A stretch of 64,000 nucleotides of DNA from Escherichia phage vB_EcoM-G3F7, in the sequence record MZ234035.1; one strand, written 5' to 3'. This document shows, piece after piece, positions 1-64,000 of the stretch. The translations under genes were made by a program, and so were the position numbers. The notes under the pieces are model-generated. The model ran no database searches. It saw only the letters and a list, made by a program, of their open reading frames with translations, and had not been told where the DNA came from. Every line of letters begins with the position of its first letter. Position 1 is the stretch's first letter.

Positions 1-1152
1 GAAACAGAAAAATATGTTCAGCAAAGGGCGATGTTTAATGCTACGTCTAAAATAATCGAAATTCAAACTAATGCTGAGCTTCCTCCGGAAAAACGAAATA
101 AGAAAATGCCAGATGTAGGTGCTATTCCTGACATCATGCGCCAAGCATTATCAATTTCATTTGATAGTTACGTTGGTCATGATTGGATGGATGACTACGA
201 AGCACGCTGGCTATCTTATATGAATAAAGCTCGTAAAGTTCCATTTAAACTCAGAATTCTAAACAAAATTACGAAAGGCGGAGCTGAAACTGGAACACTG
301 AACGTTTTAATGGCTGGCGTTAACGTTGGTAAGTCATTAGGTCTGTGTTCATTGGCAGCAGATTATTTGCAGCTCGGACATAATGTTCTTTACATTTCCA
401 TGGAAATGGCAGAAGAAGTCTGTGCTAAGCGTATTGACGCTAACATGCTTGATGTTTCTCTTGATGACATTGATGATGGGCATATTTCTTACGCTGAGTA
501 TAAAGGAAAAATGGAAAAATGGCGTGAGAAATCTACTCTCGGCCGTTTAATCGTTAAACAGTATCCTACTGGTGGAGCAGATGCTAATACATTTCGGTCG
601 CTTTTAAATGAATTAAAGCTCAAGAAGAATTTTGTTCCAACAATCATTATTGTTGACTATCTAGGTATTTGTAAATCTTGCCGCATTAGAGTTTATTCAG
701 AAAATAGTTACACAACTGTTAAAGCCATCGCAGAAGAATTGCGTGCTCTGGCTGTTGAAACTGAAACTGTTCTTTGGACTGCAGCACAGGTTGGTAAACA
801 AGCTTGGGACTCTTCCGATGTTAACATGAGTGATATCGCAGAATCTGCTGGTCTTCCAGCGACAGCTGATTTTATGCTTGCGGTCATTGAAACCGAGGAG
901 TTAGCAGCTGCTGAACAACAACTCATTAAGCAAATCAAATCACGATATGGTGATAAGAATAAATGGAATAAGTTTTTGATGGGTGTTCAAAAAGGAAATC
1001 AGAAATGGGTAGAAATTGAACAAGATTCTACTCCAACTGAAGTGAACGAAGTAGCAGGTTCACAACAGATTCAGGCTGAACAGAATCGCTATCAAAGAAA
1101 CGAATCGACTCGAGCTCAGTTAGATGCTTTGGCGAATGAATTAAAATTTTAG
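1..1152 (+). CDS. 41: Replicative DNA helicase gp41 (DnaB-like), 5'-truncated by window edge
   Basis: Frame open from nt 1; track ORF 31..1152 with P-loop-like GVNVGKS; matches my recollection of T4 gp41 C-terminal ~380 aa; followed by dmd/sp/61 as in T4. Confidence 0.93.
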   Translation, partial: ETEKYVQQRAMFNATSKIIEIQTNAELPPEKRNKKMPDVGAIPDIMRQALSISFDSYVGHDWMDDYEARWLSYMNKARKVPFKLRILNKITKGGAETGTLNVLMAGVNVGKSLGLCSLAADYLQLGHNVLYISMEMAEEVCAKRIDANMLDVSLDDIDDGHISYAEYKGKMEKWREKSTLGRLIVKQYPTGGADANTFRSLLNELKLKKNFVPTIIIVDYLGICKSCRIRVYSENSYTTVKAIAEELRALAVETETVLWTAAQVGKQAWDSSDVNMSDIAESAGLPATADFMLAVIETEELAAAEQQLIKQIKSRYGDKNKWNKFLMGVQKGNQKWVEIEQDSTPTEVNEVAGSQQIQAEQNRYQRNESTRAQLDALANELKF

Positions 1153-1181
1153 TTTACAAGCTGACAAGACTATGGTATAGT
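1152..1181 (+). promoter_or_regulatory. T4-type early promoter (GTTTAC -35, TATAGT -10) upstream of dmd
   Basis: GTTTAC at 1152-1157, 18-nt spacer, TATAGT at 1176-1181, then GGAG SD and ATG 1211. Confidence 0.5.
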
Positions 1182-1210
1182 AGTCTTGTTGGTTAAATGA
1201 GGAGATTGTT

Positions 1211-1393
1211 ATGGAATTGGTAAAGGTAGTTTTTATGGGGTGGTTTAAGAATGAAAGCACGTTTACTAAAGAAACCACAATGATGAAAGATGACGTTCAA
1301 TGGGCTACTACTCAGTATGCTGAAGTTAATAAAGCATTAGTTAAAGCTTTCATTGATGACAAGAAAGTATGTGAAGTGGATTGCCGAGGATAA
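1211..1393 (+). CDS. dmd: Dmd, discriminator of mRNA degradation (antitoxin against host RnlA/LsoA)
   Basis: 60-aa ORF MELVKVVFMGWFKNES...CEVDCRG, near-identical to T4 Dmd as I recall it; position next to gene 41. Confidence 0.88.
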   Translation: MELVKVVFMGWFKNESTFTKETTMMKDDVQWATTQYAEVNKALVKAFIDDKKVCEVDCRG

Positions 1394-1394
1394 T

Positions 1395-1652
1395 ATGCAT
1401 ATTGTTTTATTTAAACCTACTCCGTATAACGTCAGGAAAAATACACAATTCAAAGCACTTATTGCCGATACGTGGGAATTGGTGTTAGATATTCCAGCAG
1501 AAGAAAGTCCTCCATTTGGTCGAGTGGAATTTATTAAGTTTGCTGTTCGCCCTACGAAGCGGCAGATTCGTCAGTGTAAAAGGTATTTTCGTAAGATCGT
1601 TAAGCTAGAGAAACAGTTTGTAACATGTGATTACGCAAAAGTTTTAAAATAA
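1395..1652 (+). CDS. Hypothetical early protein (T4 61.4-like position)
   Basis: Track ORF 1353..1652 starts with TTG inside dmd; in-frame ATG at 1395 lies 4 nt after GAGGA and 2 nt after the dmd stop, so 1395 is preferred. Confidence 0.5.
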   Translation: MHIVLFKPTPYNVRKNTQFKALIADTWELVLDIPAEESPPFGRVEFIKFAVRPTKRQIRQCKRYFRKIVKLEKQFVTCDYAKVLK

Positions 1653-1710
1653 CTGTTTACTTTTATTGGAAATTGAGATACTATAAACATAAACTACTGA
1701 GGAGATTATC

Positions 1711-2004
1711 ATGAAAAAATTTATCTTTGCTACAATTTTTGCTTTAGCTTCTTGTGCTGCTCAGCCTGCTATGGCAGGTTATGATAAAGATTTGTGCGAA
1801 TGGTCTATGACTGCGGATCAGACTGAGGTTGAAACTCAAATTGAAGCAGATATTATGAATATCGTTGAGCGTGATCGTCCTGAAATGAAAGCTGAAGTGC
1901 AAAAACAGCTTAAGTCTGGTGGTGTAATGCAGTATAATTACGTTCTGTATTGTGATAAAAACTTTAATAATAAAAATATCATCGCTGAAGTGGTAGGTGA
2001 ATAA
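1711..2004 (+). CDS. sp: Spackle (Sp), periplasmic protein with signal peptide
   Basis: 97 aa, N-terminal signal peptide MKKFIFATIFALASCAAQPAMA; matches T4 Sp size and sequence as recalled; GGAGA SD. Confidence 0.82.
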   Translation: MKKFIFATIFALASCAAQPAMAGYDKDLCEWSMTADQTEVETQIEADIMNIVERDRPEMKAEVQKQLKSGGVMQYNYVLYCDKNFNNKNIIAEVVGE

Positions 2005-2016
2005 TTAGAGGCTAAT

Positions 2017-2181
2017 ATGAAAACGTTTAAAGAATTTATCAAAGAAGATATGGTCGCTGGAGATTCAGGTGGTAGTCCTGAAAATATCTCTACTGGAACA
2101 ACGTCAGGCGCTGTAGTAAATAAAGGTCCTGAACAGATTCCTAAAAAGAAAAAAGAGGAATCTAAAGAAAAAGAAGAGTAA
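2017..2181 (+). CDS. Hypothetical small Lys/Glu-rich protein (54 aa)
   Basis: ATG 2017 to TAA 2179-2181, hand-translated MKTFKEFIKEDMVAGDSGG...KEESKEKEE; ends 2 nt before the gene 61 ATG. Confidence 0.45.
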   Translation: MKTFKEFIKEDMVAGDSGGSPENISTGTTSGAVVNKGPEQIPKKKKEESKEKEE

Positions 2182-2183
2182 AA

Positions 2184-3212
2184 ATGTCATCAATACCTTG
2201 GATTGATAATGAGTTTGCATACCGTGCATTAGCTCATTTACCTAAATTCACACAAGTAAATAATAGTTCAACTTTTAAATTACGGTTTAGATGCCCAGTT
2301 TGTGGAGATTCAAAAACCGACCAGAATAAAGCCCGTGGATGGTATTATGGTGATAATAATGAAGGAAATATTCATTGTTATAACTGTAACTATCATGCAC
2401 CAATCGGAATATATTTAAAGGAGTTTGAACCTGATTTATATCGTGAGTATATCTTTGAAATAAGAAAAGAAAAAGGTAAAAGTCGTCCAGTAGAAAAACC
2501 TAAAGAACTTCCTAAACAACCTGAGAAGAAAATAATTAAATCTCTTCCGTCATGTGTTAGATTAGATAAACTGGCGGAAGACCATCCAATTATAAAATAT
2601 GTAAAAGCTCGTTGTATTCCAAAGGATAAATGGAAATATCTTTGGTTTACAACCGAATGGCCTAAATTAGTTAATAGCATAGCACCGGGAACATATAAAA
2701 AGGAAATTTCTGAGCCTCGTCTTGTTATTCCAATTTATAATGCTAATGGAAAAGCTGAGTCTTTTCAAGGACGCGCATTAAAGAAAGATGCTCCTCAAAA
2801 ATATATCACCATCAAAGCTTATCCTGAAGCAACAAAAATTTATGGAGTCGAACGAGTTAAAGATGGTGATGTATATGTTCTAGAAGGACCTATAGATTCA
2901 CTTTTTATTGAAAATGGTATAGCTATTACGGGTGGTCAATTAGACCTAGAAGTTGTTCCATTTAAAGATAGACGAGTGTGGGTTTTAGATAATGAACCTC
3001 GTCACCCTGACACTATTAAACGAATGACTAAATTAGTTGATGCAGGAGAAAGGGTTATGTTTTGGGATAAATCTCCCTGGAAATCAAAAGATGTTAATGA
3101 TATGATTAGAAAGGAAGGTGCAACCACTGAACAAATTATGGAATATATGAAAAATAATATTGCCCAGGGGTTAATGGCTAAAATGCGGCTATCTAAATAT
3201 GCTAAGATTTAA
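2184..3212 (+). CDS. 61: DNA primase gp61
   Basis: 342 aa, zinc-ribbon CPVCGDS...CYNC plus TOPRIM-like region; matches T4 gp61 as recalled. Confidence 0.93.
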   Translation: MSSIPWIDNEFAYRALAHLPKFTQVNNSSTFKLRFRCPVCGDSKTDQNKARGWYYGDNNEGNIHCYNCNYHAPIGIYLKEFEPDLYREYIFEIRKEKGKSRPVEKPKELPKQPEKKIIKSLPSCVRLDKLAEDHPIIKYVKARCIPKDKWKYLWFTTEWPKLVNSIAPGTYKKEISEPRLVIPIYNANGKAESFQGRALKKDAPQKYITIKAYPEATKIYGVERVKDGDVYVLEGPIDSLFIENGIAITGGQLDLEVVPFKDRRVWVLDNEPRHPDTIKRMTKLVDAGERVMFWDKSPWKSKDVNDMIRKEGATTEQIMEYMKNNIAQGLMAKMRLSKYAKI

Positions 3213-3409
3213 ATTAACCCAACTAAAGCAAATGCTAAATCTACGAATGTATCAAGAGTAACTACTGGAATACTAACGCCATGAGCAATAGCAACTGGCG
3301 ATAAAACAAAATTCCAAAGTAAAATTCCTATCATAGCAGTAATAGTAAAAGCTATACGTTTCTTATTACCTTTTATGGCATTAACAAGTGCCATTAATTT
3401 TTGTACCAT
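3209..3409 (-). CDS. Hypothetical small membrane protein, antisense to the early gene block
   Basis: 66-aa hydrophobic ORF; ATG at 3409 preceded on the minus strand by AAGGAGG with a 4-nt spacer; its stop overlaps the gene 61 stop tail-to-tail. Confidence 0.4.
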   Translation of the reverse strand: MVQKLMALVNAIKGNKKRIAFTITAMIGILLWNFVLSPVAIAHGVSIPVVTLDTFVDLAFALVGLI

Positions 3410-3421
3410 ATGTCCTCCTTA

Positions 3422-3446
3422 TTGCTTTATATATTTATTGTATAAT
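3422..3446 (+). promoter_or_regulatory. Candidate MotA-dependent middle promoter upstream of gene 56
   Basis: MotA-box-like TTGCTTTA at 3422-3429, 11-nt gap, TATAAT at 3441-3446. Confidence 0.4.
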
Positions 3447-3482
3447 TAATCTACTAACCCATGAATTGAAAGGAAAAATAAC

Positions 3483-3998
3483 ATGCCACATTTCAACGAA
3501 TGTAGTCAACTGATCGAAGGCGCTGATAAAGCTCAAAATGAATATTGGGATATTCTCGGTGATGAAAAAGACCCGCTGCAGGTAATGCTTGATATGCAGA
3601 AATCTTTACAGATTCGTTTAGCAAATGACCGCGAATACTGTTATCATCCAGATAAATTAGAAACTGCCGGTGATGTTGTTTCTTGGATGCGTGAACAAAA
3701 AGACTGTATTGATGATGAATTCCGCGAACTTCTGACTTCTCTTGGTGAAATGTCACGTGGTGAAAAAGATGCATCGGCAGTTTGGAAAAAATGGAAAGCA
3801 CGTTATATTGAAGCGCAAGAAAAACGCATTGATGAAATGTCCCCAGAAGATCAGCTCGAAATTAAATTTGAGCTTGTGGATATATTTCATTTCGTATTAA
3901 ATATGTTTGCTGGCCTTGGAATGAATGCGGAAGAAATCTTTAAACTTTATTATTTGAAAAATAAACATAATTTTGAACGTCAAGATAATGGGTATTAA
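3483..3998 (+). CDS. 56: dCTPase/dCTP pyrophosphatase gp56 (MazG-like)
   Basis: 171 aa MPHFNECSQLIEGADKAQNEYWDILGDEKDPLQVMLDMQ...; near-identical to T4 gp56 as recalled. Confidence 0.93.
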   Translation: MPHFNECSQLIEGADKAQNEYWDILGDEKDPLQVMLDMQKSLQIRLANDREYCYHPDKLETAGDVVSWMREQKDCIDDEFRELLTSLGEMSRGEKDASAVWKKWKARYIEAQEKRIDEMSPEDQLEIKFELVDIFHFVLNMFAGLGMNAEEIFKLYYLKNKHNFERQDNGY

Positions 3999-4662
3999 AC
4001 AAAAATTTTATAGAACATATATCGTAAAAGTTAGGACGCCGAAAGGCGTCTTTTGGTACGCTGGGAAACATGAATCATTTATTGTAAATCCATATGATGA
4101 TAAATATCCGGGGTCAGGCAAAATACTATGGAACATATATCGTAAGTATGGTTTTAATTATAAAATACGTTGGTCAAAATGCCATGGTTCTAGAGAAAAA
4201 TCATATGAAGTTGAACGCGAGCTAATATCTGCATTAAAACGTAAACACCCAGATACTTGCATTAATATTTCTCCTGGTGGTCAGGGTGGAGAAGGAAGAA
4301 AATGGACTGAGCAACAACGATTAGAACATAAACTTAGATTAAACAATCCTGAAACAAAAACTCGGATGAAGAATTCACAACGTATAGCCCAAAATAGAGC
4401 AGAACGAAAAGCTCGGCAATCTGAAGTAATGAAAAAGTTTTATTCGAATGGCGGAAATAAAAAGATTTCAGAAGGAACTTCAAGGGCGCAAAGAAAAGCG
4501 CCGCATTGGCATGAACCGCTTAAAAGCGAAATACATGAGTTATGGGTTTCTTTAGGTAAACCAGCAACAGGCCCGGTTGTAAAGGCGCTTAAAGGAAAAT
4601 ATGATGTAACAAGTTCAGCTCTTAAGAATTTAATTTACTTATTCAGAAAAGAAGATGTATAA
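3973..4662 (+). mobile_element. Free-standing GIY-YIG homing endonuclease (SegF-like position between 56 and soc)
   Basis: 229-aa ORF with GIY-YIG-like motifs (TYIVKV...WYAGKH; NISPGGQGGEGRKW); overlaps 3' end of gene 56; alternative ATG at 3988. Confidence 0.6.
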
Positions 4663-4665
4663 ATA
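4658..4665 (+). promoter_or_regulatory. T4 late promoter TATAAATA upstream of soc
   Basis: Exact TATAAATA overlapping the stop of the upstream ORF, about 30 nt before soc ATG. Confidence 0.55.
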
Positions 4666-4695
4666 ATCATGTAATTTAAATAAAAGGAGAATTAC

Positions 4696-4941
4696 ATGGC
4701 TAGTACTCGCGGTTATGTTAATATTAAAACATTTGAGCAGAAATTAGATGGAAATAAGAAAATTGAAGGAAAGGAAATTTCTGTAGCTTTCCCTCTTTAT
4801 TCTGACGTTCACAAAATTTCTGGTGCTCATTACCAGACGTTCCCTTCAGAAAAAGCAGCATATACTACTGTATATGAAGAAAATCAGCGTACTGAATGGA
4901 TTGCTGCAAACGAAGATTTGTGGAAAGTAACTGGTGGTTAA
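4696..4941 (+). CDS. soc: Small outer capsid protein Soc
   Basis: 81-codon ORF MASTRGYVNIKTFEQKLDGNKKIEGKEISVAFPLYSDVHKISGAHYQTFPSEKAAY...; matches T4 Soc as recalled. Confidence 0.93.
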   Translation: MASTRGYVNIKTFEQKLDGNKKIEGKEISVAFPLYSDVHKISGAHYQTFPSEKAAYTTVYEENQRTEWIAANEDLWKVTGG

Positions 4942-4947
4942 TAATTC

Positions 4948-4973
4948 AAGGACTCCTTCGGGAGTCCTTTTTT
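4948..4973 (+). terminator. Rho-independent terminator after soc
   Basis: aaGGACTCC-TTCG-GGAGTCCtt stem-loop with UUCG loop followed by T-run; same hairpin recurs at 58550-58574. Confidence 0.6.
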
Positions 4974-4983
4974 CATTTAAATG

Positions 4984-5013
4984 GTTTACTTTCCAAAATG
5001 AGTATGGTATAAT
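4984..5013 (+). promoter_or_regulatory. T4-type early promoter
   Basis: GTTTAC 4984-4989, 18-nt spacer, TGGTATAAT with TATAAT at 5008-5013. Confidence 0.5.
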
Positions 5014-5039
5014 AGAATTATCTTATAGAGGAGAGCGCT

Positions 5040-5246
5040 ATGTTAAATCGTTGGATTAAACCGAATGAAGATTTAGATATTATCATTTCACGACACGTAA
5101 TGAAGAAATATGAATTGCAACCATGGTCTACAGAAGTTGTTGTGCATTCATTTATGATGTACGCAGATGGTTCTGTTGAATTTAATGCAGAGATTCGATA
5201 CGATTATGGCGAGAAGCAAGTTGAATTCAAAAGAGGCTTTTTGTAA
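5040..5246 (+). CDS. Hypothetical protein (68 aa)
   Basis: ATG with GAGGAGAG SD; follows early promoter. Confidence 0.5.
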   Translation: MLNRWIKPNEDLDIIISRHVMKKYELQPWSTEVVVHSFMMYADGSVEFNAEIRYDYGEKQVEFKRGFL

Positions 5247-5587
5247 TGTTTATCTTTAATTGGTTTAAAAATTTCTTTACGGATTTTTTCTCTACAGTTC
5301 CTGGGGAAGGTGTAGTTCCTATTTCAAATGACGACCTTCCTTTAACTGTAGTTGAGTATGTTTATATGGGAGATGGAACAGTAGAAGCAGTCACTATGAC
5401 TTATGAAGAAGCCCAAGAATATTATAAAAATCCTTGGCGCTGGTCAGTACCTACTACATCATCTAATGCACAGAATACACAGTCTAGTTCTGATTCATAT
5501 GATACTAATGTTCCTGTTCATGTATGGACGGGCGATTCATGTGGAAGTTCTTGTGATTCTAGTTGTTCATCTACATCTTGTGATTGA
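5246..5587 (+). CDS. Hypothetical protein with Ser/Cys-rich C-terminal tail
   Basis: 113 aa; TAATG start overlap; C-terminus [18 protein letters not shown]. Confidence 0.5.
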
Positions 5588-5595
5588 GGAAAATT

Positions 5596-6081
5596 ATGGA
5601 AGCAATTTTGTTTGAAATGTCTATCAATAGTATTAGTATGGCGTTTGTCAAGGATGTTCCAATTACCGTAGCAGTAATGATTGATAAAAGATATGACAAT
5701 GACATGTATCTAGTAGAAGATTTTATTTCAATGCCAGTTCCAGAAGATGTTGAAATAAAACTTAAAAAGATCGGAATTATTGAAACTGTACAAAATTCTC
5801 CATTTATGGCAATTCAAGCATTTACTAAATCTAACTATATTGATGTTGCTGAAGCATACTATAATAATAAACCGTTATCCTTCTATTCATATGATTCAAT
5901 ATATGACTGGAAAATTGATAAGGGAAATAAATTTATAATTACGGACGAAAGTGCGCTATCATATTTTATTACCTCTTTATGGAATAATTTAAATCCTAAT
6001 TTGCTAAAAATTCATGAATTTGACGGTGTCCATACTATTGTTTTAGGTAAAATAAATGAAAGCTCTCAAGAAGATTCTTGA
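5596..6081 (+). CDS. Hypothetical protein (161 aa from ATG 5596; possible Mrh by size only)
   Basis: Track ORF 5584..6081 begins with TTG; ATG at 5596 follows GAGGAAAA. Confidence 0.45.
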
Positions 6082-6259
6082 ATGGTTCAATAGACCAAAC
6101 TCAATGTACATTGATGATGGTTGGGTTGAACAAGCAAATAAAGAAATGCAGAACGAATCAGAAGAATGGATGAAATCAATGATTAGTGCTGAGAAAGAAA
6201 AGAAATTAGAACGCTCAGCGCTTAAATTAATGAGAGACATCTATGGGGATAAATCGTGA
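6056..6259 (+). CDS. Hypothetical protein (67 aa)
   Basis: Track ORF overlapping end of previous gene; charged/coiled-coil-like composition. Confidence 0.4.
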
Positions 6260-6267
6260 ACAAAGAT

Positions 6268-6420
6268 ATGACGTTAGAAGAGGCTAAAGCAAAAGCAAAT
6301 GAAGCATTGGATTTGCTTCTTAAAATTGGCAGTAAAATGATGGAAGAAAATGAGAAATATATCCAGGAAAACAAAATTCCTGACGGCCCATTAGTAGGCA
6401 AGAGGAAATCACATGATTGA
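6268..6420 (+). CDS. Hypothetical small protein (50 aa)
   Basis: Hand-translated [50 protein letters not shown]; stop overlaps next ATG (ATGATTGA). Confidence 0.3.
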
Positions 6421-6883
6421 AGTAGCAAAACATTATTCAATAGAATTTATGTCTAAAGAAGGTAAATCAGTAAATACACTTGACAAAAAGTGCTCGTTAA
6501 TTATTCCTTTAGCAGAAAATCCGGATATTTTAATTAAAGATATAAAAGAAAGAAAATACCCAGAAAATGTTATTCTAATTATAAAGCATACTGAAGATAT
6601 TTTGCAGAATACTGATTCACCGTTTTCTTCTTCTGAAGCTTTAACTATTAAAGGCTATAAAAGAGCTCATGAATATGGTCTTTTTGACCTGTTTGAAGAC
6701 GATAAAGTTAAATTAGCGAGTCAACCTTCTAAAAGTAAAACATTCATTATTGAAGATATTAAAGATATAAATGCATTCGTTAAGATGGTCTGGGCTCATT
6801 TTGATGTTGGACTACGCTGGAGAATGTCCGAAGAAGAAAGAAAGATTATTGAAGCTAATCGTCAATTTGGTTTTTATCGCTAG
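6413..6883 (+). CDS. Hypothetical protein (156 aa)
   Basis: Track ORF with ATG start; no recognisable motif. Confidence 0.5.
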
Positions 6884-6891
6884 GAATTAAT

Positions 6892-7074
6892 ATGGATTTA
6901 TTTGAGATGTTAGAAGATAATCATTCTACGAATATCCAGAATGATTCTAGTGATTATAAGAAAGAGTACCGTATAGTATTACAGAATTATGGAATTGAAG
7001 CCCCAGATGCTCTTCTAGAAGAACTAGCTTCATACCATCTTGACCCTCCGCCTTGGGCTCCTTGGGCAAAATAA
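6892..7074 (+). CDS. Hypothetical protein (60 aa)
   Basis: Track ORF with ATG start. Confidence 0.4.
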   Translation: MDLFEMLEDNHSTNIQNDSSDYKKEYRIVLQNYGIEAPDALLEELASYHLDPPPWAPWAK

Positions 7075-7085
7075 TTCAAAAAGTT

Positions 7086-7115
7086 GTTTACTTTCCTTTC
7101 TAACGATGATATGAT
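7086..7115 (+). promoter_or_regulatory. T4-type early promoter upstream of modB
   Basis: GTTTAC 7086-7091, 18-nt spacer, TATGAT at 7110-7115. Confidence 0.4.
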
Positions 7116-7141
7116 AGCTTCTGAAGTATACGGAGGCTATC

Positions 7142-7765
7142 ATGATTATTAATCTTGCAGATGTTGAACAGTTATCTATAAAAGCTGAAAGCGTTGATTT
7201 TCAATATGATATGTATAAAAAGGTCTGTGAAAAATTTACTGACTTTGAGCAGTCTGTTCTTTGGCAATGTATGGAAGCTAAAAAGAATGAAGAGCTTCAT
7301 CGGCAATTGAATAAAATCATTAAAAAGCATTTAACTAAATCGCCTTATCAGTTATATCGTGGTATATCAAAATCGACAAAAGAACTTATTAAAGATTTAC
7401 AAGTTGGAGAAGTGTTTTCAACGAACAGGGTAGATTCATTTACTACTAGTTTGCATACAGCGTGTTCTTTTTCTTATGCTGAATATTTTACTAAAATAAT
7501 ACTTCGTTTAAAAACTAATAAAGCTTTTAATTATTCTGACCATATCAGCGATATTATACTTTCTTCTCCTAATACTGAGTTTAAGTACACGTATGAAGAT
7601 ACTGATGGGCTAGATTCAGAGCGTACTGATAACTTAATGATGATTGTGCGTGAACAAGAATGGATGATTCCAATTGGAAAGTATAGAATAACTTCTATTT
7701 CAAAAGAAAAATTACACGATTCATTTGGAACATTTAAAGTTTATGATATTGAGGTAGTTGAATGA
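7142..7765 (+). CDS. modB: ADP-ribosyltransferase ModB
   Basis: 207 aa; ART-like motifs (YRG, S-T-x, EQEWMIP); paralog of the next ORF; size and synteny as in T4. Confidence 0.7.
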   Translation: MIINLADVEQLSIKAESVDFQYDMYKKVCEKFTDFEQSVLWQCMEAKKNEELHRQLNKIIKKHLTKSPYQLYRGISKSTKELIKDLQVGEVFSTNRVDSFTTSLHTACSFSYAEYFTKIILRLKTNKAFNYSDHISDIILSSPNTEFKYTYEDTDGLDSERTDNLMMIVREQEWMIPIGKYRITSISKEKLHDSFGTFKVYDIEVVE

Positions 7766-8364
7766 AATACTCAGTAATGCAACTAAAAGATTTTAAAATA
7801 AAATCAATGGATGCATCGGTGCGTGCTTCTATTCGTGAAGAATTACTTTCTGAAGGGTTTAATTTATCTGAAATTGAACTTTTAATTCATTGTATTACTA
7901 ATAAGCCAGATGACCATACTTGGTTAAATGAAATAATCAAATCTCGTTTGGTTCCAAACGATAAACCTCTTTGGAGAGGTGTTCCAGCTGAGACTAAACA
8001 AGTATTAAATCAAGGAATTGATATTATTACATTTGATAAAGTCGTATCAGCTTCATATGATAAAAATATAGCTCTACATTTTGCTTCCGGTTTAGAGTAT
8101 AACACACAAGTTATTTTTGAATTCAAAGCTCCTATGGTATTCAATTTCCAGGAGTATGCTATAAAAGCTCTGCGCTGTAAAGAATACAATCCAAACTTTA
8201 AGTTTCCGGATAGCCATCGTTATCGTAATATGGAATTAGTTTCAGATGAACAAGAAGTAATGATACCAGCTGGAAGTGTATTTAGAATTGCAGATAGATA
8301 TGAGTATAAAAAGTATTCAACATACACTATCTATACTCTTGATTTTGAAGGATTTAATCTATAA
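7762..8364 (+). CDS. modA: ADP-ribosyltransferase ModA
   Basis: 200 aa; WRG, SAS, EQEVMIP motifs; size and synteny as in T4. Confidence 0.7.
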   Translation: MKYSVMQLKDFKIKSMDASVRASIREELLSEGFNLSEIELLIHCITNKPDDHTWLNEIIKSRLVPNDKPLWRGVPAETKQVLNQGIDIITFDKVVSASYDKNIALHFASGLEYNTQVIFEFKAPMVFNFQEYAIKALRCKEYNPNFKFPDSHRYRNMELVSDEQEVMIPAGSVFRIADRYEYKKYSTYTIYTLDFEGFNL

Positions 8365-8420
8365 TGGAAGGACTTAGATTCATTATACCATGAAATTTTT
8401 GAAGCATTTTTCATAAAATT

Positions 8421-8450
8421 GTTTACAAGCCAAGGTAAAAATGTTATAGT
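8421..8450 (+). promoter_or_regulatory. T4-type early promoter upstream of srd
   Basis: GTTTAC 8421-8426, spacer, TATAGT 8445-8450. Confidence 0.45.
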
Positions 8451-8485
8451 ATAGTAGTCAATCGTCCGTAAGATGTGAGAAAAAT

Positions 8486-9232
8486 ATGAAACTGTCTAAT
8501 AATCAAATTCGTAAAATTAAACGTCGTTTAGAGCACACTCAGGCATCTGCAAAAAGACGTTCTAAAGATTTTAACTTAGACTTCAATTACATTAAGAATA
8601 TTTTAGATCAAAAAGTTTGTGCCTATTCAGGAGAACCTTTTGATAATCGTATTGAAGGAGAGAAATTATCATTAGAACGTTTTGATAATAACATTGGATA
8701 CATTAAAGGGAATGTTATTGCAGTAAAGAAAAAGTATAATACATTTCGTTCTGATTATACTTTAGAAGAGTTGATTGAAAAACGGGATTTATTTGCTTTG
8801 CGAATTGGTCGTTCATCTGCGAAAAAAGTTCATAAACTAAATTTAGATGAAAAGAAATGGGCTAAAATCAAAAAGACTTATAATCAAATTAAAGCTATAC
8901 AGAAAAAGCGTGAAAATCGAATTGAACACATTTCTCAGCTTTCTAAATCAAAACAGACCTCTGACATTAAGCTAAGAATTATAGCACTTAAAGCTCGTAT
9001 TGATGGTTCTCGCATAGCAGAAGGCGCTGAAGTTGTTAAACTGAACGTTCTTCTTAAAGGCTCGGATTGGAAAATTGTGAAAAAGTTGTCAGAAGCAGAA
9101 ATGCAATATGATGTGTGTGATAAAATTATTCAAGGTGTAGAGCGGTATCAAAACTTGTCTTTTATTGATAAACTTAAACTGAAAAGAGGATACCCGCTAA
9201 ATTGTTCAATTTTTAAACTTATCCGAGGATAA
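8486..9232 (+). CDS. srd: Srd-like protein (sigma decoy), assigned by size and synteny
   Basis: 248 aa between modA and dda as in T4; no motif independently recognised. Confidence 0.55.
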   Translation: MKLSNNQIRKIKRRLEHTQASAKRRSKDFNLDFNYIKNILDQKVCAYSGEPFDNRIEGEKLSLERFDNNIGYIKGNVIAVKKKYNTFRSDYTLEELIEKRDLFALRIGRSSAKKVHKLNLDEKKWAKIKKTYNQIKAIQKKRENRIEHISQLSKSKQTSDIKLRIIALKARIDGSRIAEGAEVVKLNVLLKGSDWKIVKKLSEAEMQYDVCDKIIQGVERYQNLSFIDKLKLKRGYPLNCSIFKLIRG

Positions 9233-9233
9233 T

Positions 9234-9545
9234 ATGGTTTATGTATATGCGATAGTTTACCGAGACAAAGACGGATTTACGGCGCCAGTTCCACTTGATG
9301 AACATCGTCCTGCTGTGTTTTTTGAAAGAGAGATTGCTGATAGAGTTTTTACTACTCTCAAAGACCAATATAAACTAGCTTTAGGTATGGGAATTCCAAG
9401 ACTAGTTGAGACTCCACGCAAGTTTTGGTTTAATAAAATAGAAGTTAAACATGTTAAGCCTGATGTAGATACACAAAGATTATATCAACGAATTCTAGAT
9501 ACTGGGCGTATTGTTAGTATTCCAATTGCAGGGACTTTCCGATGA
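9234..9545 (+). CDS. Hypothetical protein (dda.1 position)
   Basis: 103 aa, ATG start, immediately upstream of dda. Confidence 0.5.
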   Translation: MVYVYAIVYRDKDGFTAPVPLDEHRPAVFFEREIADRVFTTLKDQYKLALGMGIPRLVETPRKFWFNKIEVKHVKPDVDTQRLYQRILDTGRIVSIPIAGTFR

Positions 9546-10861
9546 CATTTGATGATTTGACAGAAGGCCAGAAAAATGCCTTTAACATCGTTATGAGGGC
9601 TATTAAAGAAAAGAAACATCATGTAACTATTAATGGACCTGCTGGTACTGGTAAGACTACTCTTACTAAGTTCATCATTGAAGCTTTAATATCTACGGGT
9701 GAAACTGGTATTATTTTAGCAGCTCCTACACATGCAGCTAAAAAGATTCTTTCAAAACTGTCGGGGAAAGAAGCGAGTACTATTCACAGTATTCTTAAAA
9801 TTAACCCAGTTACGTATGAAGAAAACGTTCTTTTTGAACAGAAGGAAGTACCAGATTTAGCTAAATGCAGGGTATTAATCTGCGACGAAGCGTCAATGTA
9901 TGATAGAAAGCTATTTAAAATTCTGCTTTCAACTATTCCACCTTGGTGTACTATAATTGGAATAGGTGATAATAAGCAAATTAGACCTGTTGATCCAGGA
10001 GAAAATACTGCTTATATCAGTCCATTCTTTACACATAAAGATTTTTATCAGTGTGAACTCACTGAAGTTAAACGCAGTAATGCTCCTATTATTGATGTAG
10101 CTACTGACGTTCGTAACGGTAAGTGGATTTATGATAAAGTTGTTGACGGGCATGGAGTACGTGGATTTACTGGTGATACCGCTTTACGCGATTTTATGGT
10201 AAATTATTTTTCAATCGTCAAATCTCTAGATGATTTGTTTGAAAATCGCGTAATGGCATTTACGAATAAATCTGTTGACAAGTTAAATAGCATTATTCGT
10301 AAAAAGATTTTTGAAACTGATAAAGATTTTATTGTCGGTGAAATTATTGTAATGCAGGAACCATTAATTAAAACATATAAAATTGATGGAAAGCCTGTGT
10401 CAGAAATTATTTTTAATAACGGACAATTAGTTCGTATTATAGAAGCAGAGTATACATCAACATTTGTTAAAGCTCGTGGTGTTTCTGGAGAATACTTAAT
10501 TCGTCATTGGGATTTAACAGTAGAAACTTACGGCGATGATGAATATTATCGTGAAAAGATTAAAATAATTTCATCTGATGAAGAGCTATATAAGTTTAAC
10601 CTATTTTTAGGTAAAACAGCAGAAACTTATAAAAACTGGAATAAGGGTGGAAAAGCTCCATGGAGTGATTTTTGGGATGCTAAATCACAGTTTAGTAAAG
10701 TGAAAGCACTTCCTGCATCAACATTCCATAAAGCGCAGGGTATGTCTGTAGACCGTGCTTTCATCTATACACCTTGTATTCATTATGCAGATGCTGAATT
10801 GGCTCAACAACTTCTTTATGTTGGTGTTACCCGTGGTCGTTATGACGTATTTTATGTGTGA
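9542..10861 (+). CDS. dda: Dda 5'-3' DNA helicase (SF1B)
   Basis: 439 aa; Walker A GPAGTGKTT; matches T4 Dda as recalled. Confidence 0.93.
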   Translation: MTFDDLTEGQKNAFNIVMRAIKEKKHHVTINGPAGTGKTTLTKFIIEALISTGETGIILAAPTHAAKKILSKLSGKEASTIHSILKINPVTYEENVLFEQKEVPDLAKCRVLICDEASMYDRKLFKILLSTIPPWCTIIGIGDNKQIRPVDPGENTAYISPFFTHKDFYQCELTEVKRSNAPIIDVATDVRNGKWIYDKVVDGHGVRGFTGDTALRDFMVNYFSIVKSLDDLFENRVMAFTNKSVDKLNSIIRKKIFETDKDFIVGEIIVMQEPLIKTYKIDGKPVSEIIFNNGQLVRIIEAEYTSTFVKARGVSGEYLIRHWDLTVETYGDDEYYREKIKIISSDEELYKFNLFLGKTAETYKNWNKGGKAPWSDFWDAKSQFSKVKALPASTFHKAQGMSVDRAFIYTPCIHYADAELAQQLLYVGVTRGRYDVFYV

Positions 10862-10867
10862 GGATAT

Positions 10868-11128
10868 ATGATTAACATCAATTCAAAATATTTAAATCGT
10901 CTAATAGATTGTATAAGGAAGCATACTAATAAGCAAGATAATCTCGATGTTATGGTAACAGGAGCTGAGCTCCTTCATAAGCTTTATCTTATAAGTGATA
11001 CTATATTAGCAATTAAACGAATTGAAAAACAATCATATCACAGTAATACAGATACGGTAATTACACTAGATGAAAGTGTCTGTAAATTACTAATTAAATT
11101 TGAGGAAGCTATTCGTGGAAATAACTAA
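10868..11128 (+). CDS. Hypothetical small protein (86 aa)
   Basis: ATG with GAGGA SD. Confidence 0.45.
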   Translation: MININSKYLNRLIDCIRKHTNKQDNLDVMVTGAELLHKLYLISDTILAIKRIEKQSYHSNTDTVITLDESVCKLLIKFEEAIRGNN

Positions 11129-11360
11129 AGACCAGTTTTATCTGCTTCAAGATAAAGTGAGCGAAATTTATGAAATAGCTTATAGTAAAAATCGTGAAAC
11201 TGTAAAAATTGAATCTAGTAAGTTGATGCTTCAATTAGAAGAAATTGAACGAGATTTAATTGCGTTAGAATTCTTTTGTGGTGAAGTGAAAACTGTCACA
11301 ATCAGTGATTATGTTTTAGGTGAAATTAGCTATCTTTATAAGGCGATTATTAATGATTGA
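11100..11360 (+). CDS. Hypothetical small protein; paralog of next ORF; start uncertain (TTG 11100 or GTG 11115)
   Basis: Track ORF begins with TTG; shares L.EE...D......V.I.DY.LG.I..L pattern with 11353..11595. Confidence 0.4.
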   Translation: MRKLFVEITKDQFYLLQDKVSEIYEIAYSKNRETVKIESSKLMLQLEEIERDLIALEFFCGEVKTVTISDYVLGEISYLYKAIIND

Positions 11361-11595
11361 ATTAAGTTGGTGTCAGTTTAAATCTCTTATGACAAATGTT
11401 AAAGCTGTCATTGAGAAAAATTCTGGTCCTGAAAATATTACTATTCGCGAAAAAGCTTTAAAGATAATATACAGTCTTGAAGAGATGCAAAAAGATATTG
11501 AATCTATGGCAAAATTTATTGATGAACCTATTAATAAAGTTTATATTCAAGACTATACTGTAGGCCAAATTCGCGATTTAGCGAGGAAAATTTAA
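11353..11595 (+). CDS. Hypothetical small protein; paralog of previous ORF
   Basis: Track ORF 11320..11595; ATG at 11353 overlaps upstream stop; similarity to preceding ORF. Confidence 0.45.
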   Translation: MIELSWCQFKSLMTNVKAVIEKNSGPENITIREKALKIIYSLEEMQKDIESMAKFIDEPINKVYIQDYTVGQIRDLARKI

Positions 11596-12278
11596 TGTTT
11601 GATTTTATTATAGATTTTGAAACAATGGGAAGTGGTGAAAAAGCAGCTGTTATTGATTTAGCTGTAATTGCTTTTGACCCTAACCCAGAAGTAGTTGAAA
11701 CATTTGATGAATTAGTTTCACGCGGCATTAAAATCAAATTTGATTTAAAAAGCCAAAAAGGACATCGTCTTTTTACTAAAAGCACTATCGAATGGTGGAA
11801 AAATCAGTCTCCTGAAGCTCGAAAAAATATTGCACCGTCCGATGAAGATGTAAGCACTATCGACGGTATTGCGAAATTTAATGATTACATCAATGCACAT
11901 AATATCGATCCTTGGAAATCTCAAGGCTGGTGCCGTGGAATGTCGTTTGATTTTCCAATTTTAGTCGATCTCATTCGTGATATTCAACGTCTTAATGGTG
12001 TTTCTGAGAATGAACTTGACACATTTAAGTTAGAACCATGTAAATTCTGGAATCAGCGTGATATTCGTACCAGAATTGAAGCACTTCTGCTTGTTCGTGA
12101 TATGACCACGTGTCCTCTTCCAAAAGGAACTTTAGATGGATTCGTTGCGCATGATTCTATTCATGACTGCGCGAAAGACATCCTGATGATGAAGTACGCT
12201 TTGCGATATGCTATGGGTCTTGAAGATGCTCCATCAGAGGAAGATTGCGATCCTCTATCTCTTCCAACAAAACGATAA
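11595..12278 (+). CDS. dexA: Exonuclease A DexA (DnaQ-like 3'-5' exonuclease)
   Basis: 227 aa MFDFIIDFETMG...; matches T4 DexA as recalled. Confidence 0.88.
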   Translation: MFDFIIDFETMGSGEKAAVIDLAVIAFDPNPEVVETFDELVSRGIKIKFDLKSQKGHRLFTKSTIEWWKNQSPEARKNIAPSDEDVSTIDGIAKFNDYINAHNIDPWKSQGWCRGMSFDFPILVDLIRDIQRLNGVSENELDTFKLEPCKFWNQRDIRTRIEALLLVRDMTTCPLPKGTLDGFVAHDSIHDCAKDILMMKYALRYAMGLEDAPSEEDCDPLSLPTKR

Positions 12279-12284
12279 AAAGTT

Positions 12285-12314
12285 GTTTACTTCCTCGGTT
12301 AGTTGTGGTATTAT
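12285..12314 (+). promoter_or_regulatory. T4-type early promoter
   Basis: GTTTAC 12285-12290, 18-nt spacer, TATTAT 12309-12314. Confidence 0.4.
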
Positions 12315-12341
12315 AACACCATAGCTACTGAGGATAATAAA

Positions 12342-12842
12342 ATGAAAATTTATCGTGTTGAATCATCGTTTAGTATTCTTGATTATGAAGATGCTATAAC
12401 AATACGTCGAAATCTTTGTGTTCAAATAACGCCGTACAGGAGTATAATAGATTCATGGAGCGAAGAGTGGCTATTACACGTAGGTTATGACAGACCTAAT
12501 TTTATGCATCATAGCGATAATAATAAAAGAATTCCTTTACCACACGAAGATAAACTATTAGTTAAAAACGCTAATATAGTAATTAATACTAAGTTCAAGA
12601 AAGATTATGTTGGAGTAGAATATCATATTCCAGGATGGTTTATAGCTCTTTATCATTTTGCTTTCGCTAGCGAATATGATATGATGAGATGGTTCACACG
12701 AGAAGAGCGTGAAGAATTAGCTTCGAAAGGATTTTATCTTGCTGTATACGAAGTACCAGATGACCAAGTTATCGTTGGCGGGCATCAAGTAATGTTCCGT
12801 AAATCCCATGCTGAACTTGTAGATTTTATTGAAATGAGATAA
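12342..12842 (+). CDS. Hypothetical protein (166 aa)
   Basis: Track ORF 12303..12842 begins with TTG inside the promoter; ATG 12342 follows GAGGA. Confidence 0.5.
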   Translation: MKIYRVESSFSILDYEDAITIRRNLCVQITPYRSIIDSWSEEWLLHVGYDRPNFMHHSDNNKRIPLPHEDKLLVKNANIVINTKFKKDYVGVEYHIPGWFIALYHFAFASEYDMMRWFTREEREELASKGFYLAVYEVPDDQVIVGGHQVMFRKSHAELVDFIEMR

Positions 12843-12844
12843 TT

Positions 12845-13390
12845 ATGAAATTTAATTATAATCCTGAATACACACCGAATCCGGCAGCTAAACTGATTGA
12901 TTTTGACGTTGTAAGTACTTATGTATGCCCTGTTAAACCACTGGAAATTAAGGAACCTACTATGACTACCGCTATTGAAATCGGCAAAACCTACAAACTG
13001 GTTGAACCTAAAATTAAAACTAATGCCTTGATTTCTGGTCATAAAACTCTGACTGATGTTTTTGGCGAAGGCGAATTTATTGTTGAAGAATTTGCCAAAA
13101 GTGAGTGGTTTGACAAATCTTACGTCATCCACGGTCGCCGGTTAGATAATAACAAAATAAAGAAAAACCTGGTTTATGAAGATGAGTTCATCCTGTTCCA
13201 AGAAGTTGAAGAACAAGACCCTACAGACCTGTTGTGTGCTGCTGTGTCTATCCGTCGTCCTTTTGATAATCCTATCTGTGGTTGGGTAACAGACCAGTGG
13301 ATTGAAGATGGTGTTGAGCTTCTGAACGTTGTCCATGCAGGAGATTTTAGTGTAGTACCTCGTAGTGCGGTGGTAGCTATTTTGAATTAA
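12845..13390 (+). CDS. MotB-paralog protein (motB.1 position)
   Basis: 181 aa; C-terminal CGWVTDQWIEDGVELLNVVHAGDFSVVP is clearly paralogous to CGYITDQWVEDGVKLYNVVFLGTYKVIP in the next ORF. Confidence 0.5.
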   Translation: MKFNYNPEYTPNPAAKLIDFDVVSTYVCPVKPLEIKEPTMTTAIEIGKTYKLVEPKIKTNALISGHKTLTDVFGEGEFIVEEFAKSEWFDKSYVIHGRRLDNNKIKKNLVYEDEFILFQEVEEQDPTDLLCAAVSIRRPFDNPICGWVTDQWIEDGVELLNVVHAGDFSVVPRSAVVAILN

Positions 13391-13393
13391 TAG

Positions 13394-13422
13394 TTTACAA
13401 ACTCTTGGGACCAGAGTATAAT
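13394..13422 (+). promoter_or_regulatory. T4-type early promoter
   Basis: GTTTAC 13394-13399, 17-nt spacer, TATAAT 13417-13422. Confidence 0.5.
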
Positions 13423-13466
13423 GGTCCTGTGGAGTATAAAATCTTTTTAACAAGTGAGAGATAACT

Positions 13467-13955
13467 ATGATTATTAATATTGGTGAAATTGCTCGTGTAT
13501 CTGATAAATCCCGTTCTAAAGCAGCAGGAAAATTGGTCGAAGTTGTAAGCATTCAGCTTAAACACGGTGTTAAAGATGAAGATTCTGAAGTAAAAGTACG
13601 TATCATTGCTAAAGATGGAATGTCTAAGCCCCAGTTTGGTTATGTTCGATGGAAATTTCTTGAGCCTGCGTTTTTGAAAGCTGTTCCTGCTAAAGGAATT
13701 GAAACGATTGATACTTCGCATGTAGGTGTAGACTTTAAGTGGAAACTCGGTCAAGCTATCAAGTTCATTGCTCCTTGTGAATTTAAATTTATCAAAGATG
13801 ATGGAAAGGCTGTTTATACTCGCGCTATGTGTGGATACATTACCGATCAATGGGTAGAAGATGGCGTTAAGTTGTACAACGTGGTATTTTTAGGAACATA
13901 TAAAGTCATTCCTGAAAGTTGGATTAAACACTACAGCAATGCTCTCTATGCATAA
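13467..13955 (+). CDS. motB: MotB-like protein, assigned by size (162 aa) and synteny
   Basis: 162 aa; position between dexA and gene 39 as T4 motB; paralog of upstream ORF. Confidence 0.45.
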   Translation: MIINIGEIARVSDKSRSKAAGKLVEVVSIQLKHGVKDEDSEVKVRIIAKDGMSKPQFGYVRWKFLEPAFLKAVPAKGIETIDTSHVGVDFKWKLGQAIKFIAPCEFKFIKDDGKAVYTRAMCGYITDQWVEDGVKLYNVVFLGTYKVIPESWIKHYSNALYA

Positions 13956-13985
13956 AGTTTAAAATTTTTTCATAAAACTATATAC

Positions 13986-14028
13986 ATCAGTAGTTGATTA
14001 TGGTACTATATCAATATCAACTACTGAT
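13986..14028. repeat. 13-bp perfect inverted repeat bracketing a promoter-like -10 region
   Basis: ATCAGTAGTTGAT (13986-13998) and ATCAACTACTGAT (14016-14028) flank TATGGTACTATATCAAT. Confidence 0.5.
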
Positions 14029-14129
14029 ACAGAAAACAACTTGGAGAATAAAATGGATAATTCGTTAAAGGTGCGCTGATACTCTTCTGAAACGCATCGC
14101 TCCAATGTTCAATTAATGAGGAAATTATG

Positions 14130-14345
14130 ATGAAACGTAAAATTGTTCAGAATTGCACTAATGATGAATTTGAAGATGTATTATTCGATCCAGATTTGGT
14201 AGTAGTTCAAAAGGAACACACTATCAAGTTTACTCACTTGACTTCGGTTTATGTGTATGAAAAGGTTGGGGATAAACAACCAATTTACGGTGTATTTCGT
14301 GAAATCACTGAAGATGGTACAACTTACTGGAAGGAAATTTATTAA
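14130..14345 (+). CDS. cef: Cef-like protein, by size and synteny
   Basis: Track ORF 14127..14345 starts ATGATG; second ATG gives 71 aa, the size I recall for T4 Cef; GAGGA SD. Confidence 0.4.
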
Positions 14346-14758
14346 TGGCTATTAAATTTGAAGTTAATAAATGGTATCAATTTAAAAATAAACAAGCTCA
14401 AGAAAATTTTATTAAAGACCATACTGATAACGGAATCTATGCACGCCGTTTAGGTATGCATCCTTTTAAAATTTTAGATGTGGATGCTCTTGGGCGTCCT
14501 ATTAAAATTATGTCATTTGCTGGAAATTTAGTACTATCTTCTGGTAAAGATATTTTGGATGAAGATTTTATTTGGCTTTCATCGAATGAAGCTGAATTCT
14601 TTAATGAAGTTGAAAATCCATACCAGGCAGCTGAAGAGCAGGAAGAATCTGCACCGATAACTGATCAATCTAAATTCCCTGTAATGAAAGTTACTATTGA
14701 AAATGATGAACAGGCATGGTCCTTGTATCAGATGTTGAAAGCTCACTTTAAGGAATAA
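14345..14758 (+). CDS. goF: GoF-like protein, by synteny
   Basis: 137 aa, adjacent to cef-like ORF as in T4. Confidence 0.35.
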
Positions 14759-14760
14759 TT

Positions 14761-14937
14761 ATGCCGCTTTATGATTATAAATGTCAATCAAAAGACTGCG
14801 CAAAAGAATACGAAAAAATCAAGAAAATTTCTGAAAGAGATACTGATGTATGTCCTGATTGTCATCGGATTGCTATTCGGTTAGTCTCTGCCCCTAAGCA
14901 TGTGAATGGCGGATTTTACGACTTACTTAAAGGGTAA
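14761..14937 (+). CDS. Small zinc-ribbon protein (FmdB-like CxxC...CxxC)
   Basis: Hand-translated MPLYDYKCQSKDCAKEYEKIKKISERDTDVCPDCHRIAIRLVSAPKHVNGGFYDLLKG; AAGGA SD. Confidence 0.45.
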   Translation: MPLYDYKCQSKDCAKEYEKIKKISERDTDVCPDCHRIAIRLVSAPKHVNGGFYDLLKG

Positions 14938-14939
14938 TT

Positions 14940-15311
14940 ATGTTTAAAATCGGTAAGAAATATCGCATTCGCGAAGGTGAAGAAAAGAAATATCTATTTT
15001 CTGCTATTTATAGGAATGGTTCTATTAATGCTGTAATATCTACAAGCGAATTTATCGTTGAAGATATGAAAGGTAATAATGTTACAATGATTAGTACAGC
15101 ATCTGGAAATGACGGAAAAATTCTTCACAGTTTTCAGAGTAATGTTCTAATTTATGATGAAGAATTTGACTTCTTCGAAGAAGTTCCCGAAGGTTTTGCT
15201 TTTGAATGCACTATCACTATGAAATCTGGTGACCCTCTTTCTTTTACAGTTAAAGATGAAGGAAGTCGCTTGAGAATTATTAGTCTTCTTCAAGCCATTA
15301 AATTTAAGTGA
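14940..15311 (+). CDS. Hypothetical protein (123 aa)
   Basis: Track ORF, ATG start. Confidence 0.5.
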   Translation: MFKIGKKYRIREGEEKKYLFSAIYRNGSINAVISTSEFIVEDMKGNNVTMISTASGNDGKILHSFQSNVLIYDEEFDFFEEVPEGFAFECTITMKSGDPLSFTVKDEGSRLRIISLLQAIKFK

Positions 15312-15316
15312 AAATT

Positions 15317-15577
15317 ATGAAATATATTAATCGTTCTATCGCGGCATTAGTATTAGCAGTGTCTTTAGTAGGATGTACTGATGCTGATAATGCAACCAAA
15401 GTTTTGTCTTCAAGCGGTTTTACTAATATTGAAATCACTGGATATAACTGGTTCGGTTGTTCTGAAAATGATTTCCAACATACTGGATTTCGTGCTATTG
15501 GACCTACTGGGCAGAAAGTAGAAGGAACAGTATGTTCTGGGCTGTTCTTTAAGGATTCAACTATTCGTTTTAAATAA
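15317..15577 (+). CDS. Putative lipoprotein (signal peptide with lipobox LVGC)
   Basis: Track ORF 15308..15577 starts GTG; ATG at 15317 gives MKYINRSIAALVLAVSLVGCTD... Confidence 0.45.
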   Translation: MKYINRSIAALVLAVSLVGCTDADNATKVLSSSGFTNIEITGYNWFGCSENDFQHTGFRAIGPTGQKVEGTVCSGLFFKDSTIRFK

Positions 15578-15594
15578 AAGGCCTTCGGGCCTTT
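15577..15594 (+). terminator. Stem-loop terminator upstream of gene 39
   Basis: AAAGGCC-TTCG-GGCCTTT; same hairpin recurs at 63349-63366. Confidence 0.45.
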
Positions 15595-15619
15595 AGCTTT
15601 ATGATTACCGGAGTATAAT
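15595..15619 (+). promoter_or_regulatory. Candidate middle promoter for gene 39
   Basis: MotA-box-like AGCTTTA followed by TATAAT at 15614-15619. Confidence 0.3.
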
Positions 15620-15646
15620 ATTCCCGAAACCAAACGAGGATAAGTG

Positions 15647-17464
15647 ATGATTAAGAATGAAATTAAAATTCTGAGCGATATTGAACATATCAAAAAGCGT
15701 AGCGGCATGTACATTGGCTCTTCTGCTAATGAAATGCATGAGCGCTTTCTGTTTGGTAAATGGGAAAGTGTTCAGTATGTACCTGGTCTTGTTAAGCTTA
15801 TTGATGAAATTATCGATAACTCAGTAGATGAAGGTATTCGTACTAAGTTTAAATTCGCAAATAAAATTAATGTTACTATTAAAAACAATCAAGTAACAGT
15901 TGAAGATAACGGTCGTGGTATTCCACAAGCGATGGTTAAAACACCTACCGGTGAAGAAATTCCTGGTCCAGTTGCTGCATGGACTATTCCAAAAGCGGGT
16001 GGTAACTTCGGTGATGATAAAGAACGCGTCACCGGCGGTATGAATGGTGTTGGTTCTAGTTTGACAAACATTTTTTCTGTGATGTTTGTCGGTGAAACTG
16101 GTGATGGTCAAAATAATATTGTAGTTCGTTGTTCAAATGGCATGGAAAATAAATCATGGGAAGATATTCCTGGAAAATGGAAAGGAACTCGTGTTACTTT
16201 CATTCCAGATTTTATGTCATTTGAAACTAATGAATTATCTCAAGTTTATCTTGACATTACACTAGATCGTCTCCAGACACTTGCTGTTGTTTATCCTGAT
16301 ATTCAATTTACCTTTAATGGTAAAAAGGTTCAGGGCAATTTTAAGAAATATGCACGACAGTATGATGAACATGCTATCGTTCAAGAACAAGAAAATTGTT
16401 CTATTGCGGTTGGTCGTTCACCCGACGGTTTTCGTCAATTAACATACGTCAATAACATTCATACTAAGAATGGTGGCCATCACATTGACTGTGTTATGGA
16501 TGATATTTGTGAAGACCTTATTCCACAAATCAAACGCAAGTTCAAAATTGATGTAACTAAAGCACGCGTTAAAGAATGTTTGACTATCGTTATGTTTGTT
16601 CGTGATATGAAAAACATGCGATTTGATTCTCAAACTAAAGAGCGTTTGACTTCTCCATTTGGTGAAATCCGTAGTCATATTCAGCTTGATGCTAAAAAGA
16701 TTTCACGTGCTATTTTGAATAATGAAGCAATTCTGATGCCAATTATTGAAGCTGCTTTGGCTCGTAAATTGGCGGCAGAAAAAGCAGCAGAAACTAAAGC
16801 AGCTAAAAAGGCATCTAAAGCTAAGGTTCATAAACATATCAAAGCGAATCTTTGTGGTAAAGATGCTGATACTACATTGTTCTTGACTGAGGGTGATTCT
16901 GCTATCGGATATCTTATTGATGTTCGTAATAAAGAACTTCATGGTGGTTATCCATTACGTGGTAAAGTTCTCAACAGTTGGGGTATGTCATATGCTGATA
17001 TGCTTAAAAACAAAGAACTATTTGATATTTGCGCAATCACTGGATTAGTTCTTGGTGAAAAAGCTGAAAACTTGAATTATCATAATATTGCTATTATGAC
17101 TGATGCTGACCATGATGGTCTAGGAAGCATTTATCCTTCTCTGCTTGGATTTTTTAGTAATTGGCCAGAACTGTTTGAGCAAGGAAGAATTCGCTTCGTC
17201 AAAACTCCTGTAATCATCGCTCAGGTCGGTAAAAAACAAGAATGGTTTTATACAGTCGCTGAATATGAGAGTGCCAAAGATGCTCTACCTAAACATAGCA
17301 TCCGTTATATTAAAGGACTTGGCTCTTTGGAAAAATCTGAATATCGTGAGATGATTCAAAACCCAGTATATGATGTTGTTAAACTTCCTGAGAACTGGAA
17401 AGAGCTTTTTGAAATGCTCATGGGAGATAATGCTGACCTTCGTAAAGAATGGATGAGCCAGTAG
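15647..17464 (+). CDS. 39: DNA topoisomerase II large (ATPase, GyrB-like) subunit, uninterrupted 39+60-type fusion
   Basis: 605 aa from ATG 15647 (track ORF starts at GTG 15644); GHKL ATPase plus TOPRIM region in a single ORF. Confidence 0.9.
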   Translation: MIKNEIKILSDIEHIKKRSGMYIGSSANEMHERFLFGKWESVQYVPGLVKLIDEIIDNSVDEGIRTKFKFANKINVTIKNNQVTVEDNGRGIPQAMVKTPTGEEIPGPVAAWTIPKAGGNFGDDKERVTGGMNGVGSSLTNIFSVMFVGETGDGQNNIVVRCSNGMENKSWEDIPGKWKGTRVTFIPDFMSFETNELSQVYLDITLDRLQTLAVVYPDIQFTFNGKKVQGNFKKYARQYDEHAIVQEQENCSIAVGRSPDGFRQLTYVNNIHTKNGGHHIDCVMDDICEDLIPQIKRKFKIDVTKARVKECLTIVMFVRDMKNMRFDSQTKERLTSPFGEIRSHIQLDAKKISRAILNNEAILMPIIEAALARKLAAEKAAETKAAKKASKAKVHKHIKANLCGKDADTTLFLTEGDSAIGYLIDVRNKELHGGYPLRGKVLNSWGMSYADMLKNKELFDICAITGLVLGEKAENLNYHNIAIMTDADHDGLGSIYPSLLGFFSNWPELFEQGRIRFVKTPVIIAQVGKKQEWFYTVAEYESAKDALPKHSIRYIKGLGSLEKSEYREMIQNPVYDVVKLPENWKELFEMLMGDNADLRKEWMSQ

Positions 17465-17493
17465 TTTACTTTACCACAAGGATGTGGTATAAT
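17464..17493 (+). promoter_or_regulatory. T4-type early promoter
   Basis: GTTTAC 17464-17469, 18-nt spacer, TATAAT 17488-17493. Confidence 0.5.
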
Positions 17494-17518
17494 TAATTGG
17501 GCAAATGAGGATATTGAA

Positions 17519-17722
17519 ATGAAATCATATAAAGTAAATTTAGAACTTTTTGATAAAGCAGTTCATCGAGAATATAGAATCATTCAACGCTTTTTCGATA
17601 TGGGAGAAGCTGAAGAGTTTAAAAACCGCTTTAAGGATATTAGAGATAAAATTCAATCCGACACCGCAACTAAAGATGAACTACTAGAAGTTGCTGAAGT
17701 TATTAAACGCAATATGAATTAA
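17519..17722 (+). CDS. Hypothetical protein (rIIA.1 position)
   Basis: 67 aa, ATG with GAGGA SD. Confidence 0.5.
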
Positions 17723-17732
17723 TGAGGAAATT

Positions 17733-19910
17733 ATGATTATCACCACTGAAAAAGAAACAATTCTTGGTAATGGTTCTAAATCAAAAGCATTTAGCATCAC
17801 AGCATCTCCTAAAGTATTTAAAATTCTATCATCTGATTTGTACACAAACAAGATTCGCGCAGTAGTCCGTGAATTGATTACCAACATGATTGATGCCCAT
17901 GCTCTCAATGGAAATCCTGAAAAATTTATCATTCAAGTTCCTGGACGTTTAGACCCACGATTTGTTTGTCGAGATTTTGGTCCGGGTATGAGTGATTTTG
18001 ATATTCAGGGTGATGATAATTCTCCTGGGTTGTATAATTCATACTTCAGTTCATCTAAAGCTGAATCTAATGACTTTATTGGCGGATTTGGTTTAGGTTC
18101 TAAATCTCCGTTTAGTTATACTGATACGTTTAGTATTACTTCGTATCATAAAGGTGAAATTCGTGGTTATGTAGCTTACATGGATGGTGATGGCCCACAG
18201 ATTAAACCTACATTCGTAAAAGAAATGGGTCCAGATGATAAAACTGGTATTGAAATCGTAGTTCCAGTTGAAGAAAAAGACTTTAGAAACTTTGCTTATG
18301 AAGTTTCTTATATCATGCGACCATTCAAAGATTTGGCTATCATTAATGGTCTTGACCGCGAAATTGATTATTTTCCGGATTTTGATGATTATTACGGCAT
18401 AAATCCAGAAAGATACTGGCCTGATCGTGGTGGATTATATGCTATCTATGGCGGTATTGTTTATCCTATCGATGGTGTTATTAAAGACCGTAACTGGCTA
18501 AGCATTCGTAATGAAGTGAATTACATTAAGTTTCCAATGGGTTCGCTTGATATTGCTCCATCACGCGAAGCTCTTTCACTAGATGATCGTACTCGTAAAA
18601 ATATTATTGAACGAGTTAAAGAACTCAGTGAGAAAGCATTTAATGAAGATGTAAAACGATTTAAAGAATCTACATCTCCTCGTCACACATATCGTGAATT
18701 GATGAAGATGGGATATTCTGCTCGAGATTATATGATTAGTAATTCAGTCAAATTCACGACTAAAAATCTGTCATATAAAAAGATGCAGAGCATGTTTGAA
18801 CCTGACAATAAGTTATGTAATGCAGGAGTTGTGTATGAAGTAAATCTTGATCCTCGACTGAAGCGCATTAAGCAAAGTCATGAAACTTCAGCCGTTGCAT
18901 CAAGTTATCGTCTGTTTGGTATTAATACAACAAAAATTAATATCGTTATTGATAATATTAAAAATCGTGTTAATATTGTTCGTGGATTAGCACGAGCGTT
19001 AGATGATAGTGAATTTAATAACACTTTGAATATTCATCATAATGAGCGTCTTCTGTTTATTAATCCAGAAGTAGAATCGCAGATTGATTTGCTTCCTGAT
19101 ATTATGGCGATGTTTGAAAGTGATGAAGTTAACATTCATTATTTGTCAGAAATTGAAGCTTTAGTTAAAAGCTATATTCCAAAGGTAGTTAAAAGTAAAG
19201 CTCCTCGTCCTAAAGCTGCTACAGCATTTAAGTTTGAAATTAAAGACGGGCGCTGGGAAAAAGAGGAATTATTTACGCTCACATCAGAAGCAGATGAAAT
19301 TACTGGGTATGTAGCGTATATGCATCGTTCTGATATTTTCTCTATGGATGGTACTACATCTCTTTGTCATCCATCTATGAATATTTTGATTCGTATGGCT
19401 AATCTTATTGGCATTAATGAGTTTTATGTTATTCGTCCGCTTTTGCAGAAAAAGGTAAAAGAACTCGGTCAGTGCCAATGTATTTTTGAAACTCTGCGTG
19501 ATTTATATGTAGATGCTTTTGATGATGTAGATTATGATAAGTACGTAGGTTATTCAAGTTCAGCTCAACGATATATTGATAAAATTATCAAGTATCCTGA
19601 ACTAGATTTTATGATGAAGTACTTCAGTACAGATGAAGTTTCTGAAGAATATACACGACTCGCTAATATAGTTAGTTCATTGCGCGGTGTATATTTTAAT
19701 GGTGGAAAAGATACCATCGGTCATGATATCTGGACAGTAACTAATCTTTTTGATGTATTATCAAATAATGCTTCAAAAAACAGTGATAAAATGGTTGCTG
19801 AGTTTACCAAGAAATTCCGTATTGTTTCCGACTTCATCGGATATCGCAACTCTTTAAGTGATGATGAAGTTTCCCAAATCGCTAAAACTATGAAGGCCCT
19901 TGCGGCCTAA
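17733..19910 (+). CDS. rIIA: rIIA membrane-associated protein
   Basis: 725 aa, [20 protein letters not shown]...; matches T4 rIIA as recalled. Confidence 0.93.
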
Positions 19911-19921
19911 TAAGGAAAATT

Positions 19922-20860
19922 ATGTACAATATTAAATGCCTGACCAAAAACGAACAAGCTGAAATTGTTAAACTGTATTCAAGTGGTAATTACACCCAGC
20001 AGGAATTGGCTGATTGGCAAGGTGTATCGGTTGACACAATCCGTCGTGTTTTGAAAAATGCTGAAGAAGCAGAACGCTCTAAAGTTACTATTAGCGGTGA
20101 CATTACAGTTAAAGTTAATAGCGATGCAGTTATTGCTCCAGTTGCTAAATCTGACATTATTTGGAATGCATCTAAAAAATTCATTTCAATTACTGTTGAC
20201 GGTGTAACTTATAACGCAACTCCTAATACTCATTCAAACTTCCAGGAAATTCTTAATCTGCTTGTAGCGGATAAGTTGGAAGAAGCGGCACAAAAAATTA
20301 ATGTTCGTCGCGCTGTTGAAAAATATATTTCCGGCGATGTTCGAATTGAAGGTGGAAGCTTATTCTATCAAAATATTGAATTGCGGTCTGGTTTGGTTGA
20401 TCGTATTCTTGATTCGATGGAAAAAGGCGAAAACTTTGAATTTTATTTTCCGTTCTTGAAAAATCTGCTGGAAAACCCAAGCCAGAAAGCGGTATCTCGA
20501 CTCTTTGATTTCTTGGTAGCAAACGATATTGAAATTACAGAAGATGGTTACTTCTATGCTTGGAAAGTAGTTCGTAGCAATTACTTTGATTGTCACTCAA
20601 ACACTTTTGATAACAGTCCTGGTAAAGTAGTTAAAATGCCGCGTACTCGTGTGAATGACGATGATACGCAAACTTGTTCCCGCGGTTTGCATGTATGTTC
20701 TAAATCTTATATTCGTCACTTTGGCAGTTCAACCAGCCGAGTCGTAAAAGTTAAAGTACATCCGCGTGATGTAGTATCAATTCCGATTGATTACAACGAT
20801 GCTAAAATGCGTACCTGCCAATACGAAGTAGTTGAAGACGTTACTGAACAATTTAAATAA
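19922..20860 (+). CDS. rIIB: rIIB protein
   Basis: 312 aa MYNIKCLTKNEQAEIVKLYSSGNYTQQELADWQGVS...; matches T4 rIIB as recalled. Confidence 0.93.
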   Translation: MYNIKCLTKNEQAEIVKLYSSGNYTQQELADWQGVSVDTIRRVLKNAEEAERSKVTISGDITVKVNSDAVIAPVAKSDIIWNASKKFISITVDGVTYNATPNTHSNFQEILNLLVADKLEEAAQKINVRRAVEKYISGDVRIEGGSLFYQNIELRSGLVDRILDSMEKGENFEFYFPFLKNLLENPSQKAVSRLFDFLVANDIEITEDGYFYAWKVVRSNYFDCHSNTFDNSPGKVVKMPRTRVNDDDTQTCSRGLHVCSKSYIRHFGSSTSRVVKVKVHPRDVVSIPIDYNDAKMRTCQYEVVEDVTEQFK

Positions 20861-20874
20861 GGGCTTCGGCCCTT
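20859..20874 (+). terminator. Stem-loop after rIIB
   Basis: AAGGGC-TTCG-GCCCTT; weak T-tract. Confidence 0.4.
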
Positions 20875-20888
20875 AACTAAGGAAAATT

Positions 20889-21083
20889 ATGTTAGGTTAT
20901 CAAGCACGAGTAAAAGAAGAATACGATCAATTAATGCTCAAAATTAATGCACTTAGCAATTTTTTAGAAAGCACAAAGTTTCTAACGGTTAGTGCAGTTG
21001 AGCAAGAATTGCTACTTTCGCAGTTTATCTCAATGAAATCTTACGCAGATTGTTTAGAAAAAAGAATTGCACAATTCAAATAA
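20889..21083 (+). CDS. Hypothetical protein (64 aa)
   Basis: Track ORF with ATG, flanked by two GGGCTTCGGCCC hairpins. Confidence 0.5.
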   Translation: MLGYQARVKEEYDQLMLKINALSNFLESTKFLTVSAVEQELLLSQFISMKSYADCLEKRIAQFK

Positions 21084-21086
21084 AAT

Positions 21087-21108
21087 AAGGGCTTCGGCCC
21101 TTTTGTTT
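21087..21108 (+). terminator. Rho-independent terminator
   Basis: AAGGGC-TTCG-GCCCTT followed by TTTTGTTTT. Confidence 0.5.
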
Positions 21109-21146
21109 TAAGGGAAATTATGATTCCGACATAAAGGAAAGTTTAA

Positions 21147-21704
21147 ATGCAGAAAACGAATCCGGGTTTGCAGAGACTATTTCAGATTCCGTCATTTACC
21201 CTATCGAACAGTGACTTGACTAGTGAAATGAAGGTCAAAATTGCTGATACTGCAAGATACTCTTTAAAACAAAACCCGAACCAGGATAAAGCAGAAGTTA
21301 TCGAAAGATGTCGTATCGCTGTGTACGCAGAGTTTTTTGTGGCAGATTGGCTAAGAGGGTATGTTAACAAAGGCCAAGAGGATGTTAATGACCCGTATAC
21401 ATACGCATGGGATGTACTGGCGCATCCAAAATACTGCGGGCTTCGTGTAGAAGTTAAGACACATCAAACTGACTCACGTTGGATTTCGGTAACAACAGGA
21501 TGCAGCGGAGAGTATCCATATGGTTCTGGAATAAATCTAGGGCCCATTCTAAATCATCAAGTCGCTGACTGTATAATTATATTCAACACTAAAGAAATTC
21601 ATCCAGGTGTCATCCAGTACACTCCGAAGTTCATCGGTGACAGAGAAGACCTTCGTAAGGTTGTAAGAAAAAGCAACTACAATGGATGGTATCTTTCCAT
21701 TTAA
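21147..21704 (+). CDS. denB: Endonuclease IV DenB
   Basis: 185 aa, size and synteny (after rIIB) as in T4. Confidence 0.8.
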   Translation: MQKTNPGLQRLFQIPSFTLSNSDLTSEMKVKIADTARYSLKQNPNQDKAEVIERCRIAVYAEFFVADWLRGYVNKGQEDVNDPYTYAWDVLAHPKYCGLRVEVKTHQTDSRWISVTTGCSGEYPYGSGINLGPILNHQVADCIIIFNTKEIHPGVIQYTPKFIGDREDLRKVVRKSNYNGWYLSI

Positions 21705-21720
21705 AAATTTTCACAAAACG

Positions 21721-21750
21721 GTTTACATACCACAAGGACTGTGGTACTAT
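21721..21750 (+). promoter_or_regulatory. T4-type early promoter (member of repeated promoter cassette)
   Basis: GTTTAC 21721-21726, 18-nt spacer, TACTAT 21745-21750. Confidence 0.5.
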
Positions 21751-21777
21751 ACAACTATCAGCTACGGAGGAGTAAAA

Positions 21778-22041
21778 ATGAAATTTAAATTTTATTACGC
21801 TAAACATAAAATTACCGGTGAATTTATTGCATTTACGACTTCAACTACAGATGAAGGAGATATTTTTACTGCAGTATTTTTATCAAAATGGGAATCAGAT
21901 CAACCTTACTTATCATCACGTGAAGATCTCCAACGATTAGTTAATGGAGAATATAATGATTCATGGTCATATTTAGTCCATGATTGTGTTAAAAAGGCAA
22001 TAAAACAAAAACACTTGGAAATCGTTGAGATTGAACTATGA
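21778..22041 (+). CDS. Hypothetical protein (87 aa)
   Basis: Track ORF 21682..22041 runs through the promoter; ATG 21778 follows GGAGG with 7-nt spacer. Confidence 0.5.
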   Translation: MKFKFYYAKHKITGEFIAFTTSTTDEGDIFTAVFLSKWESDQPYLSSREDLQRLVNGEYNDSWSYLVHDCVKKAIKQKHLEIVEIEL

Positions 22042-22120
22042 GTTCATTATGGTGGTGTTTCGTTTGGTTAATTAGTATTCCATTAATTTGTTTAACATTT
22101 ACTTTTGTGATGAGGTTATT

Positions 22121-22219
22121 ATGAAAATTTTGAATTCTGTGCTTATTGCTTGTGCGTGGTGGGTTGCGCAAGTTTCAGCAGTAGTAGTTGGTATTCACAT
22201 TTATTACGAATATTTTTAA
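22121..22219 (+). CDS. Tiny hydrophobic peptide (32 aa)
   Basis: Hand-translated MKILNSVLIACAWWVAQVSAVVVGIHIYYEYF. Confidence 0.3.
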   Translation: MKILNSVLIACAWWVAQVSAVVVGIHIYYEYF

Positions 22220-22284
22220 AAAAGTTGTTTACAAGACTGTTCTTCCGTGGTATTATTACCCTATCAACTACGGAGGAACAGAAA

Positions 22285-22398
22285 ATGAAAAAGATTGTTA
22301 AAGCTATATGGAATGTAGTTATAATACTAATAGTTTTGAGTATATTCCCAATCGTTTTAATGATTGATGTATTAAACGCTTACTTTGGATTTATGTGA
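22285..22398 (+). CDS. Tiny transmembrane peptide (37 aa)
   Basis: Track ORF 22150..22398 N-terminus overlaps a promoter; ATG 22285 follows GGAGG; MKKIVKAIWNVVIILIVLSIFPIVLMIDVLNAYFGFM. Confidence 0.4.
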   Translation: MKKIVKAIWNVVIILIVLSIFPIVLMIDVLNAYFGFM

Positions 22399-22405
22399 GG
22401 AAAAT

Positions 22406-22603
22406 ATGAAGCGTAAACGCAGTGCTTTTACATTTATTGAATGGTTTTTCGATAATATTTTTCCGGCTTTATTCATTTTCATGCTGATTTTTGCTTTAGG
22501 TTCAGTTGTAGTTGGAATCTATTTGATGACAGTAGTCGGAATTGATATTCATCAAAATGGTTTAAAATCCGTAGTTGAAACAATTTGGAACGGTGTAAAA
22601 TGA
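22406..22603 (+). CDS. Small transmembrane protein (65 aa)
   Basis: Track ORF 22385..22603; ATG 22406 follows GAGGAAAA. Confidence 0.4.
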   Translation: MKRKRSAFTFIEWFFDNIFPALFIFMLIFALGSVVVGIYLMTVVGIDIHQNGLKSVVETIWNGVK

Positions 22604-22710
22604 TGAATTTGCTGAGCGGTTGGTTTTATATTCTTATGTTTTACATTGGCGCAAATTTTCCATATTGGATGGGATGGTCAACAACTGCGTTTGGATTTTA
22701 TACTCCTTGA
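22600..22710 (+). CDS. Tiny hydrophobic peptide (36 aa)
   Basis: Hand-translated MMNLLSGWFYILMFYIGANFPYWMGWSTTAFGFYTP; ATGATGA overlap with upstream stop. Confidence 0.3.
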   Translation: MMNLLSGWFYILMFYIGANFPYWMGWSTTAFGFYTP

Positions 22711-22718
22711 GGTGAATT

Positions 22719-22934
22719 ATGAAAATCTTTAAAGATGTAAAAGTTGGTGAAATTTTCTGTTTAGATAACGGTGATCAGTTAATTCGTATTTCACCTCTTA
22801 AGAGCACTAGCGAGAAACCGACAGTTAACGCTACTTTAGCAAACAATAGTAATGAACGTTTCTGTATTGAAAATGATACTGAAACTTATACCGTAGAAGA
22901 GTTTTGGGAATTGAGCGTCGACTGCGACGATTAA
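22719..22934 (+). CDS. Hypothetical protein (71 aa)
   Basis: Track ORF, ATG after GAGGTG. Confidence 0.45.
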   Translation: MKIFKDVKVGEIFCLDNGDQLIRISPLKSTSEKPTVNATLANNSNERFCIENDTETYTVEEFWELSVDCDD

Positions 22935-22994
22935 TTTAATGGCCGTGTGTATTCATGCGGCCTTGGAGTAGAAAATAATTTAGAGGAAATTAAT

Positions 22995-23453
22995 ATGAAA
23001 TACATGACTGTTACTGATCTGAATAATGCAGGCGCTACCGTTATTGGTACAATCAAGAACGGTGAATGGTTTTTGGGAGTTCCACATAAAGATATTTTAT
23101 CTAAACCTGGATTTTACTTTTTAGTAAGTAAATTAGATGGTCGTCCATTTAGTAATCCATGTGTGTCTGCACGATTTTATGTAGGTAATCAGCGTTCTAA
23201 GCAAGGATTTAGTGCGGTTCTAAGTCATATTCGTCAACGTCGGTCTCAGCTTGCGCGTACTATTGCAAATAACAATGTTCCATACACAGTATTTTATCTG
23301 CCTGCTTCTAAGATGAAACCTCTGACTACGGGATTTGGAAAAGGTCAGTTAGCTTTGGCGTTTATTCGTAATCATCATTCTGAGTATCAAACACTTGAAG
23401 AAATGAACCGTATGTTGGCTGATAACTTTAAATTCGTTTTGCAGGCATATTAA
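22995..23453 (+). CDS. ndd: Nucleoid disruption protein Ndd
   Basis: Track ORF 22947..23453; from ATG 22995 the sequence [18 protein letters not shown]... matches T4 Ndd as recalled. Confidence 0.85.
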
Positions 23454-23533
23454 TGAGTAATTTCCACAACGAACATGTGATGCAGTTCTATCGTAATAAT
23501 TTTAAAACTAAAGGCGTCTTCGGACGCCAGTGA
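23453..23533 (+). CDS. stp: Stp peptide (26 aa), activator of the host PrrC anticodon nuclease system
   Basis: Hand-translated [26 protein letters not shown], identical to T4 Stp as I recall it; TAATG overlap with ndd stop; contains GGCGTC-TTCG-GACGCC hairpin. Confidence 0.8.
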
Positions 23534-23540
23534 GGAAAAT

Positions 23541-23699
23541 ATAAATATTGCAAAATTATTAGGAGTTATTTCATTTATTTGTTGGATAGTAGCATGTGTT
23601 TTAACTATCTGTATTGATGTCAGCAGTGTGTTTTCGCAAGCTTTAGCTCAGGGTATGTGTGCATATTTAACATTTGTGTTGTTATCTACTAATGATTAA
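23541..23699 (+). CDS. ac: ac-like small membrane protein ORF without an in-frame AUG at its 5' end
   Basis: 52-codon hydrophobic frame INIAKLLGVISFICWIVACVLTICIDVSS...LSTND after GAGGA; possible AUA/AUU initiation or an inactivated gene; position between stp and 52 as T4 ac. Confidence 0.3.
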   Translation: MNIAKLLGVISFICWIVACVLTICIDVSSVFSQALAQGMCAYLTFVLLSTND

Positions 23700-23832
23700 G
23701 AAAATCTTGGGCTATTCATTAGCCCTTGCTATTTTATTGATAGCATTATATTACGGAATAATGTTCGGATTAATTCAAGTCGTGCTTTTCATTTCTGATG
23801 TTATTATGGCACTACATTCACTAGTATGGTAA
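23692..23832 (+). CDS. Small membrane protein (46 aa)
   Basis: Hand-translated MIKKILGYSLALAILLIALYYGIMFGLIQVVLFISDVIMALHSLVW; ends 4 nt before gene 52. Confidence 0.4.
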   Translation: MIKKILGYSLALAILLIALYYGIMFGLIQVVLFISDVIMALHSLVW

Positions 23833-23836
23833 ATTT

Positions 23837-25165
23837 ATGCAACTGAATAATCGTGATTTAAAAAGTATCATTGATAATGAAGCATTGGCTTATGCTATGT
23901 ACACGGTTGAAAATCGTGCCATTCCAAATATGATTGACGGATTTAAGCCAGTTCAACGATTTGTTATTGCTCGAGCTCTTGATTTGGCACGAGGAAATAA
24001 AGATAAGTTTCACAAACTCGCTTCTATCGCAGGCGGTGTAGCGGACCTTGGATATCATCATGGTGAAAACTCTGCGCAAGACGCAGGTGCTTTGATGGCT
24101 AACACTTGGAATAATAACTTTCCTCTGTTAGACGGTCAAGGAAACTTTGGTTCTCGTACTGTCCAAAAGGCAGCAGCAAGTCGTTATATTTTTGCTCGTG
24201 TAAGTAAAAATTTCTATAACGTATATAAAGATACTGAATATGCTCCAGTACATCAAGATAAAGAACACATTCCGCCTGCTTTCTATTTGCCTATTATTCC
24301 TACTGTTCTTCTTAATGGCGTTTCCGGTATTGCAACTGGTTATGCAACTTACATTCTTCCTCATAGTGTTTCTTCTGTCAAGAAAGCTGTACTGCAAGCT
24401 CTTCAAGGAAAGAAAGTAACTAAACCGAAGGTAGAATTCCCAGAATTTCGTGGTGAAGTCGTTGAAATTGATGGGCAATATGAAATTCGTGGAACATATA
24501 AGTTTACTTCACGAACTCAAATGCATATCACTGAGATTCCATATAAGTATGATCGTGAAACTTATGTGAGTAAAATCTTAGACCCGCTTGAAGATAAAGG
24601 CTTCATTACATGGGATGATGCTTGTGGTGAGCATGGCTTTGGCTTCAAAGTTAAATTCCGAAAAGAATACTCTTTGAGCGATAATGAAGAAGAACGCCAT
24701 GCAAAAATTATGAAAGACTTCGGGTTGATTGAGCGTCGTTCCCAGAATATTACCGTCATTAATGAGAAAGGAAAGCTGCAAGTTTACGATAATGTAGTTG
24801 ATTTAATCAAAGACTTCGTTGAAGTTCGTAAAACTTATGTCCAAAAACGAATTGATAACAAAATCAAAGAAACTGAATCAGCATTTCGTTTAGCTTTTGC
24901 CAAGGCACATTTCATTAAGAAAGTAATTTCAGGTGAAATTGTTGTACAAGGTAAAACTCGCAAAGAACTGACCGAAGAACTTTCTAAAATTGATATGTAT
25001 TCTTCTTATGTTGATAAACTAGTTGGAATGAACATTTTTCATATGACTTCCGACGAAGCAAAGAAACTTGCTGAAGAAGCTAAAGCCAAAAAAGAAGAAA
25101 ACGAATATTGGAAAACTACTGATGTAGTTACAGAATACACCAAAGATTTAGAGGAAATCAAATGA
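23837..25165 (+). CDS. 52: DNA topoisomerase II medium subunit gp52 (GyrA-like)
   Basis: 442 aa; matches T4 gp52 as recalled. Confidence 0.93.
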   Translation: MQLNNRDLKSIIDNEALAYAMYTVENRAIPNMIDGFKPVQRFVIARALDLARGNKDKFHKLASIAGGVADLGYHHGENSAQDAGALMANTWNNNFPLLDGQGNFGSRTVQKAAASRYIFARVSKNFYNVYKDTEYAPVHQDKEHIPPAFYLPIIPTVLLNGVSGIATGYATYILPHSVSSVKKAVLQALQGKKVTKPKVEFPEFRGEVVEIDGQYEIRGTYKFTSRTQMHITEIPYKYDRETYVSKILDPLEDKGFITWDDACGEHGFGFKVKFRKEYSLSDNEEERHAKIMKDFGLIERRSQNITVINEKGKLQVYDNVVDLIKDFVEVRKTYVQKRIDNKIKETESAFRLAFAKAHFIKKVISGEIVVQGKTRKELTEELSKIDMYSSYVDKLVGMNIFHMTSDEAKKLAEEAKAKKEENEYWKTTDVVTEYTKDLEEIK

Positions 25166-25311
25166 GTCCATTCATTGGTATCACAAGCGCTGCATTAGTA
25201 TCTGGTGGCATTTTACTGGCGGGTTTAGGTGTTGTTCCTGCCGTAGCAGGAGGTCTTCTTGCGTTCGGAATTCAACGTGTTATCATGACAGTTATCACAG
25301 TCATGCAGTAA
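25162..25311 (+). CDS. Small membrane protein (49 aa)
   Basis: Hand-translated MSPFIGITSAALVSGGILLAGLGVVPAVAGGLLAFGIQRVIMTVITVMQ; ATGA overlap with gene 52 stop. Confidence 0.4.
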   Translation: MSPFIGITSAALVSGGILLAGLGVVPAVAGGLLAFGIQRVIMTVITVMQ

Positions 25312-25316
25312 TTTTA

Positions 25317-25341
25317 GGGAGAGCCTCGGCTCTCCCTTTTT
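25317..25341 (+). terminator. Rho-independent terminator
   Basis: GGGAGAG...CTCTCCC stem-loop followed by TTTTT. Confidence 0.55.
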
Positions 25342-25366
25342 ATTTCAAAAATTTTTTCACAAAACG

Positions 25367-25396
25367 GTTTACAACCAAAGCATACTGTGGTACTAT
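25367..25396 (+). promoter_or_regulatory. T4-type early promoter (repeated cassette)
   Basis: GTTTAC 25367-25372, 18-nt spacer, TACTAT 25391-25396; cassette shared with 42716-42769. Confidence 0.5.
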
Positions 25397-25445
25397 ACAA
25401 CTATCAAATAAATGAACTGAAACAAACAACCCGGAGATACAAAAA

Positions 25446-25673
25446 ATGAAATTTAAAATCGAAAACGAAATCGTTAAAGCTAAAAATGCTCTGACTGCTA
25501 ACAAACTGGTTGTAGATGGTATTGAATATGATATCTGTGGAGTTCGTGAAGAAAAACCTGGTGTTCTGACTTTCTTCACAATGATTTTTAAATTTAAAGG
25601 TGACACAGAATTCAAACAGTTTGATTTTGCCCATGAAGACGAAATCGAAGTTCGTAATCTGAACATTAAGTAA
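25446..25673 (+). CDS. Hypothetical protein (75 aa)
   Basis: Track ORF, ATG start after promoter. Confidence 0.5.
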   Translation: MKFKIENEIVKAKNALTANKLVVDGIEYDICGVREEKPGVLTFFTMIFKFKGDTEFKQFDFAHEDEIEVRNLNIK

Positions 25674-25778
25674 GTACTTTATTAGAGCTCTTGAAAAAGA
25701 GTGCAAAAAAGTGTTTACTTCTGCTTTAAACATGATACTATAGACCTATCAAATAAATGAACTGAAACGGAGATTAAA

Positions 25779-26414
25779 ATGTCTAAAGTAACTTACATCA
25801 TCAAAGCTTCTAACGATATTCTGAATGAAAAAACTGCTGCGATTTTAATTACCATTGCTAAGAAAGATTTCATTACAGCTGCAGAAGTTCGTGAGGTGCA
25901 TCCAGATTTAGGCAATGCAGTAGTTAATAGTAATATTGGGGTATTGATTAAAAAAGGCCTGGTGGAGAAATCTGGTGATGGATTAATCATTACTGGTGAA
26001 GCTCAGGATATTATTTCAAATGCAGCAACTTTATACGCACAGGAAAACGCTCCGGAACTGCTGAAAAAACGAGCAACTCGTAAAGCTCGCGAAATTACTT
26101 CTGATATGGAAGAAGATAAAGACTTCATGTTAAAACTTTTAGATGAAAATGGATTTGTTCTTAAAAAGGTTGAAACTTACCGCAGTAACTATCTCGCTAT
26201 TTTAGAAAAACGCACTCACGGAATTCGTAATTTTGAAATTAACAACAATGGAAATATGCGAATTTTTGGATACAAAATGATGGAACATCATATTCAGAAA
26301 TTTACTGACATCGGAATGTCATGTAAAATCGCTAAAAACGGTAATGTGTATCTTGACATTAAACGTTCGGCAGAAAACATTGAAGCTGTAATCACTGTAG
26401 CATCTGAACTGTGA
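25779..26414 (+). CDS. motA: MotA, activator of middle transcription
   Basis: 211 aa MSKVTYIIKASNDILNEKTAAILITIAKKDFITAAEVREVHPDLGNAVV...; matches T4 MotA as recalled. Confidence 0.9.
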   Translation: MSKVTYIIKASNDILNEKTAAILITIAKKDFITAAEVREVHPDLGNAVVNSNIGVLIKKGLVEKSGDGLIITGEAQDIISNAATLYAQENAPELLKKRATRKAREITSDMEEDKDFMLKLLDENGFVLKKVETYRSNYLAILEKRTHGIRNFEINNNGNMRIFGYKMMEHHIQKFTDIGMSCKIAKNGNVYLDIKRSAENIEAVITVASEL

Positions 26415-26424
26415 GGAATAAATA

Positions 26425-26754
26425 ATGAACAAGTTAGAAATTGTCAATGAACTTCGTCGTTGTGTAGAACCTACTCAAGAGGGTTGGGACATCTGGTACC
26501 ATGGAGCTTATCTTGGAACTATCGTAAAGATTAAGACTGGCAAATACATGATTATTCGTGAAAGTAAAGATGCTCCAGTAGGTATTCGCAATAATTTCAT
26601 GGCAGCTATAAGTTCCTTTATGGATTCAGCTTACGAAATTTACCTTGCTGATTATAAAGAATTCCATGAATCTCAACCAGTTATTCGCTCAATTGGTGTT
26701 AACAAAGCTCAACAGAAAACTTTATGGCAACGTATTAAAGGATGGTTTAAATGA
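26425..26754 (+). CDS. Hypothetical protein (109 aa)
   Basis: Track ORF, ATG after GAGGA. Confidence 0.5.
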   Translation: MNKLEIVNELRRCVEPTQEGWDIWYHGAYLGTIVKIKTGKYMIIRESKDAPVGIRNNFMAAISSFMDSAYEIYLADYKEFHESQPVIRSIGVNKAQQKTLWQRIKGWFK

Positions 26755-26906
26755 AAACATTTAAAATTGTCGTAGAATTTTATAACGGCGAAGGTGTAGT
26801 CCATCTTAAAGCGGCCAACCAGTTTGATGCGGTAAGAGTATATTGTCAATGCTTTGAAAGTTCTAAACAAGCTATAAAAATTAAAAGTGTTGAGGAAACC
26901 AAATGA
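26751..26906 (+). CDS. Hypothetical small protein (51 aa)
   Basis: Hand-translated [51 protein letters not shown]; ATGA overlaps at both ends. Confidence 0.35.
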
Positions 26907-27370
26907 AAACCTTCAAAGAGCGTCTTGAATTATTAGACCTGGCTTTATTACGTGAAACTCCAGAAAGTCTAGCAGCTAAATTACAGGCCTATGGCGACTA
27001 CACCGAATATACGGAAGAGGATGTTTTAGAAGAGGTTCCTGAAATCTGTTGGCAAGTAGCTCATTGGAACAATAATGAAAAATATCAACGTCGAATTGTG
27101 TGTGCAGCCAACCGCTTTAAGTTAAAAGATGGTGGGACTCTGGTTATTCCTGGTGCTCGTCATTATTCTAAAGATATGGCTGAAGTTCTTGACCAGGTAA
27201 GTGATAAACTTGTATCAGACCATGTTTGTGGTGAAGACCAAGGATTTATTGACCAGTATAGCAATTACTGGACACGTGAAGAAGCAATGATTATTGCAAC
27301 TTACGCTGGACAAGTGCGTATTGAACGTGGTGGTAGTGAAAAAGAACTTTACTCTGAGGACCTTTACTAA
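26903..27370 (+). CDS. Hypothetical protein (155 aa)
   Basis: Track ORF, ATG after GAGGAAA. Confidence 0.5.
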
Positions 27371-27666
27371 TGAATATTAAAAAGTTTCAAATTGATGGAA
27401 TTAAGAATCAAATCCAGGCGTTGGAATATGCCAATAAAATGATGTCAACTAATTGGGGAATTTATACAAATGAACCGGCATTTCAGTTCTGTGATATGGA
27501 ATTCACTAAAAAGCTCGTAGGAAAAGATTATGTATGCCCATTTAGTTTTCCGGTAAATGGAATGCTAAAACCTGCTTTACGCGATCTTTATATTGCGATG
27601 AACGAAGAAATGATAAAAGAATTAAAACGTCAACTGAAGGTGATTCAATTTGGCCAGGGAAATTAA
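27370..27666 (+). CDS. Hypothetical protein (98 aa)
   Basis: Track ORF, TAATG overlap. Confidence 0.5.
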   Translation: MNIKKFQIDGIKNQIQALEYANKMMSTNWGIYTNEPAFQFCDMEFTKKLVGKDYVCPFSFPVNGMLKPALRDLYIAMNEEMIKELKRQLKVIQFGQGN

Positions 27667-27868
27667 TTCAAAATCTGATTATTTTAATTCTCTCAATGAT
27701 AAAGATAAAAATCTAATACGGCATTTTATTGTTGAGATGGGATATACTGATACACGTGATTTAAGAGAACATATATTTGAATGTGGTGTAGCTAAAAAGT
27801 TTTCATTCACATGCAAATGTTTAAGAGAGGTAATTCAGCATTATGAACAATTTAGTCGCAAAACATAA
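27650..27868 (+). CDS. Hypothetical Cys-containing small protein; start uncertain (TTG 27650 or ATG 27737)
   Basis: Track ORF begins with TTG overlapping the upstream gene. Confidence 0.3.
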   Translation: MAREINSKSDYFNSLNDKDKNLIRHFIVEMGYTDTRDLREHIFECGVAKKFSFTCKCLREVIQHYEQFSRKT

Positions 27869-27951
27869 TTTTAATAAAGCTTCTGTCCATAAAGATAAGA
27901 AGAAAGCGTTTAAAGAATCTAATCGCAAACAGAAACATAAGGGGAAGGTCT

Positions 27952-28230
27952 ATGATTATTGATTCTCAATCTGTGGTTCAATATACAATCAAAATTGATA
28001 TTCTAGAAAAGCTATATAAGTTTCTACCAAATTTATACCACTCAATTGTTAATGAATTAGTTGAAGAACTACATCTTGAGAATAATGATTTCTTGATTGG
28101 AACTTATAAAGACCTCTCAAAAGCAGGATATTTTTACGTAATTCCAGCTCCAGGAAAAAGTATTGATGATGTATTAAAAACTATAATGATTTATGTCCAT
28201 GATTATGAAATTGAAGATTATTTCGAATGA
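27952..28230 (+). CDS. arn: Acidic protein, candidate Arn (anti-restriction DNA mimic) by size and position
   Basis: 92 aa, Asp/Glu-rich, between motA and asiA where T4 arn lies; AAGGGGAAGG SD. Confidence 0.4.
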   Translation: MIIDSQSVVQYTIKIDILEKLYKFLPNLYHSIVNELVEELHLENNDFLIGTYKDLSKAGYFYVIPAPGKSIDDVLKTIMIYVHDYEIEDYFE

Positions 28231-28379
28231 GTTATAATCTTGAAATGGTAATCGAGCATAATGTAGCTCAGGAACGTGAGTCGTTCAAGGAATTCGTAGA
28301 AAAAATTTTTGAAGAAAATAACACAGACCAGTTTACAAATCAAACGTCTGATGATATTATAACAAAGTCAACTAATTGA
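28227..28379 (+). CDS. Hypothetical small acidic protein (50 aa)
   Basis: Hand-translated MSYNLEMVIEHNVAQERESFKEFVEKIFEENNTDQFTNQTSDDIITKSTN; ATGA overlap. Confidence 0.35.
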   Translation: MSYNLEMVIEHNVAQERESFKEFVEKIFEENNTDQFTNQTSDDIITKSTN

Positions 28380-28392
28380 GTGGTATAAGTTA

Positions 28393-28665
28393 ATGAATAA
28401 AAATATTGATACAGTTCGTGAAATTATTACTGTTGCGTCTATTTTGATTAAATTTTCCAGAGAAGATATTGTTGAGAATCGCGCTAATTTTATTGCATTT
28501 CTGAATGAGATTGGAGTAACGCATGAAGGTAGAAAGTTAAATCAGAATTCATTCCGTAAAATTGTTTCTGAATTAACTCAAGAAGATAAGAAAACCCTCA
28601 TCGACGAATTCAACGAGGGTTTTGAGGGTGTATATCGATATCTAGAGATGTATACGAACAAATAA
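28393..28665 (+). CDS. asiA: AsiA anti-sigma-70 factor
   Basis: 90 aa MNKNIDTVREIITVASILIKFSREDIVENRANFIAFLNEIG...; matches T4 AsiA as recalled. Confidence 0.9.
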   Translation: MNKNIDTVREIITVASILIKFSREDIVENRANFIAFLNEIGVTHEGRKLNQNSFRKIVSELTQEDKKTLIDEFNEGFEGVYRYLEMYTNK

Positions 28666-29322
28666 TTATTTAGCCCTTCCTAATATTCTGGCCGCCTGAG
28701 CACATATTGATTCAAGGCGGTCATTACTTATATGATCATTTCTATACCAGTACATGGTTATTGTTCCAGCATAGATATTATCCAAATTAAAATATGGACA
28801 ACTGTACATGTAGTTTATTTCGGGAGTAGGCTTTTTAGTTGGTAAAAAAGCAAATTTTGAGTCGGAATAATAATGACGTCCATTTAAATGAACTGTATAT
28901 TCATCCATAGTTTTATCAACAGGATATCCTCCAAGTGATTTTTCACTTATTGTTGAAGGTAATTTTCCTTCATATGCTATAATATCAACAAAATAGTTTA
29001 AGTTTTTAGGGCGGAAAGAATACACCGCACTAAAGTCTGCCTCAGATGATATATGAACTATCTGGAGTTGTTCCAGGGCGACAGATTCAAAGCGTGCATT
29101 TCTTTCCTTTTCAATAATTTCACTGTATGTTTCATACTTTGATTGCTTATAGTACTCAAAGAAACTATCTCCCCTATACCAAACAATCGCCATCATAAAT
29201 AAAAGAATTACGACAGCTACCCGGGAAGCAAGAACTTTCCCGGTAGCGTTATCTTTGAACAAGCGATCTAGAACACCAAACAGAATACCAGAGGGCGAAA
29301 ATGATATTCTAGGTGCTGCCAT
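28666..29322 (-). CDS. t: Holin T
   Basis: 218 aa with N-terminal TMD and large periplasmic domain; matches T4 T as recalled; AGGAGGG SD. Confidence 0.9.
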   Translation of the reverse strand: MAAPRISFSPSGILFGVLDRLFKDNATGKVLASRVAVVILLFMMAIVWYRGDSFFEYYKQSKYETYSEIIEKERNARFESVALEQLQIVHISSEADFSAVYSFRPKNLNYFVDIIAYEGKLPSTISEKSLGGYPVDKTMDEYTVHLNGRHYYSDSKFAFLPTKKPTPEINYMYSCPYFNLDNIYAGTITMYWYRNDHISNDRLESICAQAARILGRAK

Positions 29323-29355
29323 AGACCCTCCTTTTAAGGGTATTTATTCACATTA

Positions 29356-29552
29356 TACTCTTGGACCATATATTGCTCCAACATTTTGCCATGTTGGAGC
29401 GGACCCTATGACAGCATAACCAGCAGCGCCGCCATTATATTCAGATCCTTGACCGCGAATATTGCATCTACCTCCCGCGGAACCTACTTCACCACCGTTT
29501 CCACCATTATAGATACCATTCACGGATCCTGAGCCAGGTGCAGAAATAGAAT
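29356..29552 (-). other. 38: gp38 C-terminal coding segment lying in a different frame from the main gp38 ORF
   Basis: Minus-strand frame offset by one nt encodes ...[63 protein letters not shown] with stop at 29353-29355. Confidence 0.55.
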
Positions 29553-30107
29553 AGATCCTCCTGGCGCACCAAAAGGACGACCGCCACCACCACCAAAGGT
29601 CAATCTCATTCGTGAAAAAGGAGAATAATATCCGCCGCCGCCACCGCCGCCACCGCCTGCAATAGCTCCGCCATTATTAATTCTTAGTCTCCCACCAATA
29701 TCGTTTTGAATACAATGACCTCCAGCTGAGCCAGGACTATTGCTACCGCCATTACCTCCACGACCATACATCGTTACGCCATGTATATTTAACTGAACAT
29801 ATTCATTTGGTGTATCTCCGTACATGAAGAATAAAGGAACATCTTTAGAATAAGAAACGATATCACCAACAATATTGAATACAATAGGTGCACCGCCAGC
29901 TTCAAAGCATCTATCACGGAACCACTGACCATTAAAATTGTGGTTTGCTCCTACAGTATGAATAATTTCTCGTGAGCGACCTGCAAATTGACTCATCCAG
30001 CAAGGAACACCCAATCTTAATTGACCAGCCGCTTGACTCATCCAGCGCTGTCCTGTTTCATTTGCGGCTGAACTTCCAATCCAACCAGGAACACCAACTA
30101 CTGCCAT
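29520..30107 (-). CDS. 38: Tail-fibre adhesin gp38, T2-type with glycine-rich motifs; ORF ends prematurely at an apparent frameshift
   Basis: 195-codon [16 protein letters not shown]...[35 protein letters not shown] then out-of-frame tail; not the T4-type gp38 chaperone. Confidence 0.7.
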
Positions 30108-30120
30108 AATTTATACTCCA

Positions 30121-30139
30121 AAGGGGGCATTTCCCCCTT
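30121..30139 (-). other. Perfect 7-bp stem-loop between genes 37 and 38
   Basis: AAGGGGG-CATTT-CCCCCTT between gp37 stop and gp38 SD; no U-tract, so more likely an RNA structure than a terminator. Confidence 0.35.
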
Positions 30140-30143
30140 GTTG

Positions 30144-33092
30144 TTAGAATTTAAAATATTTACTAATTTTGCGAGCAATTTTAGTAAAGAGAGGCGTTTT
30201 CAATTCTTTAATTTCTTCACTCATTTCCTGAATAGCCTTAATTAAAAGAGCATTCACAGCAGAGTTAGAAATTGTCAGAACATCAGATCCATCAACTTCA
30301 ACTTTAGATACAGCTTCCGGTAATTCCTTTTCAAGGTCCTGAGCAATAATACCAACTTCACGTTTAATAACACTACGGTCTTTAATAGACTTAACTTTAT
30401 CGTAAATATAAACTTTCAGTCGGCAAACTTTTTCGACTGCTCCATATTCTAATTCTTCTTTATTAATCTTGAGACGGGAGTCAGAACGAATATACACATC
30501 GCTAAAGCTACCATTTCCTGGTGTATAAAAGAATCCATCATGATGGAATTCAAACACAGCTTGTGGGTGTCCAGCATCAGGAGAAGCCTCCGTGGATCCG
30601 ACACGAATGATTGCTTGCCCCCACTGTGATGGAATACGACGCATACCAAAGTCAACAGCGGTGCTATATCCTTGATTGGTTATAACGCTTCTTGCTTTAA
30701 GAATAGGATAATAACTATCTTGACCAACATAACCATGATCAACGAATAATGGAGCTTCTACTCGCCATTGGTTGCCCCAATCACCCGGTTGTCTAGCAAT
30801 CCATCCAGAACCGTTAATGTGTACACGGTCACGGTTAACGTTAACCATTGCGGTATTTTGCGGGTTTAACGCAATCTCACCATTGTTTGTGATATGTACT
30901 GCCGCCTGAGAAGCATAGCTATAAAATGCTAGCGAATTATCAGCACCACCCTTGCCAATATACCAGTTACCAGTCCCGTCTATGTCACCGCGAATATGCA
31001 AAGAATTACTAGCAGTTGTTGATAATACAATAGAATCATTAGGTGCATTGATTGTTAACCGACCTGTCATCGTATCACCGCCTTTACCTAGGCGAGTATT
31101 CAAGGCAGCATCTAAATTGGTTGCATCGTTGTATTTCTTCCAGATTGAACCAGCAATGTTACCATCAGTGTTCAAGAATGCTGCGCCAGCATAAACTCGG
31201 CTTTGTGACATGAATCGGCCAGACGGCAAGAAACGCCATATAGCTAATTCAGTGGCTGTAGTTCCAGTAGCGGATAAATCACCCTGAGCAACGATACGAT
31301 ATTCTGAACTAGCAATATCCATACCAGAAGCCATAGTAATATTTGTTACAGTGTTTTTCTGTTTAACAATTGGCGCAAACTGGTTTTTATTTGAATCGTC
31401 AATAGCCTGATATAATGGCGCAATGGTAGTATTCTGATTTGCGTAAGTATTAGAACCAGAACCGCTAGCAGGGGCTTGAATATATGCTCCTGGAGCAAGT
31501 GAAATTTTCTGATTAGCACCAAGATTAACAGCAGCAGTGATATTCAGCAATCCCCTAAAGTTTTGTTGAGCAGTCCAAGTGTGTGATCCGTCTTCAAGAA
31601 CAACACGACGACAAGTATTAGTCCTACTTCCTGGATTACCAGCGATACGAACAACGAAATAACGATAGTTCGCCTGAGATACAGTACCGCGCCACACTTG
31701 AACAGTTCGACCCGTTCCGGTATGTTCGCTAGGACCGACAGAAAACATAACCAGGTTTCCATCAATCGTGCCCCAATCCATATTTGCTGGCATATTCTTT
31801 ATTTTGTTCAAAGGAACACTAAACATACTACCAGGGACAAAATCAAAGGTTTGCCAATCTAACTCCGCTAATTGAGCTTTAATACCACCCATACCCAAAG
31901 TAATTGGCAGAGAATAAGATGTATATACTTCGTTCCATGCACCCCACGCACCACCAGTATATGCACGCTCAAAAATACGATCGCGAGTAGTTGCACCCGT
32001 TCCTGCGGTAGTGAAACGTTGGAAAATAGCACCGCCAGAAGCACGCTGTTTAACTTCCAGCAAACCAACAATAACAGTCGGCAAACCTTCACCTGTAGGA
32101 CAGTTAATAACGGCATCAGTGCCTAAAATATTATATAACCCGGGAGTTTTAAAATCATTCAGATCTCCATCATAGAAAGTCGCTGGTGTGCCATGACCAA
32201 CCTGCTTCCATTCCTCCCACTTAGGTGCACTAGCATCCCATGCAGCAGCGAGACAACGAGTATAAACCATACCCATGCGGGTAGTATAACGCTGAGTTCT
32301 CGTGTATAAACCACCTTCAAATATTTCTAAAAATCCTTGTGCGGCTGATCCTTCTTCTGGATAATGGCGATCAAATGATGCGATTGCGCTTGAACTGTTT
32401 CGCCATAAGCCACAATGTTCTAATTTTCCCAAGCTATCAAGGTCAATCGTTTGTGAAAGTGGACGAGTTGACGCTTGAACATTACGCCACACACCCCATG
32501 GACCATCGACGCCATTCCATTTAGCAGATAAGGAACGAATATAGACGTTACCAGATCTTACAGTATAACGCTGAGTGCCAGCAAATTGGCCGGCCACAAA
32601 CACTTCTAGTACACCTACGGCATTTTCTTCTGGGAATTTATTTGCTGGTTGCGCATTTGTTGAAGTAGATTTCGACCAAACACCAAGATATTCTTCAATG
32701 GGCCCATACGTATCTAAATTAGCATCAGTAGGTAATTCGCCATTATTTTTTATAAATGTTGTGCTATTGACATTTATGTCAGATGGAGTTAAGGTAATGT
32801 CCTTTGACCCATCAAAAGATATACCATTAATTTTCCTAGGTGTTTGCAATTTAGTAGCTGTGCTAGAATTTCCAATTAAAGTTCCAGTTATATTTTCTGT
32901 AACCTCTAAAGACCCATTTATAGTTCCTCCATATTTTAAACCTAATTCTATAACACTACCTGAGTCATCTTTTGTGAAAATTGTTTTATCTTTTAAGTTT
33001 ATAGCCAATTCACCTTCGGCTAATACTGAAGCAGCAGGACGTTGACCTGCAGTTTTGCTTCTTTTAAATTGTATTTGTTTTAAAGTAGCCAT
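30144..33092 (-). CDS. 37: Long tail fibre distal subunit gp37 (T2-type)
   Basis: 982 aa; N-terminus [13 protein letters not shown] conserved with T4 gp37, remainder divergent from T4 as I recall it. Confidence 0.88.
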
Positions 33093-33100
33093 AAGTCCTC

Positions 33101-33751
33101 TTAATAATAGCCGAAATCTTGAACAGAATCCTTAATTACGATTTGGTCAAATCGTGGAACGTGTGAAGGTTGAGATGCAGGATTCTGTGAAAAAAGGTTT
33201 GGCGCAGTTAAATTTCCTGTCATAGTGTCTCCAGAGCGTAATACCCTAGAGTTTGCATTTGCTGTAACAGTATTTATTGCTCCATCAACATAATCTTTGC
33301 GAGTAACATCAGATGCTGCGGAAGGAGTAGATGTAACAGTTACCGATGGAGCCGTTACAGCCCTGGTAAATGTTGTCAAACCTTCTGGCGTAATAGTAAT
33401 TTGTCCAGTAGTGATTTCACTACCTGCAGGTCTAAAACTAATACCACCGGAAGAGCCGCCAACTACAAGAGTATTACCAGTGCCGCCACCAGAACGAATT
33501 CGGATAGGGGTTTCATTATTACTTAATTGAAGATAACTATTTACCCCGTAATTAATAGTAATTGGACCGGCGTAAGTACCACCATTAGCTTTAGAAACGA
33601 AATCGTTATCAGCTGCCTGCGGTTTATTATATTCTGAATATATTTTAAATGATTTGTAGAGTACATCGTCACCGGCTGAATTCAATGGAAAATTTCCTTG
33701 ATGCCAAATGACAGATCCACCCACAGTTGAACCTACTTTTAAATCAGCCAT
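33101..33751 (-). CDS. 36: Long tail fibre hinge protein gp36
   Basis: 216 aa; N- and C-termini match T4 gp36 as recalled, central part divergent. Confidence 0.88.
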
Positions 33752-33774
33752 TATATGCCCCTTTATTTTAATAT

Positions 33775-33782
33775 TATTTATA
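33775..33782 (-). promoter_or_regulatory. T4 late promoter TATAAATA (minus strand) upstream of gene 36
   Basis: Plus-strand TATTTATA is the reverse complement of TATAAATA, ~25 nt upstream of gene 36 ATG. Confidence 0.55.
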
Positions 33783-33790
33783 AAGAAAAA

Positions 33791-33808
33791 GGGAACCCGA
33801 AGGCTCCC
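33791..33808 (-). terminator. Stem-loop terminator after gene 35 (minus strand)
   Basis: Minus strand GGGAGCC-UUCG-GGUUCCC followed by U-rich tract. Confidence 0.5.
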
Positions 33809-33813
33809 TCAGT

Positions 33814-34929
33814 TTAAACTTCTCTAAATTCCTGTCCAAACACTTTGCCAGTTTTAGAAGAGGCTTGTGTAGGAAGTACCATTATATCTGGAGGTGAAGC
33901 CGATTCACAGACATAATTAACGCGAATACCGTTGACGCCAAATTCGGCAGGTTTTGAAATGCCGCCATTTCTTGATACTTCAGAAAAACTTAAATTTCTC
34001 ATGCCGCCTTGACCTGCTTGAGCAGTTCTTTGTGCATATATCGTAAATCCTACGGCGTTTTCTGGAACAACTACATAGTCTTCTTTTAATTCCCAAGACC
34101 CAGCTTGCCCAGTAAACTCAGCTTGGGTCGAGGAAATATATCCATTTGATGCATCATAAAAACGAATGGATATGTTTGTAGTTCCAAGATCAAGTAAATC
34201 AGCATCAGCATATAACTGTGCTTTAAGATAAAGAACATCACCGGGAATTAAATTATAGTCAGAAAGTTTACTTATAGCAGCTGAAGTTGGCAATCGCGCA
34301 ATTTCGTTATTAGTTCCACCAACTGCTGACATGAATTGCTCTACACTTTCATAAGTTCTTTTTGGAAATCCTGTCGCTCCGACGTCTTCTAAACTATCAA
34401 ATACAACATCTAAAATAGTTTGATAATCATCTGTGCTTTTTCTATTACTTAGTTTAACATGCTCTAATGCAATAGCTCTTTTAGAAGAAGTATAAAAAGC
34501 AGCATATGATACGTCAAATCTTGACAATACTGAATCTGATGGAAAAACTGAAGTTCCTGCTCCCCTTAACCAAGATACCACTTCAGGAGGAAAATTAACC
34601 TTTCCGCTAGTTAATATAGCAACAAGTCTATTGTTTGACAAAGAATTCATGAAACTGACAAAAGCGGCAGATGTTGTATTGTTTGAAGCAGAAAAAGCAT
34701 ATGACTTGCTATCAACTAATGCTCCCGTAGAAGGGTCAAAAACTCTTAAATGAAGACCTGCACTAAATGTTTGATTTCCAACGGGATTATCCTGAAATTT
34801 AACATATGGCCCCGCAGTAGAAAGCGGGCAAGAACCCGCTATGCTTATTTTGTATCTTACTGAATTACTTTCCGATAAAAATGGCGTTTGGACGTATCCT
34901 TGTCCAAACTCTGCCATAAATTTTTCCAT
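33814..34929 (-). CDS. 35: Long tail fibre proximal connector gp35
   Basis: 371 aa MEKFMAEFGQGYVQTPFLSESNSVRYKISIAGSCPLSTAGP...; near-identical to T4 gp35 as recalled. Confidence 0.9.
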   Translation of the reverse strand: MEKFMAEFGQGYVQTPFLSESNSVRYKISIAGSCPLSTAGPYVKFQDNPVGNQTFSAGLHLRVFDPSTGALVDSKSYAFSASNNTTSAAFVSFMNSLSNNRLVAILTSGKVNFPPEVVSWLRGAGTSVFPSDSVLSRFDVSYAAFYTSSKRAIALEHVKLSNRKSTDDYQTILDVVFDSLEDVGATGFPKRTYESVEQFMSAVGGTNNEIARLPTSAAISKLSDYNLIPGDVLYLKAQLYADADLLDLGTTNISIRFYDASNGYISSTQAEFTGQAGSWELKEDYVVVPENAVGFTIYAQRTAQAGQGGMRNLSFSEVSRNGGISKPAEFGVNGIRVNYVCESASPPDIMVLPTQASSKTGKVFGQEFREV

Positions 34930-34937
34930 AATACCTC

Positions 34938-37900
34938 TTATTCAACCCATTCAAATTTAACAGTTTTATTCACTGGGTCAGGAATAATGCGAACATTACC
35001 AATTCGTAAGAAATCACGAATAGTAAGATTACCTATTATTCCATTATCAGATGGGATTGCTCCTATATCCGAAGGTTGAGGAGGGTTACCTCCATCAAAT
35101 ACCTGAACAAAACTTGACCAAGAATTTTTAGTTTTCTGCCATGTACGCGTCCAGCGAGTGGTACGTGCTTCTGGAGTCGTTGGATAAGTAATCCAATCTT
35201 GGTAAAGCGAATCAAGTGTGTTACCAAACTGAGTCAATGTACCAGGAGATTTAACTTCTTCGCCACGTTCTAAGTATGGAAGTCCAGTCACTTCATTAGT
35301 TTTTTCAACCATTTTAAAATAACCTGGGAACTGATTATAAGTGGCTGAATCGTTAATATCAATTGACCAGAATCCTACAGTATCAGATGTTGGAGCGCGG
35401 GTGTATAAATCAGATGTTTTAGTGCCCTGAGAACGAATTCTCGAGTTAACAGTTAAACCACCTGAATTTATAGTAGCACCTTTGGCAATGATTAAGCTTT
35501 CACCAATCGTTACTTGGCCAGATGCATTATTAATAGCTAAAGGACGTAATCCATTAAATCCACCAGTCTGATCACCCGATGCAGTAAGCATAAAATTCGT
35601 TACTGATCCATCATTGCGAACAATGAAACCATAATTTCCGTTAATAGCACGGAAAGCATTTGCGCTTCGAGAAATAATTTCACCAGTTGCAGTGACTGAA
35701 TTACCAAATGTTGCTACACCATTTGCATTCAATGTTCCTGAAGCATTAACATTTATCGGTGTTACTGTACCGTTGATATTAAATGTTATATTTCCAGCTT
35801 TATTACGCTGAGAATAAAAATGACTAGACGTTTCATCACTAACTTCAAATACGGTAGAACGTGTTGTGTCTGATTCCCCGCTAAATTGATTTCCCCACAC
35901 TCTGACTGTCATCGTTTGAGCCGGGTTTGTTCCAGTTTGAGGTCCTTTCTCAAAAATCAGACGAGTTGCCGTTCCAGTATTAGAAATAGTTAATGTACTA
36001 TTTGCTGAAACTGATCCACCGAATGTAGCAGTACTAGATGATACAAGAGGGGCACCCAGATTCGTTTGTTGGGTTAAGGTTAGTGAACCATTAACTGTTT
36101 GTGCAATGTCCCTACGAATGAACTGGAGCGAATCTAGACCATCTAATAAATTACTATCTACAGCTTTTGCTTTTAATGGCAAATAATTTGCTAATACGCG
36201 ATTTAATTCATATGGTGATACTGCATAACCATTTTTCTCATATGATTCTAATGGCTGTGTTGAACCTACCGTATCATTACCAACAAACGTTAATGAACCA
36301 GAAGAAGTTTTAACAAACCCTCTTATCAGAGTAGTTGCTGCCCAAGTTGGTTCACTCTGCACAATCCATTTTAAATTTTTTGGAGATACAGCAGTATTTG
36401 CTGACGTTCCAGTCACAGTTTCAGACTGAGTTGCAACTTTAATAACACCTTCTTGCGATTCGGTAGATTTAGTACCTAAAAGCTTTTTAGGAGTTATTAA
36501 AACATTATCTAATGTTCCTGCAGCAGCTTCAACTTGTGTAGCTACACGAAGTGTACCACGCTGTGTCTCATTTGCTTCAAGAATATTAAGGGTATAATGG
36601 TCCCAGAGAGTTCCTGATTCAACTAATCCAGATAGAGCAACAACAGAAGTACGATCAGTACTATTAAATCTGGTTTTAATTTTTAATGGTGTAGAGATAC
36701 GAGTATCGTCGACGCCTGCGTCGAATTCAACTTGCGTAGCAATTTCAGCTATACCACTTAAACTTTCAGTTGCTCTACGGTCATTTAAAGTTTTAGGAGT
36801 GACTGCGCGAGTATAATCAGTTCCTGTATTAACTTCGCTTTGCGTAGCAATTTCAATTAAACCAATTCTTCCATCAGTTGATGTCTTTTTATGTAACGTT
36901 TCTGGTGTTACAACCGCATTTGCCCATCCTTCTTGGCTTTGTCCAGCAATTACTTCACTTTCAACTGCTAAAATTACTGCGCCTTGTTGCGTTGGAGTAG
37001 CTTTATACTGATCCAAAGCTTTAGGTGAAACAACTAAATTATTAGTGTTTTTATTATAAACATTCGTACCATTTAATTCACGACTAGAAGCTGGAGTAGC
37101 TCCTGCGGTAGATACAAAAGTTACAATACCAGATAATGATTCAGAACCTTGACGAGCTTGAAGCTTTTTAGGAGTGATGATTGTAGTATCATCAGTACCT
37201 GTATTAGTTTCCTGCTGCGTAGCAATTTCAGCGACACCTCTACGAGTTTCTGTAGCAGTTCTTTCATTCAGCTTTTTAGGAGTGATGATAAGGTCATCTG
37301 CAAAAGAGAATGTGGTGTTCTGATTTACTTGAGCAGTAGTTGCTATTCTTGCAATACCTCTGCGAGTTTCAGTAGCAGTACGATTAGCTAACGTTTCTGG
37401 AGTAATTGCCAATTCTTTTTGCGGAGAATTTTCTAAATCAGCATTTGCTTGAGCTTGTGTAGCTAAAGCAATTACGCCTAATCTTGCTCTAGTAGAAGCA
37501 TTTAAAGAGTCTACTCTTTCTACAGTTGGAACGTTTTGCTGTACAACCCAGTATTTTCCATCAGAATCTTCTATATAAGCAAGTTGTAAAACTGGAACAT
37601 AATTAGTTTCACCGTTAAAAACTAATTCTTGAACTGTTACCCATTCAGCTTCAGGCGGATATTCTGAACGTTTTGGGAATTGCAGCAATTGAACTGAAGA
37701 AGCAATTTTATCTTCACCAGCAGCTTTGATTTTAACTGTTTGTCCTTTTCTCATGTAATTCATGGAAATTTTAACAGTATCACCAACAGAAATATCAGTC
37801 GGAAGCTGAAGTTCAATTGTTTGGGTTGTTCCATTATTCGCGCCAAATACCATGACTTCTTCATTTGGACGAATATTTGAATTAGTTGTTATAATGCGTA

Positions 37901-38807
37901 AACGTGCTTTACTATCCCCGTCAAACAATCTCCACAATTTCTCATTATCGTCAAACATCAAGAAACCGTCAATCGATGTACGGCCTTCAATGGAATGAGT
38001 TCCAACTTCTTGTACTGAAGTCGTTTCATCGTATGTAGTAACAATTGTATGATAAAGTGGATTCAGTTTATCTAAATCAACGAAATTAATAATATCGCCA
38101 TGATTAGCAAATCTCGGAAGTTTAACATTAATTGGTGCAGCAGAAGTAAATCTACGTACGATAAAATCATTAGATTGTGCTTGATACGCAGTCGATGGAG
38201 TAACAATCGCAGCTTCTCTGCTATAATCAGCAACATACATTTGCCACAAACGATTATTAAAAATGAATATCATCTGTGACTTTGGATGAGTCATTAAAAC
38301 TGAACGTACTTGTTCACCTCTAAAATTGACAATACTCTGATTTGAAGAATTTATTTTAACCTGATTTATGCCAGGTTTTCCACCGATATCTTGAATTATT
38401 ACGGTTTCTCCATCAAGCGGAGAAGGTGGTAAAGTAAACTCAATGTCATTGCCAACTGATGTATCTACTGAAATTGCTTCTCCGGATTTTAATTGATATG
38501 GTCCAGATGATACAGTTGTATATACAGCATCAGTACGTAATGCTTTCCAACGAATTCTATTAAAATTTCCAGCAGGTTTTGGAATATTATCCGTTGCTGC
38601 CCAAAAACGATTATTATAAATGATTACAAAATCTTTTAAATATCCACGAGTTGGATCATATTGCTGAACTGTGTTTTCTTGAATTAAGTAATCAACGTTA
38701 ACACCGTCAGTTCCTACGGTACGATCAGCTAAAGCTACGTTGATTATTTTATCGCCACCTGCGTCCAGACCATCTTCTGCTCTGAACTTTCTTTTAATCT
38801 CGGCCAT
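34938..38807 (-). CDS. 34: Long tail fibre proximal subunit gp34
   Basis: 1289 aa, same length as T4 gp34; repeated TPKKL/ATQ motifs. Confidence 0.93.
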   Translation of the reverse strand: MAEIKRKFRAEDGLDAGGDKIINVALADRTVGTDGVNVDYLIQENTVQQYDPTRGYLKDFVIIYNNRFWAATDNIPKPAGNFNRIRWKALRTDAVYTTVSSGPYQLKSGEAISVDTSVGNDIEFTLPPSPLDGETVIIQDIGGKPGINQVKINSSNQSIVNFRGEQVRSVLMTHPKSQMIFIFNNRLWQMYVADYSREAAIVTPSTAYQAQSNDFIVRRFTSAAPINVKLPRFANHGDIINFVDLDKLNPLYHTIVTTYDETTSVQEVGTHSIEGRTSIDGFLMFDDNEKLWRLFDGDSKARLRIITTNSNIRPNEEVMVFGANNGTTQTIELQLPTDISVGDTVKISMNYMRKGQTVKIKAAGEDKIASSVQLLQFPKRSEYPPEAEWVTVQELVFNGETNYVPVLQLAYIEDSDGKYWVVQQNVPTVERVDSLNASTRARLGVIALATQAQANADLENSPQKELAITPETLANRTATETRRGIARIATTAQVNQNTTFSFADDLIITPKKLNERTATETRRGVAEIATQQETNTGTDDTTIITPKKLQARQGSESLSGIVTFVSTAGATPASSRELNGTNVYNKNTNNLVVSPKALDQYKATPTQQGAVILAVESEVIAGQSQEGWANAVVTPETLHKKTSTDGRIGLIEIATQSEVNTGTDYTRAVTPKTLNDRRATESLSGIAEIATQVEFDAGVDDTRISTPLKIKTRFNSTDRTSVVALSGLVESGTLWDHYTLNILEANETQRGTLRVATQVEAAAGTLDNVLITPKKLLGTKSTESQEGVIKVATQSETVTGTSANTAVSPKNLKWIVQSEPTWAATTLIRGFVKTSSGSLTFVGNDTVGSTQPLESYEKNGYAVSPYELNRVLANYLPLKAKAVDSNLLDGLDSLQFIRRDIAQTVNGSLTLTQQTNLGAPLVSSSTATFGGSVSANSTLTISNTGTATRLIFEKGPQTGTNPAQTMTVRVWGNQFSGESDTTRSTVFEVSDETSSHFYSQRNKAGNITFNINGTVTPINVNASGTLNANGVATFGNSVTATGEIISRSANAFRAINGNYGFIVRNDGSVTNFMLTASGDQTGGFNGLRPLAINNASGQVTIGESLIIAKGATINSGGLTVNSRIRSQGTKTSDLYTRAPTSDTVGFWSIDINDSATYNQFPGYFKMVEKTNEVTGLPYLERGEEVKSPGTLTQFGNTLDSLYQDWITYPTTPEARTTRWTRTWQKTKNSWSSFVQVFDGGNPPQPSDIGAIPSDNGIIGNLTIRDFLRIGNVRIIPDPVNKTVKFEWVE

Positions 38808-38841
38808 TCTCCCGGGCTCCTATTGTGTTTTCAATAATAAG

Positions 38842-38849
38842 TATTTATA
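38842..38849 (-). promoter_or_regulatory. T4 late promoter TATAAATA (minus strand) for gene 34
   Basis: Plus-strand TATTTATA ~35 nt upstream of gene 34 ATG. Confidence 0.55.
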
Positions 38850-38852
38850 CCT

Positions 38853-38882
38853 GTTTACTTTAAGATTTAGATAGTATATAAT
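38853..38882 (+). promoter_or_regulatory. T4-type early promoter for rnh, divergent from the gene 34 late promoter
   Basis: GTTTAC 38853-38858, 18-nt spacer, TATAAT 38877-38882. Confidence 0.45.
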
Positions 38883-38911
38883 AGAAATCTCACTAATTGA
38901 ACGAGGTTCAT

Positions 38912-39829
38912 ATGGATTTAGAAATGATGCTGGATGAAGATTACAAAGAAGGAATTTGCTTTATTGACTTTAGTCAAATTGCTCTTTCAACTGCTCTGGT
39001 AAACTTCCCAGATAAAGAAAAAATTAATTTATCGATGGTTCGTCATTTGATATTGAACTCAATTAAGTTTAATGTCAAAAAAGCAAAAACGCTTGGATAC
39101 ACTAAAATTGTGCTGTGTATTGATAACGCGAAATCTGGATACTGGCGTCGTGATTTTGCTTACTATTACAAGAAAAACCGTGGAAAAGCACGAGAAGAAT
39201 CTACTTGGGACTGGGAAGGTTATTTTGAATCCAGTCATAAAGTTATAGATGAATTGAAAGCTTATATGCCATACATTGTTATGGATATTGATAAGTATGA
39301 AGCAGATGACCACATTGCTGTTCTTGTTAAAAAGTTCTCTTTAGAAGGACATAAGATTTTAATCATTTCATCGGACGGTGACTTTACACAGCTTCACAAA
39401 TATCCAAATGTTAAGCAATGGTCACCGATGCATAAGAAATGGGTTAAAATTAAAAGCGGTTCTGCTGAAATTGACTGTATGACTAAAATCCTTAAAGGCG
39501 ACAAAAAGGATAACGTTGCTTCAGTTAAAGTACGATCTGACTTTTGGTTTACCAGAGTTGAAGGTGAACGAACCCCTTCAATGAAAACTTCAATCGTTGA
39601 AGCTATTGCTAATGACCGTGAGCAAGCTAAGGTGCTTCTCACAGAATCTGAATATAATCGTTATAAAGAAAATTTAGTTCTAATTGATTTTGATTATATT
39701 CCTGATAATATTGCTTCAAACATTGTGAATTACTATAATTCATATAAATTACCACCGCGTGGCAAAATTTATTCATATTTTGTAAAAGCGGGTCTTTCTA
39801 AATTAACTAATAGCATTAATGAATTTTGA
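38912..39829 (+). CDS. rnh: RNase H (5'-3' exonuclease, FEN-1 family)
   Basis: Track ORF 38897..39829 starts with TTG; from ATG 38912 the 305-aa product MDLEMMLDEDYKEGIC... matches T4 RNase H as recalled. Confidence 0.9.
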   Translation: MDLEMMLDEDYKEGICFIDFSQIALSTALVNFPDKEKINLSMVRHLILNSIKFNVKKAKTLGYTKIVLCIDNAKSGYWRRDFAYYYKKNRGKAREESTWDWEGYFESSHKVIDELKAYMPYIVMDIDKYEADDHIAVLVKKFSLEGHKILIISSDGDFTQLHKYPNVKQWSPMHKKWVKIKSGSAEIDCMTKILKGDKKDNVASVKVRSDFWFTRVEGERTPSMKTSIVEAIANDREQAKVLLTESEYNRYKENLVLIDFDYIPDNIASNIVNYYNSYKLPPRGKIYSYFVKAGLSKLTNSINEF

Positions 39830-39837
39830 GGTGAATA

Positions 39838-40107
39838 ATGGCTAAAAAAGAAATGGTTGAATTTGATGAAGCTATCCACGGCGAAGACTTGGCTAAATTT
39901 ATTAAAGAAGCATCTGATCATAAACTGAAAATTTCTGGTTATAATGAATTGATTAAAGATATTCGAATTCGTGCCAAAGATGAACTTGGCGTTGATGGTA
40001 AGATGTTTAATCGTCTATTAGCTTTGTATCATAAAGATAATCGTGATGTGTTTGAAGCTGAAACTGAAGAGGTAGTTGAACTTTATGACACAGTTTTCTC
40101 TAAATGA
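39838..40107 (+). CDS. dsbA: DsbA, dsDNA-binding late-transcription enhancer
   Basis: 89 aa, size and position between rnh and gene 33 as in T4. Confidence 0.7.
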   Translation: MAKKEMVEFDEAIHGEDLAKFIKEASDHKLKISGYNELIKDIRIRAKDELGVDGKMFNRLLALYHKDNRDVFEAETEEVVELYDTVFSK

Positions 40108-40423
40108 TATTCGCCCGGTCGATGAGACCGGTCTTTCAGAAAAAGAACTTTCAATCAAGAAAGAAAAGGATGAAATAGCAAAGCTTCTTGATCGTCAAGA
40201 AAATGGATTTATTATTGAAAAAATGGTAGAAGAGTTTGGAATGAGTTATCTTGAAGCTACAACAGCATTCTTGGAAGAAAATTCTATTCCTGAAACTCAA
40301 TTTGCTAAATTTATTCCTTCTGGTATAATTGAAAAAATTCAGTCAGAAGCTATTGACGAAAATCTTTTACGTCCTTCTGTTGTTCGTTGTGAAAAAACTA
40401 ATACATTAGATTTTCTACTATGA
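40085..40423 (+). CDS. 33: Late transcription co-activator gp33
   Basis: Track ORF 40076..40423 starts TTG; from ATG 40085 the 112-aa product MTQFSLNDIRPVDETG... matches T4 gp33 as recalled. Confidence 0.85.
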   Translation: MTQFSLNDIRPVDETGLSEKELSIKKEKDEIAKLLDRQENGFIIEKMVEEFGMSYLEATTAFLEENSIPETQFAKFIPSGIIEKIQSEAIDENLLRPSVVRCEKTNTLDFLL

Positions 40424-41073
40424 TTAAACTCCGCATGCCTGCTGGTGGTGAAAGATACATTGATGGTAAATCAGTTTATAAATTATACTTAATGATAAAA
40501 CAGCATATGAATGGAAAGTATGATGTAATTAAGTATAATTGGTGCATGCGGGTGTCTGATGCCGCTTATCAAAAGCGAAGGGATAAGTATTTTTTCCAGA
40601 AGTTATCAGAAAAATATAAATTAAAGGAACTTGCTTTAATTTTTATAAGTAATTTGGTTGCTAACCAAGATGCTTGGATTGGTGACATCTCTGACGCTGA
40701 TGCACTTGTGTTTTATCGTGAATATATCGGACGCTTAAAACAAATTAAATTTAAGTTTGAAGAAGATATTCGCAACATTTATTATTTTAGTAAAAAAGTT
40801 GAAGTTTCTGCTTTTAAAGAAATCTTTGAGTATAATCCAAAGGTTCAATCAAGTTATATTTTTAAACTTCTGCAATCGAACATAATTTCGTTTGAGACGT
40901 TTATCTTGCTTGATTCGTTTTTAAATATAATTGATAAACACGATGAACAGACTGATAATTTAGTCTGGAATAATTATTCTATAAAGTTAAAGGCTTATAG
41001 AAAAATTTTAAATATTGATTCACAGAAAGCTAAAAATGTTTTCATTGAAACTGTGAAATCTTGCAAGTATTGA
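40420..41073 (+). CDS. 59: Helicase loader gp59
   Basis: 217 aa MIKLRMPAGGERYIDGKSVYKLYLMIKQHMNGKYD...; matches T4 gp59 as recalled. Confidence 0.9.
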   Translation: MIKLRMPAGGERYIDGKSVYKLYLMIKQHMNGKYDVIKYNWCMRVSDAAYQKRRDKYFFQKLSEKYKLKELALIFISNLVANQDAWIGDISDADALVFYREYIGRLKQIKFKFEEDIRNIYYFSKKVEVSAFKEIFEYNPKVQSSYIFKLLQSNIISFETFILLDSFLNIIDKHDEQTDNLVWNNYSIKLKAYRKILNIDSQKAKNVFIETVKSCKY

Positions 41074-41074
41074 T

Positions 41075-41707
41075 ATGAATATAGTATATTGGTTTACATT
41101 TGAAGACCGTGTCAAAAATAAGACTCCGCCATACTACTATATCGGTAGTAAATTAAATTGCTCATTTGAGAACGGAATAATATATGACTCTTCCGGAAAG
41201 GAATACTGGAGCTCATGTAAACAAAAAAGATTTTTGAATGCGCTAATGCTTCAAAAACCGAGCGTTAAAATAATTCAAATTGATGATGACTTGGATGTTA
41301 TTGAAGCAGAACGAAAATACCAACTTGAAGTAAATGCCAGAGATAATCCAGACTATTTTAATCTGGTATATGCTGGTGGTGGATTTGGTGTGAGTGGTGA
41401 AACTCATCCAGCCAAAGACTCGGAAGTTAGAGAGCATATGAGATTGGCTAATTATATGAACCGTGACGATTTTAGACCTTGGAAAACATCACGAGCTAAT
41501 ATAGAGTCTTGGAAATTATCTCATATTGCTTACGAGAATTATGTGTTATTATTATCCTCTAATCTGTACGGTAAAACTCCTGGATGGCGAAGAGTTAAAG
41601 GTAATATAAATATAACTGATACAACTGCTAAATCGATGGTAAAGTATTTCAACTCAGGTTGGATACCTCTCGAAGACCCAGAGTATTGCGAATTATGCCA
41701 GCTATGA
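41075..41707 (+). mobile_element. Free-standing GIY-YIG homing endonuclease (SegG-like position between 59 and 32)
   Basis: 210 aa; GIY-YIG-like N-terminus IVYWFTF...PYYYIGSK and downstream E/N region (YQLEVNARDNPDYFNLVYAGGGFG). Confidence 0.55.
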
Positions 41708-41761
41708 GGTAAAGTGTCATAGCACCAACTGTTAATTAAATTAAATTAAAAAGGAAATAAA

Positions 41762-42667
41762 ATGTTTAAACGTAAATCTACTGCTGAACTTGCTGCACAA
41801 ATGGCTAAACTGAATGGCAATAAAGGTTTTTCTTCTGAAGATAAAGGCGAGTGGAAACTGAAACTCGATAATGCGGGTAACGGTCAAGCAGTAATTCGTT
41901 TTCTTCCGTCTAAAAATGATGAACAAGCACCATTCGCAATTCTTGTAAATCACGGTTTCAAGAAAAATGGTAAATGGTATATTGAAACATGTTCATCTAC
42001 CCATGGTGATTACGATTCTTGCCCAGTATGTCAGTACATCAGTAAAAATGATCTGTACAACACTGACAATAAAGAGTACAGTCTTGTTAAACGTAAAACT
42101 TCTTACTGGGCTAATATTCTTGTAGTAAAAGACCCAGCTGCTCCAGAAAACGAAGGTAAAGTATTTAAATACCGTTTCGGTAAGAAAATCTGGGATAAAA
42201 TTAATGCAATGATTGCAGTTGATGTTGAAATGGGTGAAACTCCGGTTGATGTAACTTGTCCGTGGGAAGGTGCTAACTTTGTACTGAAAGTTAAACAGGT
42301 TTCTGGATTTAGTAACTACGATGAATCTAAATTCCTGAATCAATCTGCGATTCCAAACATTGACGATGAATCTTTCCAGAAAGAACTGTTCGAACAAATG
42401 GTTGACCTTTCTGAAATGACTTCTAAAGATAAATTCAAATCGTTTGAAGAACTGAGCACTAAGTTCAGTCAAGTTATGGGAACTGCTGCTATGGGTGGTG
42501 CCGCAGCAACTGCCGCTAAGAAAGCTGATAAAGTTGCTGATGATTTGGATGCATTCAATGTTGATGACTTCAATGCAAAAACTGAAGATGATTTTATGAG
42601 CTCAAGCTCTGGCAGTTCATCTAGTGTTGATGACACGGACCTGGATGACCTTTTGAATGACCTTTAA
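41762..42667 (+). CDS. 32: Single-stranded DNA-binding protein gp32
   Basis: 301 aa [49 protein letters not shown]...; matches T4 gp32 as recalled. Confidence 0.95.
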
Positions 42668-42689
42668 TAGATTATATTACTAATTAATT

Positions 42690-42714
42690 GGGGACCTCTA
42701 GGGTCCCCTTTTTT
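42690..42714 (+). terminator. Rho-independent terminator after gene 32
   Basis: GGGGACC-TCTAG-GGTCCCC followed by TTTTTT. Confidence 0.65.
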
Positions 42715-42739
42715 ATTTCAAAAATTTTTTCACAAAACG

Positions 42740-42769
42740 GTTTACATCCTTGTCCTTCCATGGTACTAT
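42740..42769 (+). promoter_or_regulatory. T4-type early promoter (repeated cassette)
   Basis: GTTTAC 42740-42745, 18-nt spacer, TACTAT 42764-42769. Confidence 0.5.
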
Positions 42770-42812
42770 ACAACTATCGGCAATACTGCTGATGATTAAA
42801 GAGGAAAATAAT

Positions 42813-43040
42813 ATGGCTAAAGTTGATATTGACATCGTTGATTTTGAATATATCGAAGAAATTATTCGTAATCGTTATCCTGAACTTAGTATCACAAGCG
42901 TGCAAGATTCTAAGTTTTGGAGTATTCAAATCGTTATTGAAGGTCCTCTTGAAGACCTCACCCGCTTTATGGCTAATGAATATTGTGATGGTATGGATTC
43001 TGAAGACGCAGAATTTTACATGGGATTGATTGAACAATAA
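42813..43040 (+). CDS. Hypothetical acidic protein (75 aa)
   Basis: Track ORF 42750..43040 starts TTG in the promoter; ATG 42813 follows AGAGGA. Confidence 0.5.
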
Positions 43041-43084
43041 TTATCAAGGGGCTATTACAGCCCCGTTAAAATGAGGAAAACATA

Positions 43085-43450
43085 ATGTATATCGGTAAAA
43101 AGTATGAACTTGTTCCAAGACTTATTGATACATTTATTAATTATCGCCCACGTTCTAATTCAGCAATAGTTAAAATTATTCAAGAAAATGGCGGATGGTT
43201 TGAAGTTAAAGAAGCTTTCTTTGTTGATGGATTTAGAGTAATAAAACACATTGAATGCGCAAATGGAAAGCATTTTTACTTTAACGTTTGTGAAGACGAA
43301 TTTCATTGTTTTCGTGAGTATAAAGAACCGACTTCTGAAGAAGATGAAGTCAAAGACAAAGTTTCTGGCGTAACAAAAATTCACTGCATTGTTGACGAAA
43401 ACAATGTAGATGAAATCATTGAACTTTTGCGAAAAACTTTCAAAAAGTAG
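43085..43450 (+). CDS. Hypothetical protein (121 aa)
   Basis: Track ORF, ATG after GAGGAAAA. Confidence 0.5.
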   Translation: MYIGKKYELVPRLIDTFINYRPRSNSAIVKIIQENGGWFEVKEAFFVDGFRVIKHIECANGKHFYFNVCEDEFHCFREYKEPTSEEDEVKDKVSGVTKIHCIVDENNVDEIIELLRKTFKK

Positions 43451-43588
43451 TTTACAGAAGGGTAGTAGTGTGATACTATTACCCTATCAAAACTAATGGA
43501 GAAAAGAAAATGTTCGCACCTTATATTATGGCAGCAGTTATGTTGGTCTGTTTATATCTTTTGATTAAAGCTTGCTAAGGAGAATAAA

Positions 43589-43831
43589 ATGAGATTACAA
43601 CGCCAGAGCATCAAAGATTCAGAAGTTAGAGGTAAATGGTATTTTAATATCATCGGTAAAGATTCTGAACTTGTTGAAAAAGCTGAACACCTTTTACGTG
43701 GCATGGGATGGGAAGATGAATGTGATGGGTGTCCGCTTTATGAAGACGGTGAAAGCGCAGGATTTTGGATTTATCACTCTGACGTCGATCAGTTTAAAGC
43801 TGATTGGAAAATTGTGAAAAAGTCTGTTTAA
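43589..43831 (+). CDS. Hypothetical protein (80 aa)
   Basis: Track ORF, ATG after AAGGAGA. Confidence 0.5.
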   Translation: MRLQRQSIKDSEVRGKWYFNIIGKDSELVEKAEHLLRGMGWEDECDGCPLYEDGESAGFWIYHSDVDQFKADWKIVKKSV

Positions 43832-43841
43832 GGAAAATAAT

Positions 43842-44671
<830 letters not shown>

Positions 44672-44691
44672 AATAACACGTGGCGGAAAAT

Positions 44692-45039
44692 ATGAATTTT
44701 AATTATTACCCTATTCTATTAGAAAAAGACACGAAACAGCCAAAGTGGCAGGGTCCTCAGTTTATTAAAGGTGTCTATCAATTAGTAGTTCCTAAAGACA
44801 AGATTTATAGCAGTTGTTTCACTGAATCCGCTTGCAGTATTTTCGGTAATAGTTCTCTGTATTGGAATTTTGACATAAAGCTGGATAGAAATATCGATAT
44901 TTGGTTGAAAGCTATGGATATTGGTAATATCACGTTTGATGAGAATAATTATCATATTATTGGTCGCTTTTCCAAACGCGGTAAAGAATTATATTTCACG
45001 CCTGAAATTGAGAGAAAATTTGATGCTAAACCGTATTGA
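44692..45039 (+). CDS. Hypothetical protein inserted between frd and td (115 aa)
   Basis: Track ORF 44680..45039 starts GTG; ATG at 44692; no recognisable domain. Confidence 0.5.
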   Translation: MNFNYYPILLEKDTKQPKWQGPQFIKGVYQLVVPKDKIYSSCFTESACSIFGNSSLYWNFDIKLDRNIDIWLKAMDIGNITFDENNYHIIGRFSKRGKELYFTPEIERKFDAKPY

Positions 45040-45084
45040 TTATTTAGCTTCATAAAATGTATTATAATTTATATAAGGTACTAA

Positions 45085-45945
45085 ATGAAACAATACCAAG
45101 ATTTAATTAAAGACATTTTTGAAAATGGCTATGAAACCGATGACCGAACAGGCACAGGAACAATTGCTTTGTTCGGTACTAAATTACGTTGGGATTTAAC
45201 TAAAGGTTTTCCTGCGGTAACAACTAAGAAGCATGCATGGAATGCATGCATTGCTGAGCTTCTATGGTTTATTTCCGGTTCTACCAATGTTAATGATTTA
45301 CGTCTTCGCACACATGGTAGTCTTATTCAAGGTAAAACTATTTGGGACGATAACTATGAAAACCAGGCTAAAGACCTAGGATATCATAGTGGTGAACTTG
45401 GTCCTATATACGGTAAACAATGGCGTGATTTCGGCGGCGTGGATCAATTAGTTGAAACTATTGATCGTATTAAAAAATTACCAACTGATCGACGTCAAAT
45501 CGTTTCAGCATGGAATCCAGCTGAAATCAATCAAATGGCATTACCACCCTGTCATATGTTCTATCAGTTTAATGTGCGTAATGGTTATTTGGATTTGCAG
45601 TGGTATCAACGATCAGTAGATGTTTTCTTGGGCTTGCCATTCAACATTGCCTCGTACGCTGCCTTGACGCATATTGTGGCTAAGATGTGTAATCTTATCC
45701 CAGGAGATTTGATATTTTCCGGTGGTAATACTCACATCTATATGAATCATACTGAGCAATGTAAAGAAATTTTACGTCGTGAGCCTAAAGAACTGTGTGA
45801 ACTTAAAATTGATTGGCCTATAGAGTTTGGAAATTGTGACACCGAAACGCAGCTTTACTGGTTAACTGAATACATGAAACCGAAAGATTTTATCCTTGAA
45901 AATTATGAATCGCATCCAGCAATTAAAGGGAAAATGGCAATATGA
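45085..45945 (+). CDS. td: Thymidylate synthase Td, uninterrupted (no group I intron)
   Basis: 286 aa continuous ORF with TS active-site region PPCH; matches spliced T4 Td as recalled. Confidence 0.93.
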
Positions 45946-46205
45946 TTTTACGATTTAAAGATACTTCTGGCGTTGTTCTTTTTACACTTCCTAACCCAAG
46001 CGAGTTAGAAGTTCCAGGACCAGAACAGCCTATTACCATTTATGGTAAAAAATACTATACTCATAAAATGACTCGTGAGTATTTTGATAATAAAATTTCC
46101 ACAGTTAAAACTTCTTCTGACTGTTACTACGATATTACTGTTTTAACGGAAAAACAATATGACGAATTATTCCAGCGTGGGCCGTCTATGCCGGGTAGTG
46201 AATAA
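45942..46205 (+). CDS. Hypothetical protein (87 aa)
   Basis: Track ORF, ATGA overlap with td stop. Confidence 0.5.
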
Positions 46206-46485
46206 ATACAAATCCGACTTTGATGTTAATATTCACCGCGGTACATTTTGGGGAAATTACGTCGGTAAAGATGCTGGCAGCCGGGAGGCTGCCATTGAAT
46301 TATTCAAAAAAGATTTTATACGTCGAATTAAATCTGGAGAAATAACTAAAGCACATTTAGAGCCTTTACGTGGAATGAGGCTAGGATGCACATGTAAACC
46401 AAAGCCGTGTCATGGTGATATAATAGCTCATATAGTTAACCGATTGTTTAAAGACGATTTTCAAGTTGAGGACTTATGCAATTAA
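46159..46485 (+). CDS. Hypothetical protein (108 aa); start uncertain
   Basis: Track ORF overlaps upstream gene by ~47 nt. Confidence 0.4.
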
Positions 46486-48740
46486 TTAATGTTATCAAAA
46501 GTAGTGGTGTTTCTCAGAGCTTTGACCCGCAAAAAATTATTAAAGTTTTATCTTGGGCAGCTGAAGGAACATCAGTAGATCCTTATGAATTATATGAAAA
46601 TATTAAATCTTATCTCCGTGATGGAATGACAACTAATGATATTCAGACTATTGTCATTAAGGCTGCTGCGAATTCTATTTCGGTTGAAGAGCCTGATTAT
46701 CAATATGTAGCTGCACGTTGTTTAATGTTTGCTCTTCGTAAGCATGTTTATGGACAGTATGAACCACGTTCATTTATTGACCATATTTCTTACTGTGTAA
46801 ATGAAGGTAAATACGACCCTGAATTATTGTCAAAATATTCAGCAGAAGAAATTACATTTTTAGAATCAAAAATTAAGCACGAGCGGGATATGGAATTTAC
46901 TTATTCCGGGGCGATGCAATTAAAAGAAAAATATCTTGTTAAAGATAAAACCACTGGTCAAATTTATGAAACTCCACAGTTTGCATTTATGACTATTGGA
47001 ATGGCACTGCATCAAGATGAACCTGTTGATAGATTAAAACATGTTATCCGTTTTTATGAAGCAGTATCTACTCGACAGATTTCATTGCCAACTCCTATTA
47101 TGGCTGGTTGTCGTACTCCGACTCGACAGTTTAGTTCATGCGTTGTTATTGAGGCAGGTGATTCGCTGAAGTCTATCAATAAAGCTTCTGCTTCAATTGT
47201 TGAATATATTTCTAAACGCGCTGGAATTGGAATTAACGTAGGTATGATTCGTGCTGAAGGTTCTAAGATTGGCATGGGTGAAGTACGCCATACTGGTGTT
47301 ATTCCTTTTTGGAAACATTTTCAGACTGCAGTTAAATCATGTTCACAGGGTGGAATTCGTGGCGGCGCTGCTACTGCTTATTATCCTATTTGGCATTTGG
47401 AAGTTGAAAATCTTCTCGTTTTGAAAAATAACAAAGGCGTAGAAGAAAACCGCATTCGTCACATGGATTATGGTGTTCAGCTGAATGATCTAATGATGGA
47501 ACGATTCGGAAAGAACGATTACATTACTTTGTTCAGTCCACATGAAATGGGTGGCGAGCTTTATTATTCTTATTTTAAAGATCAAGACCGTTTCCGTGAA
47601 TTATACGAAGCAGCAGAAAAAGACCCTAATATTCGTAAAAAGCGTATTAAAGCCCGTGAACTATTTGAATTGCTCATGACTGAACGTTCAGGAACAGCAA
47701 GGATTTATGTGCAGTTCATTGATAATACGAATAACTATACTCCGTTTATTCGTGAAAAGGCACCTATTCGTCAGAGTAACTTGTGCTGTGAAATTGCTAT
47801 TCCAACAAATGATGTGAATAGCCCTGATGCTGAAATTGGATTGTGTACTCTTTCTGCATTCGTATTAGATAATTTTGACTGGCAAGACCAAGATAAAATT
47901 AATGAATTGGCAGAAGTTCAAGTTCGTGCTCTTGATAATCTTTTGGATTATCAAGGATATCCAGTTCCTGAAGCAGAAAAAGCTAAAAAGCGTCGTAACC
48001 TCGGTGTAGGTGTTACCAACTATGCAGCTTGGCTGGCAAGTAACTTTGCTTCTTATGAAGATGCTAACGATTTAACACATGAACTATTTGAGAGATTACA
48101 GTATGGACTCATTAAAGCATCCATTAAGCTCGCCAAAGAAAAAGGACCTTGCGAATATTATTCAGACACTCGTTGGTCTCGAGGCGAATTACCTATCGAC
48201 TGGTACAATAAAAAGATTGACCAAATCGCAGCTCCAAAATACGTTTGTGACTGGTCGTCGCTGCGGGAAGACCTTAAGCTCTTTGGCATCCGTAATAGCA
48301 CATTATCAGCACTTATGCCATGTGAGTCATCTTCCCAAGTTTCTAACAGTACAAACGGTATCGAGCCTCCACGTGGACCAGTCTCTGTTAAAGAATCAAA
48401 AGAGGGCTCCTTTAATCAAGTCGTGCCCAATATTGAGCATAACATAGACCTTTACGACTATACATGGAAATTAGCTAAGAAAGGTAATAAACCTTATCTT
48501 ACGCAGGTAGCTATTATGCTGAAATGGGTTTGTCAATCAGCTTCGGCGAATACATACTATGACCCCCAAATCTTCCCTAAAGGCAAGGTTCCAATGTCAA
48601 TAATGATTGATGACCTTTTGTATTTTTGGTATTTTGGCGGAAAAAATTTCTATTATCATAATACCCGCGATGGTTCTGGTACTGATGATTATGAAATAGA
48701 AACTCCAAAAGCTGAAGAGTGTTCATCCTGTAAATTATGA
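46476..48740 (+). CDS. nrdA: Aerobic ribonucleotide reductase large subunit NrdA
   Basis: 754 aa, class Ia RNR; matches T4 NrdA size and sequence as recalled. Confidence 0.93.
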   Translation: MQLINVIKSSGVSQSFDPQKIIKVLSWAAEGTSVDPYELYENIKSYLRDGMTTNDIQTIVIKAAANSISVEEPDYQYVAARCLMFALRKHVYGQYEPRSFIDHISYCVNEGKYDPELLSKYSAEEITFLESKIKHERDMEFTYSGAMQLKEKYLVKDKTTGQIYETPQFAFMTIGMALHQDEPVDRLKHVIRFYEAVSTRQISLPTPIMAGCRTPTRQFSSCVVIEAGDSLKSINKASASIVEYISKRAGIGINVGMIRAEGSKIGMGEVRHTGVIPFWKHFQTAVKSCSQGGIRGGAATAYYPIWHLEVENLLVLKNNKGVEENRIRHMDYGVQLNDLMMERFGKNDYITLFSPHEMGGELYYSYFKDQDRFRELYEAAEKDPNIRKKRIKARELFELLMTERSGTARIYVQFIDNTNNYTPFIREKAPIRQSNLCCEIAIPTNDVNSPDAEIGLCTLSAFVLDNFDWQDQDKINELAEVQVRALDNLLDYQGYPVPEAEKAKKRRNLGVGVTNYAAWLASNFASYEDANDLTHELFERLQYGLIKASIKLAKEKGPCEYYSDTRWSRGELPIDWYNKKIDQIAAPKYVCDWSSLREDLKLFGIRNSTLSALMPCESSSQVSNSTNGIEPPRGPVSVKESKEGSFNQVVPNIEHNIDLYDYTWKLAKKGNKPYLTQVAIMLKWVCQSASANTYYDPQIFPKGKVPMSIMIDDLLYFWYFGGKNFYYHNTRDGSGTDDYEIETPKAEECSSCKL

Positions 48741-48791
48741 TATAATTTGACTCATGGACGAGTCACCAACTATTAACTAAGCGGAAAATTT

Positions 48792-49961
48792 ATGAGCACA
48801 GTTTTTAATACAAATCCAGTTGATGTTTTAAAAGAACCTATGTTCTTCGGTTCAGGTCTTGGTATTGCGCGTTATGATATTCAACGCCATAAAGTTTTTG
48901 AAGATTTGACTGAAAAGCAATTATCATTTTTCTGGCGTCCTGAAGAAGTAAACTTGATGATGGATGCTGCACAATTTAATAAACTTCCTCAGTATCAACA
49001 GAATATTTTTACTAATAACCTGAAGTATCAATCACTTTTGGATAGCATTCAGGGTCGCGCGCCATCTGCTGTACTTATGTCATTAATTTCAGACCCAAGC
49101 CTTGATACATGGGTTGCTACGTGGACTTTTAGTGAAACTATTCACAGCCGTTCATATACACATATCATGCGAAATCTTTATACTGATCCATCGAAGGTGT
49201 TTGATGAGATTGTATTAGATGAAGCTATTATGAAACGTGCTGAGTCCATTGGGCGATATTACGATGATGTCTTGGTTAAAACCCGTGAATGGGAAAACGC
49301 TAAAGAAGAATACGAAGGAATTTTGTCTGAAGGTTGGCGCAAAGATGAACTTGGTAAAGTCGTTGAATACGCCAAACGAGAGCTAATGAAATCTCTTTAC
49401 CTCTGTTTGCACGTTATTAATGCCTTAGAAGCTATTCGTTTTTATGTATCTTTCGCATGTACCTTTAACTTCCACAAGAATATGGAAATCATGGAAGGTA
49501 ATGCCAAGATTATGAAGTTCATTGCACGTGATGAACAGCTTCACCTTAAAGGCACCCAATATATTATTCGTCAGCTTCAATCCGGTACTGATGGTGATGA
49601 ATGGGTTAAAATTGCTCAAGAGTGTGAACAAGAAGCAGTTGATATTTTCATGGAAGTTAACCGCCAAGAAAAAGATTGGGCAGTTCATTTATTTAAAGAT
49701 GGCGATGTTCCTGGATTAAATACAAATAGCATGTGGAGCTTTATTGATTACTTAACTGTATCTCGTATGAAACAGTGCGGTCTTCCATGCCCAATTACCG
49801 ATGCTCCGGTTAAACATCCATATCCTTGGATTCGTGAATATCTTAATTCTGATAATGTTCAATCCGCGCCACAAGAAGTAGAACTGTCATCTTACCTTGT
49901 TGCACAGATTGATAATGATGTTGATGATAAAGTTATGATGAGTTTTAAAAAATACTTTTAA
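48792..49961 (+). CDS. nrdB: Ribonucleotide reductase small subunit NrdB, uninterrupted (no intron)
   Basis: 389 aa continuous ORF; T4 NrdB-like. Confidence 0.93.
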   Translation: MSTVFNTNPVDVLKEPMFFGSGLGIARYDIQRHKVFEDLTEKQLSFFWRPEEVNLMMDAAQFNKLPQYQQNIFTNNLKYQSLLDSIQGRAPSAVLMSLISDPSLDTWVATWTFSETIHSRSYTHIMRNLYTDPSKVFDEIVLDEAIMKRAESIGRYYDDVLVKTREWENAKEEYEGILSEGWRKDELGKVVEYAKRELMKSLYLCLHVINALEAIRFYVSFACTFNFHKNMEIMEGNAKIMKFIARDEQLHLKGTQYIIRQLQSGTDGDEWVKIAQECEQEAVDIFMEVNRQEKDWAVHLFKDGDVPGLNTNSMWSFIDYLTVSRMKQCGLPCPITDAPVKHPYPWIREYLNSDNVQSAPQEVELSSYLVAQIDNDVDDKVMMSFKKYF

Positions 49962-49966
49962 GGAGT

Positions 49967-49985
49967 GGGCCGCAAGGCCCATTTT
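49967..49985 (+). terminator. Rho-independent terminator after nrdB
   Basis: GGGCC-GCAA-GGCCC followed by ATTTT. Confidence 0.5.
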
Positions 49986-49988
49986 ATT

Positions 49989-51576
<1,588 letters not shown>

Positions 51577-51579
51577 GCT

Positions 51580-51611
51580 GTTTACAAGTCCCTCGTGTTG
51601 TGTTATAGTAG
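51580..51611 (+). promoter_or_regulatory. T4-type early promoter upstream of alc
   Basis: GTTTAC 51580-51585, spacer, TGTTATAGT -10. Confidence 0.45.
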
Positions 51612-51640
51612 TCTTACTGACATAACATGAGGACTTTATG

Positions 51641-52144
51641 ATGGATTTACAACTTATTACTACTGAAATGGTCGTTGAAGCATACGGTGATACTACAGAT
51701 GGGATTTCTGTATTCAAAGGAAATCGTCGAGTTGGATATATCACCGATCTTAAGAAAGATTTAGCTAAGCAAGTCAAGCGGAAAACGACCATTAAAGAAT
51801 ATCGAAATCGTCGTCTTGAGCAAGCCCGTGATATGCTTCCTGATGCGGTTGAGGAGATGAAAGTCTTTTTAGAAAATCAGCTTGCGAAATATGATTGTGA
51901 TGTGTTCATTAATCAGACTCAACCTAATGTTCATATTAACAACTGTAAATGCTATATCATCGTTAATCCTTTAACGGGAAAACACCGCCTTGGGATTAGT
52001 AATCCAAATCGTAGTGCATCAGATATGGCAGAAGATGTTGCGGCATGCTTTAAAATTTCTAAATCTCCGGCGGAACATCATATTTTAATTAACGGTCTTT
52101 CTCAAGACGATATTATAGAGGTTATTAAAACTTTATGCAATTAA
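51641..52144 (+). CDS. alc: Alc, inhibitor of host transcription elongation
   Basis: Track ORF 51638..52144 starts ATGATG; second ATG gives 167 aa, the size I recall for T4 Alc; synteny. Confidence 0.75.
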   Translation: MDLQLITTEMVVEAYGDTTDGISVFKGNRRVGYITDLKKDLAKQVKRKTTIKEYRNRRLEQARDMLPDAVEEMKVFLENQLAKYDCDVFINQTQPNVHINNCKCYIIVNPLTGKHRLGISNPNRSASDMAEDVAACFKISKSPAEHHILINGLSQDDIIEVIKTLCN

Positions 52145-52488
52145 GTAATACGACAACAGGTTTGCTATTAATTGTAATTGCATTGGGCGGAACTTCTTTA
52201 ATTTTAAAAAATAAAATTGAAAGATTAGAAACGTCTGTTGTAGAAATTACAAAAACGGCCAATGAAAACGCTTTAGCATTAAACAATTTGCGAATTCAGT
52301 ATAATTATATTGATGCGATGAATAATAAAAATCGTGAGGCAATTGCTGCTATTGAGCGTGAAAATGAAAAACTGCGCAAAGACGCAAAGAAGGCGGATGT
52401 GGTGGCTCATAAGCCAGGATTGGTTGAAAAACAAATCAACAACTCCTTCAACAAGTTCGCAGAAGACATCCAGGACCTTTCTAAATGA
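52135..52488 (+). CDS. Inner-membrane spanin (Rz-like; T4 pseT.3 equivalent)
   Basis: 117 aa with N-terminal TMD then coiled coil; paired with downstream lipoprotein. Confidence 0.6.
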   Translation: MQLSNTTTGLLLIVIALGGTSLILKNKIERLETSVVEITKTANENALALNNLRIQYNYIDAMNNKNREAIAAIERENEKLRKDAKKADVVAHKPGLVEKQINNSFNKFAEDIQDLSK

Positions 52489-52784
52489 TTAAACTATCAG
52501 CAGTAATATTATCTATTGGTCTTCTAGTTGGTTGTTCGACAAAGCCTCTAGAAGTAAAGAAAGAAACAGTTCATCCTAATTGGCCTGTACAAATAAAGTC
52601 ATATGATGAAGCTAAACTATCTTGGCAAGTTAAAGTTATTGATGGTAAAGCTTGGGTCGGTATGCCATTTGAAGATTCCCAGGAATTTCGTATTTGGCTT
52701 AATGATGTAAAACGATATGTACATGACCAAAAAACTATGATATGTTATTATCGTCAAGAGCTAAAAGAGGATAAATGCAAATGA
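52485..52784 (+). CDS. Outer-membrane lipoprotein spanin (Rz1-like; T4 pseT.2 equivalent)
   Basis: 99 aa, signal peptide with lipobox LLVGCS; ATGA overlap with i-spanin. Confidence 0.6.
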   Translation: MIKLSAVILSIGLLVGCSTKPLEVKKETVHPNWPVQIKSYDEAKLSWQVKVIDGKAWVGMPFEDSQEFRIWLNDVKRYVHDQKTMICYYRQELKEDKCK

Positions 52785-53005
52785 TTTCATGGCATCAATT
52801 TGAACATCTCAAAGGATTGATTTATGAATCCGAGATGGCTGCAATGATTTATGGACGCCAGATTCAACGGTTAGAATCTTTACCTCCAACTAATGATGTT
52901 TTATTAGCTCAATCTCGGGCTAATCTTAAAAATGAATACCAAAATAAGTGGGGTAAAGCATCTAAAGACCTGCATGATTATATTCAATCATTGGTTGAGA
53001 AATAA
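52781..53005 (+). CDS. Hypothetical protein (74 aa)
   Basis: Track ORF 52775..53005; ATG 52781 overlaps upstream stop (ATGA). Confidence 0.45.
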   Translation: MISWHQFEHLKGLIYESEMAAMIYGRQIQRLESLPPTNDVLLAQSRANLKNEYQNKWGKASKDLHDYIQSLVEK

Positions 53006-53008
53006 TAA

Positions 53009-54233
<1,225 letters not shown>

Positions 54234-54234
<1 letters not shown>

Positions 54235-54431
54235 TGGCGTGGCATCATGAAACTTGGTCTATTGTTATTGTAAATAGTGGTTTAGTTGGTACTAGTAATG
54301 GGCAATTTTGTGTATTCACTAGTGAAATCAGAGCTTGGGAGGAATGCCTTAAATTAAGAGAAAAGAATCCTGATATTGAACTAACAGTAAAGAAAACTAA
54401 ACTGCCTTTACCATGGAAAACTTATGAATAA
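54234..54431 (+). CDS. Hypothetical protein (65 aa)
   Basis: Track ORF, TAATG overlap. Confidence 0.45.
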
Positions 54432-54624
54432 TATAGAAAAGATTTATCGTCTTTGTGATAAAATTGAAAAAGAAAAGAAATATCTATTTTGTTTATGGCC
54501 TATTGTTGACGGAAGAGTAGGCCTAGATGTTCTTGATTATGAAACAGAAGACAAAGTAGATGGTTCAACTTTTGATAACGCTTTGGATGTTATTGATTGG
54601 CTCGAAGAAAATTATGTGAGGTAA
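54424..54624 (+). CDS. Hypothetical acidic protein (66 aa)
   Basis: Track ORF, ATGA overlap. Confidence 0.45.
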   Translation: MNNIEKIYRLCDKIEKEKKYLFCLWPIVDGRVGLDVLDYETEDKVDGSTFDNALDVIDWLEENYVR

Positions 54625-54626
54625 AT

Positions 54627-54902
54627 ATGTTTCCGACTTACTCTAAAATCGTAGAAGTAGTGTTTAGCCAAATTATCGCTAATAACATGTTTGAAAAGCT
54701 TGATAATGCAGCTGAACTTCGAATCCACGCTCAAGTGACTCATGTATTGAATACTTTGCTTCCAGATCAGGTGGATTCTGTTGCCATCACGTTGTATCCA
54801 GGTTCAGCGCATATCATTGTTGTATTCGGTCTTGATGCTGAGCTAGTCATCAAAGGCGATATTCGCTTTGAATCACAGACATCAGAATTCAAAGCAATTT
54901 AA
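54627..54902 (+). CDS. Hypothetical protein (91 aa)
   Basis: Track ORF 54597..54902 starts TTG; ATG 54627 follows GAGG. Confidence 0.45.
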   Translation: MFPTYSKIVEVVFSQIIANNMFEKLDNAAELRIHAQVTHVLNTLLPDQVDSVAITLYPGSAHIIVVFGLDAELVIKGDIRFESQTSEFKAI

Positions 54903-54904
54903 TA

Positions 54905-54934
54905 GTTTACTTTACGGTAGAGTTGTGATATTAT
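54905..54934 (+). promoter_or_regulatory. T4-type early promoter with -10 inside an inverted repeat
   Basis: GTTTAC 54905-54910, 18-nt spacer, TATTAT 54929-54934. Confidence 0.45.
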
Positions 54935-54943
54935 AGCTCTACC
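54916..54943. repeat. 7-bp inverted repeat bracketing the -10 element
   Basis: GGTAGAG (54916-54922) and CTCTACC (54937-54943). Confidence 0.45.
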
Positions 54944-54964
54944 AAAACAAATGAGGAAATTGAA

Positions 54965-55492
54965 ATGAGCGAATGGTTTGAAGAAGATAAGGTTTATCGC
55001 TTTAAAGCTGGATATAAAGATATTTTTAATGAAACTTGCGGGGCTAATAAACGAATTGCCCAGTTTATTGGGGAAAATTCATTTAAAGTAAAAATAGATC
55101 CTGCGAAAAATGTTATTAGCATTAAACGCGAAATTGATGATTGTTGGTATAAAGCTGTTGATGTAATGGGCGAATCTTATAAAGTTAGCCCGTTATTTTC
55201 AATTGCTTATATGTTAGAATATTCTTTTTTCGAAGAAGTTCAAAAAGATGATTCTGTCAGTAAATTTGAAATTAAAACTGATAAAGAAATTAAGTGGAAA
55301 GTAGTAGGTATTACTGGTTGTATGTTTTATATCTATGCTCAAACTGATACGAAGGAAGAAGCTAAAAAGAAAGCTCTAGAATATCTTGAAGAGTATGAAG
55401 AAGGCCCGGTAATGATTACTCAAGATGCTGAATTAGTTTCTGTCAAATTAGTTAAAAACGTTGAAAGTAAGGAGCTGGGATCAACATGCTAA
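54965..55492 (+). CDS. Hypothetical protein (175 aa)
   Basis: Track ORF, ATG after GAGGAAA. Confidence 0.5.
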   Translation: MSEWFEEDKVYRFKAGYKDIFNETCGANKRIAQFIGENSFKVKIDPAKNVISIKREIDDCWYKAVDVMGESYKVSPLFSIAYMLEYSFFEEVQKDDSVSKFEIKTDKEIKWKVVGITGCMFYIYAQTDTKEEAKKKALEYLEEYEEGPVMITQDAELVSVKLVKNVESKELGSTC

Positions 55493-55722
55493 GTGAAAAA
55501 CCAATTACTGTTAAAGAATTCCAAGAAAAAGTTAAACTATTTGCGCAGGAATTGGTAAATAAGGTTTCTGAACGATTTCCTGAAACATCGGTTCGTGTTA
55601 TTACCGAAACTCCTCGTTCAGTATTAGTAATTGTGAATCCAGGTGATGGCGATCAAATATCGCATCTTAAACTGGATTTTGATGGATTAGTTGAAGCACA
55701 AAGGGTGTATGGCGTACTATGA
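55486..55722 (+). CDS. Hypothetical protein (78 aa)
   Basis: Track ORF. Confidence 0.45.
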   Translation: MLSEKPITVKEFQEKVKLFAQELVNKVSERFPETSVRVITETPRSVLVIVNPGDGDQISHLKLDFDGLVEAQRVYGVL

Positions 55723-56057
55723 TGAATTTAACTGATATAATTGATAATTGTCTTGAAAATGATACTGGTGATCATAGAGCGCTTGACTCTGAAACAGCAA
55801 AGTTCATTAGAATAACTTTAATGAATGATACTCTGGTGAATAGTATTCATCCTTCTGTGTATGATGCTATTATTGTGACGAAGTATCCAGTTGAGCTTCA
55901 CAAAAAGATGACTGGTGCAGTTTTTATTGATAAGAAAAACCGCTTTAAAGATGGGCAGAATATAATTAGTTCTGTTATTAAAAGTATAACTAAACTTCGT
56001 CACGAAATTTATCGTGTTGAAACTGCTAAATCTGCTTATCTGGTGATTATGAAATGA
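55719..56057 (+). CDS. Hypothetical protein (112 aa)
   Basis: Track ORF, ATGATGA overlap. Confidence 0.45.
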   Translation: MMNLTDIIDNCLENDTGDHRALDSETAKFIRITLMNDTLVNSIHPSVYDAIIVTKYPVELHKKMTGAVFIDKKNRFKDGQNIISSVIKSITKLRHEIYRVETAKSAYLVIMK

Positions 56058-56635
56058 AAGCGAGTACAGTACTTCAAATTGCATATTTAGTATCGCAGGA
56101 ATCAAAATGTTGCTCCTGGAAGGTAGGAGCAGTAATTGAAAAGAATGGACGTATTATTTCTACTGGGTATAATGGTTCACCCGCAGGGGGTGTGAACTGT
56201 TGTGATTATGCTGCTGAGCAAGGTTGGTTGTTGAATAAGCCTAAACATACTATCATTCAAGGTCATAAGCCTGAATGCGTATCATTTGGTTCAACTGATC
56301 GTTTTGTTTTGGCGAAAGAACATCGTAGTGCTCACTCGGAATGGTCATCTAAAAATGAAATTCATGCTGAACTAAATGCAATTTTGTTTGCTGCACGAAA
56401 TGGTTCTTCTATTGAAGGTGCTACTATGTATGTAACACTTTCTCCTTGCCCAGATTGCGCAAAAGCGATAGCTCAATCTGGTATTAAAAAGCTGGTTTAT
56501 TGTGAAACATACGACAAAAATAAACCTGGTTGGGATGATATTCTGCGAAATGCAGGTATTGAAGTGTTTAATGTTCCTAAGAAAAACTTGAATAAGTTAA
56601 ACTGGGAAAATATCAACGAATTCTGCGGTGAATAA
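56054..56635 (+). CDS. cd: dCMP deaminase Cd
   Basis: 193 aa with zinc-binding HAE and PCxxC motifs; matches T4 Cd as recalled. Confidence 0.9.
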   Translation: MKASTVLQIAYLVSQESKCCSWKVGAVIEKNGRIISTGYNGSPAGGVNCCDYAAEQGWLLNKPKHTIIQGHKPECVSFGSTDRFVLAKEHRSAHSEWSSKNEIHAELNAILFAARNGSSIEGATMYVTLSPCPDCAKAIAQSGIKKLVYCETYDKNKPGWDDILRNAGIEVFNVPKKNLNKLNWENINEFCGE

Positions 56636-56871
56636 TGAAATTTCGTTTGGTAAAGCTCACAGCAATTAGTTCTTATTCTAACGAGAACATCTCATTTGCT
56701 GTAGAGTATAAGAAATATTTTTTCTCTAAATGGAAACAGTATTATAAGACAAATTGGGTTTGTATTGATAAACCATATAGTTGGAAATCTGATTTAGAAA
56801 AATGCCAAAAATTACTTTCCACCCTTAAAGAACGTGGAACAACTCATATTAAAACTGTGATAGGTAAATAA
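56635..56871 (+). CDS. Hypothetical protein (78 aa)
   Basis: Track ORF, TAATG overlap. Confidence 0.45.
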   Translation: MKFRLVKLTAISSYSNENISFAVEYKKYFFSKWKQYYKTNWVCIDKPYSWKSDLEKCQKLLSTLKERGTTHIKTVIGK

Positions 56872-57180
56872 ATGAAACTAACAACTGAGCAGAAAGTAGC
56901 AATTCGTGAAATTTTGAAAACTAAATTGTCCATGGGTGTTTCAAACGTAGTTTTTGAAAAGTCTGATGGTACTATTCGTACTATGAAAGGTACTCGTGAT
57001 GCAGACTTTATGCCAACCATGCAAACCGGTAAATTGACTGAATCTACTCGGAAAGAATCTACGGATATGATTCCAGTATTTGATGTTGAGCTCGGTGCAT
57101 GGCGAGGTTTTTCTATTGACAAATTGATTTCTGTTAATGGTATGAAAGTTGAGCATTTGCTTCAATTTATTGGTAAATAA
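56872..57180 (+). CDS. Hypothetical protein (102 aa)
   Basis: Track ORF, ATG start. Confidence 0.45.
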   Translation: MKLTTEQKVAIREILKTKLSMGVSNVVFEKSDGTIRTMKGTRDADFMPTMQTGKLTESTRKESTDMIPVFDVELGAWRGFSIDKLISVNGMKVEHLLQFIGK

Positions 57181-57236
57181 ATGCTTTAAGAATTATTTGT
57201 TATTATTAACTCATCTGTTAACAAAAAGGAAAAACG

Positions 57237-57572
57237 ATGTCTGAAGTACAACAGCTACCAATTCGTGCTGTCGGTGAATATGTTATTTTAGTTTCTGAAC
57301 CTGCACAAGCCGGTGATGAAGAAGTTACAGAATCAGGACTTATTATCGGTAAACGTGTTCAAGGTGAAGTTCCTGAACTGTGTGTAATTCACTCTGTCGG
57401 TCCTGATGTTCCTGAAGGTTTCTGCGAAGTTGGTGATTTGACTTCTCTCCCAGTTGGTCAAATTCGAAATGTTCCGCATCCTTTTGTAGCTCTGGGTCTT
57501 AAGCAGCCAAAAGAAATTAAACAAAAATTTGTTACCTGTCACTATAAAGCTATTCCGTGTCTTTATAAGTGA
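57237..57572 (+). CDS. 31: Co-chaperonin gp31 (GroES-like)
   Basis: 111 aa [49 protein letters not shown]...; matches T4 gp31 as recalled. Confidence 0.9.
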
Positions 57573-57580
57573 TATAAATA
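57573..57580 (+). promoter_or_regulatory. T4 late promoter TATAAATA upstream of rIII
   Basis: Exact TATAAATA directly after the gene 31 stop, ~140 nt before rIII ATG. Confidence 0.45.
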
Positions 57581-57719
57581 ATAATATGAATTGGGTGTCG
57601 GAATAATAAGTTAACCGAACAATTCTATGTGGTAGTCTACAACTGAGAGATCTGTCGAAAGAAGATGAAATTCAGAAGAACGTGACTACCGAGTTTTAAT
57701 CTCTAACGAGAATTTTTAA

Positions 57720-57968
57720 ATGATTAAACAATTACAACACGCTCTTGAACTGCAACGAAACGCATGGAATAATGGTCACGAAAACTATGGCGCATCTATT
57801 GATGTTGAAGCCGAAGCTCTTGAAATCCTGCGTTATTTCAAACATCTGAATCCTGCTCAAACTGCATTAGCTGCTGAGCTTCAGGAAAAAGATGAACTTA
57901 AATATGCTAAGCCTTTGGCTTCTGCTGCACGAAAAGCAGTTCGTCACTTTGTGGTAACACTGAAGTAA
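57720..57968 (+). CDS. rIII: rIII lysis-inhibition accessory protein
   Basis: 82 aa MIKQLQHALELQRNAWNNGHENYGASIDVEAEALEILRYFKHLNPAQTAL...; matches T4 rIII as recalled. Confidence 0.85.
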   Translation: MIKQLQHALELQRNAWNNGHENYGASIDVEAEALEILRYFKHLNPAQTALAAELQEKDELKYAKPLASAARKAVRHFVVTLK

Positions 57969-58368
57969 TTTACTGGAGATTCACTGCCTTAGTGTGAGCT
58001 AAAATCGAGGAGCCGTCGAACTGTCTGATTAATGATTTGCGAATCATTATAGTTTTAAGACCCCGGCAGTTTTACGGTGTACCTCTTGAATGTTATTCTT
58101 ATAGCGGCAAGTGCATGCTACCCCGAGGTGATGGCCAATCGGGAGTACGCCTCAAGGCCTATATATATCCATCAGTATATATCTTATCCTCGAGAAATCG
58201 AACCCGGAACCTTTAAGCTAACGGTGTGCAACAGATAAGAGCTATAAGGTATGATGACGGGTTTATGGTTATCCTGGTCGTTAAATATCCAAAAACCTAT
58301 GTTCCCCTTGAGGGCTTGCGCAGGCAATGCCAATAAGTCCTGCATTTTCATTTAAAAGAGAATTTATA
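57969..58368. other. ORF-free, G+C-enriched intergenic island; candidate structured RNA or decayed element
   Basis: No ORF of 60 aa or more on either strand; hand count ~45% G+C over 58051-58330 against AT-rich flanks; stable hairpin TAATGATT-TGCG-AATCATTA at 58030-58049. Confidence 0.4.
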
Positions 58369-58545
58369 ATGGCAAAACAAGCTAAAGCAAAGAAAGCAGT
58401 TGAAAAGAAAGTTGGTGATTCTAAACGCGCTGGCTACAAGCGTGGGTCGAACTCTCGTATCAATCAAACTGTTGAGAAGATCATGCGCCGAGCACGTGCG
58501 GTTCTTCGAGATGATGCTTCTCGTTTTGGTAAGCAGAAAGCATAA
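58369..58545 (+). CDS. Small highly basic protein (58 aa)
   Basis: Track ORF 58327..58545 extends into the island; internal ATG 58369 gives MAKQAKAKKAVEKKVGDSKRAGYKRGSNSRINQTVEKIMRRARAVLRDDASRFGKQKA. Confidence 0.45.
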   Translation: MAKQAKAKKAVEKKVGDSKRAGYKRGSNSRINQTVEKIMRRARAVLRDDASRFGKQKA

Positions 58546-58549
58546 GTTG

Positions 58550-58574
58550 AGGACTCCTTCGGGAGTCCTTTTTT
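58550..58574 (+). terminator. Rho-independent terminator (second copy of the soc terminator hairpin)
   Basis: AGGACTCC-TTCG-GGAGTCCT followed by TTTTT. Confidence 0.6.
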
Positions 58575-58598
58575 ATTTTCCAAAGATTGCATAAAGTT

Positions 58599-58631
58599 GT
58601 TTACAGTATGGTTCCTTTGTGATAGTATTAT
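58599..58631 (+). promoter_or_regulatory. T4-type early promoter
   Basis: GTTTAC 58599-58604, spacer, TGATAGTATTAT -10 region. Confidence 0.45.
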
Positions 58632-58655
58632 CTTACACAAACAAAGGAGAATAAA

Positions 58656-58988
58656 ATGAAAACGATTAATCTGAACGCTACAGTTAAAACTAAATGCTTC
58701 AATGGTAAATATGATGAAACTATGTGGTTCTTAATGGCAGTTGAAGGTGATATCATTGAAGTAGAAACAACAGAAGGTATGGGAACAGATTTCACCTTTA
58801 CAATTCAAGTTCATAATTTCTTTACTGGTTGGATTTATGAATTGAATACAGTAATCGTTGGAAAAATTGAACAAAATGAATTAGGTGAATGGTATTATGT
58901 TACAGCTCGCCAACGTGCCGAACGCTTAATTGAGAAGATGAAAAAAGTTGGTAAACTTGACATGCAGCATTGGAAAGTAGTAAAATAA
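58656..58988 (+). CDS. Hypothetical protein (110 aa)
   Basis: Track ORF, ATG after AAGGAGA. Confidence 0.5.
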   Translation: MKTINLNATVKTKCFNGKYDETMWFLMAVEGDIIEVETTEGMGTDFTFTIQVHNFFTGWIYELNTVIVGKIEQNELGEWYYVTARQRAERLIEKMKKVGKLDMQHWKVVK

Positions 58989-58990
58989 TT

Positions 58991-59019
58991 GTTTACTTTG
59001 GTACAGGATATGATATTAT
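58991..59019 (+). promoter_or_regulatory. T4-type early promoter with -10 inside an inverted repeat
   Basis: GTTTAC 58991-58996, 17-nt spacer, TATTAT 59014-59019. Confidence 0.45.
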
Positions 59020-59030
59020 ATACCTGTACC
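59000..59030. repeat. 8-bp inverted repeat bracketing the -10 element
   Basis: GGTACAGG (59000-59007) and CCTGTACC (59023-59030). Confidence 0.45.
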
Positions 59031-59055
59031 GCAATTAAACATCTTGGAGAATAAA

Positions 59056-59421
59056 ATGAACTACATCAACTTTGAACGTAAATATGTTTCTAATGGTATT
59101 GCAGGTTCTATTGATACTATTTGCCTTTGGAAACATCAAAATGGATCAGTATGCGAAATTGAGCAGTATATGACTCCTAATTACGTTTATATGCGATTTG
59201 AAAACGGTATCACGGTTTCAATCACGATGGAAGGTTCCAACTTTAAAATCGCTCTGGATGATGATTTCCGTGAACGCGATTTAGGGACTCATCCTTGCTG
59301 GAATGGCGTTAATCGCAAGCTTTTGGTTAAAACTTGGATTCGTCATATTCTGAGTAACAGAGCTAAACCTGAGCATCTTGAAGCAATCTTTGATGTAGTT
59401 CTTAACGAATTTGATATTTAA
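59056..59421 (+). CDS. Hypothetical protein (121 aa)
   Basis: Track ORF 59044..59421 starts TTG; ATG 59056 follows GGAGA. Confidence 0.5.
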   Translation: MNYINFERKYVSNGIAGSIDTICLWKHQNGSVCEIEQYMTPNYVYMRFENGITVSITMEGSNFKIALDDDFRERDLGTHPCWNGVNRKLLVKTWIRHILSNRAKPEHLEAIFDVVLNEFDI

Positions 59422-59461
59422 AATAAATGAGGGGCTTTGGCCCCTTACTGAGGAAAATGTT

Positions 59462-59749
59462 ATGTTTATGACTACTTATTTTGATACCCGTAAAAACTTC
59501 TGCGAAGTAGTTTTCTCAAAGGCGCCTAAAGACCTTCCTGCACATTTGCAACCTACCAGTGAATCGATTAAAAACTACGTTAATGTAGTCTGCCCTTTAG
59601 AGTTCCGTACTGTAAATGGGCGCGATACTTTAGCTATCACTAAACTCAATCGCGAAATTGACATTGACCCTTCAATTGCGCGTGAAATTAACATTTCTGA
59701 TATTGGCGGCGGTAATGTTAAATCGCACGGTTTTCAGATGAGGTTTTAA
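59462..59749 (+). CDS. Hypothetical protein (95 aa)
   Basis: Track ORF 59411..59749; ATG 59462 follows GAGGAAAA and a GGGGC-TTTG-GCCCC hairpin. Confidence 0.45.
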   Translation: MFMTTYFDTRKNFCEVVFSKAPKDLPAHLQPTSESIKNYVNVVCPLEFRTVNGRDTLAITKLNREIDIDPSIAREINISDIGGGNVKSHGFQMRF

Positions 59750-59946
59750 TGAAATTCTTTTTAGGTCAAACCGTTGAATTAAAGGGAGTTGGTATACCTG
59801 GATTAATTTCTAAGGTTTTACCTCCATTTAAATGGAGTGGTATTCAAATAAAAGAGGCTTATATTGTTTCCTGGGTAGATGGAAATGAAGACCTTCGTAT
59901 GGGTGATGAATTATCTCCTATCTACGGATTAAAGGAAATAGTATGA
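59749..59946 (+). CDS. Hypothetical protein (65 aa)
   Basis: Track ORF, TAATG overlap. Confidence 0.45.
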   Translation: MKFFLGQTVELKGVGIPGLISKVLPPFKWSGIQIKEAYIVSWVDGNEDLRMGDELSPIYGLKEIV

Positions 59947-60149
59947 ATATAATTAATAAGATTTTTGGAATTCAGTACATTAAGGTCACATATAAAGTAA
60001 CAGATAAAAATCCGTATACTGATGAACATGAAGAACCGCAAGTTGAGTCTATTATATTAGAAAAGGACCCTAACTGGCCAGTTGAATTTCGTCTTCCTTG
60101 CTATGGTCATTGGGCTGATGTTGAAATTATAAGCATTGAAAATGTCTGA
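59943..60149 (+). CDS. Hypothetical protein (68 aa)
   Basis: Track ORF, ATGA overlap. Confidence 0.45.
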   Translation: MNIINKIFGIQYIKVTYKVTDKNPYTDEHEEPQVESIILEKDPNWPVEFRLPCYGHWADVEIISIENV

Positions 60150-60600
60150 GTTAGAGATTAGAAGCAATTTTAGGTGGCCATCATGTGCATTAAGTAATTT
60201 CGCCCATTGGCCTTTCGTTATGGATGGCATTCAATTTGGAGGTCTTGAAGGATTCCTCCAAGGATGCAAAGTGAAAAATGTTGAACAACAACGTCGTATA
60301 TTTGGGTTATCCGGGCTTGCCGCCCAACAAGCTGGAAGGTCTTATGCAAGAGCTCAGGACCGTGGGACCCTCTTCTGGCTTGGAGTTCCATTTTCAAGAT
60401 ACTCCCCGGCGTGGAAAGAATTATACACAAATGCATATTTTGAAGCAGCGATCCAAAACAAGGGCTTCCGTGATGCATTACAAGCCTCGAAAGGAAAAGT
60501 TTTGAAGCACAGCATGGCTAGTGGTCTAACAAAAGATGATACAATACTAACCGAAGCTGAATTTATTGATGTGTTAAACCTATTAAGAGACTCTCTATGA
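60142..60600 (+). CDS. NADAR/YbiA-like domain protein (candidate ADP-ribosyl hydrolase)
   Basis: Track ORF 60136..60600 starts TTG; ATG 60142; motif LSNFAHWPFVMDGIQFGGLEGFLQGCK resembles the YbiA/NADAR signature and C-terminal FIDVLNLLRDSL resembles the YbiA C-terminus as I recall them. Confidence 0.55.
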   Translation: MSELEIRSNFRWPSCALSNFAHWPFVMDGIQFGGLEGFLQGCKVKNVEQQRRIFGLSGLAAQQAGRSYARAQDRGTLFWLGVPFSRYSPAWKELYTNAYFEAAIQNKGFRDALQASKGKVLKHSMASGLTKDDTILTEAEFIDVLNLLRDSL

Positions 60601-61436
60601 AGCCTACTATTTTAACTGATATTGATGGAGTGTGTTTAAGCTGGCAATCAGGCCTTCCTTATTTTGCTCAGAAATATAATCTTCCGTTGGAACATATTTT
60701 AAAAATGATCCAAGATGAAAAATTTATTTCTCCTGGTAAACTTTTTAATTGTGATGAAGAACTTGGTGTCAAGTTAATTGAAAAATACAATCGTTCAGAT
60801 TTTATTCGTTACTTGTCTCCATATAAAGATGCTCTGTGTGTAATTAACAAATTAAAAGAAGATTATAATTTTGTAGCTGTTACAGCGCTGGGTGATTCTA
60901 TTGACGCTCTGCTGAATCGTCAATTTAATTTGAATGCTCTTTTTCCTGGTGCCTTCTCAGAAGTACTGATGTGTGGTCATGATTCTTCAAAAGAAGAGTT
61001 GTTCAAAAAGGCAAAAGAGAAATATAACGTAATTTGTTATATTGACGATCTCGCTCACCACTGCGATCACGCGAGTGAAATATTAAGTGTTCCTGTTTAT
61101 TGGATGGCTCGAGGGGAACGTGACAGTATTCCAAAAACTGCTCAGCGAGTTTATACATGGAACGATGTAGAGAATAAGCTTTTTTCACCAAAGGAAAATA
61201 AAGAAAGTTTTGATAGTGAAAAAACTATAAAAGATGTAATTGAAAAGATGATTAAAAACGATTCTTTTCGTTGGAACACTACCTGGAGAACTCCTGGATT
61301 TAATCCTTATAATCATCTATATCATCCATATCAGACACATCCGTTTCAGACATGGAACTATATTAAACCCGGCGGTATAGAGTATTTGTATAATAGACCT
61401 ACTTGTGGTGATAATATTTTCCAAGGAGCATTCTAA
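60597..61436 (+). CDS. HAD-superfamily hydrolase-like protein
   Basis: 279 aa; N-terminal motif I ILTDIDGV typical of HAD phosphatases/nucleotidases. Confidence 0.5.
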   Translation: MKPTILTDIDGVCLSWQSGLPYFAQKYNLPLEHILKMIQDEKFISPGKLFNCDEELGVKLIEKYNRSDFIRYLSPYKDALCVINKLKEDYNFVAVTALGDSIDALLNRQFNLNALFPGAFSEVLMCGHDSSKEELFKKAKEKYNVICYIDDLAHHCDHASEILSVPVYWMARGERDSIPKTAQRVYTWNDVENKLFSPKENKESFDSEKTIKDVIEKMIKNDSFRWNTTWRTPGFNPYNHLYHPYQTHPFQTWNYIKPGGIEYLYNRPTCGDNIFQGAF

Positions 61437-61705
61437 TGTTTGTTGTTCACACTATTTATGAAAATGAAGGTAATACTACACGTGATTACGGTCACGTAAA
61501 TCAATTTTTTAGATGCAATCCAGAATTCCGAGCTCAAAAAGACGAACGAATTTTTAAAAAATGCGTAGAGCAAGGTTTCATTTATATCAAGCACTGGATG
61601 CAAGGAAATAAAGTTAGAACCACATATCATAAGTCTTTGACTGAGCTTAATGATGAATTGATTTATAATAGAGCTGTAAACCAAACTCTGAAGGATGAAC
61701 AATGA
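61436..61705 (+). CDS. Hypothetical protein (89 aa)
   Basis: Track ORF, TAATG overlap; immediately upstream of ligase. Confidence 0.5.
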   Translation: MFVVHTIYENEGNTTRDYGHVNQFFRCNPEFRAQKDERIFKKCVEQGFIYIKHWMQGNKVRTTYHKSLTELNDELIYNRAVNQTLKDEQ

Positions 61706-63165
61706 TTCTTAAAATTCTGAACGAAATAGCATCTATTGGTTCAACTAAGCAGAAGCAAGCAATTCTTGAAAAGAATAAAGATAATGAATTGCTTAAACGA
61801 GTATATCGTCTGACTTATTCTCGTGGGTTACAGTATTATATCAAGAAATGGCCTAAACCTGGTATTGCTACCCAGAGTTTTGGAATGTTGACTCTTACCG
61901 ATATGCTTGACTTCATTGAATTCACGTTAGCTACTCGGAAATTGACTGGAAATGCGGCAATTGAGGAATTAACTGGATATATCACCGATGGTAAAAAAGA
62001 TGATGTTGAAGTTTTGCGTCGAGTGATGATGCGAGACCTTGAATGTGGTGCTTCAGTATCTATTGCAAACAAAGTTTGGCCAGGTTTAATTCCTGAACAA
62101 CCTCAAATGCTTGCAAGTTCTTATGATGAAAAAGGCATTAATAAGAATATCAAGTTTCCAGCCTTTGCGCAGTTAAAAGCAGATGGAGCTCGGTGTTTTG
62201 CTGAAGTCCGAGGCGATGAATTAGATGATGTTCGTCTTTTATCACGAGCTGGTAATGAATATCTAGGATTAGATCTTCTTAAGGAAGAGTTAATCAAAAT
62301 GACTGCAGAAGCTCGCCAGATTCATCCAGAAGGTGTGTTAATTGATGGCGAATTGGTATACCATGAGCAAGTTGAAAAGGAGCCAGAAGGCCTAGATTTT
62401 CTTTTTGATGCTTATCCTGAAATTAGTAAAGCTAAAGAATTCGCCGAAGTAGCTGAATCACGTACTGCATCTAATGGCATCGCCAATAAATCTTTAAAGG
62501 GAACCATTTCTGAAAAAGAAGCTCAATGCATGAAGTTTCAGGTCTGGGATTATGTCCCGTTGGTAGAAATATACGGTCTTCCTGCATTTCGTTTGAAATA
62601 TGATGTACGTTTTTCTAAACTAGAACAAATGACATCAGGTTATGATAAAGTAATTTTAATTGAAAACCAGGTAGTAAATAACCTAGATGAAGCTAAGGTA
62701 ATTTATAAAAAGTATATTGACCAAGGTCTTGAAGGTATTATTCTCAAAAATACCGATGGATTGTGGGAAAATGCTCGTTCAAAAAATCTCTATAAATTTA
62801 AAGAAGTAATTGATGTTGATTTAAAAATTGTAGGAATTTATCCTCACCGTAAAGACCCTACTAAAGCGGGTGGATTTATTCTTGAATCAGAGTGTGGAAA
62901 AATTAAGGTAAATGCTGGTTCAGGCTTAAAAGATAAAGCCGGTGTAAAATCGCATGAACTTGACCGTACTCGCATTATGGAAAACCAAAATTATTATATT
63001 GGAAAAATTCTAGAGTGCGAATGCAACGGTTGGTTAAAATCTGATGGCCGCACTGATTACGTTAAATTATTTCTTCCGATTGCGATTCGTTTACGTGAAG
63101 ATAAAACTAAAGCTAATACATTCGAGGATGTATTTGGTGATTTTCATGAGGTAACTGGTTTATGA
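61702..63165 (+). CDS. 30: ATP-dependent DNA ligase gp30
   Basis: 487 aa; adenylation motif region KADGAR; matches T4 ligase as recalled. Confidence 0.93.
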   Translation: MILKILNEIASIGSTKQKQAILEKNKDNELLKRVYRLTYSRGLQYYIKKWPKPGIATQSFGMLTLTDMLDFIEFTLATRKLTGNAAIEELTGYITDGKKDDVEVLRRVMMRDLECGASVSIANKVWPGLIPEQPQMLASSYDEKGINKNIKFPAFAQLKADGARCFAEVRGDELDDVRLLSRAGNEYLGLDLLKEELIKMTAEARQIHPEGVLIDGELVYHEQVEKEPEGLDFLFDAYPEISKAKEFAEVAESRTASNGIANKSLKGTISEKEAQCMKFQVWDYVPLVEIYGLPAFRLKYDVRFSKLEQMTSGYDKVILIENQVVNNLDEAKVIYKKYIDQGLEGIILKNTDGLWENARSKNLYKFKEVIDVDLKIVGIYPHRKDPTKAGGFILESECGKIKVNAGSGLKDKAGVKSHELDRTRIMENQNYYIGKILECECNGWLKSDGRTDYVKLFLPIAIRLREDKTKANTFEDVFGDFHEVTGL

Positions 63166-63350
63166 AAGCTTACTTAGAAACAATTGTCATTGCTCAAAAA
63201 GAAGGTGGAGATGTTTCTACTTCTGTATCACAAGTCATTCTCGAATTTGTAGATGCATACGCTTATAATAAATTTACAGAAACATTTGATGCCTATGAAA
63301 AAGGACCAAAGTTTGAAATATATCGTACTCTCTTACCACTAGATTACTAA
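63162..63350 (+). CDS. Hypothetical protein (62 aa)
   Basis: Track ORF, ATGA overlap with ligase stop. Confidence 0.45.
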   Translation: MKAYLETIVIAQKEGGDVSTSVSQVILEFVDAYAYNKFTETFDAYEKGPKFEIYRTLLPLDY

Positions 63351-63366
63351 AGGCCTTCGGGCCTTT
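63349..63366 (+). terminator. Stem-loop terminator (second copy of AAAGGCC-TTCG-GGCCTTT)
   Basis: Same hairpin as at 15577-15594. Confidence 0.5.
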
Positions 63367-63371
63367 AATTT

Positions 63372-63379
63372 TATAAATA
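63372..63379 (+). promoter_or_regulatory. T4 late promoter TATAAATA upstream of alt
   Basis: Exact TATAAATA ~25 nt before the alt ATG. Confidence 0.5.
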
Positions 63380-63402
63380 GAATAAACACTAGAGAGGCTA
63401 TG

Positions 63403-64000
63403 ATGGAACTTATTACAGAATTATTTGACGAAGATACTACTCTTCCGATTACAAACTTAAATCCAAAGAAGAAAATACCGCAAATTTTTTCAGTTCATGT
63501 TGATGATGCAATTGAACAACCAGGCTTTCGTTTATGTACCTATACATCTGGAGGTGATACTAATCGCGATTTAAAAATGGGCGATAAAATGATGCATATT
63601 GTTCCTTTTACATTAACCGCTAAAGGTTCAATTGCTAAATTAAAAGGTCTTGGTCCAAGCCCAATTAATTATATCAATTCAGTTTTTACTGTTGCAATGC
63701 AAACAATGCGTCAGTATAAAATTGATGCTTGTATGCTTCGTATTCTTAAGTCTAAAACCGCTGGTCAAGCTCGACAAATTCAAGTTATTGCTGATAGACT
63801 TATCCGTAGTCGTTCAGGTGGCAGATACGTCCTTCTTAAGGAACTCTGGGATTATGATAAAAAGTATGCATATATTCTTATACATCGCAAAAATGTATCA
63901 CTAGAAGACATTCCAGGAGTTCCGGAAATTAGTACCGAGCTCTTTACTAAAGTTGAATCGAAGGTCGGTGATGTTTATATCAATAAAGATACCGGAGCTC
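63403..64000 (+). CDS. alt: Alt ADP-ribosyltransferase (head-packaged), 3'-truncated by window edge
   Basis: Open frame from ATG 63403 to window end; MELITELFDEDTTLPITNLNPKKKIPQIFSVHVDD... matches T4 Alt N-terminus as I recall it; position after ligase. Confidence 0.7.
   Translation, partial: MELITELFDEDTTLPITNLNPKKKIPQIFSVHVDDAIEQPGFRLCTYTSGGDTNRDLKMGDKMMHIVPFTLTAKGSIAKLKGLGPSPINYINSVFTVAMQTMRQYKIDACMLRILKSKTAGQARQIQVIADRLIRSRSGGRYVLLKELWDYDKKYAYILIHRKNVSLEDIPGVPEISTELFTKVESKVGDVYINKDTGA

Follow-up and report, generated by a model that had tools for sequence, protein, structure and literature searches.

Upstream of the DNA ligase gene of Escherichia phage vB_EcoM-G3F7 (MZ234035.1) lies an open reading frame for a protein of 152 amino acids, and this locus raises the question of whether a phage that carries ADP-ribosyltransferases also carries an enzyme that takes ADP-ribose off DNA. 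A first-pass annotation, made from the sequence alone, had read the product as a NADAR/YbiA-like protein and a candidate ADP-ribose eraser. We analyzed the gene within a 64-kb stretch of the phage DNA (64,000 nucleotides, here called the window). The gene is almost certainly adfN (T4 gene 30.3), which encodes a free-standing "orphan antitoxin" from the NADAR superfamily. Published work already covers its fold, activity, and biological role, as well as its co-occurrence with ADP-ribosyltransferases, and the finding is therefore not new. A blind reading of the sequence arrived correctly at a counter-defence gene that was already in the literature; the discovery value is small, and the motif-based call proved sound.

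The adfN gene and its surroundings

The phage genome is that of a T4-like myovirus (Tequatrovirus). The stretch from 59700 to 61800 is 100% identical to the corresponding DNA of Escherichia phages vB_EcoM-CHD94UKE2 and G3F10 and matches 652 phage records, mainly of Escherichia and Shigella Tequatrovirus. The open reading frame as listed runs from a TTG at 60136 to 60600 on the plus strand, and the ATG at 60142 yields a product of 152 amino acids. Both this start and this length match the annotated T4 gene 30.3, bearing out the interval of 60142 to 60600 that had been assigned to the gene at first. The features of the locus are as follows.

58957 to 58986, plus strand: sigma-70-like promoter match (TTGACA-18-TAAAAT), the best upstream of the 30.7–30 string
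59943 to 60149, plus strand: gene 30.4, 68 amino acids, function unknown; its stop codon overlaps the adfN start
60142 to 60600, plus strand: adfN (T4 gene 30.3), stop codon included; 152-amino-acid NADAR-fold protein, predicted DNA ADP-ribosylglycohydrolase
60278 to 60505, plus strand: ORF 30.3′, 75 amino acids, nested in adfN in the +1 frame; the T4 annotation gives it as a product of internal translation
60597 to 61436, plus strand: gene 30.2, 279 amino acids; start coupled to the adfN stop; predicted HAD-superfamily fold over residues 1 to about 200
63348 to 63367, plus strand: terminator-like hairpin after alt.1, a pattern match only

The local gene string 30.7-30.6-30.5-30.4-30.3-30.2-30.1-30 (ligase)-alt.1-alt follows the order found in T4. 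The ATG of adfN overlaps the stop codon of 30.4 in ATGTCTGA (60142 to 60149), and at the other end the ATGA at 60597 to 60600 combines the TGA of adfN with the start codon of 30.2. By this arrangement, adfN is translationally coupled on both sides, to 30.4 upstream and to 30.2 downstream. No DarT gene is found near adfN, which is flanked by the phage genes 30.4 and 30.2 as in T4, and adfN is therefore an orphan in this genome.

The sigma-70-like match at 58957 to 58986 is possibly an early promoter of the adfN-containing unit. This assignment is weak and tentative, because promoter-like sites are no commoner in the region than in shuffled sequence. The same unit may possibly terminate at the hairpin at 63348 to 63367. 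Iyer et al. (2022; PMC9503650) described the NADARs of T4-like phages as early genes that are co-expressed with ADP-ribosyltransferases, and early expression of adfN would be expected in this phage as well. ORF 30.3′ was considered as a functional part of the locus and rejected, because related phages do not conserve it: in Mosigvirus ST0 a stop codon breaks the frame, and in VR20 the ATG is missing. The small gene alt.1 (63162 to 63350, 62 amino acids) matches Pfam PF24647 "Phage blade protein" with an E value of 1.9e-29.

The locus also bears on the annotation of related phages. In GenBank, adfN still goes under "hypothetical protein" in most records of T4-like phages, a label that can now be corrected. 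In the RefSeq record of phage IME281 (NC_055740), an intact adfN is present at 1501 to 1959 of the examined locus and is not annotated, and the T2 record places the start of adfN too late. A truncated T2 allele, hinted at by a cluster representative of 109 amino acids, was considered and rejected, since the T2 gene translates intact into 152 amino acids.

Membership in the NADAR superfamily and integrity of the allele

Direct searches with the product place it in a phage family. The protein matches Pfam PF08010 (Phage_30_3) over the full model, positions 1 to 138, with an E value of 7.4e-70 and a score of 233.6 bits (cut-off 36), and it matches PHROG 652, a PHROG without assigned function. In the direct Pfam scan of the protein, PF08719 (NADAR) was not matched at E≤1; an NCBIfam search with the protein found nothing; and a single-sequence phmmer search against the PDB found no NADARs, returning only an ATP pyrophosphatase at chance level (E 0.61). 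Because these direct searches gave no NADAR match, membership in the superfamily rests on the family profile, on transitive matches, and on the fold.

In a large protein collection, 104 homologues were found, and every one of them carries PF08010. Several of them are named "YbiA (DUF1768 family)" by JGI, and one carries precomputed matches to both PF08010 and PF08719. From 68 full-length homologues, a conservation alignment and a family profile were built. Scanned individually, 8 of the 68 match PF08719 (best E 1.5e-7), and the profile finds E. coli YbiA (PDB 2b3w) at an E value of 0.0048, exactly over the motif that had been quoted for the product at first. Together with the PF08010 match and the 104 homologues, this puts the resemblance well beyond what chance would give. 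That peptide, LSNFAHWPFVMDGIQFGGLEGFLQGCK, and the C-terminal LLRDSL are both found in the adfN translation, and the YbiA motif with which it had been compared is correct, with residues 29 to 56 of PDB 2b3w reading FSNFAAWPIKVDGKTWPTSEHYFQAQKF. In a Foldseek search with the predicted structure, the top three matches are NADAR structures.

Pfam keeps gp30.3 as PF08010, a model separate from the NADAR model PF08719. A comparison with the Pfam NADAR profile had been proposed as a check, and taken literally, the direct scan would count as a refutation under the condition set at first, the lack of a significant profile match to NADAR/YbiA; a match emerges only with the family profile and in the comparison of folds. 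We did not read the null result of the Pfam scan as refuting the assignment, since family profile, transitive matches, and fold all point the same way. Collectively, these sequence and model comparisons place the product, as a NADAR-fold enzyme, in the phage gp30.3 clade. The fold matches, a conserved Glu and Lys, and a phage-type His support the NADAR/YbiA-like reading given at first. The residues and segment concerned are listed below.

60247 to 60249, plus strand: E36, catalytic glutamate; codon GAA; invariant in the 68 homologues; aligns with YbiA E48
60268 to 60270, plus strand: K43, catalytic lysine; codon AAA; at least 90% conserved in the 68 homologues; aligns with YbiA K55
60508 to 60510, plus strand: H123; codon CAC; invariant in the 68 homologues; adjoins the last strand (residues 120 to 122) of the model
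60553 to 60597, plus strand: C-terminal helix, residues 138 to 152, EAEFIDVLNLLRDSL; identical to T4; helix over 138 to 151 in the model

In addition to E36 and H123, the residues P13, A16, L17, S18, N19, F20, F25, G37, F38, Q40, T134, L136, and T137 are invariant in the 68 homologues. In the E..FQ..K motif, both catalytic residues, Glu and Lys (E88 and K95 in the E. coli C7 NADAR), are present, and the numbering of E36 and K43 is that of the residues mutated in AdfN-T4. A further subfamily-defining Glu is reported to be replaced by Asp in DarT1-linked NADARs and by His in phage NADARs (PMC11543638, citing de Souza and Aravind; PMC11125620). Judged by conservation, by position next to the last strand, and by this published rule, H123 is probably the phage-type His that stands in place of the YbiA-type Glu or the DarT1-linked-type Asp.

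The product is identical to T4 gp30.3 at 150 of 152 positions, with H22 for Q and M125 for I. Both differences fall outside the catalytic positions; at position 125 the family consensus is M, and position 22 varies among the 68 homologues. Residues 138 to 152, which are present here, are the portion missing from the frameshift allele of phage RB69. Nothing in the sequence suggests loss of function in this allele, and the protein with H22 and M125 would be expected to behave as the T4 protein does.

Probable removal of ADP-ribose from DNA and other readings of the gene

NADARs were characterized as guanine-ADP-ribose hydrolases and DarT1 antitoxins by Schuller et al. (2023; PMC11543638). Cihlova et al. 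(2024; PMC11125620), who termed the phage NADARs "gp30.3 proteins," showed that the T4 phage NADAR hydrolyses guanine-ADPr and not thymine-ADPr in vitro, and that it does not rescue cells from DarT1 toxicity. In 2025, a study in Nature Communications (PMC11825919) traced the resistance of T2 and T4 against DarTG1 to gene 30.3, which was given the new name adfN, for anti-DarT factor NADAR. T4 with adfN deleted became sensitive to DarTG1, and RB69 was rescued by ectopic AdfN-T4; AdfN is both necessary and sufficient for the DarTG1 resistance of T-even phages (PMC11825919). Purified AdfN-T4 removed ADP-ribose from DarT1-modified DNA, an activity that the E36A variant had lost. In phage replication, the E36A and K43A variants and a C-terminal truncation, which mimics the RB69 frameshift allele in losing 15 residues, each gave only partial rescue (PMC11825919). 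DarTG2 was not countered by AdfN-T4 (PMC11825919).

These published results bear directly on the activity first proposed for the gene. Removal of ADP-ribose from guanine and reversal of DarT modification have been shown for a protein that shares 150 of its 152 residues with the product studied here (PMC11125620, PMC11825919). The proposed reversal of DarT-type modification holds for DarT1, which acts on guanine, and not for DarT2, which acts on thymine. By analogy with the T4 protein, the present allele probably has guanine-ADP-ribose DNA glycohydrolase activity. It would also be expected to confer DarTG1 resistance, as in T4 and T2 and as in the complementation of RB69.

The proposed course of events is the following. 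In a host with DarTG1, infection would lead DarT1 to place ADP-ribose on guanines of the phage DNA, and replication would be blocked. AdfN, produced from the early-side 30.x gene string, would then cleave the N-glycosidic bond that joins the ribose to the amino group of guanine, releasing free ADP-ribose, restoring normal DNA, and allowing the phage to escape. Catalysis would proceed by way of E36, K43, and the phage-type H123, and full activity would require the C-terminal helix.

A different function has to be weighed, namely that AdfN mainly degrades small soluble molecules, such as ADP-ribose-derived immune signals or intermediates of the riboflavin pathway, and not DNA adducts. NADAR domains have also been described as N-glycosidases that act on riboflavin intermediates, as for the YbiA type (Iyer et al.; PMC9503650), and the failure of AdfN-T4 to detoxify DarT1 in uninfected cells could be read in the same direction. 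Against this, the T4 protein directly strips ADP-ribose from DNA in vitro and is genetically necessary and sufficient against DarTG1. No soluble substrate has been demonstrated, and an added activity of this kind could exist but the data are explained without it. We consider a mainly soluble substrate improbable.

Another possibility is that AdfN erases the marks that the ADP-ribosyltransferases of the phage itself place on host proteins or RNA. The first-pass annotation had counted three such enzymes in the window, a count that holds in full for two of them: ModB (7142 to 7765) and ModA (7762 to 8364) are complete and are 96% and 99% identical to their T4 counterparts, respectively. The third, Alt, starts at 63403, and the end of the window cuts the gene after 199 of its 682 residues; these 199 residues (63403 to 64000) are 99% identical to T4 Alt, and the catalytic part lies beyond the window. 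The known targets of Alt, ModA, and ModB are arginine residues in host proteins.

The eraser and the writers thus share a genome and lie in early regions, with alt starting 2.8 kb downstream of adfN, and the reported expression of T4-like NADARs together with ADP-ribosyltransferases (PMC9503650) fits such a role. However, the substrate of the tested NADARs is ADP-ribose bound to guanine in DNA, a linkage different from that to protein arginines. Furthermore, adfN sits in the 30.x string adjacent to none of the three genes, and distant carriers of Phage_30_3 have no ADP-ribosyltransferase neighbor. A role for AdfN in reversing the phage's own modifications is very unlikely. The description of a phage with both "writers" and an "eraser" stands as co-occurrence; as a functional link to ModA, ModB, or Alt it is unsupported, and evidence for such a link was not found.

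It is extremely unlikely that the allele is inactive and decaying in the manner of the RB69 frameshift allele: natural disruptions do exist, in RB69, in phage NR1 with its 30.3′/30.3 frame-fusion product, and in phage RPN226 with a 30.8/30.3 deletion fusion, but the present reading frame is full-length, has the T4 start and stop, keeps all invariant residues, and departs from the tested T4 protein by just two substitutions, one of them to the family consensus. Removal of ADP-ribose from DarT1-modified phage DNA is therefore the reading that we prefer for adfN.

The infection context and comparison with known systems

AdfN-T4 is fully effective only in T-even infection, possibly needing another phage protein, and it gives scarcely any help to phages outside the T-even group (PMC11825919). 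Because the T4 protein fails in uninfected cells and barely aids phages that are not T-even, the picture in which the enzyme alone suffices is incomplete. Why T4-type AdfN needs the context of a T-even infection is the nearby biology of interest.

One factor of the T4 genome is missing here. The T4 AdfA protein (gene 61.2, 208 amino acids) was used as a tblastn query, and adfA was absent throughout the 64-kb window. The genes between which it would lie are as follows.

1711 to 2004: sp
2017 to 2178: 61.1, with adfA missing between sp and this gene
2184 to 3212: 61

Phage T2 likewise has no adfA (PMC11825919). Since adfA is absent, AdfN is the only known anti-DarT1 factor in this DNA, and this phage, like T2, offers a clean background for a partner test. 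The dam methyltransferase gene, which lies between 61 and 56 in T4, was also absent in a tblastn search with the T4 protein. The 270-bp gap at the dam site (3212 to 3483) holds only a hydrophobic open reading frame of 66 amino acids on the minus strand (3209 to 3409). With respect to the literature, section 4.2 of PMC11125620 lists "E. coli T4 phage NADAR (gp30.3; residues 1-208)," and gp30.3 has 152 residues; the figure of 208 coincides with the length of gp61.2 (AdfA).

A candidate for the partner of T4-type AdfN is the coupled downstream gene 30.2. This gene has no Pfam family and is annotated as "hypothetical" in T4. Residues D8, D10, and G11 of a DxDG motif are invariant in the alignment of its homologues, and its family profile matches the 5′(3′)-deoxyribonucleotidase 2jao at an E value of 0.017. 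In the AF2 model, residues 1 to 190 have a pLDDT above 90, and Foldseek finds 2jao (E 1.6e-8) and, after it, many further HAD enzymes; the C-terminal part of about 80 residues is predicted to be disordered and is rich in Pro and aromatic residues. Profile and model thus point to a HAD fold, with 5′(3′)-deoxyribonucleotidases as the nearest match.

For the partner question, the neighborhoods of three homologues were taken and their neighbors compared by BLASTP and phmmer. Among these three neighborhoods, 30.2, 30.1, ligase, and Alt are kept near 30.3 only at the T4-like locus; the adjacency of 30.2 and 30.3 there extends to a T4-like contig in which AdfN identity is down to 58%. In the two distant groups of Phage_30_3 carriers, 30.2 is not adjacent and no neighbor is common to them. 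Since the distant carriers share no neighbor, gene context does not establish a conserved partner for AdfN. Translational coupling and an adjacency that extends down to 58% AdfN identity in T4-like phages speak for 30.2; the distant carriers that lack it as a neighbor, and a reaction with no chemistry that obviously needs a phosphatase, speak against it. On balance, 30.2 as the partner of T4-type AdfN is quite improbable.

Compared to the known NADAR systems, the present gene is closest to AdfN-T4 (gp30.3, NP_049816; PMC11825919). The two share their length, their start and stop overlaps, and the gene order 30.4-30.3-30.2-30.1-30-alt.1-alt, and the proteins, at 99% identity (150/152), have E36, K43, and the C-terminal helix in common. 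They differ by Q22H and I125M in the protein studied here and by adfA, which T4 has and this phage lacks.

The NADARs of bacteria and eukaryotes are far more distant. First, DarG1 and the other DarT1-associated NADARs of the BC4488 subfamily (E. coli C7; Geobacter lovleyi, PDB 8bat) are about 15% identical to AdfN. They have a catalytic Asp (D171 in C7) where AdfN probably has His, and they sit with DarT1, whereas AdfN is phage-encoded and has no DarT1 partner gene. In uninfected cells, AdfN-T4 cannot replace DarG1. Second, members of the YbiA subfamily, such as E. coli YbiA (PDB 2b3w) and the Phytophthora NADAR (PDB 8bau), are 16% to 21% identical to AdfN. Their defining Glu on the last strand (E125 of the Phytophthora NADAR) would correspond to His in AdfN, as judged by conservation and the rule from the literature, and YbiA is a host gene of the LexA regulon and not a counter-defence factor.

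AdfN-Bas32 and AdfN-Bas60, from T5-like and Vequintavirinae phages, resemble the present protein in being orphan NADARs that phages encode and in countering DarTG1. They stem from independent acquisitions and belong to NADAR clades other than that of T4-type AdfN. Moreover, they work in uninfected cells and in unrelated phages, whereas T4-type AdfN needs T-even infection to be fully effective.
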